Source: Carcharhinus longimanus (Eukaryota). From it: a stretch of 64,000 nucleotides of DNA. Shown piece by piece: positions 1-64,000 of the stretch. Numbering within the stretch: the stretch's first letter is position 1; each line of letters starts with the position of its first letter. A program made the position numbers and the translations under genes. The notes under the pieces are model-generated. The model saw nothing but the letters and a program-made list of their open reading frames with translations, made no database searches and had not been told where the DNA came from. Location: assembly GCA_030264375.1 (NCBI GenBank), contig JASCQW010000081.1, positions 13,001,993 to 13,065,992 on the forward strand, written 5' to 3'.

Positions 1-602
1 CATAGCTCAACCCCCTCAACTCCGGTATCAGCCTAGTAAACCTCCTCTGCACTCCCTCCAAGGCCAAAATATCTTTATTTATAAATGTACCTCAACTACA
101 CCTGCAACATTTCTTCTTAAAGGGTAACCTGCTGTTCTGTGATGGTTTTGTCATAGTAAACATAGAAACGTAGAAGATAGGAGCAGGAAGAGGCCATTTG
201 GCCCTTCGAGCCTGCTCCACCATTTATTACGATCATCCAACTCAATAGCCTAATCCTGCTTTCTCCCTATAAACTTTGATCCCCTTGCCACAAGGTGTTA
301 TATCTAGCTGCCTCTTGAATAATTCAATGTTTTGACATCAATTACATCCTGTGTTAATGAATTCCACAGGCTCACCACTGTTTGGGTGAAGAAATGTCTC
401 CTCACCTCCATCCAAAATGGTCTACCCCGAATCCTTAGCCTGCGACCCTTGGTTCTGGGCACCCCCACCATCGGGAACATCCTTCCTGCATCTACCCTAT
501 CTAGTCCCATTAGAATTTTATACATCTCTATGAGATCCCTCCCTCAATCATCTGACCTCCAGTGAAAATAATCCTAACCCAGTCAATTTCTCCTAATACA
601 TC
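1..602 (-). mobile_element. CR1-clade LINE 3' fragments (HER1-like)
   Basis: ORF 304..525(-) YKILMGLDRVDAGRMFPMVGVPRTKGRRLRIRG..RRHFFTQTVVSLWNSL is the typical CR1 ORF2 C-terminus; the minus-strand 3' tail reads gggccaaatggcctc...ttctatg (152-215). Confidence 0.85.
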
Positions 603-1766
603 AGACTATGCCTGGTCTGGCCCTTCCATCTGCCTGAATTGATCCAGCAGTGTTGATTTAGCACCCATGACTGTTTACAGTACAAGAGACTGCAGCTTTA
701 ATTTCTTTTTAAAATGATGTTGCTGTTATCATTCATTTCTCTTCCTGTGCTTGTTGGCATTTTCCGTCATGGTTACAGAGACATTTTAAAATTCAGCAGT
801 TCTGCAGAAAATCTTTTGAAGAAATAATTTTGACCAGCTGGTTCTCCTGAGCTCAGAGAATTGAATTAAAACCATTGTTTTGCTCTAGCTTCTCTTTAAA
901 AAATATATTTCCGTTCCTACGTGGTCAGCATGTTACGGTGCAGAGTCTGGGTCTGGGCTTTAGTGTCCTTCAAGCTATGTGTGTTAAAACATTCAGTCTG
1001 CCAGTGCTGCCTAATTATTGTGTTGAATTTAAAATTCCAGCTTTTCAGCCTATTTTTGGTGTTTTGACTCATCCTTTTGTGATCTGGCTGGGTCCTTTGC
1101 TTTCGACTGAGTCTCGTAACAGACCTCCACATGCTCTTTTTATGATGGATTTCCTTCTACCCTTCAGCCTCCAGGCCTGTACTGGAGCTTCTTAGGCAAT
1201 TTTCAGCTGTGTCTTAGGTCTCCAAGTTAGGTGCACCTTTCTCAGACCGCAGTTTCTTTACTTCATCATTCTTAAGGATTTTGGTGTCCTCCACACCTGC
1301 TGCCACCACACTGTTCAGGTTGAATGTTGTCTCACAAAAAGGCTTGTTTGATTGAACAATAACTGTATTATTAACAGATAACTACATACATATATAAAGG
1401 ATGCAGTCCCAACTAGGTGCTAAATCTGACCTCTGACATATACACTACTGCACTTTACTATGCCTGTGCAACTCTCTACAAAATATCATAATGTGAGTGA
1501 TACCGTTCCCCAGTCCCACATTAATCCTTACAGTCCCGAACATTCTAGTCCTACAATACACACTTAATACATTGGGTTATTTTCACAGAGCAAAGGCTTG
1601 AAAAATTAACTGTAAATTGTCATTTTTCCATTTAAACCCATTTTGCAAGCTCAGCTGGATGCAATTTTTTCAAGGTCAGTTAAAACTTCGTTTTTTAACT
1701 GTAGTTTTGAGAGATAGGGTTTCGGATGAGGCCATGGAGGTAAACAAGAGTGTGAAATTTAAATTT

Positions 1767-2090
1767 GGGGTGGCACGGTGGCACAGTGGTTAGCACTGCT
1801 GCTTCACAGCTCCAGAGACCCAGGTTCAATTCCAGCCTCGGGTGACTGCCTATGTGGAGTTTGCACATTCTCCCCGTGTCTGTGTGGGTTTCCTCCAGAT
1901 GCTCCAGTTTCCTCCCTCAGTCCAAAGATGTCCAGGGTAGGCTGATTTGCCATGGTAAATTGCCCCTTAGTGTCAGGGAGATCAGCAGGATAAATATGTA
2001 GGATTACGGGTATAGGGCCTGGGTGGGATTCTTGTTGGTGCAGGCTTAATGGGCCGAATGGTCTCCTTCTGCATTGTAGGGATTCTATGA
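1767..2090 (+). mobile_element. HE1/V-SINE-like tRNA-derived SINE, CR1-type tail (tail A)
   Basis: Pol III A box tggcacagtggttag and B box ggttcaattcc; central tgtggagtttgcacattctccccgtgtc...ggtttcctcc domain; ends gggccgaatgg...gggattctatga. Confidence 0.9.
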
Positions 2091-2605
2091 AATCATCTAT
2101 GGAACCATTGCCAGACAGGAGCCAATGTAGGTCTGACAGCACATGGGCAAAGCAGCCTAACTAGCTGCAGCTCTGGAAAAAGGACAGGAATCTTTATTGA
2201 GTTCTTGGGAGATGCGGAAGTTTTCCTCTTAGCTCCACAATCACAGTGCGACTTGCTACTGTCCAAAGTCTGAACTGCCCACTGGCTTAACACAGGGGTT
2301 CCTCAGCAACCCCCAAACTAAGGTCACCAATAAATAAATAAAAACATATGCTGAGATTCTACTTTAATTGTTTTTATTGAATCGAACTTCAGAGATTTAG
2401 AAATGTCGCATGTTTCTGATGTGCATCAACCGCAACCTGTATTGGCCTGTGAGCTTTAACATAGAGAATCATCCCAAGGGAAACCTACCCAAACAAGGTG
2501 ACCAAAAGCCTGGGGGGACTTAACGAAGGAGTGACAAAGGTATTTTAGGAGGCAAAAACCATGCCGAAGGCCCAACTGGCTGAAGATGTGCCTCTTTACT
2601 CATTG

Positions 2606-2932
2606 AATCATAGAATCCCTACAGTGCAGAAGGGGGCCATTCAGCCCATCAATTCTGCTCCAACCCAGGTCCTATTCCCATAACCTCTTGTATTTATCCC
2701 ATTAATCCCTTTAACCTACACATTTTGAGGCACTAAAGGGTAATGTTTAGCACGTCCAATTCATCCAACCTGCACAGCTTTGGACTGTAGCAGGAAACCG
2801 GAGCACCTGGAGGAAACCCACTCCGACATGGGGAGAACATGCTAATTCCACACAGGGAGTGGCCAAGGCCAGAATTGAACCTTGGTCCCTGGGGCTGTGA
2901 GGTGACAGTGCTGGCCATTGTGCTAGCATGCC
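2606..2932 (-). mobile_element. HE1-like SINE, tail A
   Basis: Reverse complement of the 1767-2090 family (catagaatccctacagtgcagaag...). Confidence 0.85.
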
Positions 2933-3319
2933 ATTCTTTAATTCAGCAAAAGTCATAAGTTTCCTCTTCTGAGGAAACTTGTGATTTCACGTAAGCTGAG
3001 TTTGTGGGTGTGAGTATTCACCATCTGAAATGTGGAACGCTTGCAGATAAGCACAGGTGAAAGCACTTCTTAAAACATTGGTTTTGTCTGTATTGTGGCA
3101 CTTGGGGAATGGACTGAGCTGGAGCTAGTTTGTTTTATATTAGCAATTTCCTTGTATCTGACAGAAATAAGGCCATCATAGTCAATAGACATAAGTCATC
3201 AGTTCCCAGGGTCACTCTTATGGTATAAATTCAATAGCTAGCCTAAGGCCATTGACAGGAACTTTCATTGAAAAAACATTGCAAAGCATTGAGGAAGTAG
3301 ATATTGAAACTGAGTGGTT

Positions 3320-3660
3320 TTTCTTCGTTGAAAAGAAAAAGGTTAAGAGGAGATCTAGTAGAGGTCTTCAGAATGAGACAAAGCTGTGATAAGGTAAACC
3401 AGAGAGTCAGCATCAGCGTGCATAAATCTAATGTAATTGCCCCGAGAATGAAAAGATAGCAGTCAGGAGAGTTTTCTTTGTACACAGAGCTGTTGGTACA
3501 AGGAGTGCTCTACCAGAAACAATAACAAAAGCAAAATCACTGCAAACCTTCTAAAAAAAAGGGGCAAAATATGTGGAAAAGGAGTCAAACAAGATACAGG
3601 GAAAGGGTTGGACTGTATGATAAAATTGCAAGTTAATTCATAGACTTGGCATAAGCAGGA
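3320..3660 (+). mobile_element. Old, degenerate CR1 3' fragment
   Basis: aaggttaagaggagatctagtagaggtcttcagaat (RLRGDLVEVF-like), then weak similarity to the CR1 3' end. Confidence 0.5.
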
Positions 3661-4164
3661 GCAATTTAACCTCTTAAAATATAAAATATAAATATAAAAT
3701 TAATATAAAACTGCATATATAAATGTATTTCATATTCTTTAACGGTGCCAAATTCTAAATATTTGAATTAGCTCAACTCCATTGGTTCATCATATCTTCA
3801 TAAAACACTATTCTATTCACATGCAGCCATTATTCATTATGTCTTATTAAAAACTAATGTGGATTCCCCAGACTAAGAAGTAAAACCAATGTTCTCTGGT
3901 CACTGTACAAGGTCATTATTTTAATTCAGCTCCTGCTAATCCCCAAGGGGAATTATACTGGGTGTGGTAAATCCCCAAAGTACATAGTCACCTCCTCAGT
4001 TTGAGTGGATTTGCACCATGAGTGTACAAATGAATCCAGATTTGTGATGGGATTAGAAGCACATATATGGAGCAAGCAGAAATTCCATCACATTCCAAAT
4101 CAACCCCCATCCCAAAAATCACCCACCAGAAATCAAGCTCTGTTATAATCGTTCCACCAACATG

Positions 4165-4540
4165 ACACTGACACACTCAGGTTCCAGGGGTTCAAGACTC
4201 CCTCCAGACACAAAATTCTAGACTGGCACATCAGGGCAGCGCTAAGGGAGTGTTGCATTGTCTAGAGGAGCCATCTCTCTGATGAGACTTTAGAGAGCAG
4301 GCAAGGTTCTATCTTAAAGATCGCATAAGGAGAGAAGGAGAGATTTTCTTCAGTGTCCTGGCCAATACTCACTTCTCAATCAACATCATAAAAAGCAGAT
4401 TACTGGGCGTATCACATTTCTGGGAGCATGCTGGGTGCTAATTGATTGCTGCATTTCAAGGGATTACAAGGGATTCCATTGGTGGGGTCCTCAAGTTGGG
4501 AGAGGCACTATATAAATGCAGCTCTTTCTCTCTATCTTTC
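4165..4540 (+). mobile_element. Deu-SINE (SacSINE1/AmnSINE1 superfamily), degenerate
   Basis: gtgtcctggccaatact...tcaatcaacatcataaaaagcagatt Deu-domain-like core and ggcactatataaatgcagctctttc tail. Confidence 0.75.
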
Positions 4541-4542
4541 AG

Positions 4543-5480
4543 AGTCATGCATGAAGTATGTGCATATACAGGAAGATGTAAAAGATAATGCTGACAGCCA
4601 AGGAACCAAACCTGAGTACCTGCCACTGACTGACATGCAAAAGAAGATAGAGGAAACTAGCAATGATTTCTTCAGGATATCTACCTATTATGTTGTGTTG
4701 TGTAGAATAAGTTTAAGTTATTTCTTAGTGTCACAAGTAGGTTTACATTAACACTGCAGTGAAGTTACCGTGAAAATCCCCTAGTTGCCAGACTCCAGCA
4801 CCTGTTCGGGTACACTGAGGGAGAATTTAGCACGGCCAATCCACCTAACCAGCACATCTTCAGAACTGTGGGAGGAAACCGGAGCAGCTGAAGGAAACCC
4901 ACGGGGACACAGAGAAAATGTGCAAACTCCACACTGGCAGTGATCCAAGCCAGAAATCGAATCCGGGTCCCTGGCACTGTGAGACAGCAGTGCTAACCAC
5001 TGTGGCATCATGCCACCCTCTGTCTAGGTAGAATTGGACTTTAGGGATTCAATGTTTCATACAATAACTTTTTTGCACTAGTTTATTTTATTGGTAGATT
5101 TACGCAACCTTAAACCTTCCAAAACATTCTCGCATGGTAACCGTTCACGGTTATTTACAAACATACATTTCACAAAGACAAGACACACTTCTTGTGGAAT
5201 TTGCTTTACCTTTCTAGATTTAAGCTTATAATTAAGAGCGATATGCAGTGGCAGTATAATATTAACCTGATTTGCACTTTTTAAGATGTGCCCTGTTTAT
5301 TAATCTATGTTTTACACTGTCGTTGTGGATGTTTGTGGGTCCCACAAGATTATAATTGAGAACTAAAACATGGATTGATAAATAATGCGTATGTCGTAAA
5401 AATGTAAAGCAGGTTTGGGGCACACTTCCTCTGTTTAATTGTGATGTTTGCCCAATAAAAAATACCGTTCAAAATTCCAC
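4543..5480 (+). other. Candidate terminal exon / 3' UTR of an unidentified gene
   Basis: Pyrimidine tract + AG at 4541-4542; frame SCMKYVHIQEDVKDNADSQGTKPEYLPLTDMQKKIEE stays open; AT-rich UTR-like sequence with AATAAA at 5454-5459. Product not recognised. Confidence 0.25.
4709..5018 (-). mobile_element. HE1-like SINE with alternative tail (tail B)
   Basis: Same head and core as tail-A copies; the minus-strand 3' end reads ttcactgcagtgttaatgtaaacctacttgtgacactaagaaataactt. Confidence 0.85.
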
Positions 5481-5830
5481 ATAGGGAAGTGGTAGATTTC
5501 ATAGTGGTAGGAAAATATGAATATTATAGCAGACACAATTAATTACTACAATTTTTCCCAAGGACAATATATGATTTATTATCTTACTAAGTCTGGTAAC
5601 TGTGTTACTTTCTTAACTTCATGTATTTTAAAACTGCTATTGTTTATCAATTTAAAAAGCTACATTACAGTTTAGCCACTCATTCAGTCCCTACCTTTAT
5701 GTTTTATATTCATACTGACATCCTCTCAAAAGTGCAGGAATTAGAAATCCTGACAGTTGGTATAAGTATCATGTCCTGCCCTCGCCCAATGTCCCACACA
5801 TGCAAAGGGCCCAGGATAATGCTCAACCCA

Positions 5831-6128
5831 GTGGCACAGTGGTTAGCATTGCTGCCTCACAGTGCCAGGGACCCAGGTTCAATTCCAGCCCCAGGTCACT
5901 GCCTGTGTGGAGTTTGCATGTTCTCCCAGTGTCTGCATGGGTTTCCTCCAGGCGCTCGGGTTTCCTCCCACAGTCCAAAAAACATGCTGGTTAGATGCAA
6001 TGGCCATGCTAAGTTCTTCCTCAGTGTATCCAAACAGATGCTGGGAGTGTGGCAACCGGGGGAATTTTCACAGTAACTTCATTGCAGTGTTAACGTCAGC
6101 CTACTTGTGACACTAATAAATAAACTTT
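5831..6128 (+). mobile_element. HE1-like SINE, tail B
   Basis: A and B boxes, V-like core, ends gcctacttgtgacactaataaataaacttt. Confidence 0.9.
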
Positions 6129-6735
6129 AATTCTTACAGCCCGTTTTCATCGACCAAGCTGATGGAGTCAAGTTTAATTTTTCACGAAAGCATTTACCTG
6201 CAGGATTAAAAAGTTACTTCCAGTTCAGGAAGGGTGTTTGGAAGTAAAAGCCATTGAAGATGAGGAAACGTTTGGAGAATTTTATTTTAGTTAATAACAT
6301 ATCATTGCTTGGCACTGGAGCTTGTTTCCACTTTGAGGACAGTGAGGCAGGATTCCAGTGCAGGTACACAACAGACCGCAGTGGACAGAATGGGCAGTGG
6401 TGTATAACAAGTGACCAATCTGTTGGATGTCAGGTAGATTCAGATCCTTGCTAAAGGTGTGTCTTCCCGAGTGATCATGTGAATCACTGGTTAGGCAATG
6501 CTAAGCTTGGACTTTCAGATCATTCAGCCCCTCAAGCCTATTCCACTATTTGGTTAGATCATGGTTGAACCTTACCTCAGCTCCATCCTTGCTCCATATC
6601 TCTTGCCTAATAAAACTGTTTTGACCTCAGTCTCAAACCATCCCACTCACCCAGCTTTTGGAGAAGAGAATTTCTTGTGTGAAGAAATGCTTCTTGATTT
6701 CATTCTGAGATAGCCTAGCTATCTTCTAACATCAT

Positions 6736-6860
6736 GGGTGGGATTTTGCATGCTCGCTCGCCTTGAGACTGGAAAATCCTACCCAATGTCAACAGACATT
6801 TCCATTATCCACCCCTTGCCAGCTCCGATTCTACAGCAGGCAGGGTGATAGAACTCCGGT
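6736..6860. mobile_element. Short MITE-like element with terminal hairpin
   Basis: gggtgggatttt...aaaatcctaccc inverted repeat (6736-6784); same family at 8405, 39727 and 49870. Confidence 0.6.
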
Positions 6861-6902
6861 GCGTATCTTCTTGTACAGGACTCCCTCACAAGAGGAACTA
6901 CT

Positions 6903-8133
6903 TTTTATTCATTCATGGGACTTGGGCATTGCTGGTTGACCAGCAGTTACTGCCCATCTCTAAGTGCCCTTGAAGATCAGTTAAGAATCAAAAACATTGC
7001 TGTGGCTGTGGAGTCACATGTAGGCCAGAGCAGGTATGGATGGCAAATTTCATAGAAACTTGGAACATAGAAGATAGAAGCAGGAGGAATCCATTTGGCC
7101 CTTTAAGGCTGTTCTGCCATTCATTAAGATCATGGCTGATCATCCAACTTAATAGCCTAATCCTGCTTTTTCCCCATAACCTTTGATCCCATTCATCCCA
7201 AGTGCCATATCCAGCGTCTTGAATGCATTCAATGTTTTGTCATCAACTACTTCCTGTGGTAATGAATTCCACAGGCTCACCACTCCTTGGGTGAAGAAAT
7301 GTCTCCTCACCTCTGTCCTAAATGGTTTACCCTGAATCCTCAGGCCGTGTCCTCTGTTCTGGACTCCCTCGCCACTGGGAATATCCTCTCTGTATCTATC
7401 TTGTCTAATCCTGTTAGAATTTTATAAGTCTCTATGAGATCCCTCCTCATTCATCTGAACTCCAATGAAAACAATCCTAACGTAACCAATCTCTCCTCAT
7501 ACATCAGTTCGCCATCCCCAGAATCAGCCTGGTAAACCTTCGCTGCACTCCCTTGAGAGCAAGAACATCCTTCCTCAGAAAAGGAGACCAAAAATGCACA
7601 CAATACTCTAGGTGTGGCCTCATTAAGGCTCTGTATAATTGCAGCAATACATCCCTGCTCCTGTAGTTGAAACCCCTCACTATGAGGGCCAACACACCAC
7701 TTGCCTTCTTTACCACCTGCTGCACCTGCATGCTTACCTTCAGTGACTGGTGTACAAGGATACCCAGGTGCCCGCTGCACACTCCCTTCTCCCAATTTAC
7801 AGCTATTCAGGTAGTAATCTGCCTTTTTGTTTTTGCTTCCAAAATGAATAACCTCACATTTATCCAAATTATACTGCATCTGCCATTCATTTGCCCACTC
7901 ACCCAACCTGTCCAAATCATTCTGAAGGATTTCTGCATCCGCATCACAGTTCATCCTCCCACCCAACTTGGTATCATTTCCTTCCCTAAAGGACATTAGT
8001 GACCCAGATGGGTTTTTCCAACAATGGTTTCTTGGTCATCAGTAGGTTCTTAATTCCAGATATTTACACCATCTGCTGTGGTGGGATTAGAACCCAGGTC
8101 CCCAAAACATTAGCTGAGTTTCTGGACTAGCAG
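6903..8133 (-). mobile_element. Second tRNA-derived SINE family (…cccatgaatgaataaa tail), split by a CR1 insertion
   Basis: Halves 6903-7051 and 7976-8133 join into sequence homologous to the uninterrupted copies at 12280 and 53570. Confidence 0.75.
7052..7975 (-). mobile_element. 5'-truncated CR1 LINE (RT C-terminus + 3' UTR)
   Basis: DTKLGG..LQNDLDRLGEWANEWQMQYNLDKCEVIHFG and LYRALMRPHLEYCVHFWSP in frameshifted ORFs; flanked by atttc at 7047-7051 and 7976-7980. Confidence 0.92.
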
Positions 8134-8405
8134 TAAGAAGTCTCACAACACCAGGTCAAAGTCCGTCAGATTTATTTGGAATCACGAGCTTTCAGAGCAC
8201 TGCTCCTTCATCAGGTGAGTGGAGATTAGTTCCCAACATGACATATATAGGCAAAGACACAATTTCAAGATAATTACAAATAAGAATATGAAGAATGGTT
8301 GGAATGCGTGTCTTCACAGGTAATCAAGTCTTTACACGTATGAATAGTGTGCGTGGAGTGAGGGATAATCATAGGTTAAAGACATGTGAATTGTCTCAAG
8401 CCAGG
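8132..8405 (-). mobile_element. Penelope-like element 3' end/pLTR
   Basis: Reverse complement of 41830-42090, which follows a PLE ORF end. Confidence 0.8.
8183..8217 (-). ncRNA. Minimal type-I hammerhead ribozyme motif
   Basis: Minus strand CAC CUGAUGA A GGAGC AGU GCUCU GAAA GC UC GUG. Confidence 0.7.
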
Positions 8406-8491
8406 GTGGGGGGTGCAAACCATGCAGAGGTCCACTGACCTCAGGTGGGATTTTCCAGTTTTGGGGCAAGTGCGGCTGGAAAATCCTGCCC
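8405..8491. mobile_element. MITE-like element (truncated by the PLE)
   Basis: ggtgggattttccag...ctggaaaatcctgcc hairpin. Confidence 0.55.
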
Positions 8492-9173
8492 ATCAGGTTT
8501 AGTGTCTGAGTAAGCAGTTGGGTTCTGTGGGTCCATGCCTCCTATGAATTAAGGTAGGATTGCTGAAAGTCATTTCATGTTAGACCTTTATCTCCACCAG
8601 GGAGCAGAATTCCATCCATTCATCCAGAATGTAGTCAAACCTAAGCTGTAAAGAACATTGCTCTCTGCCAACTGCTATCCAGTAATCAGATATGAAAACA
8701 AACATTGATCAGGCTACATCATTTCAATTTTCAATTCCCTTTTATTATATTAAAAATGCAGGGCCAGGTTTTCAGTGGAGTTCTCGCGAATTAAAATCAA
8801 TTTCACGGGGATACCTCTGATGTAATTTCAGAAGCAGCGTAACATATGGGTAAATGCCTTGCAAAATTAATAAAGACTTAGCAAAATATTAAAAATTAAA
8901 AGCAAATACTGCAACAAGGGTGGATGGTATTTTGTTTACATACATTATAATAGTTTTCATTCAATTATTTGTGCAAAATTACTACTGTGACCAGCAAGAT
9001 CTACTCATTAGTGTGGCTGTATTAGCTACGAGCTTTGATGCTCAACTGCCTTCATAACAGCCCATTGTTAACATTTGCACCAGCATTCTAGATCATCTCA
9101 CCTTGACACATGAGCACAGTGACCTAGTGGTTATAATCCTGGACTAGCAACCAATGAGTTGAGCCTATGAGTT

Positions 9174-9400
9174 AGAACAAAGAACAAAGAAAATTACAGC
9201 ACAGTAACAGGCCTTTGGCCCTCCAAGCCTGCCCCGACCATGCTGCCCGACTGAACTAAAACCCCTTATCGTTTTGGGGACCACATCATTCTATTCCCAT
9301 CCTATTCATATAGTTATCAAGATGCCCCTTAAAAATCACTATCATATCTGCTTCCATTAGCTCCCCCCCCAGCAGCGAGTTCCAGGCACGCTCCACCAGT
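9174..9400 (-). mobile_element. CR1 3' fragment
   Basis: (agaacaa)n tail followed by acagcacag...ggccctccaagcctg, the reverse complement of a CR1 3' end. Confidence 0.75.
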
Positions 9401-9578
9401 TGATACGCCTATCACATCAAGTTGTAAATTTAACCCATTTGACCAGGAGAAGTAAGGTTACTAAAGAACAGTTGACTCACTAATGTCCTTCAGGTAAATG
9501 GAACAACAGCCTGCATATCGGACATTTACTGGGGTAATTTGTTCCAAAATGCTTAATGGGAGAGTTGACAAGCACATT

Positions 9579-9718
9579 AAAGCAAATTACTGTGGATGTG
9601 GAATCTGAAACCAGAAGAGAAAACGCTGGAAAATCTCAGCAGGTCTGGCAGCATCTGTAAGGAAAGAAAAGAGCTGATGTTTCGAGTCCAGTTGATTCTC
9701 CAGCATTTTCTCTTTTGA
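9579..9718 (-). mobile_element. Second Penelope-like terminus family, partly inverted
   Basis: Minus strand acagatgctgccagacctgctgagattttccagc...; inverted arms ~9611-9635 and 9694-9717; relatives at 28020-28121, 29101-29152 and 36215-36292. Confidence 0.6.
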
Positions 9719-9729
9719 TTAACAAGCAG

Positions 9730-9988
9730 AAATTGACACTGAGTCACAAAAGGAAGTTATAGAACGGATGATCAAAAGCTTGGTCATAGAATTAGATTTT
9801 AAGGACTATGTTAAGGAGAGAGGTATAGGGAGGGAAACCAAGAGTTTGGGGATCTAGCCATGTTGAAGGCACGTCCCAGAATGATGAAAGTCAGGGATGT
9901 ATAAGATGTCAGGGAAAATTCAAAGCCTGCTTGTGATGAAGACAATGAGACGGGGATGCTTTGAATGTATTAAAGAGGTGACCAGATA
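9730..9988 (-). mobile_element. L2-clade LINE 3' fragment
   Basis: gatcaaaagcttggtc..gattttaagga..ggagggaa..gagtttgggg pattern; a similar piece lies at 2460-2590. Confidence 0.5.
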
Positions 9989-10854
9989 NNNNNNNNNNNN
10001 NNNNNNNNNNNNNNNNNNNNNNNNNNNNNNNNNNNNNNNNNNNNNNNNNNNNNNNNNNNNNNNNNNNNNNNNNNNNNNNNNNNNNNNNNNNNNNNNNNNN
10101 NNNNNNNNNNNNNNNNNNNNNNNNNNNNNNNNNNNNNNNNNNNNNNNNNNNNNNNNNNNNNNNNNNNNNNNNNNNNNNNNNNNNNNNNNNNNNNNNNNNN
10201 NNNNNNNNNNNNNNNNNNNNNNNNNNNNNNNNNNNNNNNNNNNNNNNNNNNNNNNNNNNNNNNNNNNNNNNNNNNNNNNNNNNNNNNNNNNNNNNNNNNN
10301 NNNNNNNNNNNNNNNNNNNNNNNNNNNNNNNNNNNNNNNNNNNNNNNNNNNNNNNNNNNNNNNNNNNNNNNNNNNNNNNNNNNNNNNNNNNNNNNNNNNN
10401 NNNNNNNNNNNNNNNNNNNNNNNNNNNNNNNNNNNNNNNNNNNNNNNNNNNNNNNNNNNNNNNNNNNNNNNNNNNNNNNNNNNNNNNNNNNNNNNNNNNN
10501 NNNNNNNNNNNNNNNNNNNNNNNNNNNNNNNNNNNNNNNNNNNNNNNNNNNNNNNNNNNNNNNNNNNNNNNNNNNNNNNNNNNNNNNNNNNNNNNNNNNN
10601 NNNNNNNNNNNNNNNNNNNNNNNNNNNNNNNNNNNNNNNNNNNNNNNNNNNNNNNNNNNNNNNNNNNNNNNNNNNNNNNNNNNNNNNNNNNNNNNNNNNN
10701 NNNNNNNNNNNNNNNNNNNNNNNNNNNNNNNNNNNNNNNNNNNNNNNNNNNNNNNNNNNNNNNNNNNNNNNNNNNNNNNNNNNNNNNNNNNNNNNNNNNN
10801 NNNNNNNNNNNNNNNNNNNNNNNNNNNNNNNNNNNNNNNNNNNNNNNNNNNNNN

Positions 10855-11145
10855 CATTCAAAAGTCTGATGGCAGCAGGGAAGAAGCTGTTCTTGAGTCG
10901 GTTGGTACGTGACCTCAGATTTTTGTATCTTTTTCCCAATGGAAGAAGGTGGAAGAGGGAATGTCCGGGGTGCATGGGATCCTTAATGATGCTGGCAGTG
11001 GGAAGTGTAGACAGAGTCAATGGATGGGGGGCTAGATTGAGTGATGGACTGGTCTATTTTCACAACCCTTTGTAGCTTCTTGTGGTCTTGGCCAGAGAAG
11101 GAGCTGTGATACAATCAGGAAGGATGCTTTCTATGGTGCATCTGT
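10855..11145 (-). mobile_element. Rex1/Babar-clade LINE 3' fragment
   Basis: IIKDPMHPGHSLFHLLPLGKRYKNLRSRTNRLKNSFFPAAIRLLN and LYRCTIESIL peptides. Confidence 0.8.
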
Positions 11146-11170
11146 ACAAACCTATCTGGGCTCTGGGCAG

Positions 11171-11306
11171 TGAACACATAGGCCGATATTTTATCACCTC
11201 TCTCAGGCGAGGCTCATAAGACCCCGCCAAGGCCAATGGAGAACTCTGTTCTGCGAGCCCCATCCTCCCCAATTCCGGAGGGGGGTGTGCCAGTAAAATT
11301 TCGGGA
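11171..11306. mobile_element. MITE-like element
   Basis: Imperfect TIRs ggccgatatttta / taaaatttcgg, ~135 bp. Confidence 0.4.
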
Positions 11307-11790
11307 TAGCATTCAAAAGAACCGAGACCAATTAAGCGGAGGAACTAAAGAATTCCGGATGGATTTTAACATTGATCTCTACAACACAGCAGCTAACGTG
11401 AAACATATGTGCTCAGAAAGGATTTCCATTAGCAAAGGTGAACATGTAAAAGTTGAATTTGTGATTATTTTAGCCCCTGTTAAAAGCTTTTACACGATGG
11501 TTCCTTTGCTGACACAGATTGCAGAGAAACAAACATTGAGGAGATGAGACGGGTACACATTGCAGAATTTCGGTTGATTTCCCAGAGGAATCAGGTAAAT
11601 TTTTCAGATCTTCCCTTCATTGAGGTAAAGTAAAGATGACAGGAAACATGATGGGAAGATTGTTTCAGGCAGGATTAATAAATTGAATGAGATTTTCTTG
11701 CTCCACTTGGTTTATTTCCAGGAAGGTTTGTGTGATAGGAATCAAGGCACCTAATAACATTCCTCCAACCAGTACACTTCTACCTGTCGT

Positions 11791-12084
11791 ATAGAATCCC
11801 TACAGTGTAGAAGGAATCCATTTGGTCCGTCAGGTCTGCACTGCCCACAATCCCTCCCAGGTCCTCATAACCCACCTATTTACCCTGCCAATCCTCCTGA
11901 CACTCAGGGACAATTTAGCATGGCCAATCCACCTAACCCAAATGTGTGAGGAAACTGGAGCACCCGGAGGAAACCCAGGGTGGATATGCAAATTCCACAC
12001 AGACAGATACCAGAGTCTGGAACTGAACTCGGGTCCCTGGCGCTGCAAAGCAGTAGTGCTAACCACTGTGCCACCGTGCCACCC
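11791..12084 (-). mobile_element. HE1-like SINE, tail A
   Basis: atagaatccctacagtgtagaagg...ctaaccactgtgccaccgtgccaccc. Confidence 0.85.
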
Positions 12085-12279
12085 ATCGAAATGTGAGGAT
12101 TTTTGTAAATCAGGTCATTTGACCCTAGCACTGACAGAGAATCAATACTCATTATTCCAAAGAAGAGAAACAAGGACAGGATTTTTTTAAGAAGCCGAAT
12201 GTGTGTTAATTTCGGGAATGCGGATTAAAATGATCCAATACCCAAATTTGTAGACTTTTTATTTAACCTTTCACACAAT

Positions 12280-12630
12280 GATGGCATTCTTGGCGATGTT
12301 GGCATTTGGTGCTATAATTGCCCTCAAACTGAGTGACTTGCTCAGCCGTTTCAGAGGTCAGTTAAGAGTCAACTACATTGCTGTGGGCCTGGAGTTACAA
12401 AAATGGCCGATCTCCTTCCCTGAAGGCCATTAATTAACCATGAGTGGATTTTTACAACCATCAATGGTAATTTCTTGGTCAGTCCATTGTTACTAAAACG
12501 AGCTTTTAATTCCAAATTTAATCGATTGTATTTAAATACCACCAGTTGCCATGGTGGGATTTAAACCCATGTTGCCATTAGCCAGGGCCTCTGGGTTACA
12601 AACCCCATGAGATTAGCATTATGCCACTGT
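12280..12630 (-). mobile_element. Second tRNA-SINE family copy
   Basis: cagttaagagtcaactacattgctgtgggcctggag...ggtgggatttaaaccc, homologous to 6903-8133. Confidence 0.7.
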
Positions 12631-13054
12631 CACCCACCCACAGCCACCACATGCCTTGCACCCCTCCTNNNNNNNNNNNNNNNNNNNNNCGTACCCCCAT
12701 ACCCCATCTCCAACACCTGAACTGATCGGAAAAATTTGTGATCTCATGTATTACTGTTCACCTTAATAAGCCTGCATTTGATGGGCTGAAGCACTCCAGA
12801 GGAAACCCACTCCAGGGAAATGCAGTGGTGATGGTGAGTTGGAAAATAGTTAGTGAAAACAGCACTTGGAAAGAGCAGGAAAGTGGGCCTTGGTTCTCAT
12901 GTGAAACTATCACTAGTAGAGGTGTAGTGACCGGAATAACTTCCTCCCATGCTGAGATTTCTGTGATACTGCATGCAAAGACTTAACGGTGGAATGGATC
13001 AGCTAATTATCTTAAAATCTTTGTTACATTCTTATCAACAGTTCTATCAAAGAT

Positions 13055-13527
13055 TCATAGAATCATAGAATCCTACAGTGTAGAAGGAGGCCATTCAGAC
13101 AATGGAACACAATCCCACCAGGTCCTCTCCCAATAACCCCATACATTTACCCCAGCTAGTCCCCCTGACACTTAAGGGCAATTTAGCACAACCAATCTAC
13201 CTAACCTGCACATCTTTGGACTGTGGGAGGAAACCAGAACACCCGGAGGAAACTCATGCAGACACCGGGAAAACACGCAAACTCCACACAGACAGTGACT
13301 GGAGATCAGGAATCGAACACANNNNNNNNNNNNNNNNNNNNNNNNNNNNNNNNNNNNNNNNNNNNNNNNNNNNNNNNNNNNNNNNNNNNNNNNNNNNNNN
13401 NNNNNNNNNNNNNNNNNNNNNTACTCCAGCTGCGGCCTCACCAATGCCCTATACAGTCGCAGCAAGACCTCCCTACTTTTATATTCAATCCCCCTCGCGA
13501 TGGCAGTGCTAACCGCTGTGCTGCCCA
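13055..13527 (-). mobile_element. HE1-like SINE, tail A, interrupted by a gap and a CR1 fragment (13423-13495)
   Basis: SINE body 13055-13320 and head 13500-13527; the intervening piece translates as ARGIEYKSREVLLRLYRALVRPQLE (CR1). Confidence 0.75.
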
Positions 13528-14479
13528 TTCTGGAGATTGTTGATCTGTGTTATTATTCCACTAAGTGCACAAAAAGTATTCATGTGCTGCATTATAGATC
13601 ACACACTGTTCGACCTATCATAAGCCCAGAATTTCCACTATAAACATTGATACTGATCATTATACTTTAGCGTTCTGTACTGTGGTCACATGTATTTCAA
13701 ATTCTAATGAGAAGTATCTTCCTCATGTCTACTACAATCTGTCCCTTCACACAATGCTGGCCAACACCAACTAACTGGTGTTTTTTTGACCATTCCACTT
13801 CTCACTTGGTGCCCCAGAGCTCTGTCTGCATTGTAGATTTCTGTATTGATCTTATAAACCAACTTAATTCTAATTAATCAACAGACAAGCTGCGGCACAC
13901 CAGTCATTATCTCTGGAAACTGCACAAACATCCCTTTTTAAAGGCAGTACCATTTTCCATTGTCGTTCCAGCAACTGAACTGATGATGTTTTGAATGTTT
14001 CAACATGATAAAGAATATTGTTCAATCTGCAACCAAACAGTCTGTGAGTGTGTCCTGTTCTACACACCGATTCATATTCACCCAAAGATGGCAATGAAAT
14101 GCAGAGAAATACATCAAAAACCCACTCAGTGGAGCCACCCTATGACCAGAGATTGCAACTGCATGGCAGCCGATATCAAATTGAATGGGAAATATATTGA
14201 GATAGCAATTTGCATGAGTAATTATTGAGAGGAAAACATAACTAAAAATTTTGACAACAGGATGGAAATTATGTGGGCAGGAAAATTGAGTCTCCAGTGT
14301 AAGATTTTATTGGGAAATAAGAGGAAATTTCAAAGAAATTTCAATTTTCCAGCAATGCAGTAACATTGGTTATATAGGTTTAAATATAAGTGAATTAGAT
14401 TCACTCATTTTAGGAAAGCAGCGTTGACTAGGGGTAGACTACTTTCCTCTTAACTTTATGTTGAATTCAGCACAAACAA

Positions 14480-15020
14480 ATAGAACAGAATCACAGAATT
14501 GTTCAGGTGCCATTCAGGGGGCCATTTGGTCCCTCATGTCTGTACTGGCTTTCCAAATGAACAACTCACCATTTCACAGCCTTCTCCCCGTAACCATGCA
14601 CATTCTTCCTTTTCAGTTAACAGTCTAGTTCCCTTTTGAATGCTTTGATTGAACCTGCCTCCAGCACACTCTCAGGCAGTGCCTTCCAGATCCTAATCAC
14701 TTGCTGAGTAAAAATGTTTCTCCTCCGATCGCGTTTGCTTCTTAGGCCAGTTGCTTTAAATCTGTGTCCTCTCGTTCTTGACCCTTTCACGAGTGGGAAC
14801 AGTTTCTCCCTGCCTACTTTGTCCAGACCCCTCACGATTTTGAACACCTCAATCAAATCTCCACCCAATCTTCATTTTTCGAAGGAAAGCAGTCCTAACT
14901 TCTCCAATCTATCTTCATAATTGAAGTTCCTCATCCTTGGAACCATCCTCAGGAATCTTTTCTGCACTGCAATGACTTCATGTCTTCCTGAAGTGTAGCT
15001 CCCAGAATTGGGCGGAGGCT
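14480..15020 (-). mobile_element. CR1 3' fragment
   Basis: GGDLIEVFKIVRGLDKVGREKLFPLVKGSRTRGHRFK...IFTQQVIRIWKALPESV. Confidence 0.88.
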
Positions 15021-15542
15021 GAATTATTGACTGCATTCTTGTGGAGCATTAACACTGGTACAAACCTATTGGACTGAATGGCTTGTTTTTCTGCTGTAAA
15101 ATTCACTATAAGTCCACATAAATCGTCACCTTGGTAACTGTACTAAGTACACAAGAAATCCCAATACTGTTCCCAAAGGAGATGGGCAAAATTGCCATTC
15201 TATTTCCCACATTTGCCCTTAATTTGATCTTTTTAGGACCACACATATAAACGGATTGGGAAATGAGAATAGGTCGAACATCATATTCATGAATGAAGGG
15301 TTATTATGTGAGATTTGATTTCAGGCACATTGTTGCCTCAATCAGGCCAGTGTGACATACGGTTAAGGAGTGTGTGAAGCAGATTATAAAGTAAAAGGTG
15401 CTCATTTTCACAGCACCCTCTCCCTGAATGGACATATAGTAATAAAACACTCATGTACAAATCGTTGATTTTTAATTTACTAAAGAACATAATTGATAGG
15501 AATGAGATTGGAGCAATCATGCTACCTAATTTGTCTCAGACA

Positions 15543-15696
15543 CAGTGAGTAGTCTCACAACACCAGGTTAAAGTCCAACAGGTTTATTTGGTAGCACGAG
15601 CTTTCAGAGCATTGCCCCTTCATCAGGTGAGTGACTCCCAGTGCTGTGAGACTACTTACTGTGCCCACCCCAGTCCAACGCCGGCAACTTCACATC
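15543..15696. mobile_element. 154-bp PLE-derived mini-element with a hammerhead motif on the minus strand (15594-15629)
   Basis: Inverted ends cagtgagtagtctcaca / tgtgagactacttactg; 12-bp TSD ttg(t/c)ctcagaca at 15531-15542 and 15697-15708; CAC CUGAUGA A GGGGC AAU GCUCU GAAA GC UC GUG. Confidence 0.8.
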
Positions 15697-15770
15697 TTGC
15701 CTCAGACATTATCAATCTCTTTGTAGCAGGTACAAATAATAATCATAAAGGTGATGAATGTCGGTCTTTT

Positions 15771-15941
15771 TAAAGTTTAAAGTTTTAAAGTTTATTTATT
15801 AGTGTCACATGTAGGCTTACATCAACACTGTTATGCAATTATTGTGAAAATCCCCCAGTCGCCACACTCTGGCGCTTGTTCGGGTACACTGAAGGAGAAT
15901 TTAGCCTGGCCAACGCACCTAACCAGCTTGTCTTTCAGACT
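15771..15941 (-). mobile_element. HE1-like SINE tail B, 5'-truncated
   Basis: aaagtttatttattagtgtcacatgtaggc... Confidence 0.8.
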
Positions 15942-16304
15942 CATCTTATCTCATGGGTTAAGAAATATAAAGGAGTCGAGGTAATGATACAGCTGTATGG
16001 AGCTCTGGAGAAGACCTCCCCACCAACCTCCCTCCACACACCCCCGTCTGGAGTACAGATTGCGATTCTGTGCACTCCATATCACATATGATAGATTGCA
16101 CTTGGTGAGGTGCAGCACGGATTCAGCAGAATCAGATTCAACAGGAGTTAAATAATGAGGAGACAATGCATTAAACTGAATATAGAAGATTCAGGGGTGA
16201 TCCAATTGAGGTTTTTAAGAGATTGAAGAATTTGACAGGTTGATAAAGAGAAACTATTTTTGTATCCCAGCAATGTGTTTCCATGTTAATGCAATTGATT
16301 GATT

Positions 16305-16546
16305 GCTAGATTGATTGATTTATTATTGTCACAGGTATTGGGATACAGTGAAAAGCATTCTTTCTTGCGCTCTAGACAGACAAAGCATACCGTTCACAGA
16401 GTACATGGCGGAGAAGGAAAGGAAAGGGCGCAGAATATAGTGTTGCAATTACCAATAGGGTGAAGAGAAAGATCAGCTTTATGTGTGATAGGACCATTCA
16501 AAAGACCAATGGCAGCAGAGAAGAAGCTGTTCTTGAGACAGTTGGT
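16305..16546 (-). mobile_element. Rex1/Babar LINE 3' end
   Basis: (ttga)n tail + tttattattgtcac...gaagaagctgttcttgag; reverse complement of 26130-26340. Confidence 0.75.
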
Positions 16547-16928
16547 TTATTAGTTCATAGTTAAACAAGTTAATATAACTGCAGTTTCTAATATTTTTTA
16601 AAGATGCTTCAGCACAATTGAGTGAGATTGGTATTGGAGAAAAAGGGAAAAAGATGGGGATGATGGGAGCCAGAATAAGTTTTTGTTTTCTGGAATTTTT
16701 TTGGGAAATAAGGCGTGGACGGCAAAATGGAGTTGAAGCCTTCGATCAGCGATGATTGCAGTGAATGGTGGAACAGACTCAATGGGGCGTATGACCCTTA
16801 TAAAGGGGGGGGGCCCAAGTTCACGGAANNNNNNNNNNNNNNNNNNNNNNNNNNNNNNNNNNNNNNNNNNNNNNNNNNNNNNNNNNNNNNNNNNNNNNNN
16901 NNNNNNNNNNNNNNNNNNNNNNNNNNNN

Positions 16929-17395
16929 TTCAAGGAAAGGGTCAGCAGAGATGTGCAGGGGAAGTGGTGGGGGCCTGGAATGCACTGCCAAGTGAGGTGA
17001 TTGTGGCAGACAGGTTAGCGACATTCAAGACTTATCTGGGTAGGCACGTGAACAGAAAGAAATCCCACAGCACCAGCTTAAAGTCCAACAAGTTTGTTTG
17101 TAGCCAACGCCCCAAGCTTTCGGAACACATTGTTCCTTCATCAGGTGGCTGGGGAAAACGTGTTCCGAAAGCTTGTGGCATTTGCTACAAATAAACTCGT
17201 TGGACTTTAAGCTGGTGTTGTGGGATTTCTTTCTGCTTTACCCCAGTCCAATGCCGGCATCTCCACATCATAGGCACATGAACAGGCAGAGTATAGGGAG
17301 ATATAGGCAGTTGGTATAGATAGGACAATGCGATTGGTGCAGGCTTGGTGGGCCGAAGGGCTTGTTCCTACGCTGTACTGTTCTTTGGTCTTTGG
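16929..17395 (+). mobile_element. CR1 3' fragment hosting a PLE mini-element
   Basis: VVGAWNALPSEVIVADRLATFKTYLGRH peptide; ends gggccgaagggcttgttcctacgctgtactgttctttg. Confidence 0.8.
17056..17270. mobile_element. 215-bp palindromic PLE mini-element with a hammerhead motif (17113-17147, minus strand)
   Basis: 76-nt inverted arms at 17053-17128 and 17160-17235; 15-bp TSD taggcac(g/a)tgaacag at 17041-17055 and 17271-17285. Confidence 0.85.
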
Positions 17396-18309
17396 TCCTA
17401 TTCCTCCTTTTCAAGTGTTCTTGTACTTATTTCTTACATTTTTTCCAATTAGTCTTAGAGGACGCGCCAACGTAATGTCTCACACATTGCACCTTAATGC
17501 CGTGTTGGCATTAGTATTGAATTTAAGGTCCACAGACACAGCTTAAAATCATACTTACTATCCAAAAGAGGAGAACTGCCATTTCATTACTTCAGAGCAA
17601 CAAAAAAAGCAAATTAAAATATGTGTTAACTTTTGTTCATCTGAATCTGCAATAGGGAAAACCTCACTGAAGCAAATGATTTACTGGCACTGTGACTGGG
17701 GAGAGAGGGAGCCTCTTCACATATCACTGGTTGCAGGCTCAAGTCCCAGTGGAAAAGAATACTCCAGTTTTCTTAATATACACTGATGAGTTTCATCAGT
17801 TCTTATTTAGACTGTGGGCTGGATCTCTTCCAACTGTAGGAAACACAACACTGGCTGGTGGCCAGAGTCTGCCTTTCTCATATCTGCCTTCAGGTAGGCA
17901 CGTCTCTTAATGGCTTACTCACAGAGAAGCACTGTCAACAGGGTTGTAGAAGCGCCTGTAGTTTGCTGCAAACCTTGATCACAGCTATATGACTGAAAAC
18001 ACCCAAATAAAGAATTGAGGCACAATCTTTTTGAACAAGCTTAGCAAAACTGAAGCAAAATGAAAACTCCACGGTAGGTGTCTCCCTCCACTTTACTGAA
18101 CTGGCTTGGTATTGACCTCAAATACATTCTCAGTAATTATTTCGCCTCGCAATTTGGATTTAGAAGGACAGAAAGAACATTGNNNNNNNNNNNNNNNNNN
18201 NNNNNNNNNNNNNNNNNNNNNNNTGGTCACCATGTTTACTTCCCGCATCAAATCCCATTTGAGCCTCTTTGGTATCTGACATTCTGAACTGCTTAGCATA
18301 TTTGTAATA

Positions 18310-18420
18310 AGGAAAGCGAGAACATGCATTTAGATAGCACCTTTCATGACCTCCAACGTCCCGAAGCACTTTACAGCCAATGAATTACTTTTCAAGTGTA
18401 GTCACTGCTGTAATGCAGGA
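18310..18420 (-). mobile_element. Deu-SINE 3' fragment
   Basis: tgcatttagatagcacctttcatgacc...cactttacagccaatgaattacttttcaagtgtagtcac. Confidence 0.7.
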
Positions 18421-21400
18421 ATTAGATTAAAATTAGATGTAGGGTGCTTAAGATTGGTAGTTAGCCGTTGTGGTCTGTTATGCCAGAGCCAACCTTCTCA
18501 AATTAACCAATTTGTGGAGAATCACAGGTACCAAAAGCTGCACAAGAATGTTGATCATCTTACTTTGCTATATTGTGTGCTATGGAATAAAAGTTAATTG
18601 AACATAGAGAAAACGTTGAGAGGTTAATAAAGGAGAAATATCAAACATTCTCAATGCATAATGTGAAGAAATATGAATTCAAGACATATCTATATCAACC
18701 ATGAATTAATATTAGTACCAATAATGACAGTGTTCCCCTCAACTTTACCATTATCCTATCACTTAGCATTTAGAAAAAAATAAAGCCCCGTGCATGCACA
18801 GAATTCATGCATCCAGAATTCCACCCACTAATATCCCATTTCTAAAAATAAATTGTAATATTAACAAAATGCCTGCAGTACAGAAGGCTGCCTGCTAACA
18901 ATACACATATATAAAAGTCAGTTTAGAAAGTTCCACTGGTAACTATCCAATGTTTGTTTCATGTCAGTTGCAATTACACTGCAGTTAATGCAAATCAGAA
19001 CTGCAGTTTAACACTACCGCCTTGGAGGACTCACATTGCTTGCCCAAATTCAATATACTGTGTATTTTACATCTCTGAAGCCAAGACTGCCTTTCAGCAA
19101 CATAAATGCGCAACAAAAATAGCTTTTTTTTCCCTTAAACAGTCTCCTACTTTACATAAAAAGCCACTTCATAATATTTTAACAAGTAGAATACTCAACA
19201 GTTAAAATAACTGTTAAAGTTGCATTAGCATTAATTCCAAAATATAGCCTCTTTAATTCTATGCTTCTTTTAGTCAATTTTACTTTTATTTCTTTGACAT
19301 ATTTTCTCATTGTTGTTTTTCACATGTAGGCACTTGTGCTCCTTTGTAAGCTTGCTGAATTGCAAATAGATAGAACGTCGTACAGTTGTGAAACTGTCAA
19401 ATTGTGAGAGGCTGTATTAAAAAATCTTTCTTTATTGCCTGCAAAAGCACATATAATTTAGCTGCCTTCACCACTGGTAACAACATTTGCATCAGCATAC
19501 CCTATTTTACTCTTGTAACATATGGAAAAGCCAAGAATGCTAATAAACTGCAATACCATGAACTATGTGAAACCTCTATTTTATAGAGTGCTGTATATCA
19601 CTTGCAGGTTGACCATTAAAGATATTATTAAGATTGGGAAGACTCAGAAGATGGCACATTTATGATCCCGAGAACAGATGGAAGAATACATTTTCCTTGC
19701 AAATATTTTTGAAATTGCTCTTCTGGTAGCAGTATAAATGTGATGTACAGATGTAAGAGCCAACAAGGCAAGGACAAGAGGTCCAGATTTACACAGTAAA
19801 AGCTTCACATCCACCCTGTCATGTTTGATTGATCTGAATGATACCTTAGAAACTTGTTGACTGGTGGGAAACAGTGCAAATAACTCATTGCAGCAACCCA
19901 GATAATTCATACGGCCAATCAGCTGGCTTTACTTTCTACATATGACATATGAGCGCTCCTCGAAAAGATGCATCATTTTCCTGTATGAGTGATATTCAAT
20001 GTCAGTAAAACGTACTGCTACAGGAAAGGAGAGGGAAGCAGACTAGCAAGGCACTGCACAATAATGTTACAATGATGACAGTTATACCTTTTCACTTCCT
20101 AAAACACTGCCGGCAGATATCCCAAACCAATTTTGATTATCATATTGATTGAAATAGTTCATCATGGTGTAATTTTAGCTTTAACGCCAACAGATTGGGA
20201 AGGAGCACCAGAATTATCTAACAAAAGCACAACATTCTACCACAGGGACGTTTCCCTGTTCCAGTTCATTGATGGAGTTGATTAAGTTTAAATGAAGCAG
20301 ACAGTGGATAAAAGTAAGGGTATTGACCAGTGGGCACCGTGCTCNNNNNNNNNNNNNNNNNNNNNNNNNNNNNNNNNNNNNNNNNNNNNNNNNNNNNNNN
20401 NNNNNNNNNNNNNNNNNNNNNNNNNNNNNNNNNNNNNNNNNNNNNNNNNNNNNNNNNNNNNNNNNNNNNNNNNNNNAATCCTCTTGGTCCAAACGGGGTT
20501 CAACTTTGAAGCTTGCTCCTAAGGAAAGACAGTTATCTAAATGCTAAATAAGAAACTTATTGTACTTTTCATGGCATGCTAATCTTTTGTCTATTTCATC
20601 CCCATTATTTGTACTCTCATAGATTTCAGTCGCCATGGTGATTACCAACTCAAGATAGGGCCAGCCTGGGGGACCTTGCTGGAAATCAACCCTGCATGTA
20701 AAACAGACCTCAATAAAATCTCACTCAAAGGACAAGGCCTGACAATTAACCACCCTCTATCCAAGGCCTGAGAGTGACCAGTCCCTCAATATTGTCCTGC
20801 CGTGGCGGGTCAACCCCTCCTTTTCTTTTGACTGCCATAAAGCTGCTCGTCGCAGGGACCCTGACCGCTGCTTGCATTAAGAGCAGTAATTTCATTTGCT
20901 TTGACAGTCAATATGGTTAATGGGATCATTGTTTTGGAAATGCGATCTTCCAATCGGCGCTGTGATTTCTGTTGCTCCTTTTTTCCATTCTGTGTGGGGA
21001 CCTCAGGCCCCCCTCCCCTCTCTCTCTTTCTCTCTCTCTAAGCGCCGTGTCCTCTTGGAGGCAAAGCCTTAATAAGTTTTTGATGTGTCGAATCAAACGC
21101 TCGCCGGGAGGCGGATAATGGGAAGTGTGATCTGTATATTTTTGAACATTGCGGGAAATACTTTGCACAGTCTGGCCCGTAAGATGTTAGCAACGGGCGG
21201 GAAGAGTAATCTCATATCGTGTAGCAAGCTCTCATTCTGCACAGGAAATTGCAAAACCCTAAACCCTAAAATCCACCATAACAACAACAAAAAAAAGCAA
21301 CAAATCACAAAGAGCTACATGGGATTGAAACAATGCCGTGCTGCAAGCAAACAAAAAGTACTTTTTAAAAAAAAACCTTTTCAATAATCCGGTTAGCGTT

Positions 21401-24400
21401 TTCATTAATTCAGAGTGGCAACAACATAAAGTTTCCTGAATGCTGGCGCTTGTCGCAAAGATTTTTTACAAGAGATTAGATCAGGAAAATGTCCAAATTT
21501 GGCGCAGAGAATTAACACCTCAGTTGCATTTTATTGTATGTGTGTGTATATGTCTGTTTAACACACATACACACGTGTACATATATATATAGACGAATGA
21601 TATATGTAGGTATCAGGAAAAAGAGACTGGAACTTTTTGACTGCTCAGAACCAAGTGTTCATTAGGAGTAGAGGACAGAATTGAAGAAAACCCGTAAGCC
21701 TCTGGTGACAGGTAGTAAGTAGGATATATAACAGGTGACAAATCCCAGGATGATCATGAAATTTACACGCGTTGTCAGCTTAGAGCTTCCGAATGGGCGG
21801 CTCGAGCCCCAGTCAAACAGCCTAGCATTAATCGCAAACCATTATAGTCCAGAGGAAAAAACACACACACACAGCCGCTGCCGAGCACACGGCAATTTGT
21901 TTTACTTTACTGCCTTGACTTGCCAACTGGTAATTACAAACAGAGTTTGGGAACGTGACTGAGCAGGAATTGTTTACAGCGGATCCAGATCAAACATTGA
22001 CAGAATGGATTGAGGAGGGAAATATAATGAGGCGAGTACAGTAACGCGAGAGCGTTTTGTCGACCAATTCATATTTTAATGACACGCTGGATATGCAGAG
22101 AGATGGCAGGTGCTGCAACTATCCAGGGTCTTTCTTTCAAATCAAGATCATCTTCTGCTAAACCCACAACACGGGAAGTAACAAAAAAACGGGGTGGGTG
22201 GTGGGGGGGGGGGGCGCCGTTACACTCCGCTCTCTTGTCAAAACAAGTCTTTATAAACACGTTTTCTTGGCGAGAGGGGAAATAAAATACACTTTTCAAA
22301 AGTAGCCAAAATAAAACAGATCTGTTTTTAATCCGTGTACCGCCTTGTTTTGAGTTTGATTCAATTAAAAAGTTGCAAACACAAATGATGTATCTTTTTA
22401 AAACAAAAGAAGGAGAAAACATATTTATTTAAAAATAACACGAGCATCGAAGGAAATGCTCAGTTTTTGGACCAGTTAATATTTTATTGATTATAATGTA
22501 ATAATTCCATATTTAAAAGCGGCCTCACACAGACACATTTGTAGTCATTTGTACAGTGAGTTTGTCTCGTTTTTATTTAGGTTTCATAGCTAGACATTTA
22601 ATTATAACATTACCGGCAACATGGTAAATAAGAACAATTGGGACTGACACTGCAGATTAATTTAGAAACTGCCTCCCCCTAATTTTGCGAGGGAGAGTTG
22701 TCACACACGGGGTGCTGTGGGTGATCTTGGGACTTTCCACTGAAATTAGGGAGTAAAAGGAGTGGAGGGGGGAATGCGTAGGGAATGGGGGGGTGGGGAC
22801 GGAGGGAACGGGGAACAGTCCCTTCAGATAAATCTCGCAGGCGAACTAGCTGGCTGGCCGCTCAGAGATCAGCCCTGGCGGAACGCAAGCTCATGTTGGA
22901 ACCAGCGTGGAGAAGGGGGCTCTCTCTCTCTCTCTCTCTTACCCCCTCCCCCTCCTCTCGATGAAGCGAATTGGCTCCCGCAATTTGGGAAATGTTTATA
23001 TTAAACTGTAGCCAAATTAAAAGCCGCACAATATTGTGGAAGTCAGGCCAGAAATCTCAAAGCAACCCTCCCCACCTTTCAAATGAATATCCGTTACTAA
23101 GGGGTAGCTTTCTAAGGGGAAAAAAATGAACACCCTGGGTTTTTTTGTGCTGCTTACCATGTTTACTGTTACAATCCACGACAAGGAAGCAATTACGCGC
23201 CCCCATTCCCTGAGGTTTATCCGAAAAGTTCAGCCAAATAATACTGCTGATCCTACCCTGATAAAAAGCTGTTTGCACTGCATTCTTTTTTGTTCTACAG
23301 AATAAATCTCATTTGCCATCAATATTTTTTTTAGATCCCAGCTGAATTGCTATATTTTAAACATTTTTAAACCTGTCCGAGAGTAGATTGAAATAAGTGT
23401 CCCAATGTGTTAATTATTTAACATTGTCTCCGGTGGAAAATACTCTTGACTGCGGAATGTTACCGCAGACATGGGGGGGGAAACATTTCAATTATTTTCT
23501 TAAACAGGGGTAGGGTAGGGTGAGTGGGTTCTTTTAAGATTGACACTGTGTACAAGGAGAAACTGGAAAATAAAACAAGCTACTTGTCTCGAAAGCTGTG
23601 TGTGATTTTGTAAAGTGAGGGCTGCGCCTGTTAGCTTCACATCTACAAGGCTCTTTAATGTGTCAGCCTCATCCACCCAGTTGTCTCTTTCTGCCCAGTC
23701 ACCGGCTTGCCTGGCTGTCTTATCAACAACAACAATACTTTCAAATCCCTCCATGACTTCACCCTTCTCTCGCTTGCCCCCCCCCCCCCCCCNNNNNNNN
23801 NNNNNNNNNNNNNNNNNNNNNNNNNNNNNNNNNNNNNNNNNNNNNNNNNNNNNNNNNNNNNNNNNNNNNNNNNNNNNNNNNNNNNNNNNNNNNNNNNNNN
23901 NNNNNNNNNNNNNNNNNNNNNNNNNNNNNNNNNNNNNNNNNNNNNNNNNNNNNNNNNNNNNNNNNNNNNNNNNNNNNNNNNNNNNNNNNNNNNNNNNNNN
24001 NNNNNNNNNNNNNNNGAGTGGGAGGGGGGATGGGCTACCTTTGTAAACTGACTGGGTGCCCATCCACCAAATGTATCTTTCAGACTGTGTGCATAGGGAA
24101 ATGTCCCAACTGCTGAGAGTGGGACAGATTCGGCTGCTTGACTCGTCCCTGCTTCCAAATAATGCGCTTAACATTGAATAAAAGCGTGTTTTTTTTGGGG
24201 GGGGGGGGGGCGAGGTGGGGGGAGAAGAAAAAACCAAAAGCCATCAGTGGTTCCGAAAACGCCGGCAAGCGCCCACTGAGGCGTTTGCTATTTATTTGGT
24301 CTCATGAAAACGATCCCATTAAGAATATTACCAATTATAATCATTGTAATCACATATCCATAACATAGCAAAATAAAGACAGCCAAAGTAATTAGTGTGT

Positions 24401-26029
24401 GATGTGTTCCCCTGCTCTCTGCGTGGTGGAGTGCCCGTACCTAAATCGGGTCTTCCCATTTCAATTACACGGCGATATTTTTTTTTAGTAACTTCTTCCG
24501 AACACGCTGAACTGAGATATTAAATAAAACATAATAAACATTCACGATAAATGGAGAATACACTCATGTTCTCCACACCTTTCCTCTTTAAATAAACTCT
24601 TCATGTTAATGAATTGATCGCACGAATGCCTCTAAAATCTATTTGTTTAATTCTAATTGTTTTGGTAAATAGACAATGGTGTGTGTGTGTGTACTTTTCT
24701 GGGACATTTCGAGTAAATACATTATGTTTTCGCAATAAAAACATAGAGAACAGTCTTTTAATACTGATTTTACTAATGATAGTTTCTCTTAGTGTCATAT
24801 GTTTCCATTAAATGCGACAAAATAGAATACGTTTCTAGAGCGGTTTTTTGATTTTTCTTAGTACGAAATCCTGTCATCACTCCGAGCTGTTCTTGCCCTA
24901 AAAATAATCATGCAAAGTGCTTCCAAGGTCCCGGCCGACTCCAGATATGAAGCATATAATCGACTTTGGAGAGTGTAAACTTCTTCTTTCCTCCTATATT
25001 CTTAACTTAAAACCAAAGTATACAAGAGTCCCGTTAAGTTTTGGGGACCAGTCAGGGTTTCTCTCTCACCTGCTGCGTTCCACACTCTGTCACAGACAGA
25101 GAAATACTGTCGCTGTACACCAGCGACAAGGTGTACATTTAATGTGAAAGGGAGGATACTTGTTCGTTACTTCCCTCAAATAATCGGAGGGTAGTGAATT
25201 GTTTGAGGTCCTTGATATTTCAGCTGGCTGCGAAGGGTGAGAGTTTCTGTCCGTTGCCATTATCTACCGTACCCACGAATAATCTACAGCTTCAACGCTT
25301 ACTTTGAAACCCAGCAATTAAAGGTAAGCGTGACAGGCTGATTAAAAACTACTTCTGCCCTGTTGCCTATTTTCCGAATGAGACAGAGTTGACCGATCAC
25401 GTGTAAGACACATCGTATTCCAAGCTGGAGGTTCCAGCGATGCATTGGCTTAACCCAGTGTAGGGGCATCTTGGATGTGAAATTTACTAACATGGAGGAA
25501 CAGGAGGAGGTCACTCGGCCCCTCGAGCTTTCTCAAATTTAGGCAGATGTTTCAGAAAGCATGCTCTAAGTATCGTTATTAATATAGATAGATATACTGA
25601 GTTCAATGGACACATACCCGTATCCGGATAAGAACTCTCCTCGCCAAGTGCCCTTCCTTAACCTTATAAGTATTTACGATCTTTAAAAAAAAGTCTGGGC
25701 TATTTCCCTAATGTTCCCCAGAAATGCAGTGGACCTTGGAGATAGATTCGGGGTGATTACGAATTCAGGAGACGACCATTCTGCCCATTGAGGACGTGCT
25801 AGCTTCCTGGAGAGCAACCTCGTCCGTAGCATTCCACCCCGTTCCCTCTCCCCCCCTCCCCTNNNNNNNNNNNNNNNNNNNNNNNNNNNNNNNNNNNNNN
25901 NNNNNNNNNNNGCCCCCTCCCCCAGTACCATCAGCTGATTTAAAGAGGAAAGGGTTGGACAACATGAGTTTATTCTCCATTTATCGTGAATGTTTATTAT
26001 GGAAGATTTTTTTCCAGGATGTGGGGTTG

Positions 26030-26338
26030 TAATCAAGGAACCCACGCACCCCGGACATTCTCTCTTCCACCTTCTTCCGTTGGGAAAAAGATACAAAAGT
26101 CTGAGATCACGCACCAACCGACCCAAGAACAGCTTCTTCCCTGCTGTTGTCAGACTTTTGAATGGACTTACTTTGCATCAAGTTGATCTTTCTCTACACC
26201 CTAGCTATGACTGTAACACTACATTCTGCACCCTCTGTCATTTCCTTCCCTATGAACGGTATGCTTTGTCTGTGTAGCGTGCAAGAAACAATACTTTTCA
26301 CTGTGTGTCAATACATGTGACAATAATAAATCAAATCT
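26030..26338 (+). mobile_element. Rex1/Babar LINE 3' end
   Basis: IKEPTHPGHSLFHLLPLGKRYKSLRSRTNRPKNSFFPAVVRLLN, then a 3' UTR ending tacatgtgacaataataaatcaaatc. Confidence 0.85.
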
Positions 26339-28799
26339 GAAAAAAACAAATCTATCTTCCTTCCCATGTCATTGTCAGTCAGTGACAGGTGCTCGGGTTT
26401 GGTTTCTTGGCTACCAACATTATCTTTTACATCCTATGTAAATGTACTACACTCGGTGGGAATTTCATGTGTTGCTTTGGCTGCAGCTGAAGACACCATC
26501 CGCACTGGTAACTCTGAAAGCTGATGAGAGTACTGGGAATTAGTAAACTGAATCCCACAGAGACTACAAGGTAATGATGTTCCAGCTCATTGACTAGAAG
26601 GAAGATCCCCCAACATAAAACACAATGTAAATATGTTNNNNNNNNNNNNNNNNNNNNNNNNNNNNNNNNNNNNNNNNNNNNNNNNNNNNNNNNNNNNNNN
26701 NNNNNNNNNNNNNNNNNNNNNNNNNNNNNNNNNNNNNNNNNNNNNNNNNNNNNNNNNNNNNNNNNNNNNNNNNNNNNNNNNNNNNNNNNNNNNNNNNNNN
26801 NNNNNNNNNNNNNNNNNNNNNNNNNNNNNNNNNNNNNNNNNNNNNNNNNNNNNNNNNNNNNNNNNNNNNNNNNNNNNNNNNNNNNNNNNNNNNNNNNNNN
26901 NNNNNNNNNNNNNNNNNNNNNNNNNNNNNNNNNNNNNNNNNNNNNNNNNNNNNNNNNGGATTCACTCCAGCCACAATAACACAGGACGGCTGCAAAGAAA
27001 CATTCCTCAAGTTTTCTAGTAGAAGGGACATTCTAAAAGCTTTATATAGTGCGTGCCTCTGTATAAGTTCAGTATATATTTACATAAATACATACAGTGC
27101 CGGCGAGTGAGACACTCCCTTTATTATTTGTAAACACTAAAATTTACCACCCAATTGTAATTCTCTAGAGAGACAGAAGCTGTATGCGTTGTATTGACCC
27201 AAGTTCCACAAACAACTTTAGGCTCACAACATTCCCAGCGGCACATTAGTCTAAGCAGGTATGACTCACTAATTAGTAACTAGGTGTGACTGCATCGTAA
27301 ACTTGTTGCAAATAATTTCTATTTAATATTAAAGTACTACAATAGACACACTGTCGAGTCGTCCAGCCTAACATTGCTACTTATAAACTCCATCTTCAAA
27401 TCAAATGAGTGCATTTGTCTCTTGAGGACGCTGTTACCAGTTCCGTACTTGGTTCCTCCCTCTCAACTCTGTTGCTTGTCCACTCTCAGGCTGTTTTAAA
27501 GAAAATCCCTGGGCGCCTTACATTAATAAAACTAAAATATTTCAGTTTCTGATCCTGGAACAAACAGGGCTAGTTTCACCTACTGCAGCCCTTTATTTAA
27601 CAACAATGTCGTGAATCAGACCCAACAGACGTTATCTTTTTGATTTTATTTTCCCACCATTTGTATCTTCTTCAGACCACATTCCTTTGCCGGAAATGTG
27701 AAGCGTTATCAGGCATCTTACCCGTCACATTTTTCATCCAATTTATGACTAGGCGGCATCGTGCAACGCCAATATTCTGAACTTTCCTTTAAAATGTTAA
27801 AGAAAGTTTGAACTGGGCCTAAGCATCTCGTCGGGAAGCAGCACTTAAAGTCACAGCGACTCGGGAGAAAGGTTAGAACTGGCAAAAGAGTACAATCCGT
27901 GTGCAATATCTGAGCCTGGATTTCAGATTTAAACACCACATTACTTTATAATGCGTCCGAATATAATTTCTTCATCTCTACCTACTGCAAGCTGCCTCCA
28001 AAACTCGCACTGAGTAACTGGACCATTGACTGATTCTATCCACAGACACTGTCAGACTTGCTGAGTTTATCCAGCAGTTTCTGTTTTTATTTCAGATTAC
28101 CAACAACCGCAGCGTTTTGCTTATAACACGAAGTACNNNNNNNNNNNNNNNNNNNNNNNNNNNNNNNNNNNNNNNNNNNNNNNNNNNNNNNNNNNNNNNN
28201 NNNNNNNNNNNNNNNNNNNNNNNNNNNNNNNNNNNNNNNNNNNNNNNNNNNNNNNNNNNNNNNNNNNNNNNNNNNNNNNNNNNNNNNNNNNNNNNNNNNN
28301 NNNNNNNNNNNNNNNNNNNNNNNNNNNNNNNNNNNNNNNNNNNNNNNNNNNNNNNNNNNNNNNNNNNNNNNNNNNNNNNNNNNNNNNNNNNNNNNNNNNN
28401 NNNNNNNNNNNNNNNNNNNNNNNNNNNNNNNNNNNNNNNNNNNNNNNNNNNNNNNNNNNNNNNNNNNNNNNNNNNNNNNNNNNNNNNNNNNNNNNNNNNN
28501 NNNNNNNNNNNNNNNNNNNNNNNNNNNNNNNNNNNNNNNNCCTGACTAACAAGAACCCCAGCTAGCAGCAACACCCCCTAATCATCATCTCACTGTTGTC
28601 TCTGGCAGCTTCCTGTGTGATCCGGTTACTATTGCTCGCTACCTTATCCCAGTAACTGCATTTCACAAAATACTCCAACAAAAGCAGATTGCGAAGACCC
28701 AGAAGAAAGATGGAAAATGCTGGCGTTTGTGATTGGGAAAAAGTTTGTAACAAGTAATGTAACACGTTTAAAACCAGTTCCTCCAATTCTGTCCTGGAA

Positions 28800-29100
28800 G
28801 GGTGGCACGGTGACACAGTGGGGTTAGCACTGCTGCTTCGTAGCGCCAGGGTCTCGGGTTCGAATCCTTTGGGTCACTGTCTGTGTTGAGTCTGCATGTT
28901 CCCCCCCGTGTCTGCATGGGTTTCCTCCCACAGTCCAAAGATGTGTCGGCCAAATTGATTGGATACGCCAAGTTGCCCCTTAGTGATAGGGGGACTAGCA
29001 GTGTAAACATGTGGCTGTTACAGGGATAGGGCCTGGGTGGGATTGTGGTCGGTGCAGACTCGATGGGCCGAACGGACTCCTGCATTGTAAGATTCTATGG
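28800..29100 (+). mobile_element. HE1-like SINE, tail A
   Basis: gggtggcacggtgacacagtgg...gggccgaacggactcctgcattgtaagattctatg. Confidence 0.85.
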
Positions 29101-29640
29101 CCTGAACACTGTTTCTCTTTCTCTCTCCACAGACGCTGCCAGGCCTGCCGAGAACTTGCAGCCTTTACTTTAAAACCACCTGTACCCCATTGGTTGTGAA
29201 GTTTTGGGGAGTCCTGCAGTGATGGAAGGAAGGATTCAGAAATCTCTCTCAAATGTTTGGGGGGGGGGTGGTGCGGAGTCATACTTTTGTCAATGTTGAG
29301 ATGGCTACAAAATGTCTTGAAATTGTAACTCAAAACTGTTCATTTCAGTAACCCTGCTATACTAGGATTGCAGAGAATGGGTCCCTCGCTTTAAGAGGTG
29401 GATTAAAATACATTTGAAAAAAAACAAATATCAAACTGGTTGATATCCAGGTGAGTTAATCGCTCTGCTATTACCAATGTTTCCCAATCGCTTTCACACA
29501 ATGCTATGGTCTGGGTTTTTTTCGCACTGTCATCTCTTTTCCATTGGCTGCTCGGTGGCAGATTTTGCTGTCAGAAGTGGTAAAAACCCACAAGACCCTT
29601 TCCTGAAATCTTGGGAGCCCAACTGACATCTTGACTATTC

Positions 29641-29663
29641 GGGGGAGGGGGAGGGGGAGGGGG
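29641..29663 (+). repeat. (GGGGGA)4 G-quadruplex motif
   Basis: Four G5 runs separated by single A. Confidence 0.7.
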
Positions 29664-30235
29664 ACCGGTGCACTTCAGGCCAGAAGCAGTTCAGGACAAT
29701 AACACCAGCAATGACTTTCTGAACGGCCTCAGATCAGAAATTACCCCCAGTGCAGCGTTGTGTGTTACAGAGGCAGGTCGGATGAAACCCCGAAGTCAGA
29801 GAGAAGCTATTTTTAAAAGTAAGCGGCCCAGTGGTCTTTCCCAGCTCCGAATGTGACAAAGAGATGAATTAACTAAAATAGCTCTGTGGTGTCATTTGTA
29901 CTTTGTAGACACAAACAGATTATGGTGGGGGATACCAATCAATCTTATTGCTAACTCTCTCCTTAATCATGCTTAATGTATTTGTGGTTTGTCCGTCACT
30001 CGGCGCTCTGATCTTTTTTATTTTAAAAAAACTAAAAAAAAGGTCAATACAATTCTGTCGTTGGGGATAAACTGACTATTTCCACTTCTGGATCAAGCAC
30101 AGCCTGATTCCCCGTTTATAGAGCGGGCGAGAGGCGAACTGCATTCGCTTGCTCTACACCACAGGTAAACCAAATCAGAATAAGTGTCGCCATTAAATTA
30201 GTTGCAAACATATTTGTTACTTACTTTGTCCCTAG

Positions 30236-30318
30236 GTGCAGTTTATTTGCGGTTAGGCCCCTGGGCAGCGCGCAGAGGTGACAGTAAAATATCCGGGAAG
30301 GCACGCACAGAATGGGAG
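30236..30318 (+). other. Candidate exon (83 nt)
   Basis: Acceptor ttacttactttgtccctag, donor GAG/gtgagt; an upstream donor CAG/gtaaac at 30164/30165 gives a 71-nt intron. Confidence 0.35.
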
Positions 30319-30804
30319 GTGAGTTTTTAACAAACCTCGGGGGTTCTCTAACGGAGCAGCCGAAATCGCGATACTGCATTCACCCTACAAGGAAAGGACA
30401 ATGAAACACCTTTAAGACAACTGGTTTCTGAAGGAAGAATTGCCACGTGTGGGCAGATGAACGCACATTGAACCGTTATATTTATTCGCGTGTTTCTTTC
30501 GAAATAAAACATCTAACAGGTTACAAATCACATCCAAAATCTTTCAGCGAAGACTCGGTCACCACACGGTTAATTCGGTGTGTTTTGTTACTGTGTGTGT
30601 GTGTGTGTTGAAGATGGGAATGTTTCACTGTAACCGAATTTGTTACAATCCGAAAGGTGTTACAACAGAATTCAGAAATAACCCAGAACATGCTCGCCAT
30701 TTGTATCTTCCGTATCACTTTGTAGAACTCCAGCACGGTGTGTACATTTGCAAATCTCTCTCTATCTCTCCGCCCCCCACCCCCTCTCAAAACATTGCTT
30801 AGAT

Positions 30805-30829
30805 ACACACACACACACACACACACACA
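30805..30829. repeat. (AC)n microsatellite
   Basis: Direct inspection; a (TG)n run also lies at 30593-30608. Confidence 0.9.
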
Positions 30830-30850
30830 GTTCCTTCCGTGTCAATGGAG

Positions 30851-30869
30851 GGTGTCCCCTGGCGGCCGA
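30851..30869 (-). promoter_or_regulatory. CTCF-binding motif
   Basis: Minus strand cggccgccaggggacacc versus consensus tggccaccagggggcgc. Confidence 0.55.
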
Positions 30870-33800
30870 CTGCAGATTTGCAAGTCTACTGGCGAATCCT
30901 TCTGACAAAGAGAAGGCCGAATACATGTGAAAGTGTAGCAAACGCCAACATGGGATCCACAACTAAAGATATAACTGGGGATGGGAGGAAAACAGAGCTG
31001 TGGTGAACTGGGTTTGCTTTGGAGTGATAAGTTAGCACCCCCGCTGTGATGTAAATTGACACCCCATTTCTCACAGGATAGATATTTGTGCAATTAACAT
31101 GTATGGCGATGGTACTACAAACACATATATATAATATACAAGTGAATATTCCACCGAGCACCAAATGCCGCGTATGTTTTACATAGATCTAGTTGGATAA
31201 TAAATAGGTGGCTATTTAACACGCTGTGAAAAATAAAACTGACTTGGCATTTCACATGAGTGGACTTTGTGTAGAATGTGTAATTTCGCATAAAGCACTC
31301 TCCCTTACAATCAAGAAAATGCATATATCACAACGATTTGTTTTTACGCGCATCATTGGCAAATATAAAATGTAAATTCTACTCTCTCCCCCACCTCGTG
31401 TTTTGTTTGACCACCCTTGAAATGAAGGACAGAAAAGGAGGTCAGGCTTTTGCCTCGGGCTGTGTGGGGCAGCTGTGTACTGACCAGCACCCTGTCACAC
31501 CTATCTCCCTTTCTAAAGGCATGCTTTAGCGAGTAATTAATAGGGAATAATAGTCTCTCGCCAGAGGTGCTGCACGGAGCCAGAATCTAACACAACGCAA
31601 TCTGCAGAAGTAATCATCATCCTTCGTGGGTTATCACTTGGACGCTGTTGTTACAAGGAGCTTGCTATTTCTACCCTTGTTTAAAACCCGGGTTAAGGAA
31701 ATTGTTGTACAACCCGAGAGAAAAATTCCCCACAGCGTACATCAGGGCACAGCAACGTTCTTAAGAAGTCCTCAAAAGACTAGGTCTTCATTTATCATTA
31801 TAGTGCTCGGATATCTGTGTGTCAACTTAACTCCCGTGGAATTAACATCAGCCACACCATACCATCACGGTTTAAATTATGACAATGTGCAGCTTGTTGG
31901 CACGAGGGTCTTTTTTTAAAAAAAACCCCGCCATAATATAAAGACGCATTAGGGAAGTGTCACCTCACTGCACTGAATCTAATCCAACTTAACGAACGAC
32001 TTTCCCTGACTGACGTGGCGAGGGTGGAAAAAAGACAGCCATTTGTTCTTGCAATAATTCATTTACACTGAAAATAAAAATAGAAGGTCAGCATTGTGTA
32101 GTCGAACAAGCGGTTTGTTTATCCGCTTTTCGCTGTGATGTTGTTGGTAACTATACTAGACGTTTGCCAGATCTAAGCCTAAATGCACTGATTCGCATTA
32201 TCTCTAGGTTAGAGTCCTGTCATGACACGGAATCAAGTCATCGGCATGGGCAGGCAAAAAAAAGATGTATGTTAGTGCTTCCCCTCATACAAACCAATCC
32301 ACCCCACATGCACTGCAAACACTCCCGGCGAACCGCGGTTTGAGGCAAATTAGAATGGTAAACAGTGAGTACGTTTCAACACTTTGTGTGTTTGTTATTT
32401 ATTTTACCCGAATTTAGTGCATCAGAAAACACCGACAAACCACAAATGTCAATATATTTAGCCCACTACTAGCATTCTTGCACCGATACTTGTAATAAGA
32501 ATTGACTCTCATTGAATGTACTTGAACTGATGTCACTGGTGAAACGCAGACATTCCTCGTAACAAAAACCTAATCTTTCATTTAATTCACTTGTGAAGAC
32601 ACGGTCGATGTCCTGCCCCTCGCCTGTAATTTGTAATCAAGAGCACAATTTAGTCATTTTGAAATACTAATTATCTAATCGTCCCAGGGTTTAACAATTG
32701 CTGGAGAAATACTTGTCTGCCCAATTAGTTAAGACAATTATTAAATTTCTGAGCCTTAATTATGTCTCAATTTTGTACTGGCAAAATTGTCTTTAATGCA
32801 GTAATTAAAATCCTATCTGTACCTCTGCCTTTAGGGCACTGGATGATTAGAACCTGTCAGGGGGTTGCACTCAACCAAGCCAGTGATGCGTGTTGTGCAA
32901 CATGACCCTGGATTGTTAAATCTGTCAACATATTAACCCGAATTCCCTGCAGTCCCTGTGACCACGATTGGTAGATTAAAAGCAGAATGAGACAGAAAGC
33001 ATTAAAGCCAAATTTTCAGACACCAATCCATTTAATTCTAGCGGAAGTTAACATATTTAAATAGCAGTTAGTTAGCCCTGCACAATCCTCGTGCTAAAAC
33101 CCATTATAATGATCCTAATAACAACACCCTAACATATGCGAAACATGAACTACATTGAACATGCTATTTGCTTGTGATTCTGGATTAAGTCAATATGACC
33201 ATTTAAAATTAGGCAGCAATTTTAAGTAACTGACGTCAAGCAGACCTTTAGCTAGAATTATTTCTGAAAATCATTTTTAAAAAAAACTGCAAATAGCCTT
33301 TAAATAAAAACAGTCTAATCGGGTGCCAGCCTCGGAAAGAGTTGAAGTGAACTTAGACAGCTGACCTTCAGTGCTGTCCTGGCGATGTTGAATTGAAATG
33401 TAATTCAGGATCATGGTGCAAGATAAATTGGAGATGTAATTCAGCAAAGTAAGTAAATTATTCACGGAATTTCAATGTGTAATGGAATGTGTTCAGAAAA
33501 TGGGTTTACAAAAAGAGAGAGAGAAATGTTTATAATCTATAGAGGTTTGGGATAATGCAATACATTTCACAATTACATCACCAGAAATGAACAGGAATGG
33601 AGTAAAACGATAGATAAACCAATCCATTTGCTTTTTTTTTTACCCCGATGATTTGCCAGTCCATGTAAATAATTGATGCTGGTTTGGAAAACGCTGTTTA
33701 TTTCCTGATCGGAAGGCCAACACTGGAGTGGGCCTTCGATCTGCCCAGTTCTCTCTTGGACTGAGTACGCTCAGCCCTTGTAAATGGCCTTGCTCAGAAG

Positions 33801-35609
33801 TCTCTGGGCAGGAACTGAAAGTGCAAATCTGTGCCCTGACTTGTTCATACCGGCTGTCAGCATATTATCCTCTTGTCAGCACCGATTGACTGGCCAGGTT
33901 CACCTCTGTGCACCACCTCTAACAGCTCATTGACAGACCAGTGACCCACCCGAACCTGATAATGGAAACCCATCGATTTCCTGGGCTCAAGGACTGCGAA
34001 CTGCCCGGCCGGACTTGTGCCATCGCTTGTGCTGATCTCGAGTAACACTGGATTACAATCTGTTCTCCAGATCATAAAAACCTAATGCACTCCGGTAAAT
34101 CCCTGAAATGAAAAGAATAACCGAGCCGCCCTTCTACTTCACATATGGCGAGCTGGGATAAAACTAATGGATTTTTTTTAGCCCAATCTGAGAAACACAT
34201 ATGTGAAGTATTGAAATTTACATAACGTACACTTGTTTATAAAGGTAATATATATTGAGATGCTTTACGGGAATATGTAAGGGTTTGATCTGTGTCTGTT
34301 TGCTGAATTAAATCGCATGCACATTATTGTCATTCCCAGAGTAGGAAAGAGAGTATTTGCAGACAACAATACTTTCCCAGTGCTCCAGCTTCCATTAAAT
34401 AAGCATAGTGCTGTCAATTGTTAATACTGTCATCCCTTACAACTTTATTTCAGTCAACTTACTTCGGAGGTTTCTTTTGCGATTGAACCTTTGTTTTTTT
34501 TTAAAATGTATTTAATCACACTGAACACTTATTTCAATCTTCTATTGTGCAGCCACTGGGGAAAACTGAAATAAATTAATGCATTCTAAAATCACGGCGG
34601 AAGTGAACGAATATTGTCAGAACCTTAAAAATCTAACCTAGATATACATTTTGCAAAAGGTGTCCAGACGTTTTGGCCCTTCTCATCTTCGGGGATTTCT
34701 TAGATATACAGTTTTGACTACAGTAAGTTCCCTGAGGAGTAATGTCATTATTTACAGACTAGAGTTTTTTCTATAGTGGCTGTAAGGCCAGACTCCGAGC
34801 CAGATGGCTGGTGTACTCATTGCTGAGAGAAATACATCTCTTTAGAGATTTGATTTCTTTCGTGTCTCGGTAACCATGCTGCCTTTAATAGAATTTCGTC
34901 ATGGTACTTAAATCACATTACATGTTCTTTTATTTAGTTTCCATGTGTTGTTGTCTGGTCACAATACGACTTCTACCCTCATCTGGTCTCTGGTCCTGCT
35001 GTCATGTCCTGATACACACGATGCAACTAATGAAGCAGCCAAACAAGGCGATCATTCTGCCTGAAAGGAGTCCTGTGTCACTTAATTAACACTTCCTTTT
35101 CTCAACAAGGAAGTTAATATCTAGACAGGCTTCAACGCAAACATCACTTGACACATTGTTCATGCAGGCTGTTGTCCAAAGCTAGTCGTTTTACCGGTTG
35201 TGGAGCTTTTCAAACCATTTCTCCTATTTAGCCCTTCTGTATATTAAAAAAGAATGAAACAAACACGGTTAAAGATTGGCATTTCCCAATGCCATGGCTA
35301 TTAGCAATCCCCTTAACCAACATCAACCCAGCAACTTTATAAAACAGGAAAATGAACATTAAAAAGTGCAACATTAAAAAGGGCCTACACCAGCAATGGA
35401 GTGGGTAATCTACAGGAAGCAGAGGCGTGTATCATCTTCTACTAGAAACTGAGATAATCTCAGAATTCCAATTATTTTCACTACCCTAGTTTCTGACAGG
35501 AAAAGAGAGTTTCTTTAAAATTCTTCAAATCATCAGCTGACCACAGCAATTAGCTTCCTAACTTAAACTTTGTTAAATCTACAGACATCCTGGAAACTAT
35601 CCAGTCTGG

Positions 35610-36190
35610 ATCCATTCAACACATAGAGAGGGAGTAAAACTTGACCTCCTAAGAAATAAGGAAGGCAAGTGACAGAAGTGTCAGTGAGGGATCACTTTGG
35701 GACCAGTGACTATAATTCCATCAGTTTTAAGATAGCTATGGAGAAAGATAGGTCTGGCCCAAAAGTTAAAATTCTAAATTGGGATAAGGCCAATTTTGAT
35801 GGTATTAGACAGGAACTTTCAAAAGTTGATTTGGGGAGTCTGTTGGCAGGCAAAGAAACGTCTGGTAAGTGGGAGGCTTTCAAAATTGTGTTAAGCAGTG
35901 TTCCGGGTAAGCACATTATTTTTGGAGTGAAGAATGGTATAAGTAGGGAGTGACTCGGGATATTGAGGCCCTGGTCAAAAAAAAGAGCCATTTGATATGC
36001 ATAGGCAACTGGGATCAAGTGGATCCCTTGAAGAGTAGAGAGGTTATCAGAGAGAGTTAAAAGAGAAATCGGAGGGGGGGGGGTGCGCAAAAGGGAACAT
36101 GAAATTGTTTTGGTAGATAAGGCAAAGTAGAATCCAAAGAGCATCTACAAATACATAAAGGGCAAAAGGGTAATTAGGGAGAGAGTAGAA
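35610..36190 (+). mobile_element. CR1 internal fragment (end of endonuclease / linker)
   Basis: DHFGTSDYNSISFKI..LNWDKANFDGIRQELSKVD..KWEAFK. Confidence 0.85.
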
Positions 36191-36829
36191 AGTTCCTAAG
36201 AAAATTCAGTTTGTTTTCAAAACGTTAATTGTTTCTCTCTTCACAGATGCTGCTGGACCTGCTGAACTTTTCCAGCACTTCGTTTTGTTTTTGAGAATTT
36301 ATGAACACCACCTCCCCCGCGGTGCCCATCTGATCAAATGGACACAGGACACAAAATAGAGTCACAAATGTACTGTTCTGTAACATTAAGGAATTCATTC
36401 ATCACTTTTAAGGTCATGTTTTGCTTTTCTAAAAGAACCTCAATTTTGTTCAGTTTTCCTGGTGGTTTGTAGTTCTGGTATCATTCTTGGTGCATTTCAA
36501 TATCATTCCCATTGTGTTTCCTACACTGGTTCCTCATATGGAGACCAAACTGCACATTACTCCAAGTTTGGCCCAACCAGCGTTCCAAATGAGTCCAGCA
36601 AAATCTCCCTACTTTTGAACTCTACTCTTCTAGAAATGAAACTGCGTGGCTATGGTTATCAATGTTGTCACTTGTCAAGTAACTAAAGGTTGCAAAATCC
36701 AGATAGCATTATAACTCGGGTATTACTACCTTTTTAGAAGTTTGATTTATAATTCCCAACCTTCTATAATGAGAGGTTGGGACTAAGAGACCATGAAGTA
36801 GGTATCCTTTTTCATGTCAAATCATAGCC

Positions 36830-37000
36830 CCTCTGCACTGTAGAGATTCTATTTGGCCCATTGAACCTGCACTGACAACATTCTCACCCAGGTCCTATCC
36901 TGGTGATCCCAGGTATTTACCCTGCTAATCTCCCGAACACTAAGGTACAATTGAGCACGACCAATCAAACTAACAAGCACATCTTTGGAATATGGGAGGA
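36830..37000 (-). mobile_element. HE1-like SINE 3' fragment
   Basis: tttaccctgctaatc..acactaagg..cacatctttggaatatgggagg. Confidence 0.65.
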
Positions 37001-37789
37001 TTACATTGTTCTATTATTTGATCATTTCATCCAGTGGTTGTGCCTCAGTTGGTTGATGGTTTCGTTTTATTCACAATGAGCAGCAAGGGTCCTTGCCTGA
37101 CCAGCTAGCGATCAAATGATTTCACTTTCTGCTCCTTGTAGATCCATAATTGCCCTGATTGTTGACTATTTCCTAGCTCTTGTGATGTCTTCCCATTGCT
37201 GACTGGTGATGTTTTCTCAGCCTTGAGAAAACATTTTGCAAGGTTCCAGTCCATAATATTTCCCATCTTCAGATTCAGAATTGAGTGGATGAAATTCAGA
37301 TATAGCTTTTAAATGCAAATCTTTGTTACATGTTTCTAAGTGATATGGGGGACAATACGAACGTTATTACTTGCCCTTTCAGTTAGTCAACAGGCATTAC
37401 AGCTGTCATTAATACTGGATTGAGTGTGAGACTAAGTGTCATCCTTAAGAGTTTTCCAACATGAATATAGTAACACTAGGAGGTGATATCAAAAATAAAA
37501 TTCCTACACCAGCTGTTAATTATACTAAATATCCAGAACTGGAGCACCAAATTCAGGAAATGTTGGAATCATTTAGAAGCTCGAGCAAAAAGGCTTTACA
37601 ATAAAGCAATATTAATTTATTAATTCAGTTTCAGATAAAGGTTGTGGCCATACAGAATAATTGAGAAGCAGCTTCAAAGGTCCATTATTTTCTTATGTTC
37701 TTCCTGTAAAGAGTTTTCTATATATAACATGTTTGACAAATAGCTGGCAACACTTCATGTATATGCCTGTTCCACTCTTTCATTCCTAC

Positions 37790-38158
37790 AACAAAACAAA
37801 GAATAATACATCACAGAAACGGACCCTTTGGCCCACCAAGCCTGCACAAATACGACGTTTCTATCCCTCGTTCACCTCCCTTTTTCATGTGTCTATTAAG
37901 ATACGTCTTGAATGTTGCTAATGTGTCTGCTTCCATCATTTCCACTGGCAGTGCATTCCAGGAATCCACCACCCTCTGTGTGAAAAACATTCCCCACACA
38001 TATCCCCTAAATCTACCCCCTCTCACCTTGAACCTGTGCCGCCTTGTAGTTGATCTTTTCACCCTGGGAAAATGCCTGTAACTATCCACCTTATCTTTAC
38101 CTCTCAATTTTGTAGACATCTATCAGTCACGCCTCAACCTCTGTCTTTCCAGTGAAAG
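37790..38158 (-). mobile_element. CR1 3' fragment
   Basis: HFPRVKRSTTRRHRFKVRGGRFRG..FFTQRVVDSWNALP. Confidence 0.85.
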
Positions 38159-38530
38159 ATCTTTTTCTATAAGTTGTGAGAGGAAGAGATTGAAAGAAAA
38201 GGGCGAGAGCTTTCCATCCACCTATTTATTTTGTCTCCTTCACAACTGAGGCTTTGGCATGGGATCCAGTTTTTGGTGCTGAAGGGAATACGTTACAAAC
38301 AAAACAATAGAATGCTCCTTCCACCCAAATATACATCCAATCATCTGCAGCACTGCCAGTTGAATACGTTTCTTTAGCTCTTAAATAGAAACATTGGGGC
38401 TGGAAAGGTAACAGCATGCTAATGGCGTACGCTGTCCTTGCAAACGATTGTCCTACCGCCAACTTCCTTTGCCTCTCCTTAAACATGCTGTCACCTCCCA
38501 AATTCAGGAGAGACATCTTCTCTGGTGCTC

Positions 38531-38870
38531 CATAGAATCCTTACAGTGCAGAAAGAAGCCGTTCGGCCCATGGAGAGTCGGTGCAGACTCAACCGATGGA
38601 GGATGCCATCTAGGCTCTTTCCTGTAACTTGACATATTTACCCTGCTAATCCCCCTAATCTACACATCTTGGGACACTAAGGGGCAATTTGCCATGGCCA
38701 ATCTATCTATCCTGCACAACTTTGGACTGCTGGAGGAAACCGGAACACTTAAAGTAAACCCACTCAGATGTGGGAAGAATGTGCAAACTCCACACACAGT
38801 CATCCATGGCTGGAATCGAATCTGGGTCCTTGGCGTTGTGAGGCAGTAGTGCTAACCATTGTGCCACCCA
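38531..38870 (-). mobile_element. HE1-like SINE, tail A
   Basis: catagaatccttacagtgcag...gctaaccattgtgccacc. Confidence 0.85.
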
Positions 38871-38879
38871 CGTTTGAAT

Positions 38880-39260
38880 CCCTCCAATTCAGCTTCTGCT
38901 GCTGTAACAATATCAAGAGTGTTTTTATCAAAGTCACAAATGATGTGACTGTCCCTCATCAATCTTCTTGACCTGTCTGTTTTTGACACAGTTGAATATT
39001 CGATCTTTCTCTAATGCTTGTTGCCAGCTGGATGGAATAACACTCATCTGATTCATTTTTATCTGTCTAATCATAGCTAGAGTATCATTTGTAATGGCTT
39101 CCCTTCCTGCTCCTATACATTACCTCTGGTATCCCCCAGTGATCTTCCTTGGACCGCTCCTAATTTTCAAAATTTAATGACATCACCCAAAAATACAGCA
39201 TTAGTTTTCACATGTACGCAGCTATACGTCACAACCATTTTGCTCAACACTTGCACAATT
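38880..39260 (+). mobile_element. L2-clade LINE RT fragment
   Basis: FIKVTND, LLDLS..FDTV, G.P..GPLL and FHMYA motifs across frameshifts. Confidence 0.65.
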
Positions 39261-39269
39261 GCTGAATTT

Positions 39270-39715
39270 CACACTTAGAGCACTGCATACAATTCTGATT
39301 GCCCTGTTGTAGGAAAGATATTTTCAAACTGGAAAGGGTGCAAAAGAAGATTTACTAGGATGTTCCCGGGACTGAAAGGTTTGAATTATAAGGAGAGGCA
39401 GGGACTTCTCTTCTCTGCGAGGTATGAGGGGCGACCTTATAAAGGTTTATAAGATCATATTGAGCGAGGTCTTTTCCCCAGGGTAGGGGAGTCCAAAACT
39501 AGGGGGCATAGGTTTAAGATGAGAGGGGAAAGCTTTAAAAGGGACCTGAGGGGCAACTTTTTTAACAGTGGCGCATACATGGAATGAGCTGCCTGAGGTC
39601 GTGGTAGAGGCAGGTATAATTTACAATATTTAAAAGACGTTTGGACAGGCACATGGATGGAAAATGTTTTGAGGGATATGGGCCGAACATAGGCAAATGA
39701 GATTAGTTCAGTTTG
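39270..39715 (+). mobile_element. CR1 3' fragment
   Basis: acttagagcactgcatacaattctga (HLEHC..F) through aaaactagggggcataggtttaag. Confidence 0.8.
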
Positions 39716-39726
39716 TGTGACTCTAA

Positions 39727-39863
39727 GGGGGGGGGGACGAGAAGTTTTCTTGCCTCACGCACCATGGGAATTGTAGCAGGCAGGGGGTGGACCATGCAAA
39801 GGTCTGATGACCTCAGGTGGGATTTTCTGGTCTTGGGGTGAATGCGGCCAGAAAATCCCACCC
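39727..39863. mobile_element. MITE-like element with terminal hairpin
   Basis: ggtgggattttctggtc / ggccagaaaatcccacc arms. Confidence 0.6.
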
Positions 39864-40404
39864 AAGGTCAGGGTTAGGTGATATCACTGAGGGTCAAAAT
39901 AGGCAATAATATTATACATTGATGATTGAAAGTGTTTTGGAAGTGCAGACTTCCAAATAACATTTGATAACGTTCCCAACGAAGACTCACAAAATGGATG
40001 CATGAGAACACTTGGAGATGGGGTTAAAACATCAGTGGAAGGATAGAAAACCACAGCAAGTGGGAAAGATGTGAGTGAGATATTCCTTGGACAATGATGG
40101 GCCCCTTATTGCTTCGCATTTATGTTGCCAACACCAATTCAGAAAATCAAAGTTAATTGGCCAAACGTACGGATGGTACCAAACATAAGAGTATTCTCAA
40201 CTACAAAATGAATTGGAGAAAATACACAACTGGGAAGAAAAGCAGAAGATAACATTTAAAACAAGTGTTATGATCTCCTTAGAGACCAATAACTTTAAAA
40301 AGTAAAATTAAATTTGCTTAACTTAAAGAAATTGCACAAAAAGGTTTTAAGGCTTTTACTAGAAGAAGTAACTTGAAAGCAACATCAACCCACGCAATAG
40401 TTTT

Positions 40405-40530
40405 AGTCAGAGGGATTAGCGGGTAAATGTGTAGGGATATAAGGGTTGGGACTGGGTGGGATTGTGGTCAGTGCAGACTCTGGGCCAAATGGCCTCTTTC
40501 TGCACAGTAGGGATTCTATGATGATTCTAT
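40405..40530 (+). mobile_element. HE1-like SINE 3' fragment, tail A
   Basis: gtcagagggattagcgggtaaatg...gggattctatgatgattctat. Confidence 0.75.
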
Positions 40531-41138
40531 TTACAGAAAAATTCCTTTATTAATGTATTAATACGACTCAAAATTTTCCTCCGCTGTCATACATTACCAT
40601 ATTCTTAAGACACTCCATTCTCCTGGAACCAGTACAATGTAATCCTTAGCTCTTGAGGGCTTGCTTCCCTTCCTTTCCTCTTCCAGCTGGATAACTTCTG
40701 GACAATCTAAATTGGCTTTTATGATCAGGGTTACTCTGGATATTCTTTCCTCTAGCCAAAGTCAGGTGAATCTTTCAGTCTCATTTAAATGCTCACAAAA
40801 ACAGTCTTTTCAATCCAACATGAATTCTCACCACATTCTTGCATGGTGAACAACAGAGGTGTGCTGAATCTAAATCGTAGCACTCTCTCTCTCTTGGATT
40901 TTAGCAGACTGAGACTGGGTCAATGAGGTTCATGTTAAGAAAACACAATGTAAACTAATCCCTCAACAGTTTCTTCTGGACTCTCTCCCTCTCAAAGCCC
41001 ATCTTCATGGAAATCAAATGGATCTTATATTCAAGTGGAGTACTAATTAGCTATCCTTTAAACTCCCAACTTCATTCCATCTTGAAATTAAATTGACTGC
41101 TTAAAGTACAACTGTTTACAAAACCTGTCATCTCTAAT

Positions 41139-41433
41139 GGTGGCACAGTGGTTAGCACTGCTGCCTCACAGTGCCAGGGACATGGGTTCAATTCCTGGCT
41201 TGGGTCACTGTCTGTGTGGAGTTTGCACATTCTCCCCATGTTAGCATGGGTTTCCTCCAGGTGCTCTGATTTTATCCCACAGTCCAAAGATATGCTGGTT
41301 AGGTGCATTGGCCATGCTAATTTCTCCCTCAGTGTGCCCAAACAGGCACCAGAGTGTGGTGACTCGGGGATTTTCATAGTAACTTTGTTTCAGTGTTAAT
41401 GTAAGCCTACTTGTGACACTAATAAATAAACTC
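41139..41433 (+). mobile_element. HE1-like SINE, tail B
   Basis: Head, core and gcctacttgtgacactaataaataaac tail. Confidence 0.9.
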
Positions 41434-41449
41434 AAAGCTTTCTGGAACT

Positions 41450-41682
41450 TAGAATCATTAGAGGTTTACAGCATGGATACAGGCCCTTCAGCTAACTTGT
41501 CCATGCAGCCCTTTTGTTTTTTAAACCCCTAAGCTAATCCCAATTGCCTGCATTTGGCCCATATCCCTCTAATCCATTTTACCCATGTAACTGTCTAAAT
41601 GTTTTGTAAAAGACAAAATTGTACCCACCTCTACTACCTCTGGCAGCTTGTTCCAGACACTCACCACCCTCTGTGTGGAAAA
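41450..41682 (-). mobile_element. CR1 3' fragment
   Basis: ctggcagcttgttccagacactcaccaccctctgtgtggaaaa is the reverse complement of FHTEGGECLEQAAR/RVVSVWNKLP. Confidence 0.75.
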
Positions 41683-41704
41683 GCAACCTGTGCCCCCTAA
41701 CTAA

Positions 41705-42122
41705 GACAGTTAGTGAAACTGGTAGCCAAGTTCCACACACGTGAGGACGGCCTTAACCGGGATCTTGGGTCCATGTCACACTATCTGTAACCTCCACAAC
41801 TTGCCTGAGCTTGCAAAATCTCACTAACTGTCCTGGCTAGAGACAATACATAATCTTTTTAACTTGTACTTAACCCTGTCTCCACTGACATTGTCTGTAT
41901 CTTTAAGACTTGATTACCTGTAAAGACTTGCATTCTAACTATTATCTTGTAAATTGAGTTTGATTCTTTATATGCCCTGTTTGTGAACACAACTCCCTCT
42001 CACCTGATGAAGGGGCAGTGCTCCGAAAGCTTGTGCTATCAAATAAACCTGTTGGACTTTAACCTGGTGTTGTGAGACTTCTTACTGTGCTTATCCAGTC
42101 CAACACCAGCATCTCCACATCA
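41705..42122 (+). mobile_element. Penelope-like retroelement 3' end: GIY-YIG domain C-terminus + pLTR
   Basis: 41713-41790 translates VKLVAKFHTREDGLNRDLGSMSHYL* (PLE GLN motif); inverted junction gacagttagtga / tcactaactgtc. Confidence 0.85.
42001..42035 (+). ncRNA. Minimal type-I hammerhead ribozyme motif
   Basis: CAC CUGAUGA A GGGGC AGU GCUCC GAAA GC UU GUG. Confidence 0.75.
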
Positions 42123-42219
42123 CCAGAATTCACAGCAGGTCATACAACCCCTTTCATTTCTCCACTTTACCCTAAATTGAAGATTGTCCTCAAGCATAAT
42201 GATCTTATAAAGCGTTGTA

Positions 42220-45200
42220 TTTGTAACACGGATAAATGTAAAGTAATGCAAAGAGGGTGGAAATAATATTTAGTACTCATTGAAAGAGTAAAGTTAAAAG
42301 AGATGGAGGCATTTTAGGAGATGCTATGACCAATACATCTAACCACAATGAAGCATCAACCAGCACAGCAAAACAAGTCAGAGGAAGCTTTACTCAAAAG
42401 TGCATGACACCGATCACACATTGAGTATTGTGCCTAATTCTGATCACCAAGATACAACGGAGACATCTGAGCTTTGGAGCAAAGCAGACAAAAACAACAA
42501 GACTGAGCACCTGTGTCAGAAGATTGAGTTATTGAAGGAGTCTGCAGCAGTTAGTGCTTTCAATGTTGAAAGAATGCAACTCAAGGTGACTTTATACCAG
42601 TAGATAAAATAGTGAAATGCATGCAAAAGATAGATTAAGTCAGTTACCCAAGTTAAGCTGTGAGATAGGACAAGGAGGCACAGGTTCAAAGTAGTAAACA
42701 GCCAATTTGACACTGATGTTAGGATTTTCTCCAATGAATGACTGACCAACATAGAGTATGGACTTTCTAGTAGAATAATTAGGTGAAATCTCTGGAATCA
42801 TTTAGGAAACAATTGAATGTTGTGCCAAACTAAAATGGGCCGAGTGGTCTTTGTTGTTTACAGCTGAGGTAACAGGCCACACTTGGCTGAATGGTGAAAA
42901 TTTGGTAAAGTATAAGAAACAAATAGTTTGCTGAATAAAATAACGTATGATCAGAGAGAATAATAGTCACAAAAGCTGATATAATTGGTATAAAAGGCTA
43001 CAGAGTGACTCCAAATCACAACTTAACAAAGACAAAATAAGGGGTATTCAGTGAGGATCGATTTGAGGACTAAAACTAAGAAATACGGATTAGATTTATT
43101 TTTCTTTTAGGAAAAAACAGTTGTTTCTCTCTTGTCTGTAGATTTTAACAGCTATCAATCAAACTAGAAGTTGGTCACAATTTTCCTGCAGACAATTTCA
43201 TAAAACATTAATTCACCCTGAGAAATGACAAGTAAATCAGCAATCTGTCAGTTTAACATCAATTGTTAGGAAGTTACTAAAATCTATCACCACAGACAGT
43301 GTGACTGAGCACTTGGACAAGTATCAGCTGATCAAAGAAGTCAGAATAGCTTATGTCTGACCAATCTAGTTGAACTTGTTTGAAGAGGACACTGGCAGGC
43401 TGGAAAGGGTTGTGCCTATGGATGTTGTCCGAATGGACTTCCAAAAGGCATTTGATAAGATTCCATGCAAGAGCTTAGCAACAGAAATGAGAGCAATGAG
43501 AATTCAGGATTGACATATGACAGTGGCCAGCAATTGATTGGGAGGCAGGAGACAGAATAAAGGGTTCAGTCTCTGATTGTCTGAATGTGTCCAGTGCTTT
43601 TCCCTCAGGATCTGTACACGTGCTTCTGGATTATAGAATGGCTGGTCACAAGTACATGAACCCAAAAATACCATCTTTATCTGAAGCATAAAACAATGAT
43701 GAAATGTATAAAGAACATTCAAAATGCCTACACTTATCCAAATACTGTCTTTTCCATGTTTTCACTCTGAAAAGACCATGTGAAAACAATATCTTGCATT
43801 GCTTGGGTCTGGATAAAAAAGTTTGGACAACTGATTCTGAAACTATAGGTTTCCAGGCTGGAGAGGTTAAAGTGTTAGTGAAAATTAGAGAGAGCAGTGT
43901 TTGTGTTCCACATCGGCCTCATCCTACTCTTTTTACTTCATCAGACCCTATCAATACCCTTTGCATTCCTTATGTACTTATCTAGCTTTCTCAATAGAGA
44001 TTAACAGGGAGTTATACAGCCAAGTGGCAGGTGAACTGAATTAGCATGCTCCATAAGTTGTGTGGATGGGAGAAGATTGAACAGCAGGGGTACAGGCAGA
44101 GTGAGTGGGCAAACATATGGCAGATGGAACTCCATGTTGGAAAATGTGAGGTCTTTCACTTTGGATCTGAGAAAAAATATTGCAATATTTTCTCAATGGC
44201 AAGAGACCAGGAGCTGTGGAGGATTTATGTTTTCATTGATACAAATCACTAACAGCTAGTCCATTGGCACAAATAAGTATCAAAAAGACTACCACCATGT
44301 TGGCCTTTATCTCAGACAGTTTGGAATTTAAAAATTAGGAATGATAGAATCCCTACGGTGTAGAAGGCAGCCATTCAGCCCATCAAGTTTGAACCAATTC
44401 TCTGGCAGTATATTTTATCCTGACACTCTCCCCCGCCCTGTAAACCCGTACATTTACCATGGCTAATCAGGGTGATCTATGTAATCTACACATCTTGGGA
44501 CATTAAAGAGCAATTTACAATGGCCAATCCACCTAACCCGCAGTGTGGGAGAAAACTGGAGCACTTGGAGGAAACCCACGCAGACACAGGGAGAACATGT
44601 AGACTCCACAGACAGTAACCCAAGGCCAGAATTGAACTTGGGTCCATGGCACTGTGCTAATTATTGTGATACTCCAGTCTTCAAGCCATATTCAAACTTC
44701 AATTGGAATGCAGTTTTGGGCATCCAATCCCTAGGAAAAACATAGGAGTCTTGGATTCACCAGAGTAATAGCAGAACTTAAAGGGATAAATTCTGAGGGC
44801 AGGTTTGATGAAGTTAGCTTGCATTCCCTTGAGTTTGTATGATTGGAGGCTTACCAATCAAAGCAATTAAAACAATAAAGAAACTCAATAGGATAAACAC
44901 TGGTAAATTATTTCTGTCAGCAGGGAAAATCCAGAGGAAGAGGGTACTATTCTAAACTTAGGAGCAGGCCATTCAGGAGCAAAATCAGGAGGTACTTTTT
45001 CCACACAAAGATTCATGGAAATGTGGAACTCTACACCCAAAAAGGCTATGGGTCAGTGGGAATTTTGAAGCCTGAAATTGTAGATTGTTATTAGGGCAGG
45101 GTCAATCAATAGGATATAGATCACAGGTGGTGAAATGGATTTGAAGTTGCGTTCAAGCATGATTCCATCAAATGGTGGAATAGACTGGAGAAGCTGGCTA

Positions 45201-45225
45201 GTTTCCTACTGTACCTATGTTCCCA
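42220..45225 (+). mobile_element. Several old CR1 fragments
   Basis: NTDKCKVM; MDFQKAFDKIP at ~43430; EWANIWQMELHVGKCEVFHFG; 3' end near 45200. Confidence 0.65.
44343..44670 (-). mobile_element. HE1-like SINE, tail A, nested in CR1
   Basis: atagaatccctacggtgtagaagg...ggaggaaacccacgcagacacagggagaac. Confidence 0.8.
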
Positions 45226-45504
45226 ATTGCAATGCACCATTAATAACCCTCATCTCACGTAAATCACCATTTAACTGTTTGATACAGGAACATTTCATTT
45301 ATTCAGCTGTGGAGCAACTGAGTCCAAGTTCACAAAGCAGATTTACTGATTAGCACATCAGTGACAGTGGAAAATTGTCCTGTTAGTGCTGTAAGGCAAC
45401 TAATTATCATACAATGCCAGACATTGTAATAGGTAGCGGACTTGGTGAACTCGAGTTCATGCAGTCTGCACCAGGAGGGAAAGTAAGTTTCATGTCATGA
45501 GCTT

Positions 45505-45815
45505 GGGTGGCACGTTGGCACAGTGGTTAGCACCGTTGCCTCACAGCACCAGGCACCTGGGATCAATTCCCAGCTTGGGTCACTGTCTGTGTGGAGTCTG
45601 CATGTTCTCCCAGTGTCTGCGTGGGTTTCCCCCGGGTGCTCCAGTTTCCTCCCGTGGTCCAAAAGATGCGCTGGTCAGGTGCATTGGCCATGCTAAATTC
45701 TCCCTCAGTGTACCTGAACAGGCACCAGAGTGTGGCAGCTTGAGGATTTTCACAGTAACTTTATTGCAGTGTTAATGTAAGCCTATTTGTGACTAGTAAA
45801 TACATTTTAAACTTT
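45505..45815 (+). mobile_element. HE1-like SINE, tail B
   Basis: Head, core and ttcacagtaactttattgcagtgttaatgtaagcc tail. Confidence 0.88.
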
Positions 45816-45828
45816 ACAAGGCCACTGA

Positions 45829-46177
45829 GGGTGGACTGGTGGCACAGTGCTTTGCACTGTTGCCTCACAACGTCAAAGACCCAAGTTCAATCCCAGCTTT
45901 GGGTGACTGTGCGGAGTCTGCACGTTCTCGCCGTGTCTGCATGGATTTCCTCTGGGTGGTCCAGTTTCTTTCCAAACTCCATTGATGTGCAGGTTAGGTA
46001 GGTTGACCGTGCTAAATTGTCCCTTAGTGTTCAAAGATGTGTAGGTTAGGTGGATTAGCCATGGTAAATGCATGGAGTTAAGGCATGTCTGGGGTGGGGG
46101 CCTGGGTAAGATGCTGTCTCGGAGAGTTGTTGCAGACTCAATGGGCTGAATGGCCACCTGCACTATAGGGATTCTAT
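45829..46177 (+). mobile_element. HE1-like SINE, tail A
   Basis: Immediately downstream of the tail-B copy; ends tggccacctgcactatagggattctat. Confidence 0.82.
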
Positions 46178-46659
46178 TGTTGCAAAACATCAAGATAGAA
46201 TTGTGATGGCTCCAAACAGCAATTTGTGAATTTTACATTTTGAAAATTTATGCCTACTTGCTGTGATGTTTGAATGTCAAACTTCCAATTTAGTCTGTAT
46301 TAATCACTTGGCTCCTGCTGTTGTGGCACAAGTGTCACATAATTAAAGATCTAGGATTGCAACAAGAGTTGGAGATCTAGGATTGCAACAAGTGTTGGAG
46401 CTTATTAAGGGTAATGAGTTAAATGAGCTTTGAAGGGTGAGTGGATATAACTCTATTTTAATTAATTTGATATTGAAGTTCGTTGGGTAAAAGAATAGGT
46501 AGGACCTGGATATCACATATTGGAGCATCTGCGGAATGTCAGTGCTCCAGATGTTGTGAGAGAAAGACTTGTGTTCATATCACATGTTTCAGAACCACAG
46601 GACATCCCAAAAGTGTTTAATAGACACTGCTGACAGCTGTTCCTCAATACAAGGAACAC

Positions 46660-48140
46660 ATCTATGCAAGGTTGGAAGTTTCTGCTATTAGTCTTGATGT
46701 GGATGAACAGATTGATTCCCGATAAATGGAGCAGGATGTCCCATGAGGAAATGGGATCCAGAGTGCAGGATTTGCTTCCTTTTCTTTCCTTCTGCCTCTG
46801 TCATTATTAAGACATTGGGATTCAAAGCGTGATGCAGCTTGATGGACAAGTTGTTGCCATTCTGAGTGACTAGCAGCAAACATCTCCTGGTTATTCAGGT
46901 TAATGCTGCTGAACTTCAAGAAGAATTTGAGTATCTTTGTCCTCCCATTGAACATTGGTTATTTGAAAATGGGGAGAACAGTATTTGGCATGGGAGATGG
47001 GGTTTCAGTCTTCTAAACACAGTGACCAGTCCATTGAAGTTCATTTTGCAGCTTTGCCTGAACGCTCAAGGAGTTGGCTTCAAGAAGGACATTGACATTT
47101 GTTCAATGGTCTTCCCAGTGAAGTGGAGATGCCGGCATAGGACTGGGGTAAACACAGTAAGAAGTCTCACAACACCAGGTTAAAGTCCAACAGGTTTATT
47201 TTGTAGCAAAAGCCACTAGACTTCCTCCCATTGAATCCAGAGGAATCAATGAACCTTTCTCTGGCACTTGTGTGCGACTGACACACAGTCCAGATCTCAC
47301 TGTAATATAGGAGTGTGGTGATGGCTATCATTTTGTACACACTGATTCCTGTTGGCTTGAGGAGGTCTTTGGTGTCAAACACCCATGACTGTAGTTTGTC
47401 AAAGGCTGAGCTGGTGCAACTAATCAGGTATTGGGTTTTTTTGTCAACTGTGACCTTTTGAGAATGGGCAGCTGCCGAGGTATGGGGAGCTCTCAGTATA
47501 TTAGAGTCTTTCCTTCAACATATACAGGTGGTGGAATATTTGACTGGCTAGTTTGGGCTGATGTGCAAGTTTTGTTTTGGTGGCATACAAGGACAGGGTG
47601 AGTTATTATCTGCAGAATTGAAGAGATCAAGAATGGTTTGCAAATCCAGTGCAGAGTGGGCAATGACACTGCAGTCATCTGCACAATGGGAATAATGTAC
47701 ATGTGTGGTGGACTATATAGTTTTGGCACTGAGGCAACTGAGATTAAAATGTTTTTCATTAATTGGTAGTTAATACTGACACCAGAAGGTAGTTGTTCTT
47801 TGAGGTGATTAGCTACCGTCGGGGTTAATTGTAAATGATATGGGAGCTAATATACAGCCTCACTTGGCCCCAGATTGGATTTTGAAGGCCTCTGTTTCAG
47901 ATCTCCCATTCCAGCCAATTGCAGATATATCATCATGAAGCTGTTGCAGGATTGTAATCATTTTCTTGGGTGTCCAGATTTTTGGAGAACAATTCACTGA
48001 GCTTTGCGATTGAGTCAGACATTTTGGTTGGCCAAAGACCGCAATGGTGTTGGCCTTGACATTATTGGATTTATCTGAGAACTAGGACCGTGTAAGTGGT
48101 TCTTCTGGAGGGTTTAAAGCAACATTGTCTTTGGGAGTGT
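46660..48140 (-). mobile_element. RTE-clade LINE 3' part, degenerate
   Basis: VFDTKDLLKPTGISVYKMIAITTLLYYSEIWT and ASHSEWQQLVHQAASRFES resemble the RTE ORF C-terminus; interrupted by a PLE terminus at 47153-47220. Confidence 0.75.
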
Positions 48141-48589
48141 TTCCTCAGCTATAGGAAGTAGGCAATTTGGAAAAATGAATGTCGGGATTTTCACCGCTGT
48201 GAACAAGAGGGAAATCCCACGATAGTTTCCGCACACGTTTATCTGCTTTGAAAGTTGTTACGATAACCACTTTCCTGAAGTTCGGGTTTGGGGGCAGGAT
48301 GAGTGGGGGAGTTCTTTTCATTCCCAAAAAGGGCGGCATAGACAAGGTGGGTGGAAGGGCCCATTTCCATGCTGTAAATGTCTATAACTCTAAATCCATA
48401 GGATTAATACATGGAATCTAGATGAAAGCAAAGGTCCACCAGTTTTGAAGACCTCAAGCTGAAATACCATCGAGGGCACAGATTAGTTGTTATGGAGAGG
48501 AAACACGTTTTGTGAAAATGTAGAGATCTATCACATCACATTCTGGCATTGCTTAGGATTTCTGTAGTTGACAGGAAAAGTGTCAGGAC

Positions 48590-49040
48590 AATCAAGAAAG
48601 TCTTGTTTTTATATAGCACCTTTCACAACCTCAGAATGTCTCAAAGCATTTTACAGCAGATGATGTACTATTTGAAGTGTAATCACTCTTGCAATATAGA
48701 AAACACAGCAGCCAATTTAGTGTACAGCAAGGTGTCACAAACAATAATGTAATAATGACCAAACACTTAGCTTTAGTGATGTTGGCTGCAGGACAAATAT
48801 CAACCAGGATATCGGGGAGAATTCTTCAGTTCTTAATGCTGTGGAACCTTTTTAATCTTGTAGAGGGGTCAGGGTGACTTCAGTTTAACATCTCAACCAA
48901 ACAACTTCTCTGACAGTGCAGCACTCCTTCAGTAACGTACTGGAATTCTACCTCAGATTTTTGCTCAGGTCGTTGCATTGAGCCTTCAGCTCAGCCTGGT
49001 TAATCAAGGGTGAGCATGCTACCATCAAGCCACAGGTGAC
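48590..49040 (-). mobile_element. Near-full-length Deu-SINE
   Basis: tatatagcacctttcacaacctcag...gacagtgcagcactccttcagta...gctaccatcaagccacaggtgac. Confidence 0.8.
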
Positions 49041-49869
49041 GTCTAGAACAGGAATGAACCAGGAAAGTTCGATCCTACCAACCCATCTCAGTTCTTAATG
49101 TGCAACCAAAGGCCACCCAAAAGTGGCTGAATGAAGTATAAGGCACTGGTGTTGTTGGAGCAGAGGATTCGATATCCCTTTGAGGTAATTTGGAATGGGA
49201 GGATGTGTGGTGTGTTGTGTATCTCTGCAATTATGTACAGATCTTACTAAGTCTGCTTTCCAACATATAGATAGCATTAACCGATTATGAGCCTTTACTC
49301 TACTCTATCATAATTGCATTGAATGATGATATGAACAAGCTGCACCAAGCAGTCATGTTCAGCTTTGGTCCACTTGAAGCACAGACAGTAAGGAGGGATG
49401 GATTTGCAGGTCTAATAGCCATCTAAACTCGCATTCAGAGAAATCAGGGCTTTAATGAGGACACTGTAATTGTTAAAACCCTGTTAGGGATCATATGTTC
49501 AGAAGAAATTTGAACATCCTTCAATTAACTGACAGAACTAAAACTACACAAGATATTTAACAAAAACTTTATTGCAGAGATAATGAATAATTAAAACAAA
49601 GTGGCACCACAAAATTAATACTATGGCTTATACAGACTTAAGCTACAATTTCGATTTTCTATTCACCACCGCACCCCCCTCTCCCCGTCTTACAAAATTG
49701 TGAAGGATAATTTGTTTTTCCTGAGACCAACACAAATGTATGCCAGCCCTCTGGAATTTGCTTTAATTCTCCTTCACATTCCAGATACTACTTGATGTAC
49801 AAATCACAGGGATCCTTCCATTCATTTTTAGATAAGCAGTTCTCCAATTTTTGTTTTTTACAGACTTCA

Positions 49870-50265
49870 TGACTGGAATGTTCCTGTCTCGCCCATCATG
49901 GGAATCATACCAGGTGGTGGTGGTGCGTATCATACAAAGGTCCATTGACTTTGGGTGGGATTTTCCACCTTAAAGCTTTAAATTAAGGGGTGGTAGTTAT
50001 AGGACGGATGTCAGGGGTAGGTTCTTTACCCAGAGGGTGGTGAGGGATTGNNNNNNNNNNNNNNNNNNNNNNNNNNNNNNNNNNNNNNNNNNNNNNNNNN
50101 NNNNNNNNNNNNNNNNNNNNNNNNNNNNNNNNNNNNNNNNNNNNNNNNNNTTAGAGGGTCATTGCTTTTTAACTGGTCGGCGCAACATCGTGGGCCGAAG
50201 GGCCTGTTCTGCGCTGTAATGTTCTACGTTCTAAAGAGGCAAGCGTGGCTGGAAAATTCCACCCC
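49870..50265. mobile_element. Hairpin MITE interrupted by a CR1 3' fragment (49969-50233)
   Basis: gggtgggattttcc arm before the insert and ggaaaattccacccc arm after it. Confidence 0.6.
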
Positions 50266-53200
50266 ATGAATGTGGACTCCTCAGTTCCTTGTTCTAGCTT
50301 TGGACATATGTAAACTGCTTTTTTCCAGTCAGCTCCCAGAGCTTCTGTACAGCTCTTTTTAAGCTAACTAACTGTTCAAGCCAGCTGCTTTGTGTCACAA
50401 GGCACTGAGGACCACTGTAGGTTTCTTCCACTAGCTGCAAGCAAATCTTCCAGCTGCTTTTCTCTCCCAAACTCCAACTGAATTGCCTGCTTCTGTCAGC
50501 AAACACACACAGACAAATTAAACAACAGAACCTTCTAATCATGATTCCACTTCGAGTCACTATCCCTATGGCAGCATGGCACGCTTTGGGCTTATTCAAA
50601 CAGAAATGTAAACAAATAATTTTACCTTTAACATAACTCTTTGATTCTGCAATAGATTATGGATAATTTATATTTCTAGTGGATGTGATTGCTCTTCTCC
50701 TGACTCATGAGCTCCATTACAAGGTTAAAGATGGATCATTCATTGTTCAAGATTTTTCACCATCAACTGTGACCTTGCAAGACAGCTTTTCAATTGTAAT
50801 TAATTCCTGGCTTGATGGAATTACAATTACTTCAGGATCACTTGTCAGTTTCTTAATCAGGTACCTCCATTCTTCAGCAGTTAAACTTTATTTCCGAAAA
50901 CTAAAAGTTACATTCTAAAATATATAAACCATGAAGTAGATTTTCATGGCATGCATGAAGAAGAAATAGATATTTGGCACTTGACCATCGTTTTGTGCCA
51001 TCACGTAGCTCCACAAAACTGACTGTAGTTAACAGCATTAAGCCCAAAATAATTCACACAATAGACATTAATAAGGAAGGCACATAAGAGGGCAGCAGGG
51101 CCCCTTTGCCCACTGCAGGCACACTGTTGGATGGAAAGCATCCCACCATTTCAACTCACTTAGCTAGAGGAGCAATACGGAAATGGGTCCAGGAGGCAGG
51201 ATATTGCTCCTTCAAAATTGGTTAAAGAACTGGAAGAGCATGGTGAGACACTTAGTCAAGCAGCATGTGCATGGAAAAATAATAATGACTCACTGTAACA
51301 TGTACTTGATGAGCCGAAAGGCGTCCTTCTGTGCAGCAATGACTGTATATCTTAGTTTATTACTTTTACTTAACAAAAGAAAAAGTCATGTTGGACTCAA
51401 AAGAAAGCAAGTAAAACATCTTGAATTCTCTGCAAATGTATTCAATTTATTTGGCGAATGGTTCACCTCCCACGATTCTGTTCCTGGGCCAACTTCTCCT
51501 TCTATAACACGAGATAGAAGGCAATAGCCACTGCACTGTGGGGTTGGAAAAACCTCTGTGCTGTCAATACCGATAGTTCCAAACCCTTGCCCTGAATTCC
51601 AATCAGTCACAAGAAACTGAGTATTGCAAACAAAAAAAGGACAAATCAGACAGGCTCTTGAGCATGTCTGAGATCCACAATTTCTGGTAGGCTTACACAC
51701 TGTTCTGCCAAGAATGCATCACAAACCAAAGCTTCACTTTCATTGCAACATTAAAGGAATATTCTTCAAGCATTCTTATATCCTGTTATATAAAGTTCTT
51801 ACATCTAACTAATTCTATTTTGAATGGGTGTCTTAGGTGCACTTTTCATATGCTTCACATCCCCTCCCTCTCTGCACACAATTCAACATTCAATAACTGT
51901 TGTGAAGTTTGTTACCACTTCCTAACAGTCTTGATGACTTTTTAAACTTGTACATTTTTGTTCATATTAACAGTAAAAGGGAACATACCCCAAAGTTGTG
52001 AATGAAAATAGTTGAGCATTATGCCCATAAAGCACACAAGTATTACCAATGAAAGAATCTTTCAATCCCCACTCTGCAACAATTGTGGAAAGTCATATTA
52101 CATGAGATTGAAATTCACCATTAGTATGCTATAAAAGTTAAGTTTTGAACTGCCACTTAAGGTAAAACAGGATATCCTGGAATTGGGGAATGGCAATCAC
52201 ACACTCCAAGGTGGCACTCTCTGGGTTGCTGCCCAGTAGCAGCAGGTCAAAGAATGACGAGATCATGCAGCTGAATGCATNNNNNNNNNNNNNNNNNNNN
52301 NNNNNNNNNNNNNNNNNNNNNNNNNNNNNNNNNNNNNNNNNNNNNNNNNNNNNNNNNNNNNNNNNNNNNNNNNNNNNNNNGTGATGTGGCGGCGCGGGCT
52401 TGTTGGGCCGAAGGGCCTGTTTCCCGTGCTGGGTTGTTCTTTGTTCTTTGTTAATTTTGCATGGAAACAGGCCTATGTGATTTACCATCAAAACTTACTG
52501 AAAATCAAGCAAGCTTTCACACCTTGATATGAAAGAGGTAGCTTTTTTTGGGTCAAATACAGCAAGGCAGAGGTACAAAAATGGATTTATTACAGTGGGA
52601 GAAGCAGCCTCCATTGCTGTGAAGAGTAGGTTAAAACTGTTTGTGTTAACAGCTAAGCAGGATGATTGTAAAAGTTGGTGTCTGTTGAAAGGAAGGGAAC
52701 AGAATTGTTGGGACTCCTTGATCAATTTTAAGACATGAGTTGCTGCCAAGGTAGGCCTTGCTGATAGGTCTGTCCGAATGGGCCAGATTTTTAAAAGGAC
52801 ACCAGAATATTTGACCTGGTGTGGCTGGGAGAAGCATGCTTGATGGAAACACCTTGAGACTTATTCTTGCATTGTTATCCATCTATCAGAAGAATGGCAT
52901 GTGGTTGAAAAAAATATAGTATGATGTATTTTGAGTTAATTCATGCAAAAGTACCTTTTCTGTAAGATGATGTATTACTTCCTTGTTAAATAGTGTTTGG
53001 TTTTTGATAGTTTGTTGGAGCGAATCACAGACTTCTACTATGTCGGTCATTGGGAAATTCAACACTTTTGATAAGTTCTGGGGGTCATAACAAGCATCAA
53101 AAGTGCACTTTAAGGATAGTGATTTAATCCATTCCAGCTTTTTGTATGTACAATGGTTTCTGTTCGTGGCAGCAGAACAAAAGCACACTTGCGGTCATTA

Positions 53201-53569
53201 TTCTCATGACCTTAAAGCTAAATAAAGGATCTAGTGTTTACACCATGAAATATAAGGGCAACTAGTGCCTACAAATGAAAGCAAAAACGTGCTCAATTAA
53301 ACTGAAGTATTATCACAGCAATACGGCTGGGCATAAAACCTGTAATGCAATCCATTCTCTATTTTTTTGACATTTGCTGATGTCCGACCTGTACTTGGGC
53401 TCAAGGAATTTGAAAGAATCAGTGGAAAAAGTTCTGGTTATATTTGTTTAGAAGTGTGTACCTGAAATAAACAGAAACCTCAGCTTAACATTCAGTGACT
53501 ATGGTCATTTCTTTAAAAGGTTTTGACAACTGCCTGTAACATCAAGTAACAAAATATTTAATCTTTCAG

Positions 53570-53775
53570 GAATGAGGATGTTGCTGGCAAGGCCAGTAAT
53601 TGTTGCCCATCATTAATTGCCCATGAATTGAGTAGCATGCTAGGCTATTTTGAAGTGCAGCTAATTCAACCACATTGCTGTGGGTCTGGAGTCACACATA
53701 GGCTAGACCAGATAAGAATAGCAGATTTCTTTCTCTAAAGGACATTAGCAAGCCAGAGTGGTTTTTACAACTTGG
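53570..53775 (-). mobile_element. Second tRNA-SINE family, 3' half
   Basis: gatgttgctggcaaggccag...agatttcttctctaaaggacattag. Confidence 0.7.
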
Positions 53776-53879
53776 TTAGAGGTGAAACTGACAAAAAGGT
53801 ATCATTTGTCTAAGTGTTTCTGAAAAGAGAGATTTTAGCAACTAAACCTTAATCAAGAGGCTTGAATCTTTCACAAACC

Positions 53880-54115
53880 CAATGAAGTCGATGTAATGTA
53901 GGGTCCATGGCTGCCAATTTGTGCACAAGATCCTACAAACAGCAGTGTGATAATGGCCAGAGAATCAGTTTTTATGCTGTTGATAAAGGAATAGATGTTG
54001 GCCAGGATACCAGGAATAACTCCCCTCCTGTCCCTCAAATTAGTGCCATGGGATCATTTATGTCCACCTGAGACAGCAGAGAGGACCTCGATTTAACATC
54101 TCTTCCAAAAGACAA
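53880..54115 (-). mobile_element. Deu-SINE core
   Basis: tagtgccatgggatcatttatgtccacctgaga...cctcgatttaacatctcttccaaaagac. Confidence 0.78.
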
Positions 54116-56899
54116 AATTAATGGCAGAATTTTGTTCCTTAAAAGACATGCTTCTGTGTTCCATTGGGAATTTCTAGCATTCAGAGATGTATTATTGCAA
54201 CTTACATTCTTGTCTCTGTATTTAGAAGGAATTGGCACTAGCACGGATGACATCATTGTTTGAGGATTCACTCAGCAGGAACATATTATCACATTTAGGT
54301 GAATGTTAGAAAAGCCAGGAAGAACACAAAATGTCATGAAGTTCAACAAAGGCAACTGTATGTTCAGTGTGAATTAACGCCTTTTCATGGGAGTTTATTG
54401 TCAAAGTCAAGCTTTTTGATTGCTATTTAAAAAAAATACTTAATTGGTCTAGATGTTTCTAGGGACTTGAACCATGTCAGAGATTGTAACAAAAAGTCTT
54501 ATGAAGTGTCTTAAATAGCCATGAAACACAATGGGTACGAAGTCCCAATGGGTGGGAAAATGTGCGGACTTAGTAAAATTAATTTACAGCACTCTATCAC
54601 ACAGGCTGTCAGAGGATTTACGCCTGTGGAGGTGGGAAGGACAGAGGCTAGCATCAGCGTGCTGAGGGGGCTAATGTGCATGCGCCAATCTCCCAGAATA
54701 CTGGGAGATCAGTTGACATGCGCCTCCCCCCAGACATCGTCAGCCTCTCAATCACAATCCCACCAACATTTCCAGCCCTGAACGCCCCCACTCCACAGTG
54801 CAGAATGCATCTCCATTTCTTCCCTTCCTACCTACACACCCAATCTGGCTCTGGCCCCACCTCCTTGGCACTACCTTGTGACTGCTGGGTGGTGCCAATG
54901 TGCACAGCGAGCAATACCAGGGTGGCATGCTGACATTGCTCACAGATCCCTCCACCCCACCCCGATCCTTGACCTCCAAAGAGGCCTCAATGGCCCCAGG
55001 TTGCACGAGCAAGGCCATCATGCCTGATCTCCATTGTTGGGGACCATCTGTGATCCCCACTGGTGTGGACCTCCACTGGTGAGATCACAGAATTGGGTTC
55101 TGGGCTTGCTAAATAGATGGAAATGCTGATTTCCATATTGTAATCAGTCTTGTGTTGTTCCTTGGCTCGAGGCTGGTTATGTCCAAAATTCCCATTTTTG
55201 GCCATTGTGTTTCCTGGCCTGCCGCACTACTCAAGCAGTGCAGCTTGCTGGGAAAATCATGCCCTATTTCTTTCACCCACCAACCTCAAGTCTTGTGGTA
55301 ACAATGATGGTTCTACCCCCAGTAAAATCAATGGTGATCACAATTTTCTTCCAGATAAGACAGGCACTAAAACTCTGATTTACAAATACTGCCTCTGGTG
55401 ACCTGGCAGTGGTGTGTTTTATTGTTCCAATATCCTGCTTAAACCCTCAGTTGCTAAATATGTATTCCTATTATGAAGATTAAACAACTAGGATCTTTGA
55501 GTATCCACTTCCTGCACTGGGATTAATATTGTCGGATCCTTTTCCCATTTGATTTAGGAGATAACTTTTAGAATTTAAATGGCCCACATTTTAATTTAAT
55601 TCTGTTTTCCCCAATGCTCAACCTCATTAAAAACTACCAACACAATATATATTTTCTAATCATTCTAATTTGGTTATTAATCACTATTGTTTCACTTATG
55701 AGTAAATTACGTATTTCGTAAATGTCAAGTTCATCTAGTCAGAGGAATGCTTGCATATTATGCCAAGGCTGCTTCATTCAAACCAAATAACGACAAACTT
55801 TTCAATATTAATAGTTAGCTTTAGTTCATTTTATGCCCATCATAATCAAAAGTCAATTATTTTGTTCTGAGTATTTTCAATGTAGTAACTTGAAGATCCT
55901 ACACCGTTGACAAAAATCTTAGTCAGAAAATGACACCACTGTTTAATAATTGTAGATTAAAGTTTATTACAGGAGTTACATTTTCATTCACTTAAACTCT
56001 CCCATGGCTCTGAGTAGAGAATGTGGAATTGCTTCAACTCTTCGACTAACACCCAGTACTTAATGTGGCATATTCTAATTAGAATATCAACAAAAAGTTA
56101 CCATGAGATCAGACTGACATTTACAGTGCATGTCATTGATCCCCTATGACACCAATGATTGTCCAACAATATAAAGATTTATAAAAGATTGCAGAAACAT
56201 GGCCCAGTTCCTAGAAAATGAACATTAACAACAGAGTTGATAGCTATGGAAAGTGTGCAGTAAAGAATGTCAGAATTTGAATGTCATTGAAATAAGTGTA
56301 AGTGTGCAATGTAATGACAACAGAATCAGTGTTTGTGTGAAAACCTGAACAGAATATTGCTAAGGGCAGAGAGCAATTCTATACAATGGATGGCCACAGC
56401 AATCGCTGTCATGCTTCACAGAAGGTAGCAATCAAAAAGGCAGCAGAAATACAATTGCTTTAATTTGAATTGAGTAATTTTACATTCACATGACACATAC
56501 TGGTATTGAAAAATGCAAGAGAAGAATTTGCAAGGGAAGGCATAGACAAAGACTGAACAAGAGATCAAATAATCTAGTCAAAGATGATATTTTGCACCTC
56601 ACTTACCAGTTCAAGCAACAAATGGTTACCAAGATGCAAGTTGCTCCAGGTTTCTTTTAATACATAAAAGTACTAGGTAGCAGGAAATTATTCTAATTAT
56701 ACAAAAGGTTACCTTTCAACAAATAACAATAAATTGGTTATTCAAGCAATTAAATTCATATTCTCCAGAAGTGATATGTCAGAAATCTTCAATGCTAAAA
56801 GCTCTTATGATAACACAGGCTTTTAAACACTTGTGGAAGAATCAAAATAAGTGTACAACCCTGACTTAGCATAGAAATAAACTGATCTTGATGGAAGAA

Positions 56900-57985
56900 G
56901 TGTCAGCTGTGGCTCTGTCAGAAGATAGCGCTTTCACCTTTTCAGTCAAAAAGTTCAATTCCCACTCCAGGGATAAAGGCAAGTTTGGATGGGGATATTT
57001 ATTTGGGCAGGAAGATGCCAGATGGAGAGCCTGCCACATTCCCACTTCTGCCCTGATTAAGTCTAGAGCAGGAACAGTTAGTGGATGGCTTTCCCACTAC
57101 ACTGTCAATCGAATCCCTTAGGTGGCCCACAAAAGGGCCTCATCCTGTCACTGCTGGTACTCAAACTACAGCAGGTGGGGCAGTCACCATGTGGAAAGTC
57201 CAGAAGCACACATACCTGATTTGGGGTACCTGGGGTCAGGAAGGTGGAAGAAAGTGGAGAGGAGTAGTGGGGGGTGGGGGTGGGAGGGCTGCTCAGAGCC
57301 TTCACTCAACCCTCACTGCTGACCACCCGCACCACCACCACCTCCCCCCTCCCCCGCCACCTTCCTTTCCCTTAATCTATTGTGATTGGGCCCCTCTTTG
57401 GTTATTGGCCCCTGGAGGGTGCATTACCAGCAACAGCCACAGCTCCTCCAGTGTGCTGCATGCAATGCACAAATGCTGGCCTGTGATTTGCCAGCAACTC
57501 TCAGGGGGTGGGATTTCTGCTGCTGGTGTCTTTGATTCTGGGACTGGCCCGCCATTGCCCATTTAGTGGACCTTCCTCAAAGGAGACAGCAAGATGCCTT
57601 CACTGGCCTCCAGTTAGTGGGCGAGACACTCATCACCTGCATTAACTATGGCCCCAAGACATGAATATTAAGTTTAAGGCAGACTGCAGTGGTAAGTGTC
57701 GCACAATTAGCATTGCCAACTTTCAAATGGAATGTTAAATGGCCCTTTCACAGGTGGTCTTATTCTGGAGGACCATGGGAATGATCTCTGGTGTTCTGAT
57801 CAACATTTACCCCTTAATCATCATCACAAAAACAGGTTGTGGTCATCATCTAGTTGCTGCTTTGTGGGAGTTTGCTCTGAATATATTGGCCACTGTATTT
57901 TCCACATTACAAAGTGACCTCACTTAAAAGGAATCTCATCAGCTGTGAAGTGCTTTAGATGGTCTAGTGATCATGAAAGAAATGG
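56900..57985 (+). mobile_element. Deu-SINE split by a ~690-bp GC-rich insert (56971-57655)
   Basis: Head gtgtcagctgtggctc...ttcccactccag resumes at agacatgaatattaag and runs through the Deu core to gtgaagtgctttagatgg. Confidence 0.6.
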
Positions 57986-58059
57986 AAGCTGTTCTTCCAA
58001 ACAAGAAAAATCAATAACATAATGAGAGGTAACAGTGAAATAAGTAAATAAGAAATACA

Positions 58060-58306
58060 TGCATTTAAACAACGGTTTAGTAGCACAGAACTGAATACTG
58101 CTAAAAAGAGAAACATTTTGCAAAAGCCTTTAGTCTTGCACTTATTAGGACATTTTAAAATGTCAAATTTCAAATGATTACAACAATTCATATGACAGAA
58201 GATGATGCTGATTGGTTGGCAAATCAACTTTGGACAAGGCACTGCTATGGAGAAAGCAAAATGGAACTCTATGCTCCCCAGGCTCCCAGGAAATTCAAAA
58301 AATGGC
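58060..58306 (-). mobile_element. Repeat carrying a degenerate hammerhead-like motif (inverted partner of 59299-59460)
   Basis: Minus strand ttgccaaccaatcagcatc...tgtcctaataagtgcaagactaaaggctttt. Confidence 0.55.
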
Positions 58307-59298
58307 TAGTGTAGTGCCACAATTAGGCAACACTTGCTAAACAATCCTGTGTGTACTAATAGCTATACTAACAATCAATTTAAAATAATTAAACTCATTT
58401 AATGGTCATTTACGCTTGTTTTAAATGACACAGGAATCTGTTCTCTGTAAACCATGCGGATTCAACAAATGACCCATAAGCTTGGGTTGCCTGCAGTTCC
58501 TCTTTGCTTTCTCCATGGTACTGTGAAGTTGAGTAGAGTAATTGTAGATTGGTGTCTGTAAAATTGTGAATGGTAGGGAAAGGCATTGCAAGATCCCTTT
58601 AAAAGGTGGTGCTTTTTGTGCTTAAAGTTTTTTTAAAAATGCAAGTACGTATAGAGCATCCAAACTGAAACATTTGTATCGTAAGGTCAAGCAGCAGGGT
58701 TACCAAGGCAACAGGTTTTTGAATTAGGCACTTAGATATCAAGAGCCTATTAAATTTAAATCTGATGGTTTTGCCAACCTAGGACCAATCCTATTTTGAG
58801 GGATATTAATATTGTCATCACAGGTATAAAGAGAGAGGGCAGTGGGACAAAAGCAGAGAGCAATTGGCAACTGCCAGAGTAACCGCTCTTAGCTTCACTT
58901 ATGTCTCAAGAAAAAGCACCATCTTGATAGCAAAGGAAGAAAGACAGAGGAAAGAAGAATCAATAGAAAAGGCCCAAATATTTTGAAAGACAAAATACCT
59001 GTTTGTAATTTAGAGTGAGTAAAATTATTTTTTTCATTAAAAAGTGGGAATTGTATTTATCTGAACAGCATTCTGTTAGAATCATATTTTATTTGGTTTA
59101 ATAGTTAACTTGTTCACAGTTAGATAAATTGTTACTTGTTGACTTTAGAGTGTGTGTAAAGGAGTTATTTTGATTTAACCATTAAAAGTTGCTGATTGCA
59201 CCACTTCACACTCACTTTTACAGATTATAAGGTGAGATACTCCTCTGCATGGTTACATATTAGTTCTCGGAGTGAGAATCCACCTCCGCTTCGTAACA
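58307..59298 (+). mobile_element. Probable solo LTR (~990 bp)
   Basis: TGTAGT at 58310 and CGTAACA at the end; TATAAA at 58825, ATTAAA at 59181; flanking atggc at 58302-58306 and 59299-59303. Confidence 0.5.
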
Positions 59299-59460
59299 AT
59301 GGCAACACTTTGGCCAGTTAACTTGCCAACAAATCAGCACCCTTTTCCTCTGTTGCAATCTTTTGAAATTTTGCACTTGTGTGTTTGTCCTGATGAGTAC
59401 AAGAGGAAAAGCTTTAGCAGCATATCGCATGTTCAAATGCTGTACTACCAGCAATTGTTT
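59299..59460 (+). mobile_element. Repeat with a hammerhead-like motif (59386-59415)
   Basis: tgtc CUGAUGA GU ACAAG AG GAAA AGCUUU. Confidence 0.55.
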
Positions 59461-59594
59461 TGAAAAATAGTCACCGTGAAAATGTGAGCTGGAAAACGGG
59501 ATTAGAATAGTTGTCTTTGACTAGCACAGAGTCAGAGGTTTACAGCATAGAAACAGGCCCTTCAGCCCAACTTTTACCATTAAGCTAATCCTAT

Positions 59595-59999
59595 TTAAAG
59601 TTTATTTATTAGTGTCACAAGTAGGCTTACATTAACATTGCAATGAAGTTACTGTGAAAATCCCCTAGTTNNNNNNNNNNNNNNNNNNNNNNNNNNNNNN
59701 NNNNNNNNNNNNNNNNNNNNNNNNNNNNNNNNNNNNNNNNNNNNNNNNNNNNNNNNNNNNNNNNNNNNNNTGAAGTTACTGTGAAAATCCCCTAGTTGCC
59801 ACACTCTGGAGCCGGTTCACAAACAATGAGGGAGAATTTAACATGGCCAATGTACCTAACCAACACTTCTTTCAGACTGTGGGAGGAAAACCACGAACAC
59901 ATGGGGAGGACGTTTAGACTCCGCAGTTAGTGACCCAATCTGGGAAACGAACCCAAGTCCCCGGCACTGAGGTAGCACTGCTAACCACTGTGCCACCCC
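59595..59999 (-). mobile_element. HE1-like SINE, tail B, spanning a gap
   Basis: aaagtttatttattagtgtcacaagtaggc...ctaaccactgtgccaccc. Confidence 0.85.
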
Positions 60000-60454
60000 T
60001 CAAATGCCAAACAGCCCTTTTTTGTGCTGTATACCTCAATGACTTTGATCAAGATTGAGAGTCCAGAAATGGTAATATCGTCATTAACAATATGCTAAAT
60101 CTTCACCCTTGTTATAAAAGCAGAGATTAAAGCCTGGAGATTTGTCCATCTTGTCTCAATATTTTTCTCCATTATTACTTTTGAAATTTATATTAAATCT
60201 AATACTTTCCTCCTTAACTCATTTTAGCTTTCCTATTGCTGACAGTGACTTTATTGCTCACTGTGATAGTGTACTTATTTCCTTATTCTTCATTATAGTC
60301 TTACCTGCATCGGTCTTTAATCAGTTCTTTATTATTCTGCTCCTAAAATATTTGTATAAACTTTTGTTGTTTAGCTTTGATATATCTTGAAATTTTTCAC
60401 ATTCTTTTTCTACACCGCTTATGTTCTTAAGAAAGGAAATTTGATATCCCTACC

Positions 60455-60580
60455 TTGTCTGACCTACATATGCCCCCAGATTCACAGCAATGTGGTTAAC
60501 TCTAAACTGCCCTCAAGGTAATCAGAGAGACTGGCCATGCCGGCAATACCCACATCCCATGAATGAACTTTTAAAAAAAG
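60455..60580 (+). mobile_element. Second tRNA-SINE family, 3' end
   Basis: cacagcaatgtggttaactctaaactgccctc...cccacatcccatgaatgaac. Confidence 0.7.
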
Positions 60581-60667
60581 TGATTTAGGAATCAATGCCA
60601 AAGAGAGAATTCACCCATCAGTTAGTAACTTGCATCCACTCCTCCGTCCTGCCATTATCATGCATGG

Positions 60668-60957
60668 AGTGGCATAGTGGTTAGCATTGCCACCTCACAG
60701 CACCAGGGACCTGAGTTCAATTCCCGGCTTGGGTCACCATCTGTGCAGAGTTTGCATGTTCTCCCCATGAGTCTGTTTGTGTTTCCTCCAGGTGCGCCGA
60801 TTTCCTTCCATAGTCTGAAAGACATGCTGGTTAGGTGCACTGGCCATGCTAAATTCTCCTTCAGTGTATCCCAACAGGTGCCAGAGTGAGGCAACTAGGA
60901 GATTTTCAGTAACTTCAATGCAGTGTTAATGTAAGCCTACTTGTGACACTAAAACTA
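60668..60957 (+). mobile_element. HE1-like SINE, tail B
   Basis: Head, core and gcctacttgtgacact tail. Confidence 0.88.
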
Positions 60958-62322
60958 AAGAAAGCGTTGGTGCCTGGCTGAAATACTGGTACATAATCGA
61001 TTATTCTGCCTCTGCCAAAGTTGGTTTGTAACTGACCACTTAAAAGATGCAAAAGGAAGTGGCCAGGGGAATTTAGCCTTTTATTTTCCTTCCATCCTTG
61101 GGAGAAGCAGCTGTATTACTCATTGCAGTAAACAATATGCAGAAGCTTTGTGACTACTACAATGCTGAAAGTTAAAGTCTCATTACTAGGGCTATCATAG
61201 TTACTCAGGCAAATTTAAAAAAATTGAGAAATGCACACTTAAACATGGTGGTGGCCGAAAACTAGGCAGAGAAGGCCTATTTATTTATTGAGACCCTAGT
61301 GTTGTCAATGCTATTTTTACAGATGCAGTCGGTTCTGAATTAAAACTGTCTACTACCTACCAGATGACATTTAAAAAGCTTAGATGACCAGAAAAAATAA
61401 ACAGAAATTTGATATCTGCTCCTTCAACTGCCTCAGGATAGGGAAGGAGGATGGGAGATAATCTTTTGCAAATGGCTGTTCTGAATTCTCAATAAAGCTG
61501 TTGGTCCTTTGGCTATGTGCCGTAAAACTCCACTAACCTCAAAAAGGTAATCTAATTAATTTGGATTCAGAACCAAGATCTTGCTGAAATATGAAGTATT
61601 ATTCCTTCCCGCTCCAATGGACACACTCACCAAGCACTATTGTTAAGAAGGTTGCTTAAGATCTTCTAGATCTTCCACCCATTTTGGGTCTACAGGATGT
61701 AGGGTCCTTATCCATTGGCAGTCTGACCTACTTTCCAGTCCTGTGTAGTTGCAAGTTGGCATATTTTCTCAGTTTTCTCTGTGTCCTGCTTCTGAATCTT
61801 CTCTGGTGATCTTCCTCACAAGAAAATCTGAACCAATCTCTACAGTTCCCTTGAGTGAAACAAGTCGCACTACATGGAGACATAAGGAACATATCCCCAG
61901 AGCACAGCAATAAATATGGCAGTAACAATCTTAACAAGAGCTAAGAAAAAGAACACAGTCATTTTATAAACAACGTTAATAGTAAAGGCATGGATGTTTA
62001 ATAGTTTTTTCCAAGTCACTTACATTTATTGTTACTAGATCTATATATCTGTGTCCAAACGTAGGAAGATGTTATTGACAATGCAATGTTTGGATCAAGT
62101 CTGGTGGATGCTGTACAAGTCAATAAAGCAAAAACAAGTTAATTACTCTGTGTCCATGTTAACATAACCCTGAAGCAGGGTTTTCTGAGCTAACGTTCTA
62201 AACAAATATTGGTATGCAGTTTAGAATATGCAAAAGCTGAGTGAACTAATTACAACCGAAATGTTTGCAGTATCATATCAAACGGTACATCTTAAACATT
62301 AATATCAAATCTGACTGACTTA

Positions 62323-62626
62323 GGGTGGTACAGTGGTTAACACTGCTGCCTCACAGCGCCAGGGACCCAGCTTCAGGTAACTCTGTTTGCACATTCTCCA
62401 CGTCTTCCCATGGGTTTGCTCCGGGTGCTCAGATTTCCTTCCCTCCCCCATTCCAAAGAGGAGCAGGTTAGGTGGATTGGCCATGCTAAATTGACCCTTG
62501 GTGTCAGGGGGATTAGCAGGGTAAATGCGTGGAGTTATGGGGAAAGGGCCTGGCCTGGGTAGGATGGTTGTTGGTGCAGGCTGGATGGGCTGAATGGCCA
62601 CCTCTTGCACTATAGGAATACAATGA
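62323..62626 (+). mobile_element. HE1-like SINE, tail A
   Basis: gggtggtacagtggttaac...tggccacctcttgcactatagg. Confidence 0.85.
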
Positions 62627-63377
62627 AATATGTCGGTTCTAGAAATATGTTGTTCCACATGACATGAAAATGGAACTGTAGAAGAAAAACAACATAACTA
62701 CGTAACATTCATAATCTTTGCATTCTGTATCTACAAACCTAATAGTTGCTGAAATGTTTAGTTACCCATTTTAATCAACACTTCTTATTCAATTTTACTA
62801 CATCAGTGCTCACATTGTAATTACAGTTTCTGGCCACTAGACATTCTGGGCTGTACAAATTAACTTCTTGTTCCTTTCATTTTGTCTTGGATTTTATAAT
62901 GAAGTATTTTAACTTGAGAAATCCTGTTTTTGTTTGCATTGAGAGTTTATTACTACATTTTTTTTTAACAAGACATATTGCTACTTAATACTGTGAACTC
63001 TCCCAACTGTCACCACCATGTATACAATGAAAGCTTTTATTGATCGATTGTAACGCCACAGGCAGATTATTAATAATAGATTAAATTCTTGCATATAACA
63101 TGCACTTCCTATAAATGTAACAGGTGCTATAACTATAGCACTTTACTGACATGCTTTTTCCAATCACACTTGTCTGCTACACTTAAACTTAGCTATTTGC
63201 TATGATTGTGTCCTCCCTCCGACTCAATCTGCAAGGTTATTTTTCCCAGAGCAACATCCATTTAAGGACTCTACAATTCTGATCTCTTGTTGGATATTCC
63301 TGCCTGCTGTTTTGATGTTTATGCTCCTGATTTTCATGCACTTCTCAATCCTGACAGTCTCTCAGAATATTAAAAAA

Positions 63378-63750
63378 ACCTCAGAATGAGTCAAAGTCTT
63401 TGAGAGGCAATGCAGTACTTTGATCATTGATGAACTGTAGGAAACACAGTAGTTAATTTGTGCACAGGAAAATGCTACAAACAGCAACGAACAAATGATT
63501 TGCTGCCAAGGGGAGGCAGTGGTGTAGTGTTAATGTCACTGGGCTAGAGATCCAGGGTAATGCACTAGGGACTCAAGTTTGAATTTCATTATGACAGATG
63601 GTGAAATTTGAATTCAGTAAATATTGGGAATGAAAAAAGTCTAATGATGAACAGTGCCCGAGCTAGGCTAGATCATATGCTTAAAGTGAAGTGGAACTAG
63701 GATTCATGATGTTCTAGGTCAGCAGAGTGCCATCACAGAGCCAAGGCCTC
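63378..63750. mobile_element. Degenerate Deu-SINE (-) with an inserted second-family SINE head (+, 63510-63650)
   Basis: aatttgtgcacagg..ctacaaacagcaa Deu piece; gggaggcagtggtgtagtg..gggactcaagtttgaat tRNA-like head. Confidence 0.55.
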
Positions 63751-64000
63751 AAAAAAAGTTAACACTAAACATTACCCAGAGCACCATGGAGTTTCTAACA
63801 GTTAAGGCACACTGATTACTTTAAACTGAAAACCAGTTCTTGAGTCATGGTCAGGAACAAAGTAACAGACTTTAGCTTGCACATAGTTTCCCCAAAGAAC
63901 TTTCAGCACCAAGCTGAGAAGCCAGTTTTAGTTATTTAGAATACTTAAGTAGTAAAAGCGTCTTTGATGACACAAACAACTTTATTATATTATGAAGATC

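Follow-up and report, generated by a model that had tools for sequence, protein, structure and literature searches.

Minimal type I hammerhead ribozyme motifs in the pseudo-LTR of an abundant, decayed Neptune-like Penelope-like retroelement of a shark

The window analysed here is a stretch of 64,000 nucleotides of the genome of the shark Carcharhinus longimanus (contig JASCQW010000081.1, positions 13,001,993 to 13,065,992, forward strand). It contains four hammerhead motifs, whose coordinates and strands, proposed in an earlier note made from the letters alone, were confirmed (Table 1). Every part that had been described is present in all four copies, namely CAC, CUGAUGA, an extra A, the quoted variant of stem II, GAAA, the palindrome AGCU and a final U or C, and the helix I reported as imperfect in the 17.1 kb copy is indeed so, its 3' strand reading GGG after a change of U1.2 to G. 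The 42 kb hammerhead, in which residue numbers follow the established hammerhead numbering, begins 210 nt behind the stop codon of a Penelope-like element (PLE) ORF, as the same note had stated.

Table 1. Features of the PLE copies and their hammerheads in the window.
Feature	Position	Strand	Remarks
Penelope ORF, C-terminal end (endonuclease region), 5'-truncated	41714..41790	+	stop TAA 41788-41790
3' UTR / pseudo-LTR, 5' of the 42 kb ribozyme	41791..42000	+	
TATA-like box of the 42 kb copy	41967-41974	+	37 nt before C3; putative promoter
42 kb minimal type I hammerhead	42001..42035	+	core and G10.1-C11.1 intact
42 kb helix I	42001-42003 (5' strand), 42033-42035 (3' strand)	+	
42 kb catalytic core	42004-42010	+	
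42 kb extra A	42011	+	
42 kb stem II	42012-42024	+	
42 kb GAAA	42025-42028	+	
42 kb palindrome AGCU	42028-42031	+	
42 kb N17	42032	+	U; predicted cut 42032/42033
Conserved segment 3' of the 42 kb ribozyme	42036..42121	+	first end cluster ~42088-42093; ~33-nt tail to 42121
Second copy, 5'-truncated pseudo-LTR without tail	8123..8408	-	hammerhead 8183-8217
Third copy, head-to-head insertion, arm without tail	15538..15634	-	hammerhead 15594-15629
Tail-bearing inverted partner arm of the third copy	15640..15696	+	truncated behind the ribozyme
Fourth copy, tail-less arm	17047..17165	-	hammerhead 17113-17147
Tail-bearing inverted partner arm of the fourth copy	17160..17269	+	starts inside stem II
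Further 5'-truncated tail-bearing copy	47121..47224	-	without the 5' half of the ribozyme

The 8.2 kb hammerhead has a G10.1-U11.1 pair that arose by CpG decay and a C at N17. The third copy starts 8-9 nt upstream of C3 and forms with its partner arm a head-to-head unit flanked by a 12-bp target-site duplication with one mismatch. The fourth copy belongs to a subfamily whose stem II has 6 bp and whose helix I (GCCAC/GUGGC) has 5 bp; U1.2 is mutated in this arm, the partner arm retains an intact GUGGC strand, and the head-to-head unit is flanked by a 15-bp duplication, again with one mismatch. The fold predicted for this pair of arms is one long hairpin of about 100 paired bases, in which the ribozyme would be buried. 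Two of the four window copies keep G10.1-C11.1, and in the other two it has become G-U by CpG decay. Owing to this loss and to the predicted hairpin, it is likely that none of the four hammerheads has a role at present.

Other repeats lie in the same window. The open frames at 7451-8035 and 13172-13549, both on the minus strand, look to us like decayed fragments of a CR1-type LINE reverse transcriptase, and the first of them is about 90 nt from the 8.2 kb copy. Copies of a common repeat, presumably of the short interspersed class with a tRNA-like head, occur at 41139-41430 (+) and 15800-15925 (-). Another short dispersed repeat is found at 8409-8476, 39783-39848 and 49919-49967, always on the minus strand, and the first of these abuts the 8.2 kb copy at that copy's 5' end.

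The hammerheads sit in the pseudo-LTR of a Neptune-like PLE that is very common in this shark. The final residues of the ORF of the 42 kb copy are identical at 19 of 24 positions to the C-terminus of a shark protein of the RT/GIY-YIG type (P0003), and longer genomic copies extend into a reverse transcriptase (RT; Pfam RVT_1, E-value 1.9e-06, just below the curated cut-off). The best named relatives of this RT are shark proteins from Scyliorhinus, Heptranchias, Mustelus and Chiloscyllium with 74-84% identity, followed by those of turtles, frogs and invertebrates, which agrees with the shark host that had been claimed. Relatives annotated as GIY-YIG occur in turtles, and a Pfam score for the GIY-YIG domain was obtained only for P0030, a relative from a turtle, and for none of the shark fragments. 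Both the shark relatives and the copies of the C. longimanus genome possess two cysteines between the endonuclease's VVY and YIG motifs and a C-x4-C-x2-C motif within the linker that joins RT and endonuclease. The two cysteines are a mark of PLE endonucleases, and a zinc-finger-like CX2-5CxxC linker is a mark of Neptune and Nematis, according to passages of PMC8557442. The linker motif is common to both groups; Neptune is the likelier assignment on these sequences, since a vertebrate survey reported Neptune and Poseidon and did not find Nematis. The succession of an RT and a GIY-YIG endonuclease with two cysteines, the inverted 5'-truncated pseudo-LTR (pLTR), the tail on one side and the target-site duplication are features of endonuclease-bearing (EN+) PLEs that the shark element displays. 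The pseudo-LTR position and the RT and endonuclease relatives thus support the previous identification of the motifs as PLE minimal type I hammerheads.

All the copies of the element that we have seen are decayed. In 20 RT-bearing loci of 10 kb, many with runs of N, we found neither an intact ORF with both pLTRs nor a partial-tandem full-length element with two direct pLTRs; candidate long open frames were dismissed, most of them running through N. The ATG within the ribozyme core, as read from the sequence, opens only a short frame. In six loci (L033, L044, L060, L064, L081 and L091) the copies continue beyond the tail for a few bases and reach another ATG, as do loose ends in the contig sets of other organisms described below, and this ATG may be the ORF start of the element.

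The motif is far more frequent than expected. The pattern CTGATGA-N8-30-GAAA has eight matches in the window against 1.88 ± 1.50 in shuffled sequences, none of 100 shuffles reaching eight, and the four matches besides the hammerheads have no family flanks. Genome-wide, a strict hammerhead pattern gave 7,421 matches versus 0 for the reversed control, and a relaxed exact core 37,640 versus 55, so that the abundance of ribozyme-bearing PLEs suggested earlier for this shark is well founded. Forty stretches of large contigs, taken at round coordinates and amounting to 345,480 bases when N is left out, contain 20 ribozyme-spanning segments, from which approximately 155,000 copies are extrapolated (95% Poisson range 93,000-225,000). 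A scan of the window against Rfam at E≤5 returned 12 weak matches and no hammerhead; the best one, mir-3145 (33.9 bits versus 98), corresponds to the inverted repeat at 17.1 kb. A motif devoid of helix III may escape the Rfam hammerhead models.

The covariation that had been claimed among the four window copies is weak evidence by itself. The GGAACA/UGUUCC stem of the 17.1 kb copy is a compensatory double change, the only one; the remaining differences are weak, the GCUCU variant being a C to U change at 11.1 by CpG decay and the step from GGAGC to GGGGC a real subfamily difference that consists of a one-sided change of A-U to G-U. Across the genome, covariation between subfamilies is real, and this comparison supplies the proper evidence. 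At the pair 10.4-11.4, the whole-genome counts are 6,232 G-C, 2,481 A-U, 481 G-U and 625 A-C (odds ratio 51; 89% Watson-Crick pairs versus 57% if the two positions were independent), these being counts of copies and not of independent events, and the off-diagonal classes amount to 8-10% of the main class, approximately the level of decay. When the C was restored at 11.1, nine of the 12 types of 4-bp stem II that recur at least three times (205 of 261 copies) were fully paired, the other three being single G-to-A steps from common types. Mutual information for 10.2-10.5 is highest between partners, along the paired diagonal (13 of 248 parsed matches were dropped as mis-parsed or missing a flank). 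In 30 diverse copies, picked by hand and mostly from pattern matches, five of nine pairs change on both sides, including a C-G/G-C swap, and 90% of the cells pair as compared with 20-52% in slid controls. A tree of 77 copies built on the flanks only recovered some subfamilies and was not strong enough for independent double changes to be counted.

Helix I is less variable: three of its pairs are nearly invariant and the fourth is U-A, U-G or C-G, or unpaired in 8 of 29 copies; in the GCCAC subfamily the helix has 5 bp, pairs that the search pattern itself required. The differences between subfamilies within the core fall on N7 (U, C or A) and N17 (U, A or C), which are tolerated positions, and the subfamily majorities retain every one of the 11 catalytic core positions. 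A separate observation concerns a block of 7 nt that follows immediately on the cut site and differs between subfamilies (window 42029-42045 versus loci L009, L017, L022 and L025); it looks like a tandem duplication or a slippage deletion and alters the fourth pair of helix I.

Decay within copies was followed in 85 copies from loci that had not been chosen by the ribozyme pattern, 51 of 136 aligned matches having been dropped because they did not span the ribozyme and its flank. The dinucleotide 11.1-G12 reads CG in 38 copies, TG in 27, CA in 13 and otherwise in 7; the CA form destroys the catalytic G12, which is lost in 17 of the 85. All 11 core letters together with an N17 other than G are retained in 47 copies, and N17 is G in two. 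The extra nucleotide 9a is A in 83 of 85 copies, G15.2 is found in 79 of 83 and C16.2 in 76 of 85. Apart from CpG sites, 27 of 761 core cells are changed versus 235 of 3,746 in the flanks, a figure that includes subfamily differences, and the base-matched expectation for the core is 38 (p about 0.04). Decay after insertion is therefore near neutral, not proven neutral, with the core somewhat less changed than the flanks. The structure-preserving changes between subfamilies and the decay within copies support, as an inference, the selection on structure in master elements that had been put forward: the RNA fold would have been under purifying selection as long as the masters were mobile, followed by near-neutral decay.

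The insertions have a regular anatomy. Their 3' ends group at two places, about +60 to +67 and about +92 to +97 from N17, and the difference corresponds to the tail. Pairs of copies within 400 nt comprise 72 head-to-head, seven direct and one tail-to-tail arrangements. Exactly one arm is tailed in 74 of the 80 pairs within 3.6 kb that could be scored (50% would be expected; 12 of 92 head-to-head pairs have an end that cannot be scored) and in all ten pairs of the unbiased set. Duplications, mostly of 12-14 bp, flank 29 of 66 pairs, both window pairs included, versus none of 65 displaced controls. The two arms overlap in element coordinates by 18-419 nt in each of the 72 close pairs; the longer arm is the tail-less one in 22 cases and the tailed one in 18, the arms are within 10 nt of each other in 14, and five extend beyond the model. 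Some arm junctions are short fold-backs. Most copies measure 60-140 nt and have a common place of start.

Arms of one pair mostly share a subfamily, and clearly discordant arms were found in three of 40 aligned one-tail pairs (L055, L164 and L167). The arms of these three abut, without a detectable duplication, and they may be separate insertions into an existing copy. A head-to-head insertion at L159:5180-5448 (near 29,644,300) has a perfect 11-bp duplication and arms that differ in stem II and the 3' flank, matching two recurrent variants, and it is a candidate for an event with two templates, although decay could explain the differences between its arms. No head-to-tail arrays of hammerhead units were present in the fetched loci. 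At L203:5079-5354 (near 117,934,100), two identical direct hammerheads stand 175 nt apart with a run of N between them, which may reflect an overlap of the assembly rather than a tandem.

It had been suggested that 5' ends would map just 5' of GUG, and this found no support in the DNA, where insertions have neither their start nor their end at the cut site. None of the 30 5' ends of the unbiased set is located there, and in the overall set of 285 distinct 5' ends, which is biased towards the upstream cluster by the pattern selection, four are found within -2 to +3 of the cut and none at +1. The ends accumulate instead just upstream of helix I: 13 of the 30 unbiased ends are at -50 to -31, where the stop rate reaches 0.046 per nt versus 0.005 and 0.003 on either side, about nine times the downstream rate. 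The cluster most likely marks the start of the RNA, a structural stop or a fold-back being the alternatives. A TATA-like box precedes C3 by 35-40 nt in 39 of 75 long copies; its absence from the GCCAC subfamily, which has the same 5' cluster, and from 33 of the 75 long copies, where no match was found, weakens this reading. Because a pyrimidine tract and CAG occur upstream of the 5' cluster in several subfamilies, a spliced leader was considered; inspection by eye of the short copies revealed no common upstream exon. The family was also found in four sets of putative-RNA contigs from four organisms, with loose ends at 41999, 42084-42093 and 42122, which cannot show starts, strand or level and may mirror genomic copies.

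Helix III of a master hammerhead would be completed only by the pairing of two AGCU palindromes. The intermolecular helix is calculated at 4 bp and -3.9 kcal/mol, or at 6 bp and -6.5 kcal/mol when N17 is U, and stem II is incomplete in the minimum-energy folds predicted for two of the four window monomers. Since so weak a helix is predicted, cleavage in the masters was likely slow or protein-assisted, which would match reports on other PLE hammerheads (PMC4209133, PMC11167929, both in part): the minimal hammerheads of PLEs show poor cleavage in vitro, multimers included (PMC4209133, in part), eight of nine Xenopus dimer elements did not cut, and the ribozyme of an Anolis element is protein-assisted (Frangieh et al. 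2024, PMC11167929, in part). The copies keep the junction and end well behind the cut, and for this reason the templates were likely uncut RNA. The lack of 5' ends at the cut, the prevalence of head-to-head insertions and the rule of a single tail likewise make uncut templates probable.

Taken together, our results very probably describe minimal type I hammerheads that lie in the pseudo-LTR of a Neptune-like shark PLE, abundant and now decayed, whose masters likely folded and cut weakly after N17 only as dimers paired through AGCU, possibly with the assistance of a protein, and whose genomic copies likely derive from uncut RNA. In the mechanism that we propose, the element protein would nick both DNA strands, with one priming per strand, and reverse transcription would be primed at two sites behind the ribozyme, yielding two arms that overlap and meet head to head. 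The presence of a single tail is consistent with two such primings, one per nicked strand, at two start sites, by analogy with those observed in vitro for the Anolis element. Most cDNAs would end a few bases past helix I, and that the RNA starts there is the most likely reason, to which we give about an even chance. Cleavage, if any, would act on other RNA molecules or at another stage, the integrating ends not being made by cutting.

Several other explanations have to be weighed. That the likeness to hammerheads is fortuitous and the pairing a product of transition bias is hardly credible, and we reject it: three of the four window stem variants do differ only by transitions giving G-U, and Rfam is without a match, but such a bias accounts neither for double changes at five pairs, one of them the C-G/G-C swap, nor for the association at 10.4-11.4 or the genome-wide excess of the core over the control, and the pseudo-LTR is a position known for PLE hammerheads. 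We also disfavour, as very improbable, the view that the short copies are an independent non-autonomous family, retrozyme or SINE-like, rather than stumps of the PLE. Their size and common start would suit such a family, and tandem hammerhead retrozymes have been reported in one chondrichthyan (bioRxiv 10.64898/2026.07.22.740005, in part); however, the short copies have the same sequence and subfamily marks as the long ones, with a gradual transition to copies that bear the ORF, both kinds of arm occur in the same insertions, and no tandem arrays were seen, the one 175-nt direct pair spanning a run of N.

Two further readings concern what the ribozyme does. Cervera and De la Peña (2014; PMC4209133, in part) proposed that it cuts a precursor into monomers or circles serving as templates, and re-ligation would restore the junction, so that the copies look uncut. 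The intact junction of every full copy is also expected from such a circle and the model is already published, yet we judge it improbable for the shark element given the lack of any excess of ends at the cut and the rarity of close direct tandems (seven versus 72 head-to-head), and a circle would leave the stops just upstream of helix I unexplained. It is unlikely, too, that the fold was kept for a non-catalytic role, as a protein-binding or RNA-pairing signal uniting two templates for double priming, with cleavage vestigial or incidental. The copies derived from uncut RNA speak for such a role, as do the arms, which always overlap and of which either may be the longer, a pattern fitting two primings better than one snap-back, and mutants of the ribozyme leave insertion in vitro unaffected (PMC11167929, in part). 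A mere pairing signal would not need the 11 core positions kept in the subfamily majorities or an N17 that avoids G, and most arm pairs share a subfamily, the three discordant ones lacking a duplication and perhaps being separate insertions. A more specific proposal, which we regard as speculative and improbable, is that the AGCU palindrome is an RNA dimerisation signal: two uncut RNAs would be held in one dimeric protein complex, each nick would prime one RNA at its own start site, giving a head-to-head insertion with exactly one tail, and the 5' pile-up before helix I would be the RNA start. If this were true, the hammerhead fold would organise integration rather than make the ends of the template.

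At the level of sequence, the shark motifs agree in every feature with the 2014 description of minimal PLE hammerheads: the CUGANGA and GAAA-N-N-U-H boxes in all four window copies, a helix II with G10.1-C11.1 and covariation, an open helix I, the nucleotide 9a and a palindrome at 15.1-16.1 in place of helix III. The likeness to that description (PMC4209133, in part) extends to the pseudo-LTR position, the extra nucleotide between 9 and 10.1, the palindromic 15.2-16.2 and the short helix I, as well as to the many subfamilies with compensatory changes, the mostly single truncated copies and some close pairs on opposite strands. The numbers differ, with 37,640 exact cores in the shark versus about 4,000 in the coelacanth and about 9,000 in Xenopus, obtained by different search methods, and a stem II of 4-6 bp versus 7-8 bp in Schistosoma (PMC4209133, in part). 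The Poseidon element PAc of Anolis carolinensis likewise has its hammerhead upstream of two RT start sites, by which a tail is defined, and inserts from unprocessed RNA with both DNA strands cut and extended; it differs in that its ORF begins inside the ribozyme, where the shark core ATG opens only a short frame (PMC11167929, in part), and in that the shark element has the Neptune/Nematis linker motif. Units of EN+ PLEs share the inverted 5'-truncated head-to-head arm, the target-site duplications, here mostly of 12-14 bp versus 8-10, and a tail of 30-40 bp at one end only, and the pLTR of Pen2a has a TATA and an initiator-like sequence, resembling the TATA-like box of the shark pseudo-LTR (PMC8557442, PMC3846280, both in part). 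The passages concerned describe this layout without counts; for the shark, a single tail is counted in 74 of 80 pairs, along with a sharp cluster of 5' ends at the edge of the ribozyme. The non-LTR retrozymes of Li et al. (2026, bioRxiv 10.64898/2026.07.22.740005, in part) have type I hammerheads derived from PLE pLTRs, in one chondrichthyan genome, and form head-to-tail arrays, whereas the window copies are solo or head-to-head and close direct pairs are few.

Sharks are not named among the PLE hammerhead hosts in the passages of the 2014 description (PMC4209133), and our search found no publication on shark PLE hammerheads, although the supplements of bioRxiv 10.64898/2026.07.22.740005 and PMC4209133 may list the family. 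The ribozyme class has been known since 2014 (PMC4209133), and the shark family is a new member of it with a high copy number. The function of PLE hammerheads and the origin of head-to-head insertions are open questions (PMC8557442, PMC11167929, both in part), and a family of the order of 100,000 copies allows both to be tested by counting. The counts obtained so far indicate that insertions avoid the cut site, have a single end site for each arm and terminate at the upstream edge of the ribozyme. The series of subfamilies, with a stem II of 4-6 bp, a helix I of 3-5 bp and U, C or A at N17, provides ready variants for assays of dimer cleavage.
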